A stretch of 63,900 nt of DNA, the filler included, from Octopus bimaculoides (taxonomy: Eukaryota): the NCBI RefSeq assembly GCF_001194135.2. It is 7 parts of 6 records of this genome, joined end to end, with 100 filler letters (N's around TTAATTAATTAA, not from the genome) between each part and the next. Parts side by side here need not be neighbours in the genome. Positions count along the whole stretch, not along the records: positions 17,515 to 26,503 come from NC_068994.1; 6 more parts are not named here. One strand, 5' to 3'. The position numbers and the translations under genes were made by a program. The notes under the pieces are model-generated. The model did not search any database. It worked only from the letters and a program-made list of their open reading frames with translations, and was not told the DNA's origin. Below, one piece after another: positions 1 to 63,900 of the stretch (position 1 is its first letter; each line of letters opens with the position of its first letter).

Positions 1-63
<63 letters not shown>

Positions 64-213
64 ATATACATCTATCTAAACAAGAAATAATGCAGTTAAA
101 CTTCGCCCTTCATCTCTCCTGGGTCAATCAAATAAATTTTAGAATTACATAAGTTTCTGGTAGTGAACAGCTGACACCGTAGTACATCTCCAGCATTAGA
201 AGCCGTGAAAAGA

Positions 214-260
<47 letters not shown>

Positions 261-278
261 ATAATAATAATAATAATG

Positions 279-309
<31 letters not shown>

Positions 310-335
310 TAATAATAACAACAATAATAATAATG
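1..335. repeat. (CTA)n and (TAA)n microsatellites
   Basis: Direct reading. Confidence 0.95.
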
Positions 336-3223
336 ATAGGTGAAGCATTTGCAAATACATATTGGTGCATGTATTTTAAAATCCATATATCGTTTTTTTT
401 TTATCAAGTTATGTGACTACGCTCCTGAGAAAACCCACAACGTAAGGGAGCGTTTGACACTTTTGGAGGAAGTGTAGATCCAGAGGAGGCCGTGGGGGAA
501 AAGTTGGTGGAATCACTTATTTACCGGATGAGGGTACAAGATTAATCATAATTCCAACGTTTAGATACCGGGGATGAAGGGTGATTCTCTCGACTATACG
601 AATTTCTTTTAATGATTACCCTTGGGCTTAGTTAAAAGAAATTAACATTAGGAATAAAAAGGAATGACAAATTGGAAGAAACACAAGAGCGCTATGCTAA
701 ATGCTTTGCAATGTTTTATTTTATTGATTTTACATAATTTCGTATCATGATTCCGGTAGGATATGACAAGCAGACATAGACGAGTGCATAATTGGTAATA
801 ATTGATACTTATTTTATCGATTTCGCAACGATAAAAGGCAAAGTCAGTTTCAGTCTCTATCATTACTTCTAATCTAACGCTTCCTTCAATGTTAGATATA
901 CACTAATCAAAACAACTATGAGAGACTTAGGAGAAAAAAATGTGAAATTATGACGCTTGTTAGCTTTCTCAAGTGCATTGTGATTGTGCTCAGTATCCGT
1001 TGAGCAAATGAAGGCATACTGGTTTCAATTCTTTAACTGAAACTAATTCTCTTTATACCGCTCGATTTGGTGGCACAAACACATGTGCATTGCAATTTCT
1101 GGTTTGATCTGTTTATATTCCAGCTTGAAATCACTCACGAGTCTATTAAATAATATGTACCAGGCATATACTAGTGACGATTGAATCAAATACGAATGTC
1201 CTTGGACATAACTTTGTTTTAATATCACATTACCGTGTTTAACCTAGAAATAAAAGGAAACAAAAAAGGGCCTTGCCGTCCACTATCTGGGTTGTAACAG
1301 CTTTATAAAAATATATTTACTCTTGAGTTCACAACAATAATCTAGTTATCTTTTATACAAATATCAAATGAAAGAGCAACGGAAACTAGAAGTGGTACAA
1401 TACCTGACAAATACCTTTGTTACATTCTAAGATCAAATCCCACGAAGGCCAACTTTATTTTTCAGGTTTTCTATAAATATTCATATATTTCGGTATGGTC
1501 ACTTTTTTTTTTGCCAAATAAACACACGCACTATGCTTTCGTTCTTCAGATTTATTATTGTTCTTATTTATTATTGTCGTTTGTCAAGAAATTTTTCGTC
1601 TCGCATCCAGCGACTCTCCATCCCACGTTTTGTTTAAATCCACAAACTCATATTGATAAAAAGAGAAATTAAACATACTCACACGCTCACACACTCACAC
1701 ACGCACAGAAATAGTCAGTACAGGAGGATACACGTGGGATGGAGAGTCACTGAAGCGGTCACAGGATGCGTGACGAGAGATTTCTAGACAGAGGACATAA
1801 AATAACAACAATAATAAATCTGAAATGAAGAACGAATATATAGTGTGTACATTTATTTGGCAAAAAAATGACCATTCTGAAATATAACAATAGCTGTTTC
1901 AGCACACGATTTCACATCAAGAATCTTGCAAAACAAATATATAAACATTTCTATAATTAAATGCGAGTAATTTCTGGTGCTTGGAATTATTTGAGAGTAC
2001 TCCACCATCAACACTTTTGGCAATGTGTCTAAGCTTGAAATCGGTATTTAGTTACAAAGTGATTTCACTACATACCATCATTAGGTTCTGAGTTGAAATC
2101 CTGAGGTCAAATTTGCTTTTCTTTCTTCGGTTTCAATAAAATAAGTACCAGTAAGATAATGAAGTTCGACTCAGTTCACTCCTCGACCCCACCCCTCCAT
2201 ATTTTTCTTGTCCAGTGACAATGTTAGAAATCAATTTGCTATCACGTATTCTACTTATTTAGCATTTGCTAAGAGACGTTTGAAATGTGAGTGAACCGCA
2301 AACTTATATTGCAAATGAACTTTATGGTTTCATAGCAACTAAAACTATTTGAATAACGCTTTATAAATATATTTCAAGTATTACTGACTATCTGTGTGCG
2401 TGTATGAGTGTGTACAAGTGGTAGTGAGTATGTTCAATTTCTCTCCTTATCAATATGAGTGTGTGGGTTTAAACAAAAACAGATACAGATAAATATATTA
2501 AAAATAAGCATGTTCTAATACCCTCGCTCCCGCGCACAGAGTCATACAGTGATATAAAAACAGTCAGGTGCATTGCATACAAAGGCACACTCATATACAT
2601 TCAAACATATAAACATAAACATTACTACTTTTGACGCGCACACATTCACTATATCTGCGCGCGCATGTGTATCTGTGTGTGTATTTATTTCCCTGTGTGT
2701 GTATGTATATATATGTATGTATATATGTGTATGTATGTTGATATTTATGTATTTGTACACGCACTCAAATATACATTCATACCGTAATATTGTTACACAC
2801 ACATATAATACATCTTTATTTTGCATGATTAGATAATATTATGTTATATTGCTTATATGTGTGTATGCATATATGTATGAATCAGTCTATTCCTCTATCT
2901 CTTCATCTCTCTTTCTATCTCTCTATTTATCTATCTATTTTTCTTTCTATCTATCGCGAGTATCATCACCTTTTCAATGGTCATTCCTATGTTGTTGGCT
3001 TTTGGTGAATGAGGAAGCCGTGATATCAGCTCATCTTGGCTATTGAATAGCAGAAAGTCAAGGTGCTTTTGGAAAACATCTGTCCACACTCCATGTAGAT
3101 GTCTCTGGTTTTATGGCAAAATATCAAATAGCTGTGGACCTTTGAACCCCAAGCCATTGCAGTACCTGGTCCTTTCTCTTGACGGGATGGGTTGAAACAT
3201 ATATATGTTCGTTGGACAGTTTT

Positions 3224-5700
3224 GGGATCTGTTCTATCGAAATCACAGATTTTTTAATTATTTTTTTCAAAAACTAAACAGTTTAAAACTTCGATTATTG
3301 GTAGAATTTCTCACGTAGAACCCGGTTTACCCTGAACATTTTTGACAAAATTTCGTATTTTAGAAGTTATTTCGTGTTAAACTTGTCGTGTTTGGGTAAT
3401 TTTAACCAATCAATGACGTGTACTGTTGTTTGCAGAACAGCAACAACTTCCGGCTCATCTCTACTAAATGCATTTAAATATTTTTACTTACTGCCTGTGA
3501 TTATTTTCACCACTTTGTTCTACTTTATTTTTGTTTACTTGCCTGCTTTAATTCCGTGATTTATTTTCACCAACTTTTGCTTACTTGCCTGCGTTAATTT
3601 CGTGATTTATTTTCACAAACTTTTGCTTACTTGCCTGCATTAATTTCGGGATTTATTTTCACCAAATGTTGTGTACTTGTCTGCATTACCTTGTATGTGT
3701 TACACCTGCCTGGGTATTTTTTATATGCACTTCTGCCCGAATTGTGTATGTACTGCCATGATATCTTACAGTGCATTTCAAAGTTGAATATTCCGCATTA
3801 AAATTGATTTAATCTTTATCCGTTTGTATTGTCTTTTCTTTTGTTTATATCGTATACATGCTTCGTTATGAGTTAGGTTAGGGTTAAAGCTATGGTTTAT
3901 AAATAGGGTTAGATAGCATGCTAAAGTGTATATGACCCTATATTGTATGCTAAAGTGGCACTAAAGATTAATTGAAACAGATTACCTATCAGAAATTAAG
4001 TCATGAAAGGGTTAGCAGTGTCAACACACTTCACATTTGGACTGAACCGAGAGAGTATATATATGGTTCGAAGAAGTTTGTGTTATTTCACATTGAAGTT
4101 GGAAAGTGTCAGTTGGTTTGTTCATTTGGAATATTTATTGTTGGTTTGTGAGAGGTTGTTGGATTGTTACGTTTTTATTGCTGCTGCGTTGTTATCTTGT
4201 TATTGTATCCCACTGGTACCGTGTATCGTAGGCCATGATCCCGATAGTGGTGGTACTACTATATTGGATACAAACCACGTTACAGCATCTGGCGACGAGG
4301 GGTTCGAAGCTCACGTAGGTTGTATTTCACCCGCAAACCAAGCCTGTTTTCTTACCAGATTGTCAGCCTTATGAAATTCCTTCTTTGCCCATGTTTTTTC
4401 TTCTGCATTCATCAACATATTATTCAAGGTCAACTGTGTCAATCTTACCAGTCTCGAGTAGTCTGCAAAGCCCATAGGCACAGCTCTTGCCTTTCGTCTC
4501 AGAAGGAATGCAAAAGCCAAGGATATAGCCCCTTCGTCCAGCCACATTGTTCAAATAAAACAGAGAAAAAATTAAAAAAAAAACAGCATCCTCTGCTATT
4601 CCTGTGAATTATTAAGATGTATATTATATCAAACTGAGCCCACATCATCATCTTTAACATGGCTCACAGCTCAAACCTCATACTTAATATTTTATCCAAT
4701 CATTTGTCTCTAGAATGGCAACCTCTACAAGGAAATACTTCTTTTCAGACATTAATTTACAGAAGTTGAAAAAAACATCGTCTACATTCATATTAACAGT
4801 TTGGCAAACCCTGCAGATGTTCTCTGAACACCATTTTCCTCTTGCTCACACTAAATAATAGTACTAATAAGAATTTCTAACAAAGGCACAAAGCAAGAAA
4901 TTTTATATGAAGATACAATTAATCAACTATATTGACCCAGTACCTACTTATCTCGTATTTTATTTTATTGGCCTCAGAAACGTAGAAATGTGAAGTAAAG
5001 TGTACTGACACTCCTAACCCTTTCATGACTTAATTTCTGATAGGCAATCTGTTTCAATTAATCTTTAGTACCACTTTAGCATACAATAAAGGGTCATTTA
5101 CACTTTGGCATGCTAACTAACCCTAATTCTAAACCATAGTTCTAACCCTAACCTAATCCATAGCAAGGCATGTATACGATGTAAACAAAAAGAAAGACAA
5201 TACAAACGGATAAAGATTAAATCAATTTTAATGCGGAATATTAAACTTTGAAATGCACTGTAAGATATCATGGCAGTACATACACAAAATAACCAGGCAG
5301 GTGTAACACATACAAATTAACGCAGACAAGTAAACAAAATTTGGTGAAAATAAATCCCGAAATTAACGCAGGCAAGTAAACAAAATTAAAATAGAGCAGA
5401 GGGGTGAAAACAATCACAGGCAGTAAATAAAAATATCCAAATGCATTTAGTAGAGATGACCCGGAAGTTGTTGCTCTTCCGTAAACAACAGTACATTTCT
5501 TCAGCTAAATGCACGTCATTGGTTAAAATTACCTTAATACAGCAACTTTAACACGAAATGACTTCTAAAATACGAAAGTTTGTCAAAAACGTTCAGAGTA
5601 AACTGTGTCCTATTTGAGAAATTCTACCAGTATTCGAAGTTTCAAACTGTTTTGTTAAAAAGTTAATTAAAAAATTTGTGATTGAGATGGGATAGATCCT
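3224..5700. mobile_element. Long inverted repeat (arms ~3224-4038 and ~4986-5700), foldback/MITE/Helentron-like
   Basis: The arms are reverse-complement homologous end to end, with 46-bp internal tandem repeats and TTAGGG-like motifs. No transposase ORF. Confidence 0.8.
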
Positions 5701-5929
5701 AGTTTTATTTTTATATATATATTTATAACATGCGTATAAGAAAGGATGACCACTAAGTGGACATCCGATATGCTAGAAAAAGAGCACCGACGATCTAACC
5801 ACAAAGAAAAGAATGTTCTCCAGAAAAAAACTCAGAAAAATTGTACTACATGCGTAAATTGATTATCTGAACTAGAATACCCACATTTCGATTAATATCC
5901 CGGAGTGGCTGTGTGGTAGGTAGCTTGCT

Positions 5930-6330
5930 AACTTCGGCGCATGCGTCGTTAGTTGGTTTGTTGCTTCCAGAGAGAGAAGACACGAGCTTTGGCTCCGTGA
6001 ATAGAAAAAAAATAACAAAAAGAAAGCCGTCAAGGTGAGTGTTTTTTTCTCTTTCGAGCTGGGTGGGAATTTATTGTTTTTTTTTTTCAGTAAATTTCTG
6101 CCTAGCTCTGGGGCAATTTCGTATGCTCTCGGCGACTTTAAATTGTTGCTCGCTTTAGCGAGCAAAAGTATTGTGTTCCTCGTTATTGGTTTCGTCGTTA
6201 TTGGTGGGCGTGTTCGAGTTGCCATAATGGCGGACTGAGAATTTTTTGAAAACTTCTTTTGAGTAAAATTCTCTGTGGTGTTTTTTCGCCAAATAACTTG
6301 CACATTCTGGTGGGCGTATTTCGCTAAAAA
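5930..6330. promoter_or_regulatory. CpG-rich putative promoter / first exon
   Basis: NRF1-like GCGCATGCG (5937), donor-like CAAG|GTGAGT (6034/6035), two ATTGG boxes (~6185, ~6200), GGTGGGCGT twice (6203, 6309), YY1-like ATAATGGCGG (6224). CpG-rich relative to flanks. No transcript evidence. Confidence 0.4.
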
Positions 6331-6829
6331 AAAAGTTATACCCTGTGGAGTTTACCTAACTGGAGTACAATCGAGAAGAACTCTGACTATTGGATTTACC
6401 TGGCTGGAGTATTATACAGAGCCATTTGTATCTTCTCCCATTTTTTCTTTCTTTCTAAATTTCGGTTCCTTCTTCTTTTTCTCATTATTTTAATTTCAGT
6501 TTTTGTTTCTCCTGTTTTATTTTGTTTTTCTTCTATTTTTATTCGGTCTTAATTTATTCGGTCTTTATGTATGTATGTATGTATGTATGTATGTATTTGT
6601 ATGTATATACGCACACGCACATAACATTGTACCACTGTATTGCCAGCATTATTGGATGCGCCTCCTTGCATTCTTTTGGTTCTTAAATGATACCGCCTCA
6701 ATAGCTAAGCAGCCAATCCGATATGCACCAAGAACGGGACGCCAGTCTGTCGAAAAGTTACTTATTTACTGTTGAGCGAACTGGATCAACATGAAATGAA
6801 GGGTTTTGTACAACACGCACACACTCACG

Positions 6830-7383
6830 CGTACACCTACGCACGCGCACACACACACACACACATACACATACACATACAAAGATACAGACACACACAA
6901 TCACAACACACACAATCACAACACACACACATACACATGCACACACACACACACACAGACACACACACACACACACACACATACACACAGATGCACAGAC
7001 ACATTCGCATATATGTATATGATATACTCAGATATTCAAATGTATGTATATTCTCTAGAAACAATCTTGATTTATAATGTATTTATCTTAATATGTCTTT
7101 GAACTCTTCTGAATCTACGAGTGGCAGTTTGTTTGTGAATGTAGTTTAAATTCGCTGCTTATCTCATGCAATTCCCAGTTGGCTGTAGTTAGCCTCCTTA
7201 ATATAAGTACGTTGCGTGAAGAAACTAGGCGGCAAGATTTGCAAGTCATTTATGACAAGATGAAAATCTATATCACAAGTGTCCATTCATACACACGAAA
7301 TACGAATTCAATCACCAACGTACTTTTTCCCCACGAGTAAACGTGTGCGTGTGTGTAAGTGCGTGTGTATATTTATGTATATT

Positions 7384-7445
<62 letters not shown>

Positions 7446-7545
7446 TATCTACATGTATACGCATATATACACATATGCATCGTAAAACATATATATATAT
7501 ATATATATATATTCATACACATGATACACATGCATATGTATATGA
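6830..7545. repeat. (CA)n and (TA)n microsatellite field
   Basis: Direct reading. Other long pure tracts: (CA)n 11421-11519, (GA)n 14933-15035, (TA)n 17360-17414, (CA)n 57020-57100. Confidence 0.95.
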
Positions 7546-7899
7546 ATAGCGATATTTTAAAGTAAAGATAATTGGACTTAAACCACTCATGACCTGGCCG
7601 TGATCTTGTCTCCGTGAAACCAGAGACTTTTATCGTTGAAGACTAGTCATTAAATTTTTATGGCTACATTAATGCTTGCACTCCCGTACTGTTAACCTTC
7701 TATATAACACCCAGCCTATAACGCTGTTAATCTTTCATTTAAGTGTTTTCTTTTCGATTTTGTTATCACCACTAAAGCACGGTAACATGACTAACTGTCA
7801 GTTCAGTTTCCCATCACACCTACATCTCACACCGTCACATGTACGCCTCTTTGGCACCGAAATCTCAATTCTAGACAGAAGTCTCCAATTCATTCGACA

Positions 7900-9560
7900 C
7901 ATCTGCACGCTGGGAGAGTTACATTCACGCACCTAGACAAAGCGGTTTCTTCGTTGAACCCCCTTGTGGGCTTTATTGTAACAAGAGGTTTACGGATTCA
8001 AGTGTTGTCAGTCCTCCGTGACGTGATACTTAACTTCAGTCTGTATAACTCCGTGGAATTAATCATATACACATGCCGCTACAATTTGCATTTTTCGATT
8101 TTCACATCGTGAACTTGCCTCACTAATTTTTCTCTTCGACGACTTGTAACGCTCAGCCATACACGTCATCGCTTGTCACCAAATTGGTTAACTCGAGTTG
8201 TTTGGAATGCGTATCTATATAGACTGGAATTGTATCATCAAATTAGCGATCAGTAGTCTTTCAAAATATATGATCTCTTTTTCCTTCCTATTTGGCTTAA
8301 ACCACCAATCTCTTAAACAAAACCTTTGAATTTCTTGCTATTTCCTCAAATTTAGAACCTCAACAAATCATATTCTCTCCAGTTGGAGCTCATCTCAACC
8401 TATGGTCGTTTCTGGTTGTTGATCACCCAACCTGCATCAAGAATACCCGTCATGTTCTCCATACCCCGTTAACTCATTTTTCTTTCTTTCTAGGCCCTCT
8501 AAATGCCTTTTTAACGTGAATGTTAAGTCTACTTACATCATCATCACTCACGACAAACGGCTAATTCGCCGTTAAATGTTTCTTTCACTACTGCACCACA
8601 CTTGGACCAAGTCCTCACTCTACGTAGCTTTTTCATTGAATATTTCTAACAATATGTGAGCAGAGAAGCATCGGGTACCAAAAAGGAAGTAATTATCCCA
8701 AATGTCTTACAGATCACATTCAGGATCATTACTTTATGTCGTTTACTAGATCAATTCCTGAGCTATAACGCCTTTATATAAATGAATATCTCGAAGTCAT
8801 CTTACCCACTCGAAAGTAACTTTCTTCAATCGCGACCCTAATCTGGGATTCACTTCCTCATCTCTTATACTTACACGAACTCCTGTCTCCACCTATAATA
8901 TCCACACACGCTCATATCAGTTTAAACGTCTGTACGTCTTACCTCGACTGTCTATTCTCGTACTCCATACATACTAAATCTGGCATCCTTTTGGCATCAT
9001 TGACATAGTAGTGAAGACCCCAACTTCAATATCAAATCGAAGCGATTAAAAGCACCTTCTTTTTGCGTGGGCACCTTCAACATTTCAAGAACGCTGCCTT
9101 ATACCGACCGAACTTCGACAGCCCTTCTAACGTACACACGCCGAGAACCCGCCCACCTTATGTCATGATCTCTTCTCTTCTTACCTTATATTCTACGATT
9201 CGACTGCTTCATTAAACACTCACGTTGATCTCCGGGTCAAAATGTATGTGACTTACTGCTTTCTCTTGGCACATCAAACATGGACATACGCGTGCTCCTT
9301 TCTGCATTGCTATGCCTGGCTCTTCATCTCCTAAACAACTACCAGTGTTTGTGTATGTTTCTGTACTAACGTATCTGCAAAAGTGTCCGCCAGAGGGTTA
9401 TTTGTATAGGCTTGGCTTTTACTGGTATTTTAGTCATATCATATCACATTTTTGTTTGACCGTCCTAAGTTTATATTGCAAATTCTGTCTTCAACTTTAC
9501 GCTTCCCTCTCTAGGTCCTCTTTCATCTCCACACCGTTTCATCTGTCAAAATTATACTAA
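7900..9560 (-). mobile_element. Possible highly decayed RTE-like LINE
   Basis: Strand-biased composition and weak motifs only (SMYGVRE, FVVSDDD, NSKVL). No continuous frame. Confidence 0.3.
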
Positions 9561-10086
9561 ACAATTTTCCGTTATCCCCGTAACAAATTTTCTAGAAAGA
9601 TTCAAGTTAGCACTCTCTCTAGACATCCTCTTCCGCCATCGCAGTTTTGTTTGGGTATGTTTGTACCACTGTGTTTTTGTTTCCTTGTGAAGGAGTTCAT
9701 CTGTATGTATCATTTACATCATTCAATTTTTGTCCACCTTTTCTATGAATTTTCTCCAGCCGTCAAATTTCTATATATACCTTTGCTTTTTGCTCCCGCA
9801 CATACTTTCACACTTTTTTCTTTTCAATCTCTTCCTTTGATCTCGCGACTAGAAATGTCTTATGTCTGCTGGATTGTCGCTGACTTGGGGCTAACAACCA
9901 ACTATCAGTAAGAAAACTAGTGAGTGGAATATTATTTCTGAATATGTAAACAGAAAACAGAAAACTTTCAAGATCAGAAATTAGCTTATAAAATTTAGAT
10001 ACTGACAACAATCATGACCCTATGTTAGCCGCAGACGAACATTAGTTCAGAGAAGTCATTATGCCAGTGCCCAGTATGTCAGCGTC

Positions 10087-10126
10087 CATATGATAACTAT
10101 GCAAAAATTTGCATAGTTATCATATG
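10087..10126. repeat. Perfect 19-bp hairpin, 2-nt spacer
   Basis: catatgataactatgcaaa-aa-tttgcatagttatcatatg. Confidence 0.9.
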
Positions 10127-11444
10127 TTATAATTGCTAAAATATAAGTAAACAAGAAATATAAGCGATAAAGCATTCTACATGAACATTTTTTAATGAAG
10201 TTAGTTTTATTTAGCTATCATTGACAGAATAAGGTGGCCAGTATTTATGTATTTTCTCTAGTTGAAGTAATTTGCTATCAAATCTGCATTAAACGCTGCC
10301 CTACATCTTGAAAAGGGTTATATGTACATGATAAACTAATAGTGAATACGATAAACCAGAAAACAAACAGGAAGGTCAAAAGATACTTATATCACATACA
10401 CATATTTTTCACATAATAAGGAAAAGCGAACTTATAAGTTTGGTCGACCAGCAGCACATCTGACCAGGGTCTACACCTCAGCTATAACAGTGACTCTCTT
10501 ATAACGAGTGATGACAGTGACTAATAGTTGAAACGTGATATTTTTAGAGGGTTTATGGCGGTTGCTTTCCTAGAAAAAAAAAATCTAACTAATGTTGATA
10601 AGCAGAATCTAATACTGATAAGAAGAAAATTCATGCCTGGTCATGTTATCAGAACCCTTCAGAGTGACTACTTAGCAGTCTATCTTTGACCAATGATTGG
10701 TGAATCCCTTCTCATTGCTTTCAGAGGTATCCCAAAGGGATACAAATGCTTGAGAATAATTTAGTTGTAACAAATAGTGCAGTGGAGGCAATCGGTATAA
10801 AATCGGTGTTCTAATTGATAAAAAAATTTCAGTTATGAATCTAACTACATGTAGCATTGTCCCAAGTGCATATGTGGGTTTTGTTAGCCTTCTCAACCGT
10901 CCGTTGTCACATCTTATATTGCTAGACGTAAGTTTAAAATAATCTAAAATTATTATAATAGTTAACACATCTTTACCAACTTCAACAGACACATTGCAAC
11001 AAATCTTAATATGAATAAGCTCTGAGCATCCTCACACTTGAATCAGAAGAACTCTGAAGATCTGACAGACGAAAGGGGAGATTGTACTCATTTTTCAACT
11101 GCGTAGAGCAACGTGACAAGAAGTGTCTTGCTCACGGACATAACGCGCTGCCCGGTCCAAGAAACAAATTTACGATCGTATGATCGTGAACCTAACACCA
11201 TAAAAACTGATCTATGTATCGTCATCTCTCTCTGTCTCTGCCTCTGTCACTGTCTGTGAGTGTGTGTGTGATTGTGGTTTCGATTCCCAGACCAAGGGTA
11301 TGTTGTTATCTTGAGTAAAACACTTTATTTCATGTTGTTCCTGTCCATCAAGCTGTAATTGGATAAGCTTGCAACAAACTGGCATTCCGTTCAGGGGATT
11401 GTTGGCTTGGCCCCTTAAAAACACACACACACACACACACATAT

Positions 11445-11521
<77 letters not shown>

Positions 11522-11746
11522 TATCTTTGGAATATGGATGTAATAGTAAAAAGATAGGCTGGAATGGAAGTTTTGGGGATAATCATGCAGTTAAGGAACG
11601 TAAAATATTCATGGTGTACTCATTTTCGATTTAATACTTGAGTTTCATGTCGAGCAAGAAGCTACTACGAACAATGCAGAACGTCGAATCCAAAGCAAAG
11701 AAGGGTTCAACTAAAAAGCATTGGAGCAGTTTAGACCATAATTCAG

Positions 11747-11854
11747 GAATACAAAATATCCAATAATGCTGTAGCTGAAACTTCACCGCTTATTCTCAAT
11801 ACTGATGCTTTGGAAACATTTTGGCGCTGTGTTAAACTGAGGGGAAAAAGCGAA
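11747..11854 (+). pseudogene. Best-preserved exon of the class C GPCR-like locus
   Basis: cataattcag| ... GAA|gtatca. 108 bp, phase 0-0, open. Resembles mGluR LFKIPQISYASTAPELSD..YDFFSRVV. Confidence 0.6.
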
Positions 11855-14730
11855 GTATCAAAAGATAAAAATTACTGCCTATGTTCAAGTTGGGAGAAAG
11901 GTATAAAAGAGCAGAAAATACTTATGATAGAAGAGGATGCTTTTAATTAGAAACAGTTTTTATTAGAAACAATATATGGGTTATGATTAAGAAAATATTT
12001 GGCAATGAAATTATATCGTAATTGTTCACTTTGCTTTTTAGTGTGTCGATTTTCTGTGTCTTCCCTCTCTTTAAATGTAAACAGATATACAAACGTATTG
12101 TTTATGTTCGCCTAATAACAATTAGTGTATGTTAAATCACATTAAAAATATAATCAGCTGGTATAATACAACTGAAAATAATTATAAAGCATCACTAGTA
12201 GCTCTTCCAAGAGCATTTTCCTATGAACTCAACTAAATTGCTGAAAACAATGTAGAGTGAACACCACAATTAGACTCGACTTTATTCTTTCTACTATTCT
12301 TGAACATGCATTCGATATATGTACATAAGGGACACAATATCTGTACTTCAAGATTAAAAATATTTCGTAACAAAAACTTAACTGGACCTACTTTGTAGAG
12401 TAGTGTCAAACTAATTCTACATTTGTTGAACCCTTTTTCATAATTTATAAAACAACACTCGATATTTCGGTTTGTAACTTTGTTGCGGATATTGGTAATT
12501 TTATTACTCAGAATGTCACACGAAGGCTATATCCAGGTTCGTTATTTTAGTTCAGTAAAATTTCTATAGCTGATGTTTGATCAATGTAAATTTTTTAATA
12601 AATTTTTGTCAATCACAGTATCAAAGAAACAAACTCATAACGATAACTTTCAGAAGGGATAGGAAGATAAATATTTTGTTAGCAGTTTTAAAGAAATGAG
12701 GGTCAGCATGATATAGCACAGTATTGTAGCACATTCTGAGAAATGGACTGCTGAACGCTATTTTTCAAAACGTCACAAGATTAATAATTTCGAATATCAT
12801 ACCATCTTGCCTCGAGAAATGTTTCACGCAACGCAGTCGAAAATGGATTGGTTGGTGAGCAAAAAATTTAACAAAACTTGTTTTCAAACCAAATGCATCT
12901 GCAGCAATATCTTTTATTATTGCAAATGGACTTACAAAAAACTCTTTAATGCTTTTGATGATGAGAAAACGATGAAAGGCTGCATGGTTGAGGGTAGCAT
13001 ATTTCTATTTGAAAAGGTCACAATTAGAGTAGAAAAATATGTCTTAAAAAATCTACGGAACAAATAAAAGTTGAATAAAAATATGGATTTCATTTAACTT
13101 GTAATTTGATGAGCTAAGTGATATTTTATTGTTGATAGTTCTCACCCGAGTGTTTTTATGCGTAAGATTTCCAAAAGTAAAAAAAAAAAAAACACAAAAG
13201 TTGTATAGAAGTAAAATTTTTAACTCTCAATCCTCAAAAAGGAAAATGGGCGGTGAAAAATATTTAGAATTTTGCTGGCGAAAACGCCCTGCCTATTCAA
13301 AAGTCTCATTTACAATAAGCAGTACTCGAGTAATATATAAATAAATGTTGAAGTTTTCTTCAACTCGTAAGTTACTACAGAATCAGTCATCAATAAATTT
13401 TCTGTTTTCAACTTAGTTGATATAGTTACTTCATAGAGGCCAGTGTTAAAATTATAAACTCAATTCGGTCTTGTTCTTTTCGGCGGAAATTGACAGTCAG
13501 CATGGTGGTTTTATTTTACACACAGGCTTGGTTGAATAATTAAATGTAAGATAATTTGTGAACTTGAAAAGCTGCTTCTCTAGTCACAGATTCTTAAAAC
13601 AGAAACTTGATGAATTTAGTGCAGAATTAAATGATCCAGAGGTGTTAGCCGTCTTATTGTGTTGATCACAATATTCCAATAATGTTAATATTCTTTTTTT
13701 CGATCTCCATGGAGAAATGAAAATTATTTTATTGATGGTCAGATCAATAAATTCTTTTATAATCAATTTTAAGTTCTTGAAATTTCAGATAACAAATATA
13801 AAATTTCAGCATTTTCCAAATGTAGCAACTGCTGCTACATTTAATGTTAATCAGTACAAAGGTAATCTAAAAACATACTGATAACTATCGGAATCGATTT
13901 TCTGAATTTATTGCAGTTCTGAGTTCATTTATATTTATCTCGAGCTCTTTTATTAATCCACATGGGCAAGACAATAAAAATACTTTTCAAATTAGTGGAA
14001 ATTCAGTGAAAAAGGGAAATAATTATTTCGCAATTAATGTTAAGTAGGAATCCCATAAACATAAATATTGCTGATATAGAAAGCTATTGGATTTTGAAAA
14101 AGTAAATAAATAAATAAATAAATATTTATATATTCACACAATCAAGATATGAAAATTTCAAGATCTAAAAGTACATTACGATTCACTGATGGCCGCCATT
14201 GTAACTGCATGGAGATAGCACTTAAAATAGAAATAGGATTGAACTATAAATGTTAATTTTTTTTTTGTTTTCCTTGGGGTTGAAATTCTATTTTATCTAT
14301 GTCTGGATGAAATAACATTGTCAGCTTGGTGTTCAACAAAAATTGTGCAATGCCCCTTTATGACGCAATACATCAATGTGACTTGATTTTTGATAGTTTC
14401 TTTCTCATACCTACGTCGAATACTAATTTCATTTAAAAAGATTTTCTGAGTATATTTATGATATATAAACTGGAAAGATCTATGATAAACATTGTAGTTT
14501 GAACAACTTAAGAATACAATCAGTAGTCAAAAACTTGTAGTAATTAACATGCTTCTTACAAGTTACCTCTGATTTCACTATATGAAAACATAGAGTTTGT
14601 TTTTTATGGTTTAGAAGAAGCTTTATTTTATAAAAAATTATAATTTATTTCAGGTTTGAAAGACTTTGATTAGACAAAATATATGTAAGATGATTTCTTT
14701 ATGCCTTTTATTGTTTTGTTTTCGTGTTAG

Positions 14731-14892
14731 AGACCATCTGCGGGCACTTACGATTGAGGCCCTGAAGCGACGACAGGTGACTGCAAATGACACTATTTGG
14801 ATTGTTGTAGATATCTGGAATCTGATGTTCTTATAACAGCTGATGTGAACAAAAATCTCACAATAAAGACAAATGTTACAGAAGAACACAAC
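14731..14892 (+). pseudogene. Frameshifted exon of the class C GPCR-like locus
   Basis: Acceptor ttttgttttcgtgttag| and donor CAAC|gtacgt. DHLRALTIEALKRRQVTANDTIWIVVDIW, then a 1-nt shift near 14818 into ESDVLITADVNKNLTIK. Confidence 0.55.
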
Positions 14893-14929
14893 GTACGTGT
14901 AAACAAGACTGACCTTTGTGAACAGATTG

Positions 14930-15011
<82 letters not shown>

Positions 15012-15534
15012 GGAAGAGAGAGAGAGAGAGAGAGAATGCTAAACTGATCTCTTCGGCAAAATCTGTTATTGATACTACTCTGGCAATCTTGTAAAGCTTG
15101 TCACTTTGGGAACCATTTCATAGTAGCAGAATTGAAAGACTTTCTAGTTGATATTCTTCTCAAATTCTGAAGTGACTTTGCTTGTAAAAAGACAGATACC
15201 TTTATCGTATATACTGTATAGTGTACATGTGGTTACATATGAAAATAGAAACAATGCACGTCAAAGGAATTTTGTTTACTTCATTCTTGGAGAGATTTGT
15301 CTCCAGGAAGCGAAAGGAATAGAATAACAGTATCAGCATGAATATTGAAGAATTGACCCTGGTGTCATACATGCAGCATCTCTTTACATAATGACTGCTG
15401 ACAAATATAAGACCCTACCGACAAATGACCTATACGTTTGGGCAAATTAGATTGTTTTGCTTTCATCATTTGATAGCTGAAACATGCTGTAAAGGCAAAG
15501 ATGGTAAAATAGGTTTTATGACCACAGATGTAAG

Positions 15535-15790
15535 GGTACATGGCATAGTCGTTGGGGCATTGCACTTATGATCATGGTTTCAATTCCTGGACAGGGTGGT
15601 GCGCTGTGTTCTTGGGAAAAACGCTTCATCTCACTTTGCTCTGCGATCACTTCGATACCTGACAAATGATACACCATGCACCTCTTCAAACAGTATCGAT
15701 TTGATGGAGAGAGTGAGAATGTACAGCACAAACATTTGATCACTATAAACAAGTTATTTGTGCAGGTCGTTCAGCAAGAAATTGCAGAAC
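15535..15790 (+). mobile_element. Decayed SINE (related copy at ~52585-52760)
   Basis: A/B-box-like head (tggcatagtcg..ggtttcaattcc) followed by the shared body tgctctg.gat.acttcga. Confidence 0.55.
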
Positions 15791-17356
15791 CATCTTTCTT
15801 AGACTGGGAGAGAGTATCTACATTATGATCACCGATAAGTATTTCAGTGAGTTTGAACGGTGAATCATTTTTGTTCTCAAACACTTAGACACCATGGAGG
15901 TGACATGGAGTAACACATAAAATCAGAAATAATAGCTCAGAGATAACCTGGATAACACAGTTAATAATTTTGTTTATCAACTTCTTGTTAAATGTAAAGA
16001 ACATGAAAGGCCTGGTACATCTGTCAATGAACTAAAGTCATTTATCTGTAAGAAACCAAATGACCTGAAAAGCTTCATAAAGTAAGAGAACCAATACCAG
16101 TGAATCACTTGTAAAGGCCCCAGCTGACATCTGAATCACGTTATTAACGTGATTCAGACTTTTCTTGGAAGAAGAAGTAGTTAAAACAAGTAATGAAATT
16201 GATTTGAGATATATTTCGTGAAATTTGCTTAATAATATAAGTATGGTCTTGAAATCATACTTTTAAGATTTACTGATTATAAATATTACTTTTTCATAAA
16301 TTAATCTGGTAAATATTTTTAGATGAAGTCTTTACTGAAGACAAAACCCTAGATATGAGAAAGAAAAAAGAAAGACATTTCTAAAAATTAACTCTTACCA
16401 CATCGGTTAAAGTATAGTGCATAGAAAATGTGCTGACAGTACTTTTTGTGGAGCCCGGAACAAACAGTTTGTCATTTATTGTGGAAATAGGTAAAATAGA
16501 ACACAAAACCTCACGATAGAAAATAGATCTCATATGAAAACAATACTAATTTTGACCTTCAAATAGCTCCTTCCTAATATAAACAAATCATTAAAATTTT
16601 TGCTAAAACCATCTCATTAGAATATTTCAGAAGGCTCCTTAGATGTTTTCTCAGCTTGTATTTGAAGCAAAGTACTTATTGCGAGAATGTTTGTCCACCC
16701 GTATATTTGCCTTTCGAATTACAAACTGCTCTAGATTGGTTTCAAGACATTTTATGACGTTTGTAATACTTTATAGAAAATAAAGCGGAGACTTCGCCAA
16801 GAAAAGATAGGGCAGCCCTGCTTTACAGCTTTCGTCGTTGGCCCATTTGCTTGTACCGACGTACATTTGATATTCTATCGAGTGATATATTAAGTTGTAT
16901 TGAATTATATCACAACATACAGTAGAGCAGAATTAAATCCCACTCGAATATAGTATACCAGAAAGCTGTACTAATAGATGCGATCTATACTACTCAAATA
17001 CTATAATGTAAGAGAGCCACCCCATCTTTCTACAAAGGAGATAGTCAACAATAATGCAACAACGAAATTACCGTGTGAACTGGAATAACCTAACTTTGCA
17101 GATGGAACTCAGTGAACAATGCAACATTATATAATACTTTCAATCAATAAAATCATTATCTCAACTTACGAATGACTTGAGAATTTATTATAGCTTATAA
17201 TATCCACAAGTCATTATACTGGCGGAAATGTACATACAATGTATGCATGCATGCGTACATACATACATGCTGGTATATATGAATACACACATACGCATAC
17301 ATATAGCAATATTTATATATTTATACATAGCGTACATATGTACATTTATACGTATC

Positions 17357-17414
<58 letters not shown>

Positions 17415-17514
17415 NNNNNNNNNNNNNNNNNNNNNNNNNNNNNNNNNNNNNNNNNNNNTTAATTAATTAANNNNNNNNNNNNNNNNNNNNNNNNNNNNNN
17501 NNNNNNNNNNNNNN
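17415..17514. other. Artificial scaffold spacer 44N-TTAATTAATTAA-44N (also 26504-26603, 42209-42308, 55364-55463, 58068-58167, 62241-62340)
   Basis: Identical 100-bp structure six times. The palindromic 12-mer gives stops in all six frames. Confidence 0.97.
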
Positions 17515-19053
17515 AGTCTCAATCTTTCTATCTAGTAAAAGATATCTCTGTAAAATATTTCCACATGATTTTATAAACTATTCTGTCATCATCATCATCA
17601 TTTAACATCTGTTTTCCATGTTGGCATGGGTGAGTAAGTTACTTTGACTGATCTCCCCATTTCAGATATGCTCTCCTAGCATGGATCTTTGCATGACCCT
17701 TTGTTGTCTCATAGTTAATTGATATTCTTCCCTCTCCATCGTAGTTCATGTCTCACTTGCATATAAGTGTGCAGCTAGGACATTGCTATTGAAGAGACTG
17801 GCTTGTAGAGGTTTGTCCAGTTTTGTTATCAAGGTAAATACCTTCCATCCTACCTTCATACTCCTTGACATTTCAACATTCATGTCTATGGCACATTTCT
17901 GTTGTATACGCCAACTAGATCTACTCCTTTAGCTCCTCAATTTTTCTGCTTCCCACTTCTATTCAGCATTGTCCTTCATTTTCAGACTGCATGGATTTTG
18001 TTTTCATGGAGTTCATTTTCAGATTGGGTTTTTTTCATATTTTCATGTAGTTCATTTTTTAAAAAATAAAAAAACTATATAAGAGTTTATTTCAATATTT
18101 ATAGACAATATAATGAAATAAAAGGTGAATAGACATACAAACATATATACTATCTGAATTTGTCTTTAATTTATTGAGATCTCTGCTAAAACATATCTTG
18201 CAAAAAAAATGCATCTTTATTGTATTTGCAAGATATTTATTTCCATTATAAAAATATAAAGATATATTATCTTCTGAAGGATATATCAACTTCTCTAGTG
18301 CTTGTGCCATGACAAAATGTACCCAGCACTCTCTGTAAGTAAACCATAAGCTTTATTTATGTTATTTACATTTGACAGATATTTGTCCTCATCTTGTTTC
18401 TGGTTAACACAACGTTTCGGCTGGTATACCCTCCAGCTTTCATCAGGTGTCTTGGGGAAAGAAGGCTGGAGAGTATATCAGCCAAAACATTGTGTTAACA
18501 ACAAAGATGAGGACAAATATCCGTCAAATGTAAATAATGTACATAATTCCTCATCTCTTAAATATAGAACTGTATAAACCATAAGCTGTTAAGAATATAG
18601 ATTTAGAAACCATGGCAAGTGAAGTGTGTTCCCCTGCCTACGTGGAGGAAGGTAGCCACTCCAACTGGTTCCATTAACTTCCTTAGAAAAATACTTGACT
18701 GAACTCTATCAATATATATTTTTAGTTCAACATTGAACTTCTAGCAGTTCTATATTGAAACTATCATGGAATGTCAAGTACTTTGGTCTTTACTGTTCCC
18801 TGGTTTTTCTTTCCTGTCATCCATTTGGCCACCACATCACACCCAAGATGTAACTGTCATCAGAAGAGAAAAGTTGACACATTATAAATAGTTCTGATGA
18901 GTCTAATAGTATATATTTGAAGATGAAAATAATATTTACAAAGTAGTTTTTGCTTTTATGTCATATTTTGTTTTAATTCTACGTAAGCTTTAAATATTTT
19001 TGTTATCTTTTGTAGCAATTTCTCCTGTTAAAGTGTGATGAAGAATTCCAGAC

Positions 19054-20315
19054 ATGACACCATATATTGGTCTACTGTGTCTTCTACATTTACTGATCAC
19101 CCTTGTACTGTCCATAGATATTACATACCATGTCAAGGAAGAAGACAGTCCTCACACCTATATAGGAGACATTGCTGTTGACTCCAACTTATCACACCCT
19201 CTCACACATCAACAACACACTCTCATTACATTTACACAACTACAAAGGACAGTCGAGAGTGGTTCTCACTTATTTAATGTCACCAACTCAGGAAAACTAT
19301 ACACTACTCAAACACTGGATGCTGAGTCTCTGTGTACATACAACAAGGAATGTTCCAGAATAGTTAAAGTAGCAGTGAGGAAAGGAAAGACATTTATGAA
19401 AATATTAAAACTAAAAATATTAATAGAGGATGTCAATGATCATTCACCAGAATTTCCACAAAATGAAGTTGAAATTGAATTTCTAGAAAGAGACACTACA
19501 GGGACAAGAATCTCTCTCCTAAATGCCATTGATGAAGATATTTCAATAAAAAATTCTCAAATTACATATAGAATTAAGAATAGTAAGAGAGAGCCATTTT
19601 CACTCTCTGTTACAAAACACAAGGGCATTTTCATACCTGAATTAATTCTAGAAGATAGATTAGACAGGGAACTCAAAGATTCATATATGTTGACCTTGGA
19701 AGCTAAAGATGGAGGGAACCCTCCCAAAACAGCTACACTCAAGGTACACATATCTGTAACAGATGTCAATGATAACACACCTGTATTTTCACAAGAAGTG
19801 TACAACATCTCTATAACTAACTCACATCAAAGACATTTACCAATTCTTACTTTAAAAGCCACAGATCAAGATTCTGGAGACAATGGAAAGATTTCTTATC
19901 ATTTCAACCATAAAACATCTCGAAAAATCCAGAAGTATTTTGTATTAGATAAGAAAACTGGAGATTTATTTTTACATGATAATTTTCAGTTTCCTAAGAT
20001 GGAGTCTTATAAATTATTTGTAGAAGGAAGAGACGGAGGAAAGCCTCCCAAAAAATCTGTTGCAGCAGTTCAAATTCACATGATTAATAATGAGAATACT
20101 GCTCCATTAATAAATATAGATTTTGTATCTCCTTTAACAGAGANNNNNNNNNNNNNNNNNNNNNNNNNNNNNNNNNNNNNNNNNNNNNNNNNNNNNNNNN
20201 NNNNNNNNNNNNNNNNNNNNNNNNNNNNNNNNNNNNNNNNNNNCTGGAGATGGAACAGACACCAGATGAGTGGAAATTCTCAACAACACAAAGAAGACTT
20301 CCACCTGTTCCTCAG
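19054..20315 (+). CDS. Protocadherin 1, large ectodomain exon (signal peptide, EC1-EC3, start of EC4; 100-N gap at 20144-20243; resumes in cytoplasmic region)
   Basis: Signal peptide MTPYIGLLCLLHLLITLVLS. EC1 DITYHVKEE..YIGDI, LDAESLC and Cys-X5-Cys (CTYNKEC). Cadherin motifs DVNDHSP, AIDED, LDRE, DGGNPP, DVNDNTP, ATDQD. Acceptor ttttgtag| at 19015. After the gap, the frame starting at 20244 reads LEMEQTPDEWKFSTTQRRLPPVPQ and ends at donor CAG|gtaaat (20315/20316); the ORF track picks the wrong frame there. Confidence 0.95.
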
Positions 20316-20598
20316 GTAAATATTATTTTGGATAATAGATGTTTTTGTTTTATTTTTTATTATAAAAGTATTTTATCCATTATTGACATATGTTCAAGCA
20401 GTCCCTAATGTGTACAAAATGGTTTATGTCTTTAGTTATTATTTTTTGTATAGCTTTTGCTGTTCGAATTGATTATTTTTTATAACGTTAGAGATATAAA
20501 AACAGTTACAGCATTCAATATAGAAATACAATGCACTTTATATAAAGTATTTATATAAAGAGTTTTATTAGGAGTGATTCCTTTTTTCTAATCAACAG

Positions 20599-20737
20599 AG
20601 ATGTGATTCAATCCATAGTCAAGAACGTCGCACCAGTTGCAACTACAACAGTGACACCTTAACATCCCAAAAGGACAGAGAAGCTAGCAAGAGTAATGGC
20701 AAGACTAAACCATATGATGAGACACCTGCAGAACCAG
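20599..20737 (+). CDS. Protocadherin 1 cytoplasmic exon 2 (predicted)
   Basis: Acceptor ttttttctaatcaacag| and donor CAG|gtaact. 139 bp, phase 0 to 1, open: RCDSIHSQERRTSCNYNSDTLTSQKDREASKSNGKTKPYDETPAEP. Phase matches both neighbouring exons. Confidence 0.75.
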
Positions 20738-20901
20738 GTAACTTTTATCAAAACATAACATATAAATGTAATTACCTTTATTACTGTAGGACAATATATA
20801 ATGTTATGCTGTGTGTAATATAAGATCAATGTTTCTATCTTTATATATTGGAGTTGTTATATTGAAATGTAATTTGTGTTTGTATATTTGATATTTTGCA
20901 G

Positions 20902-20981
20902 AATATACCAATGACAATCCAGTTGCAGCCACAATACTAAAGGGACAACAAATACAAGATACCTATCTACAGCCAACATAG
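20902..20981 (+). CDS. Protocadherin 1 terminal coding exon (predicted)
   Basis: Acceptor atattttgcag|. Phase 1 continuation (E)YTNDNPVAATILKGQQIQDTYLQPT, TAG at 20979-20981. Confidence 0.7.
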
Positions 20982-21899
20982 TAGATGTTCCATGACTATT
21001 GTTAAATGATTCTCTCACACACCAAATCTTATACAATACTTTATATTCATATAAAAAATATCAACTCTATGTTTCTTTCACACGTTACACACATTGAGAG
21101 CCTTACAGTGGTATCTACTATCATCCCTTTATCGCATCTCGGTTACATTAAATATTACAACCCTACATTACCATAGCTAATTAATATCAAACATTTATTT
21201 TACTGTCAGTTTTAGTATAGACATTTCACTAAACTTAGATAAATTAACCTGATTTAACCTAAAATGTTTAGTTATAGTATCTTTTAGTTTGATACTAATT
21301 CTACTATTAATTAGTATCATACTAAATTCTGCCATTATTTTACTTTTATTTAGCATATTCTTCTTTTGGTTTTTTCTCTTTTTCTTTTATATTCACTGTA
21401 TATTAAATTTTGAGATATAAACTAATCAATATCAGTACAGACAAATAACTGTTGATTCCCACACCTTCCAATATAGTATTGTCTCCTATATTGGTCACAT
21501 GCTAAAACTACCAACTCAGTTCTGAAGTTTGCTTTGATTTTGAAATTCAAAAGTTTCATATTTCATGAAGTATAAAGTATAAAATATCAGAAAATCATGT
21601 GTTTTTTTAATTTTTTTAGTCAGAAATATATTTGTTTCTCCTAATTTACTTCGTTTTCAGTTTATCCAATCATGCAAACTTCTTAAATAATGAAATCTTT
21701 GATGACTTCTTCTAAAATCATTTTGTTTCTGATAGGAATCCTGAAAATGTATTCTTATAGTGAAGTTAATAATAACGTATCAAATATCAAGAAATATTAT
21801 TATAAATCTTATATTTTAATACAAATTTCCTAACATTAAATATGAAAACTTAGTGTTTTTATTAGATAGAAAAAGTGAAGTTGCTTCTGTTTAACATGA

Positions 21900-22329
21900 A
21901 TTCTCTTATTTGACGTGTTTGTGTGACACAGACAACATTGCAGTCATTTCCTATTGGATGAGAGAGATTTTCTAGATTTCTTTCAATATTGAAAGTGAGG
22001 CTGATAGCTTTTTTCTTTGTTCATCATACACACAATTGTGTGTGTGTGTGTGGAGGACATAGAGTTGTAACTAGCACACACCAGCATCTGGCTAACATCT
22101 CACCTCCCACTACATACAGCAACTGTCACACTATTATATCAGCAGTTACACAGGAACACCACCACCACTACAACAACAGCAGCAGCAGCAGTAACACAGG
22201 AACACTACTACAACAGCAGTTGTACCACTATAATACCACTTCAGCAGCAGCAGCAGTTAGAGTGGAACACTACAGCAGGATACACATCATCCATCACACA
22301 CAACTACAGTGAAGGATTAAACAATGCAG
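21900..22329 (+). promoter_or_regulatory. Predicted promoter and 5' leader exon of protocadherin 2
   Basis: TGACGT at 21911 and inverted CCAAT (ATTGG) at 21953. About 360 bp with no ATG and CAG/CAA/CAC repeats, ending at consensus donor CAG|GTAAGT (22329/22330). Best partner acceptor is 25494. The TSS is not determinable. Confidence 0.5.
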
Positions 22330-22808
22330 GTAAGTCTCTCTCTCTTTCTCTTTATTATCTTTTCATATTCATTGTAACATTTATATTATATGTGTTTCTA
22401 ATGAAAGACAGGGTAAGGATAATATCTAAAATGTCTGCCATGTTGTATGTTTATACACAGGGACTGGGATAGTGGAGGATCGAGAGTTCTAACCATCACT
22501 GCCACCATTAATAGCAACAAGAACTGCAGTAGTCATTGTATTACAATTACTTCGTACTGGATTATGTCTTTTAATGTTGGAATCACACAAGAGATATTAG
22601 ACTATACATATATTTTATATATAATATTGGTCTAATATAGTCCAAACTAGGTGTATATATATTTATTCAACTGTCAGAAAACATTGATTGAACGCCAGTA
22701 AGACTGGGTGTTAATAATGTATGTCATTATAGTTTATAATAATTCACTTATTAAATCTTAATCTTTGTCTAGTTTGAATAATCTCTAACAGATCACTAAT
22801 ATTAATAT

Positions 22809-22856
<48 letters not shown>

Positions 22857-24924
22857 GTAGAGAGATATATAGATAGATACCCACCCTGTTAAATATCAAT
22901 TATACATTTCTCTGTATGCAAAAAGTGTATTTTGTTATTATTATTGTTGTTATTATTAAGATGTTGATTTATTTAGAATAGTAGAATTGTTATTTAAGAT
23001 ATTTGTTATGAGGTATAAACTGACAATATTGTCCTGTGTTGTTAAAATATATTAACTCTGACAACAATCAATGAATTTTGTAGATTTTTTGAGAATTGGT
23101 CAGAAATAATATCCTCTTTCTGCAAATTAACAGACATCACAAAATTATATTATGTGTAGCAGTATGATATAAAGCTTACAAAATATATCTAAATGGGGGT
23201 TAAATTATCATTATTACACTTAGTAAATAGATCTAAATATTTCAGGGTGATAATTATAGATAAATTTCTATGAACAACCTCTACTGAAATATTTTACAGT
23301 CCCTATTTTTGTACCTTTAAGATATATTGTGAAATATTCAGCATTATTTCATAAATTATTCTGTGTTATCTATACCTCTCTGTCAAATTTTAATAATCCT
23401 TTTTTTTTCAACAAATTAAATATTCCTTGAAGATATTGGATGAATAAGTCTTCTAGATATCCTCTATCAGGTTTGACAACGTCCTCTGATCCAATAACAT
23501 TCTATTTATTGCTTTCAGTATTCTCTAAATGTATTTGTAACACTTTTTAGGATTAGAAAAAAAAATTTTTTTTTTGGCCTAAAATGAAGCAGCTGACAGT
23601 GAGAGAAGTCAATCAGAGTTTGTCATGTTATATTTGTTGAAAAATGTATATTTGTATACATATAACAATTAAAAAATATATAGTTTTTGTTAAATTGGTT
23701 GATAATTCACTGAGATTTTCTGGCCTCCTTCATTAATGATAAGAGACGTTTTGTAATTCTCATTGATAAATTTTACATCTGGTTATCAAAGTTTTCATGG
23801 TTGTTTTCCCCCTCATTTCACTCTGCTGTAGAGATTGTTCTTGACTTTATGAGTTAATTTAATGCCAATTATCCTTTATTAATCAAGAACTTGTAAAGCA
23901 GTCTGTGATATTTTGTTTACTTTCCTTTCACATGCTGGAAAGAGAATGGCACATTGAACTGAAGCAAATATTATAGTCCTGAGAAGAGGAGTTTCATGGT
24001 GCCAACACTCTCTTATGTGATTGATTCTGTTTTAGCTTCAGCTGACAGACCTATTCCTTTGCTCTCACAGTATTTTAAGAGTAGCATGTATTGTCACCAG
24101 GGTTTCTTTCTCCACTTCAATTTTCAATTTATTTAGAACCATTTTGTATAAAACATTCATTACATCAAACCTTTATTTATTGCTCTTTGATGCCATTGTC
24201 ACATTGGAATTCTTTCCCTGATCTCCTTGTTTTTTTTTAATTATGAAAACAATAATGGTGAAAAGTTATTCATAAGTCATTTCCTCTATATGCAATGTCT
24301 TTGTCAAATAATGTGAATGCTCTTTTAGACTACGCTATGCTGATGATGTCTAAGAGACTGAAACATGGAAACAGTTGTCCCTTAATGCAAATATTATGCA
24401 TTCCTTCCCTTGAGCATGTAAATGAACATTGAGAGATGATTTCCGGATTTCTTGAAATGATCTCACTGGTTACATCCCAGTAACTTGACAGTTCAGCAAA
24501 AGAGAATGATAGAATTAGTACTAGACTTACAAAGAATCAGTTCTGGGGTTGGTTTGTTCCACTAAAGGCAGTGCTCTAGCATGGCCAGAGTCAAATGACT
24601 GAAACAAATGAAAGAATATATATGCATACACAGAAATACACGAGAGAGAACAAATGAAAGAAAAGAGCACTCAACACATTGAGTTGGAGTTACATGTCGA
24701 TGTGGTGTGTGTGTGTTGTCTTGTCTCATAAGATACTTGGTGACGTAGCTGGAGCTGGTGCAACATGAAAGGCAACCAGTACTCACTGTATAGTGTTTGG
24801 CAACAAGAAGGGTATCCAGCCATAGAAACAATACCAAGCGATTTGAGTTTAATTCCAAGATATTTAGTATCTCACTTTGGTATTCATCTTTTCTATATTA
24901 GTTTTTAATACATCAGTATGCATG

Positions 24925-25140
24925 ATGGTGGCAAGCTAGCAGATTCGTTGGCAACCTGGACAAAATACTTAGCTGCTTTTCATCTGTCATTACATTCTGT
25001 GTTCAAATACTGCCAAAGTCAGCTCTGCCGTTCATCCTTTCAGTAAAATAAGCACTAGTTGAAGACTGGGGCCAATGTAATAAACTTAACCCCACCCAGG
25101 ATGTTGCTGGCCTTGTGCCAAAATTTGGAACCGTTATTTC
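24925..25140 (+). mobile_element. SINE, third family
   Basis: Homologous to copies at ~2075-2240 and ~40022-40238 (shared gttcaaat..ataag.ac.ag..ggccttgtgc). Confidence 0.7.
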
Positions 25141-25532
25141 AGGATACATATATTTTTTTAAGAAATACATGAATCTGTTCAGAATTTATCGACATTAAAC
25201 CTGAAATGTTTAATTGCTAACTCTGAAAATAGACTGAATTTTCACGGAAAAGCACATTGAAAAATAACTTAAACAAGACGTTTCATATTTCTGATAAAGA
25301 TGGAAGATTTATTCGAGGGAGATAACTCTCGTTATATATTGTCTTAAAGATTGTCAGATCTCAGAAGACTGCACATTTGCAACTAATGGAACACGTTTAG
25401 AGATAGAAATAGAAGTTTCACGCTGATTATTATAAATAGAATTAAGTTTGTTAAATTATACATAAACTTTAAATGTGTTTCTGGTGTTTTGTAGAAATTT
25501 CTCCTGCTAAAGTGTGATGAAGAATTCCAGAC

Positions 25533-26503
25533 ATGACAGCATATATTGGTCTACTGTGTCTTCTACATTTACTGATCACCCTTGTACTGTCCATAGATAT
25601 TACATACCATGTCAAGGAAGAAGACAGTCCTCACACCTATATAGGAGACATTGCTGTTGACTCTAACTTATCACACCCTCTCACACATCAACAACACACT
25701 CTCATTACATTTACACAACTACAAAGGACAGTCGAGAGTGGTTCTCACTTATTTAATGTCACCAACTCAGGAAAACTATACACAACTCAAACACTGGATG
25801 CTGAGTCTCTGTGTACGTACAACNNNNNNNNNNTGCTGAGTCTCTGTGTACATACAACAAGGAATGTTACAGAATAGTTAAAGTAGCTGTGAGAAAGGGA
25901 CAAACGTTTATGAAAATCCTGAAAATAAAAATATTAATATATGACATCAATGACCATTCACCAGAATTTCCACAGAATGAAGTTAAAATTAAATTTTCTG
26001 AGACAGACAGTAAAGGAACTAGAATATCCCTTCTAAATGCAATAGATAAAGATATTTCAATAAAAAATTCTCAACTTACATATATAATTGAAATAAGAAA
26101 GAGTGAACCATTTTCTCTCTCTGTCACAAAACAGGATGGTATTTTCATACCTGAACTCATACTAGAAGAAACATTAGACAGAGAACTACAAGACTCATAT
26201 ATTTTGGCAGTTCAAGCTAAAGATGGAGGGAACCCTCCCAAAACAGCTACACTCAAGGTACACATATCTGTAACAGATGTCAATGATAACATACCTGTAT
26301 TTTCACAGAGACTCTACAACATCTCTATAAATAATTCACATCAAAGACATTTACCAATTCTTACTTTAAAAGCCACAGATCAAGATTCTGGAGACAATGG
26401 AAAGATTTCTTTTCATTTCAACCATAAAACATCTCAAAATATCCAGAAATATTTTGTATTAGATAAGAAAACTGGAGATTTATTTTTACATGATAATTTT
26501 CAG
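25533..26503 (+). CDS. Protocadherin 2, partial ectodomain exon (signal peptide, EC1-EC3), cut by a scaffold spacer
   Basis: Paralog of 19054. Acceptor ttttgtag| at 25494 is 38 nt before the ATG, as in copy 1. A 10-N gap at 25824-25833 has duplicated flanks (tgctgagtctctgtgtac[g/a]tacaac), so the frame break is an assembly overlap rather than a mutation. Confidence 0.93.
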
Positions 26504-26799
26504 NNNNNNNNNNNNNNNNNNNNNNNNNNNNNNNNNNNNNNNNNNNNTTAATTAATTAANNNNNNNNNNNNNNNNNNNNNNNNNNNNNNNNNNNNNNNNN
26601 NNNTATATATATGACGGGCTTCTTTGCAAAAGGCGCACGTCATTGCCATACCGGTACAAAATAGTGAAGATCCCTGTTATTAAGACTGAAAAGTCATATC
26701 TGCGCTGCTCTTCTTTAAGAGAATACTCAAGTTAATGATTTACTCAAAATCGAGATCCAGCCGTCATTTATGTATATATGTTTGTATGTATACATATCA

Positions 26800-27320
26800 A
26801 TTTCCTGCTCAGATGTTTATATTTAGATAATTTGAGAGTTCCATTATCATCTTCTTAAAATGATAGTTGAGTTAGGAACCACTTTGATTCCTTTTAGTAC
26901 TTGCAGGAAATATTTGGCTATTCTTTCTTGATCTCAAAGTATGTATGCATTGCGATATTCTAGAGGGTGGTCGTTTTGTCATTCTCAGAGAGGTTTTCTT
27001 TTCTACATAACCCATAATATTTATTAGTAATTCATAATGTTGTTTTGACTTCTAGTAGCTAAGTGTCCCTGTTCCGTCTTTAGATTTATTCTAGCTTGAT
27101 GAAGACGGAATAGCCAGAGTCAATGTTATAAAGTATTTCATAACCAACTCCACACATTAAGCAATTCGGCTTCATTTCATGCATTTTAATGGTTCCTACA
27201 GAGAAGACTTCCATAGTTTAAAATACAGCACTTCATAGCTAATACGGAATTTTGTTTTCTTTTTTCCCCATCATGTTCGGCTTCTGCAGATATTGGCCAT
27301 GTAGGGATTTTCTTGCTATC
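26800..27320 (-). mobile_element. Old R4-like fragment
   Basis: Degenerate LHGQY, CLMCGVGYEILYNIDSG and SENDKTTTL*NI motifs on the minus strand. Confidence 0.5.
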
Positions 27321-29309
27321 CTTTAAACATGACATAATATCTAAGATAAAACATTAGGCTTTTTATTATCTTAGATTTTAGTTACCGCGTCATATCTGTT
27401 GTTGCCTTACCTTTTAACCTATACTTTTATATTATTACAGTCTGTTCAGCTTATTTGAGGAGATAAAAAAGCGAACTTCTCTTCAATTCGTGATTCGAAA
27501 CGATAGAAATACTTGCAAGCCGGCACTGCTCTTGGGGACAGCAAATTCGTCCTACTTACTAATCTTTTATGTTCATTTCTTTTAATTATATCGTATCTTA
27601 ATTATTGTGCGTCATATTGTACTAATTATTTATTAACGTGGCCATATTTGTGCCTTGAAATTTTACTCTCTCCGCTTATTTTTTGTATAACATTTCACGG
27701 GTCTCCATACGCCTTTATATAACCTATCTGTCTCTCAAACAATAGTTTGTTTGTTTTTTTGGAAAACATCCTGGTTAACATCAATTCACATTTGCATGCA
27801 TGTTTTCGTGCCACTGTGGCTAATAAAGAAATTACTATTACTGCTATCATCATCATCGTTATCGTCGTCATCATTAACATCATCATCATCGCCGTTGTCA
27901 GCATCATCCTCATCATCATTGTTAACATATGCTTTGTTGTCGTCGTCTGCTGTAGTATACAACTAAACCCCCTTAGATGTCACTCAGTTTTTGCTACAGA
28001 CAGCGAAGTTTATATTTTCAGTAGAATGTGTCCTGTTGAATCTTAAAATGGTCACAACCTAATTGTCAAAGAAATTCATTTGCTGAAAGAAACATTGAAA
28101 CATTCGTACTGTAACTGCAGAGAAGTATTATTTTCACACATGGTTTGATTCTATAGCAATCTATTAACAATTCAAAACACCGTTATGTAAAAGGAAAAGA
28201 AAAATTCCCCTTATATAATATAAAGTTATCACTTCTTTTGCAGAAATGTTACAATGAATAAATTTCTATGAGAATGAACGCCTATAAAAGAATTTCTTCA
28301 TTTCATTTCGTTTCATTTTAGACTTTGTTCGAAATCGTACAAAGGCATTAACTATTGTGAAAGAATCATGAAATAAAAAGGAATTGCATTCATTTGTTGG
28401 TTGCTAAATAGAAAGAAACATGCTTACAGACGAAAAGAACTAGAGAGCATTGATTTTAATGTCCTTGCTAAAGAAACAGAAAGAACAGGAAAAGATGTAT
28501 ACTATATTACTTTTATCTTCGAGTTCAATAGTTATTTATGACAACTTTATATATTTTAACTTTCTGATGGTGGAGGATTCGTAACGGTATTTTATCATAT
28601 TCTGGTGAACAGACAATAATGCATTACTTCAGTGCTACAGTGCCACATTGTTTGTCCTTGTTAATTATATATTCTATTCTTTCTTTTGCTTAGTTATTTA
28701 CATTTTTTTTTCTAAAGTGACTTAGTGTAAATGCTTTGAGAAGAGAGAATAGAAGCAGTTTAAAGTAATGGCAGTATCGTCAAACGGAAACGGTGTCGGT
28801 TCTCGGCACGTTATAGCCCTATCTACATAGGAAAATCATATAAGTCTGCCCCTCTAGTCCGTCAAGTTGTCTGTTGGTAAAAAGACAAACGACACTGCGT
28901 ATTTAATTAAGCCACGGTATCCACCTAAAACGATTGTAAATCTGATAACTTATATTTATAGATTTAAAATCCTTCTTATTGGTATAGCTTGAAAAGGGAT
29001 GTGTTCTAACAGGATGAGCATTCCTCCATACTCTTTTATACGTCCTTATTTTTCATTAATTGATTATTAGAAAACCTTTACAAGTATTTTCCATATATGG
29101 GTATTTAAACTATTATACATGTGTAAGATATCAATAACAATAAAAATTTACATTATGCATACATGTTATGAACAAATAGCAAAACTTGTTACAAATACAG
29201 GTGAAAAAGCTCATTGACAATATTAAATCCATTTCCATTAAAAATGAAATTTTCCAAGGAACTGTACGAGCATTGAGTCCCTTTTTGGCTAATGCTAAAA
29301 TCTTTAACA

Positions 29310-29520
29310 GACATCCTTAACTGAACTGGATTCAGACGCTAAGTTTATGCTAGGTAAGACAAACAAGAATCTCTCATATATGGATCATTTAAGTCCGAAC
29401 GAGGAAAAGAATAAATGGCAAGAAGCACTGATGCAAACAATAAAATATTTACCAGAGAAATGGAGATGGGATTCGGATCAGAAAAATGCAACAGAGCAAA
29501 ATTAAAGAGAGAAGACAATG
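29310..29520 (+). mobile_element. Old R4-like reverse transcriptase fragment
   Basis: LSYMDHL and EMGFGSEKCNRAKLKR resemble R4 LLYMDDLK..GMEFGLEKC. Confidence 0.5.
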
Positions 29521-30376
29521 CTTGATAGAGAAACAGAAGTGAAAGTTTTACAACAGGTACTTCCTCAATATTCTTTAAATAATATTTTTTCAAATGTTTC
29601 GTTTTTTATTATCCCATGCTGGCATTCCATTTATCGACATATCTACAAACCTTTCCCTCTCTATACATATTTGTGTGTGCCTGTATGTGTGTGCCTGTAT
29701 GTGTGTGCCTGGTTGCGCTCGCGTGTGTGTGTTTCTGCGCATCTGTATCTGCATGTGTGTGTGTAAATATAAATATATTTATATATTTATATACCATACA
29801 ACCTAATCTCCTGACTCATTGAAACAATCTCCGTTTCTAGTGATAGAAAAAGCATCATATGCATGCTCAGTGGACCACACCGAATAAAAAGAGAAGATAA
29901 TTTTAAAATTGTGGAAGAGTTCAAATCTGATGTGACACTGATGGTGAATTGCATGCTAAAGACAATTCTGATTTACTTCATTTGCCTAATTTTTAATTTC
30001 TATTTCCAAGTAGCTAGAGCATAAATGTCATATACGTTCCACTGAGAACTTTCTATAGCTATCAACATAAACTTCCTCATGGATATCGCCTCTATGTTCT
30101 GAAAATGTATTTATTCCCAAATAAAGTGCACTTCATACCATTATCCTGGTACGCAGCTGACAGTCCACAACGTCGTATAGTGAAAACAGCTGTAAGCTAA
30201 TGATGTTCATCACATAACATTTCGTTTTTTCCGGTGTCATCTCTTTGTTTCTGTCGCCTCTCTATGCTCATATGACATTGTGTTCTCGAGAATACGTATA
30301 TTGAGTTCTGCACTAGGTTATTAGTCTTGCTATGGCAAAGCGAAAGATTAAAATTTAGATACTTATATAAGTATAC

Positions 30377-30457
<81 letters not shown>

Positions 30458-31448
30458 AACTTGCATGTGGGTATAACATCCTACGGAAGATAGGCTATTA
30501 TGTATTATCGACATGTTACTGGCTTGCTTGAATTGAGATCCATGAGAGATATGGCGGAATAGATTATATAAATTTAATATGCCGTTTCTTATTTTTGTCA
30601 ATACACGGCCCGAACTTTCCTTATCATTTTACGTTATATCCGTTGTATCTGTTTTCCTCATATACATATCGAGAGAGAAGGGGAGTCATAGATGCATACA
30701 TCCATGCATATATTCATATATATTACTCATTTATCATTCTCATTTATCACTACTTTCTTACACCCTGCCCCTTTAAGTACGTTCGATTAGTTTCAATCTA
30801 TAAGCAGTATATTATTCTGTCACTGCCACAGTGACTGAATATTTATCTAACCTGCATGCCATATTTATATTTATTATGTGATATTTAATACAATATCACT
30901 TCAATAAATTTAATAGTATTTTCTTGTCTTTTATTAATTCATTTTAACTTCTTGCCATTCATTTGTAGTTTTGTTTATGATTTTGCCTTCCTATATTCCA
31001 TATGAATTATTCTTTAATGTCATTGTTGATTCGACGTGTATGTATTGCTCACTCACGAATTAAATTGTCATTTTCCAATGAAAATACGTTCTAATATAAC
31101 CAACAACATCCAGTAGGTGTTCAGTAAATGTCATAAAATTCCTGGAAAACGTTCTTGTGTGCACATGAGGAAATCATTCACTATATTTACAGCTAATTTC
31201 AATACTGTTTCGAAATGTGAAAAATATAAGATTTTATTCACTTTTCAATTTGCTATATTTTGTTTTCAAGATTCATTAATGACGTGTCGGTTTGACAACG
31301 AAAATAATTATTTTGGATAACATGAAACATATTGAAAATTAATGTATTATTTAGCCATCTAAAAGCCTTTTTTTCCCTTCCTAATTGTTGCTTCTGCATT
31401 TTACAAGTAATTTAATAAAAATTTATTATTCAATAAATNNNNNNNNNN

Positions 31449-31491
<43 letters not shown>

Positions 31492-31938
31492 CATGTATGT
31501 ATGTATGTATGTATGTATGTACATGTATGTTTCACTTGTATTAATGTAATTGAAAAATTATAGATTGAAATATCCAATGTAGTATATAATACGGTGATAT
31601 CCTTGAGAATATAAATTTACATCAGCTACGCAAGGTAATGTGTTGAGGCATTATTATTTTATGCAGTATACTCGCTTTGCATTCTTATCAGTAGATCTAC
31701 TCGTTAATGCGTTCCCTACTGAATTCTCATCTCGCAGATGTATAATGAATGGCACGACATGCTCATCTGGTCACAGTGTACCTCGGACTATATTATCTCG
31801 TGTCATTAAGTTAAGATCATGGGATATGAATTTATGGAGATTCGACTCATATATCTTTTATATCGTCTGAGTTACTACGGTGGGGCTTCTTACTTAAGAA
31901 TAGAACACTAAATACTGAAAGCAAATTTTTCCTACACA

Positions 31939-32111
31939 GGCGTAGGAGTGGCTGTGTGGTAAGTAGCTCGCTTACCAACCACATGGTTCCGGGCTCAGTC
32001 CCACTGCGTGACACCTTAGGCAGGTGTCTTCTAGTATAGCCTCGTGCCGACCAAAGCCTTGTAAGTGGATTTGGTAGACGGAAACTGAAAGAAACCCGTC
32101 GTATATATGTG

Positions 32112-32142
<31 letters not shown>

Positions 32143-32415
32143 ATGTTTGTGTGTCTGTGTTTGTCCCCCCAACATCGCTTGACAACCGATGGTGGTGTGT
32201 TTACGTCTCCGTAACGTAACGGTTCGGCAAAAAAGATCGATAGAATAAGTACTAGGCTTACAAAGAATAAGTCCTGGAGTCGATTTGCTCGACTAAAGGC
32301 GGTGCNNNNNNNNNNAATAAGTCCTGGAGTCGATTTGCTCGACTAAAGGCGGTGCTCCAGCATCGCCGCAGTCAAATGACTGAAACAAATAAAAGAGTAA
32401 AAAAAGAGTAAAGAG
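31939..32415 (+). mobile_element. Near full-length tRNA-derived SINE with internal (TA)/(TG) repeat
   Basis: A-box TGGCTGTGTGG, B-box-like GGCTCAGTCCC, (AAAGAGT)-type tail. A 40-bp segment is duplicated across the 10-N gap. A truncated head of the same family is at 5902-5930 and a decayed copy at ~50885-51040. Confidence 0.85.
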
Positions 32416-34484
32416 CTACTTATAATCCCCAACATGTGCATTTCAGAGTTTCCACATGCCGAGGTTGACCGGCTTGAATTGCAGCCAGTCACACATTAAC
32501 TTATTTTAGAACATTTGAAAGATATATTATTCAATACATTTCGAGATTCACTAAGATTGAAAAAAAGACACCAGTTATTTCGTAATGCGTTTGTTCATAA
32601 GTGAGTTGGATCAGAGCAAACAGTGACTGTACAGCTATAAAACAACAATAAAAGTCAACAATTCACATATCAATTTGTAGCTTTAACACTTTGTTCAATT
32701 TTACCATACAGAACCAATTTACATCTAAGACAGTTATGTCTGTTAAGACTTGATTCATGCCATAGAAAAATGAAATAAGCAGTGACAGACTACAAACCCC
32801 AGAAGTCTTGTCTAGTTGTCTGAGACATCAACAATATCGCAATTTTGCAGTGTAATACGGGTACATTTTTAACAACACGTAAACAAAGACAGTACATTGT
32901 AAAATGACAAAGAAACAACTTCAAAAACTAAAAAGTAAAACACTAGTCAGACAGATTCTGTCGAATAAAAAATTCATAGCGTACATATAATCATAAATAT
33001 ATTGAGGTAATAAAATGAAGAAAATATCTATAAAATACATCATATATATATATGTGTGTGTGTGTGTACGCGTGTGTGTGTGTGTACGCGTGTGTGTGTG
33101 TGTCTGTCTCTGTGTGTACGTATGTATATATGTGTGTATACACATACACATATTCTACTGCGTATATTTTCATATATCTGTGTAGAAAAGTTAACTCCGA
33201 AATTATAAGCAATGCACACGCGTGTAATGATGCGGTATCAGAAAATAAGAAAAATAGATATATAGACATTAATTTCTATAAGGAGTCAGAGGAGAGGAGT
33301 TTGTAAAGAGAAATGAAGATGAGTAGCGTGCTTAATTTTACAAATATGACTAAAGGAATCAACCGCATTCTAATGAATTACATCTAAATTAATTTTAGGA
33401 ATACAATTGTTTGTGACTGCAGATAATAACAACAATAACTTTTGTTCGTGGTGGCGATGGTAGTAATGATGATGATGATGATGATGATCCTTATCTCTCA
33501 TCACCATCATGATCATGCTGATCTTAAATCTTGATATATTCTTGACCGAGGACTCAGCTCAATCAGCAAGATATGCTGCAGAAATGCGTGCCTTACAAAG
33601 CGAGCACCACACCTGTTCACAGGAGTCTCTGAAGTAAGAACAGCCAGAGAAAATGAAATCTGGCAATACATTGACTCCATCACAGGTGGAACGTGTCCGT
33701 TCCATATAAGCGTTTAAACTGACGCTTCAATCTACTTTAACAAGAACTGGGAAAATACACGACGGTCAGGTGGCGATTTATAAAGGCGGTAATGTAGGCA
33801 TTCGCCACTTCAGTTGGTATTTTGGAGATTATCTTCTTCACAGACCAAAACTATGCGAGATTAGCTTATTCCGATTACTTGTAGCCAATTCTGATTTAAG
33901 TCCATTTGCAAGTCTTAAAATGGTTGAAGCCTACCTACATGTCTAGATTTATTTTTCTCTTGCTATTGGCTCGTATTCCTGTTCAAATGTGCCGGTGATC
34001 ACCATATCCTTGGAGGCCTACAGTAATATTCTCTAACAAAACCGTTTTCCATTCCCAGCTCAGAAAGATGACTCAAAATTTTCTAGTTTCTGCAACAATA
34101 GACCTTCCGTTATCGCGTATATAATGAATGGACAAGAGAGACTGTACATGACATAATGAATACATTCATGAAAAGTAAAGAAAATCTCTTTAATATATGT
34201 CAGATCAGAGACCACCTACAAATGTTGTTACTGCTGAAAATTGGAACGTTATTCTATCAAATAAGTGAATCGGTTAATGTACGCTTACTAAGACTATATA
34301 TTCATATTTCATCCTTCTTCAACACCCTGCTAAAAAAAACTATTTGTTTGCTTCTATTTTTCATATATCTGCAAACTAAGATAATATTTACCTTAAAAAC
34401 ATATGCCTTTTATTCTCCAAACTTTGCTTCCAACTGAATATATCAGAATCCCATATAATGTATGAGTATAAAAGATCCCATCAC

Positions 34485-34580
34485 CTTTAAACGGAATCTG
34501 AACAAATTTCTTCAAGGAATACCAGACAAGCCACCTATATCTGGATACAACTCACTCAACAAGAACTCCCTATTCGAATG
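34485..34580 (+). mobile_element. Short CR1-like 3' end
   Basis: FKRNLNKFLQGIPDKPPISGY..NSL. Confidence 0.5.
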
Positions 34581-35489
34581 TTCCATGAAACCACAAAACT
34601 GGTCTTGAAAAGGATTTAGCTAATCCTGTCAGGTACTGATATTAAGTAGGACATGGCCACGACCAGTCTATGATCGAAACATATCTAAGTTATATCACGC
34701 ACAAATTTAACTTGTACTCTTCTATCAAATTGATTAGCTTATTATTATTCCAATAATTCGTTTTTCAGTATTATAATGACTACTGAATGTTAAATCAGGA
34801 ACTAATTGAAATAATTAAAATACAGATATGTACAAAAATTTGCACATATTTAAAAGGCACGTGGTATTATTTGCTTCCGTCAGCTTAAGGGAAATAACTC
34901 AGCCAAAACTTGATTAACACGTATCGCAACAGAATATATCGTTGACGACTTAAACTTGCCCCCTCTGGTCAATTATTTATCCAATGATATCAAATTTCTA
35001 ATTATATTTTTCACCATTAGTTAATTTACTTCAACCTAAGGATAGAAACGTGCCTCAAGATGTTCCTAATTAATAAGTAATGATTAAATACATTACAATA
35101 ACTTAATCGCTACCTTCATTACCGAACAGTCTGCTCGCCATTACAAATTAATTTTCAAGTATCAAGGCAAGATATTTTTTTCACGTCTCGTTTTCGGTTT
35201 GGTTTCGTTGATTGATGATTTTTTTGTCATTGTTCACTTGTATGAACAGTACTCATGAAATACAACCGCTGTGTTTCGCAATATGGGTGTATATCTTTGT
35301 CTTTTCTAATATATGTATGTGACTATGTACGTTGTTGCAGATATATGTAAACTATATCTTCTTCTGCAAAAATTTAAAACCATTATTATTGCTATTATTA
35401 TTATTCATATACACACAGCTGTGTATATAAATAAAATTCCTAACATCAGGCTTCAACAAGTAACATTAGATATTATTATTATTATTATT

Positions 35490-36153
35490 GAGTGAGACAG
35501 AGCAGTGCATGCTTTCAAATTGACACTGAGGTGAAATATATGAAGTCCAATATACCCATCATGGCTACCCGTCTGGGGTTTCCTAGTATCTGAGCTAGGT
35601 AGCAATCAACCCCTTTTGCTATCAGTCCTAGGGCACCTACGACAAGTATTGTTCTAATCTTCAGGTTCCGCATTTTGCTAATTTCTATTTCAAGATCTTT
35701 ATACTTGCTCAGTTTTTGGAAGGGCTTGATAGATATGTTTATACCGGTTGGGACAGTCATATCAATGAGGAGGCATGATTTTTCTCTCAAGTCTTTCAAT
35801 ATAATGTCTGGCCTATTTGCATCTATTTTCCTGTCAGTTTGAATGGTGAAGTTCCAGAGGAGTGAGATGTGATCATTTTCAAGCACTGGAGGTGGCTTGT
35901 GTTCCCATCAGTTTTTATAGTGGATCAGGTCCAAGTTTTTGCAGATTATCCAGTGAATATACTGTGCTGCTCTATCATACCTGTTGAGATGCTCTGTAGG
36001 CGCAAGAATACTGCACATGGAGACAACATGATGAATGGTTTCATTTTGTTGTTGACATTCACATGTTGGGAAGCTGCCGTTCTTTAATATGTTGGCCCGG
36101 TAGTTTCTTGTAGATAGTTTCTTGTATGATAAAATCGCACTCTTCGTCTTGAC
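35490..36153 (-). mobile_element. 5'-truncated R4/Dong-like non-LTR retrotransposon (CCHC knuckle + RLE endonuclease)
   Basis: CECQQQNETIHHVVSMC..RYDRAAQYIHWIIC, then LWNFTIQTDRKIDANRPDII..LIDM. (ATT)n on both sides. Confidence 0.85.
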
Positions 36154-36809
36154 TATTATTATTATTATTATTATTATTTAGCATTTCGATGCTTAGTTTA
36201 ACGTTAATATTTCTGCAGTATTTTGTAATTTCTCTTGTATAGGAAGTAATCTACGTGATGTATGCACATTACTTCGTGCTGTTATTTTCGTTATGCTGTG
36301 CAATTTTTTGTGACACTTTGATTTGCAGATGGTTTGCTTATTTCTATGTTCCCTATGTTCCGGGTTTTTACCAGTAACTAAATTAGTCATTTGCAAGACA
36401 TATAATTTCTCTTTTCATTACCCCCAACTGGTTATCTCTATTTCCAGATCTTTACATGCCATTAATATTAGAGATACATTATCGTGCATTTAAGCTAATA
36501 TTTCGATTGTGTAGCATTAATCATATTAGAGTATTTGAGAACCATATCTTGCCGATTACCGTATCTCTATGAGAAAGAAATTATAATGTGTACTGAATGG
36601 TAGTTTTATCATTTCATCATTTTATAATGCAGGAATAACTCCACTGTATTCGAAGCTCAACTTTGTTCAGTTCTGTAGATATACTATTTAGTGGCTTATA
36701 CTGGACATGCGAAAACGTGATTCATTGTTTCTTCCGAGTTTATTGAAAGGTACACTTTTACTCTTTTTTCAGAAAATGAGGGGGGAAAGGGAATGAAAAT
36801 TCACAACGA

Positions 36810-36999
36810 CAATTCTTTTCTCAGTACGTGTGACGTACCGGTTTTAAGACAATCCTTTGCACTTCTTGCATGGATGGTAAGCCATGGATCATTCTTAAAT
36901 AATTTTCAGTTCTTTTTTTATCATACCAAGTGGTCCTATAATCACTGGTACTTTAACCGCCTTGAGATGCCACATGTTTTCGATTTCGATTTCGATTTC

Positions 37000-37036
<37 letters not shown>

Positions 37037-37294
37037 TTATGTTTGACTTTTGTTTTGCATTTGTACAAGTTGGATCCAAGTCTCACCCAGAGACCTCAAG
37101 AGACAACAAGTTAGAAGTTCATGTAGGTGTTATGCCTAGGGTACCATATATTTGGATTTGTACAGTTTTGTTCAAGTGAATGTTTAAGAAACCATAAGAA
37201 AATTATGTTTGCTTTAAAATTTGAGATCACATAGACAGTATTTTACGTAGGATATGGGCAGTTCCCATGAGCACTATCTTTTGGACTTCAGCCA

Positions 37295-37295
<1 letters not shown>
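36810..37295 (-). mobile_element. Two short R4/Dong-like 3' fragments (36810-37000 and 37037-37295) separated by (ATT)n
   Basis: EIENMWHLKAVKVPVIIGPLGMIKK and TGTSHVLRK in the first; LAEVQKIVLMGTAHILRKILSM* plus 3' UTR in the second. Confidence 0.8.
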
Positions 37296-37356
<61 letters not shown>

Positions 37357-37358
<2 letters not shown>

Positions 37359-38950
37359 GAGAACACACATCTTATATTGCTGGGTATGATGGAAAGTGTC
37401 AGCTACTCTCAGCCATCAGACTAAGGTGGCACTTGTTTACTGGTTATGCTTCAAGAATTCTGCGAAGAATTCTTGCAGTTCCAAGCAGCGCTGATTTTTG
37501 TAGGTGTTCTACTTTCACACTTGCACTGATCTATCTTAGCCATATTGGTAGTTGAATGCTAATACTTCTAAATGCGCCAATTATTATTAATATCGCATTT
37601 ACTGTCTTCATCGACCACAGCCTTCAAATCGTCATAGTTGTTTATTTTTTTCTTCTTTTCACATTGTTCCTGTAATCATTGGGGCATGCTATGCCGATTA
37701 TCGTACGTGCTCTTATTTGTTTACTCTCTTGCTCAGTACAACTATGCCCGGTTTCCGATGCCTGGTCGGATGATCATACTGGATCATTGCGTACCACAGG
37801 ATTTTTCAATTCTCATTTTCGTTGAATCCTGCTGGAGTTTGCTACATACCACGTCTTTGCTGTTTGTAGGCCGTGATTTCTACAGAAATTCCAATGAATC
37901 CTTCTTGCTACATTGTCATAGCATCTTTTGTATTCGCATTGTGCCAATTTCAGGCATTCGCTGACGATGTGCCTTACCGTTTTACCCCTCTCACCACACA
38001 TTCTGCATTTGTCGCTATCGGTAGTTCTGTACTTCGTATAGTTGGTCCTTAACGATTATTCCTGAGCTGCGCTGCGCATATGAGTTGTTGTTGTTGTTGT
38101 TGATTTGATTCACATTCGGTCTTATTCCTGATAGGATTTATGTGAGTAGCGGGTTACCTTAGGTCTCCACTAGCTTTCAATAGTCTTTCAAGTGCTTAGA
38201 ACCCGCCTGATAATCTTTCCTGTCACCGAGAGGAAAACCTTCTATAGAAGCTCTACAGGATATATAACTCCAATACTTCAACCATTTGTCTATATATTTG
38301 CTTTCAGTTCCCAATACACCAACTATTTTAGCACAAAATTTACAGTTTTCAAATTTAAAGCATTGTAGACTTCTGTTTTCGTATTCTTTCTTTACGATCA
38401 TGGAATCAAACAGGCAGGATGGATCAATTAGTAACCAGCCTCGCTTTTCATTCTCTATCATTGTTTTGTCTGGTCTATTATTTTCTAGCTTCTTGTCCTT
38501 TTGAATATGAAATTCCCACAAAATCTCACATTTCTCTGACTCCAGTCCTCTTTCGACGCGATGTTCATATCATATGTCTCTAATTTCAAATCCTCATTTC
38601 TGGCAAAGCTTCCAAACATTGGTAACTTGCTTTTGGTGCTACGCTTCATTTTATTTCACGTTTCCTTTATATTTATCAGCTTTCATGTTTCTACTATTTA
38701 AGATGTCTGCGCTTGCAAATCAGTTTTATAGGTTGTTTGTTATGTTGACTTTTTCATCTTTTATGATCGAAAATATTAGTGAGATTCGAATCCTTTCAAC
38801 ACAGCTGCCATCATTGTGACCTATAATTCTGTTAATAACCCTTGGTGTTGCCATTCTAAGAATTTTGGAGATAGAACAACCACAGGAAAATATCAATGCA
38901 ACGTCGTTTGAATTCCCCAAAATGGAATGTGGCTAAATAATCAGACTTTC
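37357..38950 (-). mobile_element. Two further R4/Dong-like fragments (37357-38084 and ~38110-38950)
   Basis: KCRMCGERGKTVRHIVSECLKLAQ..IHW and LQKSALLGTARILRRILEA* in the first; WEFHIQKDKKLENNRPD..LLID in the second. Confidence 0.8.
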
Positions 38951-39089
38951 TTGTTTGAAGTTCGGTATGAATGAAACAAAGTAAATCACGTCACTTCCAG
39001 TTATTTGGGGATATCGTCTTTTATACGCGTGCCAATACCAAAAACATAATATTAACAATAATATCACCAACAACTATAACATCAACAAA

Positions 39090-39104
39090 TACTACTACTA
39101 CTAC

Positions 39105-39168
<64 letters not shown>

Positions 39169-39238
39169 AAGAAGAAGAAGAATGATTATAATGATGATGA
39201 TGATGATGATGATGATAATGATCATAATAATAATAATA

Positions 39239-39303
<65 letters not shown>
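39090..39303. repeat. Compound (ACT)(AAT)(AAG)(GAT)(AAT) trinucleotide microsatellite
   Basis: Direct reading. Confidence 0.95.
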
Positions 39304-39304
<1 letters not shown>

Positions 39305-39369
39305 GCTCGGTAGTGAAGTGAAAGCACGTTATAATAATAAAACTACTGAACAGTAATAATAATAATAAT

Positions 39370-39459
39370 ATATCTGAACTCTCAACACTACTCACTATTC
39401 AAAAAATAGCCCTGCTAGGAACAGCCCACATCCTACGCAACACGCTACCAATTCAATAA
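39370..39459 (+). mobile_element. R4/Dong-like 3' ORF end following (AAT)n
   Basis: IQKIALLGTAHILRNTL..*. Confidence 0.7.
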
Positions 39460-40021
39460 TGCAACCCAAATAAACCAATCTCCAATCACAAGACACATTC
39501 TATAAAGCAAAATAAAAATTAAAAAAATTTTAAACAACATGTGCTCTGCAGGCTGGATGCTAAACAGGAGAACACAACTCGCGTTACACACACAACACAC
39601 AATACAAACAGTAATACAACGAATGATTGCAAACAAACTCCATAACAAAGCAAACTAACGCAATACTATTCCGGGAAGAATTTGCACTCGCCAACAACAA
39701 AAAAGAATAGACAACGCTGCACACACCCCAGCAACACGGAGGTGTAGCATGTTGTGCAGTTCAGATTTGCCTGTAACTATTAAATGTTGCATAATAATAT
39801 GTTATGATGCAATACTAGGCTGTGGCTCTCACGACTTTGATCTTAACTGATTGGAAATGTTATGAGAAACGGGCCATGATCTTGCACGTGGGGCCCAGTT
39901 AGTAACAATTTCCGCCGAAGTCGACTTTGCATTTCATCCGTAAGGATGAAATACCCAGCCCGCCAAAGTTTCAGGCCTTGTGCCAATAGTAGAATGGAGA
40001 AAATGTTGAGCCTTGTGTCTA

Positions 40022-40238
40022 AAGCGGAAAGGATCTGGCAGAATGGTTAGCAACCTGGACGAAATGCTTAGCGGTATTTCGCACGTCGCTACGTTCCGAG
40101 TTCAAATTCCGTCGTGGTCGGCTTTGGCTTTCATAATTTCTGCGTCGATAAATCAAGTACCAGTGAAACACTGAGGTCGATATAAATGGTTGGTCGCATC
40201 CTCCAAAATTTCAGGCCTTGTGCTTATGATAGAAAGGA
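40022..40238 (+). mobile_element. SINE, same family as 24925
   Basis: tggcagaatggttag..gagttcaaattcc..caagtaccag..ggccttgtgc. Confidence 0.7.
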
Positions 40239-40239
40239 T

Positions 40240-41724
40240 CCCGGTTGTCGTCCTTCTTCTTCTTCTTCTTCTTCTTCTTCTTCTTCTTCTTCTTCTTCTT
40301 CTTCTTCTTCTTCTTCTTCTTCTTCTATTACTTCTTTTTTTCTTGTTTTCTTTGTCGTCTACNNNNNNNNNNNNNNNNNNNNNNNNNNNNNNNNNNNNNN
40401 NNNNNNNNNNNNNNNNNNNNNNNNNNNNNNNNNNNNNNNNNNNNNNNNNNNNNNNNNNNNNNNNNNNNNNNNNNNNNNNNNNNNNNNNNNNNNNNNNNNN
40501 NNNNNNNNNNNNNNNNNNNNNNNNNNNNNNNNNNNNNNNNNNNNNNNNNNNNNNNNNNNNNNNNNNNNNNNNNNNNNNNNNNNNNNNNNNNNNNNNNNNN
40601 NNNNNNNNNNNNNNNNNNNNNNNNNNNNNNNNNNNNNNNNNNNNNNNNNNNNNNNNNNNNNNNNNNNNNNNNNNNNNNNNNNNNNNNNNNNNNNNNNNNN
40701 NNNNNNNNNNNNNNNNNNNNNNNNNNNNNNNNNNNNNNNNNNNNNNNNNNNNNNNNNNNNNNNNNNNNNNNNNNNNNNNNNNNNNNNNNNNNNNNNNNNN
40801 NNNNNNNNNNNNNNNNNNNNNNNNNNNNNNNNNNNNNNNNNNNNNNNNNNNNNNNNNNNNNNNNNNATCGCTCGTACCCAAGTAGATTGATCGTTAGACA
40901 GACTGAAAATTACGGAGACGCCTCATTAAGTAGCTAATCTGAAAGATTCTTTAGTAGTTACCCTATGTCATATCTACAATTGCTTTCAAATTCACCTACT
41001 ATCGAATTCTTAAACGCAGTTGGTTCGGCTATCTTACAAATTGTGAAAACATACGATGGAAATCTATGGTAATTAACTTAGAATTCAATTAACTTGGCGT
41101 GATTACCTATAGTAAGTGTCAAAATTCATCAAACTGTGTAGACGCTAATAATTAAAGGTTTCAAAACTAATATAACCGCTAAAAGTTATTATGAATATGT
41201 AAAACTTTCGTTAATGCAGCAATAGTTTTTATACAAAATCAGCAGAATTTTCTCTCATTTTATATGAATGCTGTTCGATTGTTTCATATTCACGTGAGTA
41301 ACATTGAAGTTACTTCGCATACATACAAACGCACACACGTATATACTCTCACACGCACACACACACTGACATGCACACGTATACACACACTCACATTTAT
41401 ATATAAATATATNNNNNNNNNNTTCTTCTTCTTCTTCTTCTTCTTCTTCTTCTTCTTCTATTACTTCTTTTTTTCTTGTTTTCTTTGTCGTCTACTTCTT
41501 CTTTTCCTTCTTCTTGTTTTCTTTGTCATCTACTTCTTCTTTTCTTCTTCTTCATGTTTCTTCTTCTTCTTTCTCTTCTTTTCCTTCTTCTTCTTCTTCT
41601 TCTTTTTCTTCTTCCTCTTCTTCTTTCTCTTCTTTTCCTTCTTCTTCTTTCTCTTCCTTTCATTCTTCTTCTTCTTCTTCTTGCCGCCGTCCTCGTTGTT
41701 GTGGTTATTGCTGATGTTGTTGTC

Positions 41725-41775
<51 letters not shown>

Positions 41776-42208
41776 TGTTGTTGTAGTAGTAAATTTCCGG
41801 CACTGGTAAAGATATACCAGCGCAATTCTGTCGGGTTGTTTCACTCGATTTATCGCTCGTACCCAAGTAGATTGATCGTTAGACAGACTGAAAATTACGG
41901 AGACGCCTCATTAAGTAGCTAATCTGAAAGATTCTTTAGTAGTTACCCTATGTCATATCGAATTCTACTATCGAATTCTACTATCGAATTCTTAAACGCA
42001 GTTGGTTCGGCTATCTTACAAATTGTGAAAACATACGATGGAAATCTATGGTAATTAACTTAGAATTCAATTAACTTGGCGTGATTACCTATAGTAAGTG
42101 TCAAAATTCATCAAACTGTGTAGACGCTAATAATTAAAGGTTTCAAAACTAATATAACCGCTAAAAGTTATTATGAATATGTAAAACTTTCGTTAATGCA
42201 GCAATAGT
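40240..42208. repeat. Tandem duplicate (~40240-41250 vs ~41424-42208), probably an uncollapsed haplotype
   Basis: The (CTT)n flank and ~380 bp of unique sequence occur twice across a 10-N gap. Copy 2 spans the N-gap of copy 1. Confidence 0.85.
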
Positions 42209-42308
42209 NNNNNNNNNNNNNNNNNNNNNNNNNNNNNNNNNNNNNNNNNNNNTTAATTAATTAANNNNNNNNNNNNNNNNNNNNNNNNNNNNNNNNNNNN
42301 NNNNNNNN

Positions 42309-42424
42309 ACTATAATATTGCAATAATGTATGAATTTCAAGCATGTATATATTGAAAAGACAAGTACAACTAAGATATTAATATATACATGCTTGAAATT
42401 CATACATTATTGCAATATTATAGT
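42309..42424. repeat. Perfect 45-bp inverted repeat with 26-nt loop
   Basis: 42309-42353 is the exact reverse complement of 42380-42424. Confidence 0.95.
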
Positions 42425-42823
42425 TTGCTAGTGAAACGAAAATGGCTGCGGAAAATATATACAACGTTGAAAATCTCAATTTGTATATACTATATACACC
42501 AAGTCAATATACTGAGCTATCAAAAGTATGTGTTTGTATACGTAAGCACCTGTACATGCATGATTTTAGCAGATGAGAGTACGCATGATTTTGAATATAC
42601 AATTGTTTCAAAACTATCGAATACACACACACAGTGCTAAGCACATAAGTGCAAAAAATAGTACTTGAATACCAAACATAGAGTAATATGATTTTATTAA
42701 CGCTGCAACATTATCCCGTAACTGTTACTCGGAGTTTCACGTTCCCGTTCATCTCGACTGTCCGACGAACGGGAACTGAAACTCTGAGTACCAGTTTTGA
42801 TATAATTTTGGAGCTTTAATAAA

Positions 42824-42861
<38 letters not shown>

Positions 42862-44519
42862 NNNNNNNNNNNNNNNNNNNNNNNNNNNNNNNNNNNNNNN
42901 NNNNNNNNNNNNNNNNNNNNNNNNNNNNNNNNNNNNNNNNNNNNNNNNNNNNNNNNNNNNNNNNNNNNNNNNNNNNNNNNNNNNNNNNNNNNNNNNNNNN
43001 NNNNNNNNNNNNNNNNNNNNNNNNNNNNNNNNNNNNNNNNNNNNNNNNNNNNNNNNNNNNNNNNNNNNNNNNNNNNNNNNNNNNNNNNNNNNNNNNNNNN
43101 NNNNNNNNNNNNNNNNNNNNNNNNNNNNNNNNNNNNNNNNNNNNNNNNNNNNNNNNNNNNNNNNNNNNNNNNNNNNNNNNNNNNNNNNNNNNNNNNNNNN
43201 NNNNNNNNNNNNNNNNNNNNNNNNNNNNNNNNNNNNNNNNNNNNNNNNNNNNNNNNNNNNNNNNNNNNNNNNNNNNNNNNNNNNNNNNNNNNNNNNNNNN
43301 NNNNNNNNNNNNNNNNNNNNNNNNNNNNNNNNNNNNNNNNNNNNNNNNNNNNNNNNNNNNNNNNNNNNNNNNNNNNNNNNNNNNNNNNNNNNNNNNNNNN
43401 NNNNNNNNNNNNNNNNNNNNNNNNNNNNNNNNNNNNNNNNNNNNNNTATATATATTCGAAACGTCTAGATAGAATAGAGACAGCTGATGAAGGGATATTC
43501 CAAGTGGCTTTCCGTTTTTCTATATGTTCGTTCCGTTGTCTGTAGTTTATTGTTCTAACGTCCTGTACCCTGATATGCATGTATATACACATGTAGATGT
43601 AAGTATGTACATATATGTGTGTATACATGTATATATATTCTTTGTATTATATATATATATATATATATATTTGTACTGAATGTATGCATATTGTACTAAG
43701 TTGCGATAACAGTGTTTAAGTTTCATTTGAATATTATATTTCCTTCTTGTGAAAACAAATGATAATGTCGAACGAGTTGTATACATCCAAACCTTTACAC
43801 CCTGACATACAGTCGAATGGTGGTCTCACGTAGTTTTTTTCATGAACACACACATGCGCCCCCCCCCCTCACACAAACAAGCTAATGCACACACTCACAC
43901 GCGCACATACATATACTGCTTTCTCTACACTCACACAAACACACAGATATATTTATAAATATGCTTATATGCATAAAAATAGTTGTACACATATATACTG
44001 CTTTGACACAGATTCGTAAAATATAATTTTCGGCAAGAAAATGTTTTAAAAAATTATTACTTCAAAATGACAATGGCTTATATCTTTGTTGTATAACATA
44101 TACCACATATAATAGATTATTATTATTCAGCAAATATTTCATCCATGGGATACATGATAAATAACAACAAATTGATTACTGAATAAACATTTTAAACAAC
44201 AGCATAAATAGAATAATATACAATGCAAGTGGTGGTTACAGATTTCTTCGTAAAATATAATGCATGCCATAACATATACAGAATTGTACATATGTGTGTG
44301 TATGTCTGTGTGTGTGCATGTATGTATAACTAAACATTTGTCCATACAAACAAGATTAAGAGCGCTCATTACAAGTGTATATATGTATTTTATAATATTT
44401 TATTTGTATAAAGTTACAATAACGAACCAGGGATTGCGTGTTACGTGCCTGGTGTTCTTTTATGAAAAGGACCGTTTCATAACCGACACACAGGAAACCT
44501 TGGGTCCTTCAATATAGGA

Positions 44520-45332
44520 ATGTGTGTGTGTGTGTNNNNNNNNNNNNNNNNNNNNNNNNNNNNNNNNNNNNNNNNNNNNNNNNNNNNNNNNNNNNNNNNN
44601 NNNNNNNNNNNNNNNNNNNNNNNNNNNNNNNNNNNGTATGTATGTATGTATGTATGTATGTATGTATGTTTGTAGGTACATATATACGTTCATACAAATT
44701 ATACATAAACATATACATATATATATATAATTTGGAAGCATTGCTTTGTTTCTCAAAAATATTGAGAATTGTAGCAAACACAAACATACAAACTGATACT
44801 TGCAGATGAATAAGCATAAACATATATATATATATATATACATGTATATACATATGTATGCATGTATGCATCTATCTATCTATCTTTCTATATANNNNNN
44901 NNNNNNNNNNNNNNNNNNNNNNNNNNNNNNNNNNNNNNNNNNNNNNNNNNNNNNNNNNNNNNNNNNNNNNNNNNNNNNNNNNNNNNNNNNNNNNNNNNNN
45001 NNNNNNNNNNNNNNNNNNNNNNNNNNNNNNNNNNNNNNNNNNNNNNNNNNNNNNNNNNNNNNNNNNNNNNNNNNNNNNNNNNNNNNNNNNNNNNNNNNNN
45101 NNNNNNNNNNNNNNNNNNNNNNNNNNNNNNNNNNNNNNNNNNNNNNNNNNNNNNNNNNNNNNNNNNNNNNNNNNNNNNNNNNNNNNNNNNNNNNNNNNNN
45201 NNNNNNNNNNNNNNNNNNNNNNNNNNNNNNNNNNNNNNNNNNNNNNNNNNNNNNNNNNNNNNNNNNNNNNNNNNNNNNNNNNNNNNNNNNNNNNNNNNNN
45301 NNNNNNNNNNNNNNNNNNNNNNNNNNNNNNNN

Positions 45333-45366
<34 letters not shown>

Positions 45367-45452
45367 TATATGCATTCATACATGTATGTATATATACATG
45401 TATAAATAAATAAATAGATATATATATATATAGCGATAAAAAAAAAGATAGG

Positions 45453-45500
<48 letters not shown>

Positions 45501-45844
45501 ATGATGGATGGATAGACGGATAAACAATATGTATTACACTTTAACGTTAACAATCAACACTCAATCTATACATAATGCATAAAATATATATCTTTGTAAA
45601 TATAATCAGTATGTAGATACAGGGAGATCGATAAATATTTAAATACATCGATAAATGGTGAGATACTTCTATGTGCATGTAAATACGCATGTACTTTTGC
45701 ACATATATGTATGCAATAGACGTGATATATATTTTTCTATGCATGTAGACATATTGGTCTATACGCCCTGTTGGATTACGCAATGCTTTATTTTCATATA
45801 TGAGCTGATACATCATGCGTTAAAACTTACACGCACACTCGCAC

Positions 45845-45906
<62 letters not shown>

Positions 45907-46121
45907 CTAGCGCGTTAGAAGTCATATTATGTGGCAATTACGGTTTTCCTTTTGGGTAAACAATGCATACCGCTCACTATATTAATTTTATATATATATA
46001 TGAGCATATACAACTCTTTTGAATATACTTGGGCACAAAGAATGTTTAAATCCATACATTTATAGATGTGAGTGTGTGTGTGTGNNNNNNNNNNGAATGT
46101 TTAAATCCATACATTTATAGA

Positions 46122-46157
<36 letters not shown>

Positions 46158-46313
46158 TGTGTGTGTGTGTGTAGATGTACATGTACATGCTTATATATGT
46201 GTATATATATGTGTATAACATAGTCATATAGAACTAAATGCAGATGTATATAAATGTATGTATGTGTGTGTGAGTATATATATATATATATATATATATA
46301 TATNNNNNNNNNN

Positions 46314-46355
<42 letters not shown>

Positions 46356-46465
46356 AGAGAAGGGAAAGACAGATAAATAAATAGATACATGGATTTACAT
46401 GATTATTTACATATCTAATTATACGCATATATACATACACATATACATACATACATATATATGTA

Positions 46466-46527
<62 letters not shown>

Positions 46528-47008
46528 TGTATATACATATATATATATATAAATACATATATATATATATATCTATGCATGTATATATATATATATCTAT
46601 ATATGCATGCATAGATACATATATACATATATATACATAGATATGTATACATTGATGCATATATACATACTCACACATACATACATACATACAGACAGAC
46701 AGACAGACAGACAGAGACAGACAGACACCCACGAAAAATTTAGTGGTATTTAGTGACAGAGAAAAGTAACAAGTGGAGGAAAGGACAGGAAGACAGATAT
46801 ACAGACAAACAGTGAAATAGTATGTGTGTGTGTGAGAGAGTGAGAGAGACAAAGAGATAGTGGGACAGATAGAGAGATAGAGAGAAAGAGAAAGAGAGAG
46901 AGAGAAAGAAAGAAAGAGAAAGAAAGAAAGAGAGAGAAAGAAAGAGAGTCATGTTTGAATGTGATAGAAGTAAACTATATCGCGTGATCGAAAAATGANN
47001 NNNNNNNN

Positions 47009-47045
<37 letters not shown>

Positions 47046-47180
47046 ATGCGTATATGTGTGTGCGTGTGTGTGTTGTTTGTGTGTATATATATTATAGTAT
47101 ATTATAATATTTTATCATATTATATTATGTACATATAAACACTTATATGTGTATGCATATGTATATGTGTGTATGTATGT
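44520..47180. repeat. Microsatellite-rich gapped region (TA, CA, GA, GATA, ATGT), probable Lbx intron
   Basis: Direct reading. Lies 3' of the Lbx donor on the minus strand. Confidence 0.85.
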
Positions 47181-47241
47181 ACGCATGCATGTATGTATTC
47201 ATACGTGTTATGTCCCTAACAATACTATGGAAGCCACTTAC

Positions 47242-48732
47242 CGACAGAATCCGTCGTTTCCAACCCTTCGAACGTTTTATTAGCCATTTCCATAAGAGCA
47301 TCCAGTGGCGAAACTGTTTTCACGATGGACGGAATCGGAGCATCATCATCAACATTAATTTCTTCCTCTTCATCCTCATCCTCCCCATCCTCTTCCCCTT
47401 CATCCTCACCTTCCACATCTGACGACGTGTTATTATCACTGTCCGCCCCAGTGTCCCACGGCCGGACGATGCGAGCCCCGTTCGAAATCGTGGTGGCCGT
47501 AATGCGAGCGCTGCGATGGTTACCGGTAAAGCTTCTCCGACTCGCCTGTTGGCTGTTGTACTGTTGATGCGGTTGATGATGATGATGCTGTTGTGATTGT
47601 TGTTGCTGTGATTGTTGTTGTTGGAGTGGTTGATGAGGATGGTGTTGTTGTTGTTGTGGATGATGATGCTGGTGGTGGCTATTCTGTGTGTTTTGCAACT
47701 GTGGGGTACGAAGCGGGTGGTGACCGCGGTAGAAACGACCATTGCTGTTGTTAATAATATTACTTGTTTCATAACTGGTGTTTTTAGTGTTGTTGTTGTG
47801 ATGGTGCAGGTGGATGTCGCGGTGGTGGTGCGTGCTATTGTTGTAGTGCGGGTGGTAGTAGTCCAAGTGATCGATGCGATCGATACGCGGGTATTGTTTA
47901 TTGGGGGAGATTTTCGATATGTGTGTGGGGCTGAGTTTGTTGTCTTTGACCACGATTGTTGTTGATGTTGTTGTTGCTAGGCTTGTCGGTGACGGTGATG
48001 ATGATGATGGTGGTGAGGGTGGTTGCGATGATGGTGGTGGTGGTGTTGGCGTTGGGGTGGACGATGGAGGCGGTGTTGGGGGCGACGGTATTACCGTTGT
48101 TGTTGTTGTTGTTGTTATTGCTGTTGGCGTTGTTGTTGTGGTTCGTGGTGGTGGTGGTGGTGGTGGTGGTGTCGTTGATGCTGTTGTTGTTGTTGTTGTG
48201 GTTGTTGTTACAGTCGATGTTGTTGCTGTTACGGTTGCTGTATCGCTAGCCGTGTCATCGTTGACCGCCAACCGTTTGTTGTTGTCTGTTGTTGGTGGTG
48301 TTGGTGTTGGTGTTGTTGTTGTTTGGTGATGATGATAGTGATGGTGGTGGTGGTAGTGTGGGTGGTGGTGTGAGTGGCCGGTGCGATGGACAGAATGGAC
48401 ATGATTATTACTGTTGTTGTTGTTGCTGTTGCGATTGCGATGATTAGCAACCGTTGACGTTGTAGAAGTAGTTGTTGATGATGATGATAGCGGTGATAAC
48501 GATGATGATGATGACGATGATGGTGACGCTGATGATAACGATGATGATGTTGTTAACGTCGCAATTGTTGTGTTTGCAACGCTGTTAGTTTTGTTGTTGT
48601 TATTGTTGTTGACGGTAGAAGTCGTGTTTGTTGTTGGTGTTGTTGCTGTTATAGATGTCGTTACTGTAGTTGTCCGTACGTGGTCTTCATCGCTATTGCT
48701 CACCGCCGACGAGAAAGAAGAGAACGAGGTGC

Positions 48733-48796
<64 letters not shown>
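47242..48796 (-). CDS. Lbx: Lbx/ladybird-type homeobox gene, N-terminal exon (5' part in gap; homeobox exon not visible)
   Basis: Stop-free for 1.55 kb in a GC-rich stretch. Ends SPLDALMEMANKTFEGLE (47258-47311), matching the Lbx pre-homeodomain motif (vertebrate Lbx1 SPLCALEELASKTFKGLE, recalled). Also IVRPWD (47453-47470) and an acidic tract. Consensus donor GTCG|GTAAGT at 47242/47241. Confidence 0.75.
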
Positions 48797-51772
48797 NNNN
48801 NNNNNNNNNNNNNNNNNNNNNNNNNNNNNNNNNNNNNNNNNNNNNNNNNNNNNNNNNNNNNNNNNNNNNNNNNNNNNNNNNNNNNNNNNNNNNNNNNNNN
48901 NNNNNNNNNNNNNNNNNNNNNNNNNNNNNNNNNNNNNNNNNNNNNNNNNNNNNNNNNNNNNNNNNNNNNNNNNNNNNNNNNNNNNNNNNNNNNNNNNNNN
49001 NNNNNNNNNNNNNNNNNNNNNNNNNNNNNNNNNNNNNNNNNNNNNNNNNNNNNNNNNNNNNNNNNNNNNNNNNNNNNNNNNNNNNNNNNNNNNNNNNNNN
49101 NNNNNNNNNNNNNNNNNNNNNNNNNNNNNNNNNNNNNNNNNNNNNNNNNNNNNNNNNNNNNNNNNNNNNNNNNNNNNNNNNNNNNNNNNNNNNNNNNNNN
49201 NNNNNNNNNNNNNNNNNNNNNNNNNNNNNNNNNNNNNNNNNNNNNNNNNNNNNNNNNNNNNNNNNNNNNNNNNNNNNNNNNNNNNNNNNNNNNNNNNNNN
49301 NNNNNNNNNNNNNNNNNNNNNNNNNNNNNNNNNNNNNNNNNNNNNNNNNNNNNNNNNNNNNNNNNNNNNNNNNNNNNNNNNNNNNNNNNNNNNNNNNNNN
49401 NNNNNNNNNNNNNNNNNCGTCAGGTAATGTGAAGAGAGAAGGAAGTGGGAGAAGTCGTGGTGGTAGCAGCGGCAGACGATAAGTGGGGTGGGGGAATAGT
49501 GTGAGGCAGGAATGTTCATGAGAGAGAGAGAGAGAGGGGGTATGTGAGGAAGGGGAGAAATAGTAGAACTACTGGGTGGGGGACAAGAACGGAGGCGAAG
49601 GAGGAGGAGCGAATGATGAGAGGGAGGGAAGTGGAGGAGGGAACGAAGTCATAAAAGAGTAAAAACAAGGAAGTGGGGGAAGATAGAAAAAATAGGGAAA
49701 GAAAAGGAATTATGATAGGAGAGTAATGAGAGGTTGATCATGTGAGAGACAGAGAGGGGGGATGCGGTAGTGGGGAGATAGAGTAAAAGGAAGAGAAAGA
49801 AGGGGAGATGGGGAAAGAGGAAAACGTTATGTCGGTGAAAGAGGAGGAAGGAGGTAGGGGCAGAGTGAGAAAAGGGGAGGGCAGAGCAAAGAGGAGTGAA
49901 AGAGAAAGAGAAGAAATGTACGGAAGAAAGTGAAATAAAAGAAAGAAAGTAAGAATGATTGTAATTGTTGTTGTTTAGATCTAAATCTACACTAAGAGAC
50001 CTGAACTATTGATCAAAGGCGTTCCATTTGTGACCATACCGTCGTCTTTTTTTGTTTTTTGTTTTGCTTTTTGTTTTTCACACAAATGTATCTAAGATTA
50101 CATTATTTAATGTTTCCTGGTTTGATAACCACTATAGACGGGAGATTTTCTGGCTGCTATTTCGAGCAGATTTTAAAATCCACTTAAGAGGCCACCTTCA
50201 TCTTTTGGTGTGTGAGTGTGGGGTGGATGTAGTAGTAGTAGTAGTAGTAGTAACGATGATGGTGGTCGTAGTTACAGAGAGCGAGATGCTTGTTTTCGTC
50301 GTGGTTATTTCAATGTGAAACAGACTTCCCAGAAATTCCAACCACGACCATTCCAACTGACTGTGAAAACAAGGACAACACAGTATTTTTACTTTGTCTT
50401 TTAAAAGTTGAGATCGGTTTTGAGAAAGATTTGGCTGTTAGTTCTAGCAAGTTCATTGGCCACATACAGGTCCCTCCTTCTCATATAACCTGCTACTGCT
50501 GCTGCTGCTGCTGCTGCTGTTGTTGTTGTCATCATTGTTGTTGTTGTTGCTTATACCTGATCGAAGTGACCAATCGGAACCAATCATACCGTGACCATCC
50601 AAACACAACACGTTCTCATATCTATTTTTAAGGCTGTGATTTTACGGGGATTTGACTTCTATTTCTTTCACGTTGAGCAACCCTTTATCTATTTACATAA
50701 CCTCTTTACAGTCAGATATCATCGAAATGGATTGAAGCCGTCATTAACACGAGGACGGGGTGGATGTGCGGGGTGGGCGGATTAAATGACCACCAACGAT
50801 ACCCTTATATTTAATCTAAACAATTATGCCCACCCCTCAACATGTGTTCCTTTGTTACGACGCTTATAAATTATTGTTACTGTATCAGTATGGCCAAATG
50901 GTTAAGAAATTCGCTTTGTAATCACGAGGTACTGGGATCGATCCTACTGCGAAGCATTTTATGCAAGTATCTTTTGCTATGGCCTCGATTCAATTCATGA
51001 TTTGTGAGTGAAAACAGATTGACGAGTGGAAGCCCGTCATTGTACCAGTAATTCCAAATGTCCAGCCTTGTGACTTACTGTTCCATACTGATCCTGCCTG
51101 CGGAATACTCAGTCACTGACATGCTAATTTAACGTGTTTGTAGTTCAAATGATCAAACAACTCAATCCTCACCGTCAAAACCGATGGAGAACCATTTCTG
51201 CTCATTTGACCAATGCTGTGGTTACTATGTGCAGCCCCAGATGACCTGTGGCTATCATGCTTGACCGCCTGATGTGTACTTTCTTTATCTAAGACTGTAG
51301 AGTGTGATATGAAGGAGATTTGGTGGCTATTTCTAACAATTAAAGTGATAACGTAGTGGTTAGTACCAGTGATATAATGCGGTTCCATTAATTCGATTAG
51401 ACACCTCCAGAATATATTTGAATTTCCTGTGTCAATGAAGCAGGGGAATTTTTTGACTAACGGAGAAAATACCTCCTGGTATTTAGTTTTGGGCCGTTAC
51501 GTTGTGAGCTCCATTGTCGCCGAAGTTAACTAACCCTTTCATCTTTCCGGGGTCAATAAGATAAATATAAGCTATAAATATAAATATAAATATAGGTCAA
51601 TAAGATACAGTGCCAGATACATTGCCATTTACTGCGGTTGATGTACGCGGTAACCCTGATAGAAATTATTGTTATATGAATTGCATTGGAGATTACTGAC
51701 GATGTGGAAACATTCTATAGTTGTCTTAAACGCAAAATAATAGCATTGAGAGTTTTATAATTTAGTCAGAGT

Positions 51773-52160
51773 GGAGGTGCAATGGCCCAGTGGTTAGGGC
51801 AGCGGACTCGCGTTCATAGGATCGCGGTTTCGATTCCCAGACCGAGCGTTGTGAGTGTTTATTGAGCGAAAACACCTAAAAGCTCCACGAGGCTACGGCA
51901 GGGGATGGTGGCGAACCCTGCTGTACTCTTCCGCCACAACTTTCTCTCACTCTTACTTCTTGTTTCTGTTGTGCCTGTAATTCAAAGGGTCAGCCTTGTC
52001 ACACTGTGTCACGCTGAATATCCCTGAGAACTACGTTAAGGGTACACGTGTCTGTGGAGTACTCAGCCACTTGTACGTTAATTTCACGAGCAGGCTGTTC
52101 CGTTGATCGGATCAACTGGAACCCTCGACGTCGTAAGCGACGGAGTGCCAACAACAACAA
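51773..52160 (+). mobile_element. Full-length tRNA-derived SINE, second family, (CAA)n tail
   Basis: A-box TGGCCCAGTGG, B-box GGTTTCGATTCCC, non-tRNA body and simple-repeat tail. Confidence 0.85.
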
Positions 52161-53089
52161 TTCAGTCAGTGAATTGGCGAAGCCGTTAGCGCGTCAGATA
52201 GAATGTCCCTATTTCAATTCTCTGCGCCTTAAGTTCAGTTCCTGCTCAGTTCAACTTTGCCTTTCATTCTTTCAGAGCCGATAAAAATGTACCGACACAG
52301 AGCGATGGATTAGAGGGACGGTACGAATGCTGAACCAGATGTTTTGTCGTATTCGTTCCGGCTCTTAGCATACTGAGTACAAATATCGCCACAGTCTACT
52401 AGACTGTTGAATGTTTTTGTGAAATCTCTTCTGATTGTATCAGAAGGGATTCGAGCTAGATGTCTGGTCTCAGGATAACTTCTTCATTCCTACCAGTCCT
52501 CAGAGCCCAGAAAAGAGTCATGGACTTTACCCTTATCTTTTACCCATTAGAAATTTGTTAAAATATACGCTACTAGGTTAATGGTGTGAAGGTATGGCCT
52601 AGTGATTCAGGTGCTGCACTCGCTATCGCAAGATCACGGTTTCGAATGCAGAACCACGTGATGCGTTGTATTCCTGAGCAAAATATTTTATTTCCCGTCG
52701 CTCTGTGATGACTTCGACAACTGATGTGTGGCACACAGCTGTCCAGAAAATGTCGCTTTGCTGGGGGTAGTGAATAACTGTACAACATAAACATCCATCA
52801 GGGTAATGTATTTGATATTAAGGGCGTTTAAATTCCTGATATTAAATAAAGTATTAACTTTTGTTGTAATCAAATTAGTAGCCTCAGTTTTCTGAAGCCA
52901 CTGTAATGGTTGAGTATATAAACAGATTGGCTGCTTCTTTCTCTATGTAGATGTGCCGTTCACGAGAATCCAATAAGACTAGAAAATCGATTAAGGTTGT
53001 TCATCATTTTCTTCTTAATCTACGGAGTAATAGCTAAATTAGCCCTGTTTATTAAGATACTATATAGGTTACACACACACACACACATA

Positions 53090-54469
53090 TTGGGTTATTC
53101 CATAAATAATGAGGTTTTTTCAATTGCATGAACTAAAAGTCGGAGGAGGATGGAATAAACTACCTGCATCAACTTGCTATAAAAGTAGGTAACAATTTTA
53201 CCTTGTACTTATTCTTAGTGCAAGTGCAGTTCGATTTTAACAGTTATTTTTTAAAAGCTATAATGGAAATGACAAAGGAGCATATTCGGCATATTTTGCT
53301 TTATGAGTTAAATGGAAGAAACAGCGGCACAGAAAGTGCGACTAATATTAATGCAGTATATGGGGATCGGACAATTAGCGTTAGTTAGTGTCAACGGTGG
53401 CTCCAGAAATTTCGAGCCGGAAACTACTGCCTAGAAGACAAGCCTCGTCCTGGAAGATCTGTAGAGCTCGACGAGGACGTCCTGCAAACCCTAATGGAAC
53501 AAAATCCCATCGTAACTGTTGAGGAACTAGCAGAGAAGCCTGGATTTGGTCATTCAATCATTCATCGACACCTGCATGCCATCGGAAAAGTCAGCAAATT
53601 GGGTTAATGGTTCCTCACAAACTTTCAGAGTCTAATCGCGCGCAGAAAGTAAATGTGTGCTCTTCTTTGCTGTCACGTCTCACAAATGAACCTTTTTTTA
53701 ACCGAATAGTGACTGGTGACTAGAAATGGGTTCTCTATAAAAATGTCAAGCACCGAGGACAGTAGGTAAGGAAAGGAGAAACTCCGGCACCCCAGGCTAA
53801 AGAAGGTCTCTGCCCAAGTAAGGAGGATGGAATAAACTACCTGCATCAACTTGCTATAAAAGTAGGTAACAATTTTACCTTGCACTTATTCTTAGTGCAA
53901 TGCAGTTCGATTTTAACAGTTATTTTTTCAAAGCTATAATGGAAAGGCATATTCTGTTTGGTGGGATATAAAAGGTTTAATCCACTTTGAACTTTTAAAT
54001 TCAAACCAAACAATAATAAAGGAAATATCCATATCCTGCAAGCAGCTTGGGCGGCTTAAGTCGTGGCTAGAAGAAAAACGACCATCTTTGGTTTCATGAT
54101 GAAAGGTGTTCTTTCATCAAGATAATGCTCAGCCACATACAGTGAGGATGACATTCCAAAGGCTGGAGCAGTTTGAATGGGAAACGAGGCCCCACCTATC
54201 ATATTCATCGGACATTGCTCCATCTGATTATCGTTAATTCCGCAGTCTAGAAAATCATTTGGACGGCAAAAATATGAACTCTGTAGACGAGATCAGAACA
54301 GTGCTGGAGGAGTATTTTGGAAGAGGGACCTGGTAAGTCTACCAGATAGATTGAAGAGCATTGTAGGACATGAAGGAGAGTATATTTTAGATTAAAAAAG
54401 AAATTTGTTTATGTTAATATTGAAAAATATTAGAAGTATAAAAACCGCATTATTTATGGGATGACCCAA
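53090..54469 (+). mobile_element. Full-length decayed mariner (DD34D) transposon
   Basis: TIRs ttgggttattccataaataatgaggttttt / aaaaaccgcattatttatgggatgacccaa, TA on both sides. Transposase remnants MEMTKEHIRHILLYE (53263), VTGD*KW, FHQDNAQPH, DIAPSDY, EGEYILD*. Stops and frameshifts present. Confidence 0.93.
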
Positions 54470-54471
54470 TA

Positions 54472-54512
<41 letters not shown>

Positions 54513-54674
54513 GTGTGCGTGTGTGTGTGTACACATATATCTATGCATATATTTTTACAAAACACGCACATATGCTTTTCAATTTGCGGTTGATTGGTTC
54601 TGCGAATTACTAATATGGTCTAAAAATCAGAAGACAAATTTTTAATGGTATTAATAATAATAAAAAAATAGCAC

Positions 54675-55038
54675 AAGGAAAAATCTCAACAATTTTTGTT
54701 GTTGTAATGATGGATGTATGTACGTACGTACGTACATACAAACATACATACATACATGCATGCATAGGTACTTACATGCATGCATACATACATACATTAA
54801 TACATACATACATACATACATATATGCATGCATAGATACATGCATACATACAAACATATACATACATTCGTGTATATATATATATACATATGTACATATA
54901 TATATATACATACATGTATGTATATGTTTGTATGTATGCATGGTTGTATGCCTGTATAAATGTATGTATGTTTGTATGTACGTATGTACATACATCCATC
55001 CATCATTACAACAAAAAAAATTGTCGAAATTTTTCCTT
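54675..55038. repeat. Palindromic element: unique inverted arms enclosing (CATA)n/(TATG)n
   Basis: aaggaaaaatctcaacaatttttgttgttgtaatgatggatg pairs with catccatcattacaacaaaaaaaattgtcgaaatttttcctt. Confidence 0.8.
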
Positions 55039-55057
55039 CTGCCATTATATATATATA

Positions 55058-55363
55058 TTAGGTTGTCAAGTATGAAATTTTTAGTAAGGTATATGGTAAA
55101 CTTTGACAGCTACTCATTTTGCACCGTTATTATATTTTGACAATCTTTATTTTTTGTTAGAAAGCTGACACACCTATTTCTTTATTCAAACTCTTTTTAC
55201 GCCTTATAAAGTAATTTATAAATCAATTTTTGCTATTTTTGTTTAGAGATGACTAAGTCGGAAATTCGTACAGTTTTGAAATATGAGTTCTTTCTTGGAA
55301 ATACAGCATCACAGAGAGCTCGGAATATTAATGGAGTATTTCATTCTAATGTTATTACACAAC
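55058..55363 (+). mobile_element. 5' end of a second, different mariner, cut by a spacer
   Basis: TA|TTAGGTTGTCAAGTATGAAAT TIR-like start. ATG at 55249 gives MTKSEIRTVLKYEFFLGNTASQRARNINGVF, a typical mariner N-terminal HTH. Confidence 0.85.
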
Positions 55364-55463
55364 NNNNNNNNNNNNNNNNNNNNNNNNNNNNNNNNNNNNN
55401 NNNNNNNTTAATTAATTAANNNNNNNNNNNNNNNNNNNNNNNNNNNNNNNNNNNNNNNNNNNN

Positions 55464-55504
<41 letters not shown>

Positions 55505-56389
55505 ACGAACACGAATTGGCGAATTGACGAATGAACGAGTGAAAAAATGAACCAACCAGTACACAGAGGCTGACGTAAACACTATACACACACTCATATA
55601 CATTCACACACATACACACACGCACACATACATACATGCATACATAAAAACATATATAGATAGACAGATATAAATAAATACACAGATATATAAACATATA
55701 CACAAACAATCACATATATATATATACATACAATACATGCGTACGTATCAACTGGTACAGTTGTATCTTCCTGGGTCTATAAATAAAGCCAGTCTCCAGC
55801 GATCTAACGGCGTAGTTGAAGTTTAGATCGGAACCACATAACGACGAACTCATTATTTATACACCAAACCACACAGCACATCGCCAGTCAACACTTACAG
55901 TACATCTCATTGTACCATACAAGTTACCATACCGAAAGGACACCAATAATCCGATTAATTAGTAAGTATAACAATCACTACGTCTCTAATTAGCTTCCAA
56001 TTAATCCTATACTGTGGCAGTCAACATTTTCGTTTTCTTATATTCACTGAATATATACATTGAGAGAGTGTTTCAGTGTGAATGAGGTGAACTGAGACGA
56101 ATATATATATAACAACGTTTGTGTTTTGTACTGTTAGGATTTTTCGTTGTTGCTTTGTTTGGAAGTTTCGCTTTGCGGTAAGTCCTACGTTACGTATTGT
56201 TTGCACGTCTGTATGTTTGTATTTGTATGGTCTGTGCTGTTTTTCATCGGTATTTGTTCTTTGTCGACTTTTAAGGTTTTATTGTGTAATTATTGTACGG
56301 GTATACACTTGTATAGACGGATATACACTTGTATAGACGGGTATAGACGGATATACATTTGTATACATGCGTATTTATCAAAAATGTTT

Positions 56390-56413
56390 CCATCCATCCA
56401 TCCATCCATCAAA

Positions 56414-56469
<56 letters not shown>

Positions 56470-56500
56470 CAATCTGTCTGTCTGTATGTTTGTCTGTCCG

Positions 56501-56556
<56 letters not shown>

Positions 56557-56592
56557 CCAACCACCCTGTCTGTATGTCTATCTTTCTGTCTG

Positions 56593-56663
<71 letters not shown>

Positions 56664-56665
56664 GC
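56390..56665. repeat. Compound (CATC)(CT)(CTAT)(CTGT) microsatellite
   Basis: Direct reading. Confidence 0.95.
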
Positions 56666-57012
56666 CACCCCACTCAATACTATACTTCCTCAGTTATGGA
56701 TCCTTTCTTACAAACTAGTAGGTGGCCTCACTAATGCCAGTGCCACGTGGAAAGCACCCATTACGCTCTGGAATTGAAGGGAATCCAACTGTAAAAACCA
56801 CGAACCTTGCTAAAGCAGACATTGGAAATTGACTCAGTCATCTGGCTCGTTAGCCCTTATCGAACTGTCCATCTCATGCTTGCATAAAAAACGGACGTGA
56901 AATGATGATGATGATTCGACTCATTGGACCCCAAGAATTTTGACCAAGCAGACGACGTCCGGCGAAGAACGAGAAGTTGACCAGCGTTGACATTTTGAAC
57001 GAGGTTCAACAG

Positions 57013-57104
<92 letters not shown>

Positions 57105-58167
57105 ACCTGCATACAGACGTGTCATAGACTGGCTGTGGAATCTGTGTTGTCATCTTCCAAGATGACACATTAGCACTTGTCCGCACACAATGGAGAGTAT
57201 TGTTAGAAGCACTCAAAACTCACATATATAAAAACACGTGCTGGTCGTTGGACTCTCAAAAAGAAGAACAAACGTCCATTTAGTGCCAAAGGAGAATATC
57301 TTCGGAAGGAGAACACAATGCATTGTTTCTTGTGTTTTCCTTCAATTCGATGTTCCATGGAGAGCAGAAATTCCAAAGCCTGAGATGCGGTCAATGGAGT
57401 GGTCCGGGTTGGTTTTAGGAGTCTTTTGGAAGAAGACTACGAAGTTGCTAGGTGAAATGATTTCTCAAACAACGGCATGCCCCATCAACGTAGGGGGACC
57501 CCCGTCCTGTTTCTATGAGATTTATTCGTTTTATGCCGGCGGATCCACAACTGAAGTCTTGTGTAAAAAATTCTTACTGCGATGATTGAGATGGCGATGG
57601 ATGTGACGTCATTGATGTAGAAACTGATGCGAGATATGCGGCGACTGCAATTGAAAGTATCCTGTGTAGAATTTCCGAGGGATCTGAGAACTTTTAAAAC
57701 GTTACAGAGCACCCCCCTCTCTCTCCAAACGAGCTCTGCTTTGTTTAGTTACAGATTAAGTTTTATCTCTTTCAAGAGAGACTAAGCGAGTTTGATTTTC
57801 ACGCCTATGCACAATGCTTCTATCGTGGGACCCAGTAAAAGGCTTTCTACCATAGCAGAAGGATAGAACCGTCGGTGGAGGATGATTTTTACCAACCATG
57901 CACTGAAGTCCTTCAATTCAATCTAATTCATCCTGTATATTCGAAGATTCTCTTCTCCACGGACATCGAGCCATTATGCACCGTTGCCTCTATTCCACGC
58001 GTACATCAACGCTTCCTTTAAAATGAAACCATATCTCAGTTATATTTTAACCAAATTTTTTCAGCCANNNNNNNNNNNNNNNNNNNNNNNNNNNNNNNNN
58101 NNNNNNNNNNNTTAATTAATTAANNNNNNNNNNNNNNNNNNNNNNNNNNNNNNNNNNNNNNNNNNNN

Positions 58168-58227
<60 letters not shown>

Positions 58228-58383
58228 GAGAAAGCCGCTTCATCACATTGCAATGGATTACAATCAAAGACAGCTAATAATAATTAAGCTCTGAATATAA
58301 CACCACCTTAAGAGAGTTCCGGATTCACTAATTTTAATAACCCTTTGATAACATTACCCTGATGATAATAAGCGGCTTCTACC

Positions 58384-58422
<39 letters not shown>

Positions 58423-58699
58423 TGTATGTGTGTNNNNNNNNNNNNNNNNNNNNNNNNNNNNNNNNNNNNNNNNNNNNNNNNNNNNNNNNNNNNNNNNNNN
58501 NNNNNNNNNNNNNNNNNNNNNNNNNNNNNNNNNNNNNNNNNNNNNNNNNNNNNNNNNNNNNNNNNNNNNNNNNNNNNNNNNNNNNNNNNNNNNNNNNNNN
58601 NNNNNNNNNNNNNNNNNNNNNNNNNNNNNNNNNNNNNNNNNNNNNNNNATGATAATTACAAACTATATGTACTAATTTGTTTCTTTGCCGTTCCTTATA

Positions 58700-59443
<744 letters not shown>

Positions 59444-60748
59444 ACATTAAATTTTTCGATTTTGTTTTAATTTCATTTGATTTTGCCAGACTTTTTCATT
59501 CAAATTTTGTCACCATATTAAAACTAGTATACAATTGACTTTGTTTTTTTTTTTTTCTTTTTAACTCCGTTTTTCTTTTCTTTTAGGCATTTGTCTTCGC
59601 AAATTTTATTTGTTGTTGTTGTTGTTGTTGTTGTTGTATGTTGTATGTTTTTCTTTAATCTTTAGTCAGCCTAGATTGAAATCTTGTCCGCATGTTCATG
59701 ACTGAAAAGGTCGTTTGATTTGGGGGTGCTGATTGCTCGTTATGTCGATATAAGTTCATACTGGCCTTCAACATCCCAAATGGTATCGGCCATATACAAC
59801 ACGTGGCGCCATCTTTGTATTGTAAAAAAATCCTTGCAAAATATGTTCACCTCATTTCCTTCTCTCTCTCTCTTTTTCTTTCATTTCAAAAAACGTTTCC
59901 CCACATCTTTTCCTATACACAGCACCATTTGAAAGGTGGTATGTGCGGAAAAAGTACTTTCATTGCCGTACATATGCGGTGTGAATGTTTTTTGAGTAAT
60001 AAACAATGACAAAATAAAATGAAAGTAACTTCGTGTCCTGTTTGTCGCCAAAGCTCTATCCCTTTTCATTTGAATATTCAACATGAGTCAACTTATAAAC
60101 AAAATCTTCTACACTTGCAGTTGAACATCGATCGTAATTTTTTCTTTTCTTTTCAACGAATAAGTTTGAAATGTTTTAAAATAAATACCTGGTAAATAAA
60201 TTATCTTGGATTAAATGCTGGAAACTCCGATTCTTACAGCTTTGTAGGGATTAACAAAGCTTAACAAGTCCTTAAATCTGTTCGGCGCCTTCAGTGATTG
60301 CACATGTAATATATGGTTTAAATACTATATATGATACAATTCGGAGATTCATTTAGGAGTTATGAAGACGTACCGCTTAAATGACGGTATGCTGTTATTG
60401 TTGATGTTGTTGTTGTAGTGATGGTGGTTGTTGTTGTTTGGTCCGAAGTAGGCTTTGATGGGGAAGACATTCGAGTAAAGGTTAAACAAGCCAACAGTAT
60501 ATCCGATCTTCGTCTCAAGTATACCTTACATTAATCACATTGTTTTGTGTGTGTGTGTGCGTGTGCGTGTTGGTATATATGTGTTTGTAAGCATGTGTCT
60601 TTGTACTTAGATCTATGTATATAAGTTAGTGTATATACGTATGCATATACATTACATATATGTAAGTATATATATACACAAACACACATGATGAAATATG
60701 TATTCATATATATATATGACGTCCTGTACCCATATATGCATATGTATA

Positions 60749-60808
<60 letters not shown>

Positions 60809-61120
60809 TGTATGTCCGTACGTACATACGTGTGCATGTGCATATACATTTCAGTCTACAAACAACTTGAAAGGGAAATGCATAATGCGATTACTTATTG
60901 CAGTGGTGAGATATACTCTGTGTTGCCACTCAGAGTTTCACGAAAGCTCGCTCATCACAAATGTTGAACAACCATCAGCGAATCTTCGTAAAACCCAGAG
61001 AAACAACAGAGAGTAATTTGAACACTGAAATACACACACACACACATACATACATACACACACACACACATATAAACATATATACATATACATATATATA
61101 TATACATATATCTATCTATC

Positions 61121-61155
<35 letters not shown>

Positions 61156-61344
61156 NNNNNNNNNNNNNNNNNNNNNNNNNNNNNNNNNNNNNNNNNNNNN
61201 NNNNNNNNNNNNNNNNNNNNNNNNNNNNNNNNNNNNNNNNNNNNNNNNNNNNNNNCGGACACACACACACACACATCTTGTATTAGTTTCAGCTCGACAG
61301 TTGCAGCCATGCTGGGGCATGCGCCGCCATTGTCTTTGTTACAT

Positions 61345-61720
61345 TTTCACTACTTGGATCCATGTCTGCCATGTTGCATTTCGTGAATGAAGGAGTTCGA
61401 TATTATTGCCCTTGACTGCGTTTCCTGCCGCGATGTATATTTATCCGGAACGTTTGACAGGAGGATATCCAGTTTTGTCTTCAGGACACCAACATCCACT
61501 CCATCCACGTCTCTCATGTTCTTTGGGAGGATCTTGAATGGTTGTGTGTCCTTTAAGCTCTAGCGGATGCTATCGGGTCCTGTATCTTGATGGCAATGCT
61601 GAAATATTTGGCATTATGCAATGTCGCCTTCTTCTGTGATTTTGTGTAATTTTCAACGCAGAAGTTTGGTACAAATCCTTCCAGAATTTTTTTAGATATA
61701 TATTACTATATAATATAGGT
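61345..61720 (-). mobile_element. CR1-like LINE 3' fragment
   Basis: KILEGFVPNF..RHCIMP..PSRYRT..KILPKNMRDVDGVDVGVLKTKLDILLSNVPD..SNSFIH, the CR1-type C-terminus. Confidence 0.7.
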
Positions 61721-62399
61721 ATAATTCTACATGCCTAGGAAGTGGAGTCTTAATTATTTTAGCTTTTCCCCAATAGCTGACGTGTCTCATTCAGACGCTC
61801 TTTTTTGTATAACTTCGAGTTTTGCCCTTAATTTTAGTCTAAGCGGCTGAGGACAAATGTCCTCCAGAGGACTATCATGGTTTTCTCTACTCTCTTCCTG
61901 AAAGTTCTCTGGGCGTACTCGTAACGTTTTTTTTTTTGTTTTTTTTTTTCAAGGAGACTCAAAATGACACAGAATGTGACAAGGCTAACCCTTTCAAATA
62001 CAACTATTACTCATTGTTGCTAACCGAGTGAACTGGAGTAACGTGAAATAAAGTGTGTTGCTGAAGGACAGAACGCGCCGCCGGCAGTCGAACTCACGAC
62101 CTTACGATAGTGAAACAAATGCCCTAACCAATAACCCACGCATCTCCATACACACACACACACACACACACAGATATATATATATGTATGTTTATATATA
62201 CACTATATACACATACATATATGCATATATTCACATACATNNNNNNNNNNNNNNNNNNNNNNNNNNNNNNNNNNNNNNNNNNNNTTAATTAATTAANNNN
62301 NNNNNNNNNNNNNNNNNNNNNNNNNNNNNNNNNNNNNNNNACCAGCATGACCGCAGCCACTTGGCTGAAACACGTAAATAAATAAATAAAAAATACACA

Positions 62400-62537
62400 T
62401 AATATATTCATATATACATATATACATGTATATACATACATATATTATATACGTGTATATATACACATATATATACATATACTATATACATATATGCATA
62501 TATATATATATATATATTTTATATACATATATATATG

Positions 62538-62606
<69 letters not shown>

Positions 62607-62729
62607 TATATACATATATATATATATGCATATACATATTATACACATACATTTATATCATACATATATGGATATATATATATATATGTACATACATAAA
62701 CTATATACATATATATATATGCATATATA

Positions 62730-62817
<88 letters not shown>
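62400..62817. repeat. (TA)n/(GA)n field
   Basis: Direct reading. Confidence 0.95.
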
Positions 62818-62821
<4 letters not shown>

Positions 62822-63144
62822 GATATTACATAATAGTAACCCCTATATGCATAAATATTTGTTTACATGAAAAAAAAAAGACAATATTGTAAGTAAAAAT
62901 CTAAACCGAAGCTTCATAGAAATTCAATAACACACAAAACTTCTAGTGATTTATCAAATTCAGTTCATTTATTTTATCCTCTATTGAAATGTAGAGGCTG
63001 ATCACAAAATATGATTAAATATAAACAATTCTCCACCAAGTCTGAACTCATTGAATATAAACAAAAAGATTTAAAAAAAAAAATAAAGGGAAATAGAGAT
63101 AGCAGCAGATAAAGATCAATGAGTTATGTAAGCTATGGCATTAC

Positions 63145-63410
63145 CTAGCTTGAATAAGCTCTGCTGGTACTGTTAGTGTTGAGTTAGTCTTAATGCTATT
63201 AGAAAGATTAAGATCACTTGATAATGTGCTTAGCGTAATGATGTGAGCAGTTCCATTAGCGACGTGTTGTGAGGCATCTGACAAGTTGTCTGCTGCCACA
63301 GCTATATTGTCTGTCTCTATTGATTCATGAACATCCAACTCACTGTCATCAGATTCGGAGTCACTATCAAAATCTGATTCCAACTCTGCTTGAGTACTTG
63401 CTTCTTTCAT
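63145..63410 (-). CDS. Internal coding exon of an unidentified gene, acidic Ser/Asp/Glu-rich
   Basis: Pyrimidine-rich acceptor tttttccttccaatgtttcag|ATGAAAGAA and donor GCTAG|gtaatg. Open frame MKEASTQAELESDFDSDSESDDSELD...VPAELIQA. Not a simple repeat. Confidence 0.6.
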
Positions 63411-63900
63411 CTGAAACATTGGAAGGAAAAATGTTATTAAAATCTAAAATTAATACAGAGAAAAGAAAAAGAAATCACTTGAATCAATAAATTGCAATTC
63501 ATTTTATACACAACATTTATCAATATGAAACATTATAAACTACACTCCTTGATAGTAACTTCAAACCCTAATTAGTAATCGGTGAAAACTTTACACCTAA
63601 TATGCACCATCACTGTCATTGTTTTAACATCTACTTTTCCATACTTGCATGGGTAGACAGAATTCATTAAGGCAGATTTTATAGGACTGAATGCCCTTCC
63701 TGGTGTCAACCATCACCAGTTTCCAGGCAAGGTATTTTTTTTTTGCATGACCAGGCATGTCTTTCATGGATTACTGGAAACAGCGTCACTTGTATGAGTA
63801 TGATGCTCATTTACGACCATCATGTAGTGTCAAGACAAGGGCTGCAAAAGAGATGCAGCACAGAATTTTGTCAGTGAACAGGTTGCAGTCTCAAAGCGAC

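What the first reader, a model, noticed from the sequence alone, without database searches (positions are those of the whole stretch)
22324..25536. Splicing creates a uORF whose stop overlaps the protocadherin start codon (AUGA)
Seen: the predicted leader exon has no ATG for ~360 bp, then ACA-ATG-CAG|gtaagt. Joined to the 25495 acceptor it reads ATG CAG AAA TTT CTC CTG CTA AAG TGT GAT GAA GAA TTC CAG ACA TGA (MQKFLLLKCDEEFQT*). The TGA (25534-36) overlaps the protocadherin ATG (25533-35). The same 38-nt pre-ATG segment, stop-free in that frame and with the same ATGA overlap, is present in paralog 1 (19016-19057). Known: AUGA stop-start overlaps drive termination-reinitiation in caliciviruses, and overlapping uORFs repress translation. 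Inference: octopus protocadherins may have translational gating set by leader-exon choice.
Basis: partly seen in the sequence, partly recalled or inferred. Interest (0 to 1): 0.72.

Follow-up and report, generated by a model that had tools for sequence, protein, structure and literature searches.

The report
Spliced uORF in octopus protocadherin leaders
The short upstream reading frame that splicing creates in front of these octopus protocadherin genes is real in the mRNA of five coded octopus organisms, but it is an ordinary upstream ORF confined to one young gene subfamily, with no sign of control by choice of leader exon.

Summary
Coordinates, donor (22329|gtaagt), acceptor (tag|25495), the 15-codon uORF MQKFLLLKCDEEFQT* and the ATGA overlap with the protocadherin start are all as described. 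RNA contigs from five coded organisms join ...AAACAATGCAG directly to [A/C]AATTTCTCC.

- Every tandem gene copy has its own near-identical leader exon 3-6 kb upstream. Only one leader type is seen on this acceptor, so "leader-exon choice" has no support.
- The AUGA-terminated uORF is confined to one young subfamily (about 87-89% amino-acid identity across species). More distant paralogs share the leader's 3' motif GGATTWAACA..AG|GT, but about half lack the ATG. Where it is kept, the uORF ends after 3-4 codons or runs far into the coding region.
- No calicivirus-type TURBS core (UGGGA) and no unusual RNA structure is present.

Two modest signals favour function. The rest of the leader is depleted of ATG (0 against 4.7 expected, P=0.002). 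Eight of 12 sequence variants are synonymous in the uORF frame (P about 0.0002-0.003).

Most likely this is an ordinary, probably repressive, uORF. It is a new member of a known kind.

The parts
21910..22329 (+). Non-coding leader exon (exon 1) of protocadherin paralog 2. The 5' end is approximate, taken from the earliest RNA contig start.
   Evidence: RNA contigs cover 21910/21936-22329. It is 96-99% identical to leaders in O. vulgaris and O. sinensis.
21958..21975 (+). First small uORF, ATGAGAGAGATTTTCTAG (MREIF*). Its stop is not conserved: it reads TAT in O. vulgaris and O. sinensis.
22324..22329 (+). uATG plus CAG, the last 6 nt of the leader exon, in the context aaacaATGc. An in-frame TAA lies at 22318.
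   Evidence: seen in spliced contigs
22330..25494 (+). Intron 1 (3165 nt; GT..AG). Its first ~150 nt are as conserved as the exon.
   Evidence: The joint 22329->25496 skips 3166 nt with one letter between. Identity profile.
25495..25532 (+). The 38-nt 5'-UTR part of exon 2, which forms the body of the uORF (codons 3-15).
25517..25660 (+). Second uAUG in exon 2 (gtgATGa), in the third frame. Its 47-codon ORF overlaps the main start.
25533..25536 (+). ATGA: the main start codon (25533-25535) overlapping the uORF stop TGA (25534-25536).
25533..26503 (+). Protocadherin coding exon: signal peptide MTAYIGLLCLLHLLITLVLS, then cadherin repeats. It is cut by the edge of the piece and by a 10-N gap at 25825-25834.
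19016..19057 (+). The same 38-nt segment plus ATGA in paralog 1. Its own leader exon lies upstream of the piece.
   Evidence: RNA contigs join ...AAACAATGCAG to 19016.

Best explanation
This is an ordinary upstream ORF in the spliced 5' leader of one young, gene-converted subfamily of tandemly duplicated octopus protocadherin genes.

Each gene has its own ~420-nt non-coding first exon. That exon ends in ...GGATTAAACAATGCAG and is spliced to a 38-nt untranslated start of the large coding exon.

Shown: the mature mRNA carries a uAUG in a good context (A at -3). It opens a 15-codon frame that stops at a UGA sharing two bases with the protocadherin AUG.

Inferred: scanning ribosomes often start at this uAUG. 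After the short uORF most are lost, and a minority reinitiate at the overlapping AUG. The main ORF is otherwise reached by leaky scanning past this uAUG and past the out-of-frame uAUG at 25517. The net effect is to damp or tune protocadherin protein output.

The AUGA geometry is a by-product of the 38-nt spacing and an A at +4. It is not a dedicated reinitiation device, and it does not depend on any choice among leader exons.
For: - The junction and uORF are seen in RNA contigs of five coded organisms.
- The same leader end and the same open frame occur in all genomic copies of the subfamily in O. vulgaris and O. sinensis.
- The rest of the leader is ATG-depleted: 0 observed against 4.66 expected in dinucleotide shuffles, P=0.0024. 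This fits a leader that is scanned.
- Eight of 12 distinct variants among 10 copies are synonymous in the uORF frame, against 3/11 and 2/11 in the other two frames (P=0.0002-0.003).
- Established knowledge: overlapping or closely abutting uORFs usually act negatively, and the main ORF is reached by leaky scanning (review PMC10275272).
Against: - There is no direct evidence of translation. No ribosome profiling was available.
- The uATG is missing from the homologous leader end in about half of the other paralog lineages (L003, L012, L006b, L010, L007b), and the uORF extent is not conserved in the rest. The element is therefore dispensable for the family.
- The leader exon is no better conserved than the first 150 nt of the intron (96-99% for both). 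Its conservation may reflect DNA-level promoter function or gene conversion (PMC9068888), not the uORF.
- The synonymous-variant test rests on only 12 variants, and 5 of the 8 synonymous ones lie in two Leu codons.
Confidence: 0.6

Rival explanations
1. Neutral passenger. The ATG is simply part of an ancestral leader-end and splice-donor motif (GGATTWAACAATGMAG|GTAAGT). The uORF it opens has no selected role. Its persistence in the subfamily reflects recent duplication and gene conversion.
For: - The motif is shared by distant paralogs, but the ATG is less conserved than its neighbours, and the uORF outcome differs in each lineage.
- Other protocadherin transcripts carry 4-9 uATGs of no evident pattern.
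- The leader and the proximal intron are equally conserved.
- Gene conversion in these arrays is documented (PMC9068888).
Against: - ATG depletion in the remaining 363 nt of this leader (P=0.0024).
- Excess of synonymous variants specific to the uORF frame.
Confidence: 0.25
2. Dedicated hand-over device. The uORF is a translated, peptide-constrained element. It carries ribosomes across the inhibitory out-of-frame uAUG at 25517 and delivers them to the main AUG by termination-reinitiation at AUGA. On this reading it promotes protocadherin translation instead of repressing it.
For: - The AUGA overlap.
- The invariant out-of-frame uAUG 16 nt before the main AUG lies inside the uORF.
- The uORF is short (15 codons), which favours retention of initiation factors (PMC10275272).
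- The synonymous-variant bias.
Against: - No UGGGA/TURBS motif (motif defined in PMC3035654).
- No unusual structure (z=0.33).
- Reinitiation after uORFs normally needs distance to reacquire the ternary complex (PMC10275272).
- The arrangement is absent from other subfamilies.
Confidence: 0.12
3. One reading: different leader exons are chosen and determine whether the uORF is formed, gating translation.
For: None was found. The only variation is that paralogous leaders join to their own paralogous exon 2 (joints 22329->25496 and 22329->25513).
Against: - There is one leader per gene copy in three genomes.
- All loose ends before the acceptor read the same ...AAACAATGCAG in 11 runs.
- The literature states there are no alternative first exons (PMC9068888).
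Confidence: 0.02

Closest known systems
Ordinary eukaryotic uORFs that abut or overlap the main start codon (leaky-scanning or reinitiation control, as reviewed in PMC10275272 and PMC5972666)
   Same: A short (15-codon) AUG-initiated ORF in a capped, spliced 5' leader. It is out of frame with the main ORF and its stop lies at the main start.
   Different: The uATG sits on the last 6 nt of exon 1, so the ORF exists only after splicing. No translation or regulatory data exist for it.
Viral termination-reinitiation at AUGA/UAAUG (calicivirus VP1/VP2, influenza B M1/BM2)
   Same: A four-base stop/start overlap with out-of-frame ORFs.
   Different: The viral cases follow long ORFs and need a TURBS with a UGGGA core complementary to 18S rRNA helix 26 (PMC3035654). 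Here the upstream ORF is short and no UGGGA occurs in the spliced leader.
Conserved-peptide uORFs (CPuORFs)
   Same: Variants among copies are biased towards synonymous changes in the uORF frame.
   Different: Conservation is limited to one recently expanded subfamily and closely related species. Distant paralogs have no equivalent peptide.
Vertebrate clustered protocadherin promoter and variable-exon choice
   Same: Tandem arrays of protocadherin units, each preceded by its own conserved promoter-proximal block.
   Different: In the octopus each unit is a complete gene with its own leader and its own 3' exons. No shared constant exons and no alternative first exons occur (PMC9068888).

Membership tests
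uORF in a 5' leader | AUG upstream of the main start in the mature mRNA | tested here: met
   Spliced RNA contigs contain ...AACAATGCAG|[A/C]AATTTC.
uORF in a 5' leader | In-frame stop that defines a short ORF distinct from the main ORF | tested here: met
   15 codons; TGA at 25534-25536; frame +1 relative to the main ORF.
uORF in a 5' leader | Ribosome initiation at the uAUG and an effect on main-ORF output | not testable with these tools
   No ribosome profiling or reporter data.
TURBS-dependent termination-reinitiation | Overlapping or adjacent stop and start (AUGA/UAAUG) | tested here: met
   ATGA at 25533-25536.
TURBS-dependent termination-reinitiation | Motif 1 (UGGGA core, complementary to 18S rRNA helix 26) within ~40-90 nt upstream | tested here: not met
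   No TGGGA anywhere in the spliced 5' UTR. The motif definition is from PMC3035654.
TURBS-dependent termination-reinitiation | Local RNA structure that presents the motif | tested here: not met
   The 166-nt spliced region folds no better than shuffles (z=0.33).
Conserved-peptide uORF | Purifying selection on the encoded peptide | tested here: inconclusive
   8 synonymous against 4 non-synonymous variants, P=0.0002-0.003. Only 12 variants were available, clustered in Leu codons.
Conserved-peptide uORF | Peptide conserved across distant homologues | tested here: not met
   L003, L004, L006 and L007 have different uORFs or none.
Alternative first-exon (leader) choice | Two or more different first exons spliced to the same downstream exon | tested here: not met
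   A single leader end was found at this acceptor in 11 runs. There is one leader per gene copy.

The most novel reading that the evidence does not exclude
The uORF is a translated, peptide-constrained element (MQ[K/Q]FLLLKCDEEFQT). It ferries ribosomes over the invariant out-of-frame uAUG at 25517 and hands them to the protocadherin AUG at the AUGA overlap. This would give the subfamily a reinitiation-dependent, eIF2-sensitive switch on translation in neurons.
Probability: 0.1. Interest if true: 0.6.

Novelty: new member of a known kind. Interest (0 to 1): 0.3.

Why it matters
Octopus protocadherins are the textbook case of an independent expansion of neuronal recognition molecules, and nothing is published on how their translation is controlled.

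This work shows that at least one subfamily has a long, spliced, strongly conserved leader with a defined uORF. That gives a concrete and cheap target for reporter and ribosome-profiling tests. uORFs occur in a large share of animal mRNAs, however, and this one is not family-wide. On present evidence it is an annotation-level detail and not a new mechanism.

Tried and rejected
1. I suspected that in a more divergent O. vulgaris paralog (first gene of L006) the window's uORF frame was the main frame (MKCNEILQ.. against ..LKCDEEFQT*). A MAFFT alignment instead pairs main ATG with main ATG, and pairs that paralog's upstream ATG with the window's 25517 uATG. Rejected.

2. TURBS core UGGGA: absent.

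3. Special RNA structure round the AUGA: z=0.33.

4. L008 duplicates L002, and L009 added copies but no new variants. The synonymous-variant test could therefore not be enlarged.

5. I looked for the window's exact paralog-2 transcript in organism A. Only near-identical alleles or paralogs were found.

6. Joints from 22052-22196 and 22825-22958 in the read layouts fall in (GT)n, (CAG)n and (AT)n repeats. I treated them as repeat artefacts.

7. Literature searches for a uORF or 5'-UTR description in octopus protocadherins found none.

8. L005 (O. bimaculoides) yielded no recognisable leader by motif or nhmmer search. Its uORF status is known only for the exon-2 part.

Full report
**What is in the sequence.**
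The piece holds two tandem protocadherin genes. Paralog 1 has its large coding exon from 19016 (ATG at 19054). Paralog 2 has a non-coding first exon ending at 22329 and a large coding exon from 25495 (ATG at 25533).

- The leader ends ...aaacaATGCAG|gtaagt, with the uATG at 22324-22326.
- The acceptor is ...ttttgtag|AAATTTC at 25495.
- The joined frame reads MQKFLLLKCDEEFQT*.
- Its TGA (25534-25536) overlaps the main ATG (25533-25535).
- An in-frame TAA at 22318 means the uORF cannot start further upstream.

The protein that follows begins with a signal peptide and the I-x-Y-x-V-x-E-E motif. Its best database relatives are protocadherins of O. sinensis (89%) and O. vulgaris (87%). The main ATG is therefore correctly placed.

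**Is the junction real?**
Yes.
- In four RNA runs of coded organism A, contigs cover 21910/21936-22329 and continue directly into exon 2, skipping 3166 nt.
- Those contigs begin exon 2 with C and carry paralog-1 letters at 25539 and 25664. Laid on paralog 1 they fit from 19016, with the loose end ...GGATTAAACAATGC(AG) in front.
- They are therefore the mRNA of paralog 1, whose own leader lies upstream of the piece.
- Contigs with the exact paralog-2 reading (...CAATGCAG|AAATTTC) occur in organisms B and D. The C-type occurs in organisms B, C and E.
- A contig in X27 matches the window's leader perfectly over 22242-22329 but starts exon 2 with C. The window's precise allele was therefore not recovered in organism A.
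- A third paralog shows the same donor joined to AAAGTTCTCCTCTCCAAA+TGTGATG. This has the same length and so the same frame.

**No leader choice.**
- In O. vulgaris (L001, L009) and O. sinensis (L002), every copy of this subfamily has its own leader exon, 3-6 kb upstream of its own coding exon.
- Every contig that reaches the acceptor carries the same leader end in all 11 runs examined.
- The literature describes whole-gene duplication with gene conversion and explicitly no alternative first exons in cephalopod protocadherins (PMC9068888).

**How far is it conserved?**
Within the subfamily, the leader end and an open 13-codon body ending in ACATGA are present in every copy seen.

The last ~110 nt of the leader are recognisably homologous in much more distant paralogs of about 46-69% amino-acid identity (alignment A2; nhmmer). 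They end in GGATTWAACA..AG|GTAAGT. The ATG within this motif is kept in some lineages and lost in others:

| Lineage | Leader end | Outcome of the uORF |
|---|---|---|
| L004 | ATGCAG | MQI* |
| L006a | ATGAAG | 56 codons, running out of frame 140 nt past the main ATG |
| L007a | ATGAAG | MKIN*, with a predicted acceptor |
| L003, L012 | AACAGCACAG | no uATG |
| L006b | CAAAATAG | no uATG |
| L010 | CATATAG | no uATG |
| L007b | ATG split by the donor | no uATG in the exon |
| L005 | no leader recognised | the frame before ATGA is closed by TAG and TGA |

The AUGA-terminated uORF is therefore specific to the subfamily.

**Signals for and against function.**
For:
- The 363 nt between 21961 and 22323 contain no ATG, against 4.66 expected from dinucleotide shuffles (P=0.0024).
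- Among 10 copies the 39-nt uORF body shows 12 distinct variants. Eight are synonymous in the uORF frame, against 3 of 11 and 2 of 11 in the other frames (P=0.0002-0.003 depending on the transition bias assumed).

Against:
- The sample is small, and five of the eight synonymous variants lie in two Leu codons.
- Real transcripts of other subfamilies (L003, L004) carry 4-9 uATGs with no depletion.
- The leader exon (96-99% identity between species and paralogs) is no better conserved than the first ~150 nt of the intron (96-97%). The orthologous intron is only 66-76% identical where it aligns. The block is therefore constrained or homogenised as DNA, not specifically as a uORF.

- ATG 21958 opens MREIF* inside the transcribed leader. 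Its stop is not conserved.
- ATG 25517 (gtgATGa) lies inside the uORF body in the third frame. It opens a 47-codon ORF running 125 nt past the main AUG, and it is invariant in all copies. A homologous uATG exists in a more divergent paralog.
- Scanning ribosomes that leak past the leader uAUG therefore meet another decoy 16 nt before the true start.

**Mechanism.**
Shown: the mRNA structure.

Inferred from established scanning rules (PMC10275272):
- The uAUG has A at -3 and should capture a sizeable share of ribosomes.
- After 15 codons they terminate on the main AUG.
- Reinitiation with no intervening distance is normally inefficient. The viral solution, a TURBS with a UGGGA core (PMC3035654), is absent, and there is no unusual structure (z=0.33).

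The most likely net effect is damping of protocadherin synthesis, with the main ORF reached by leaky scanning plus some reinitiation.

A less likely but more interesting reading is that uORF translation shields the 25517 decoy and hands ribosomes to the main AUG.

**Comparison with what is known, and verdict.**
It works like, and is, an ordinary overlapping or abutting uORF. It is not a member of the TURBS class. It is not demonstrably a conserved-peptide uORF. It has nothing to do with alternative first-exon choice. No paper in the searched library describes uORFs in cephalopod protocadherins.

It is a new member of a known kind, and interest is modest.

Noticed in passing
window 21900-22490: A ~600-bp block is 96-99% identical between this window and the O. 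vulgaris and O. sinensis copies. It comprises ~50 bp upstream of the transcript, the whole leader exon and the first ~150 nt of intron 1. The orthologous intron is only 66-76% identical. The untranscribed intronic part is as conserved as the exon, which suggests a promoter-proximal DNA element or a gene-conversion tract.
   Followed up: partly
window 25517-25660: An out-of-frame uAUG (gtgATGa) opens a 47-codon ORF over the main start. It is invariant in all subfamily copies and has a homologous uATG in a more divergent paralog.
   Followed up: partly
L001:9975-9990 and the equivalent positions in L002 and L009 (corresponding to window 25512-25517): Most O. vulgaris and O. sinensis copies read GAAATGTGATG where the window has AAAGTGTGATG. 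This creates an AUG-UGA 'start-stop' in the main frame, inside the uORF body.
   Followed up: no
L003:352-390 and L004:690-725: In real transcripts of another subfamily, an 11-12-codon uORF lying wholly in exon 2 ends 4-8 nt before the main AUG. A 25-codon leader uORF (MLSH..LQGI*) is also shared by both transcripts. Short uORFs ending near the start may be a recurring theme, but this was not tested against chance.
   Followed up: no
window 22040-22056 and 22165-22260: (GT)n and (CAG/CAC)n microsatellites inside the leader exon differ in length between species and paralogs. These are the only places where the leader varies much.
   Followed up: no
window 18353-18546: A ~195-nt near-perfect hairpin sits in the intron upstream of paralog 1. 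Its nested inverted repeats have 43-nt arms (91% complementary) and 53-nt arms (81%). It looks like a MITE-type insertion.
   Followed up: partly
window 25798-25861: The 10-N gap at 25825-25834 is flanked on both sides by the same ~27 nt (tgctgagtctctgtgtac[g/a]tacaac). This is an unmerged assembly overlap, so the break in the coding frame there is artificial.
   Followed up: no
window 22666-22987, 24437-24758, 25081-25241: Three intronic segments, an (AT)n tract and two dispersed repeats, attract RNA contig depths of thousands. The rest of the intron has about 0. This reflects repeats expressed elsewhere, not exons.
   Followed up: no
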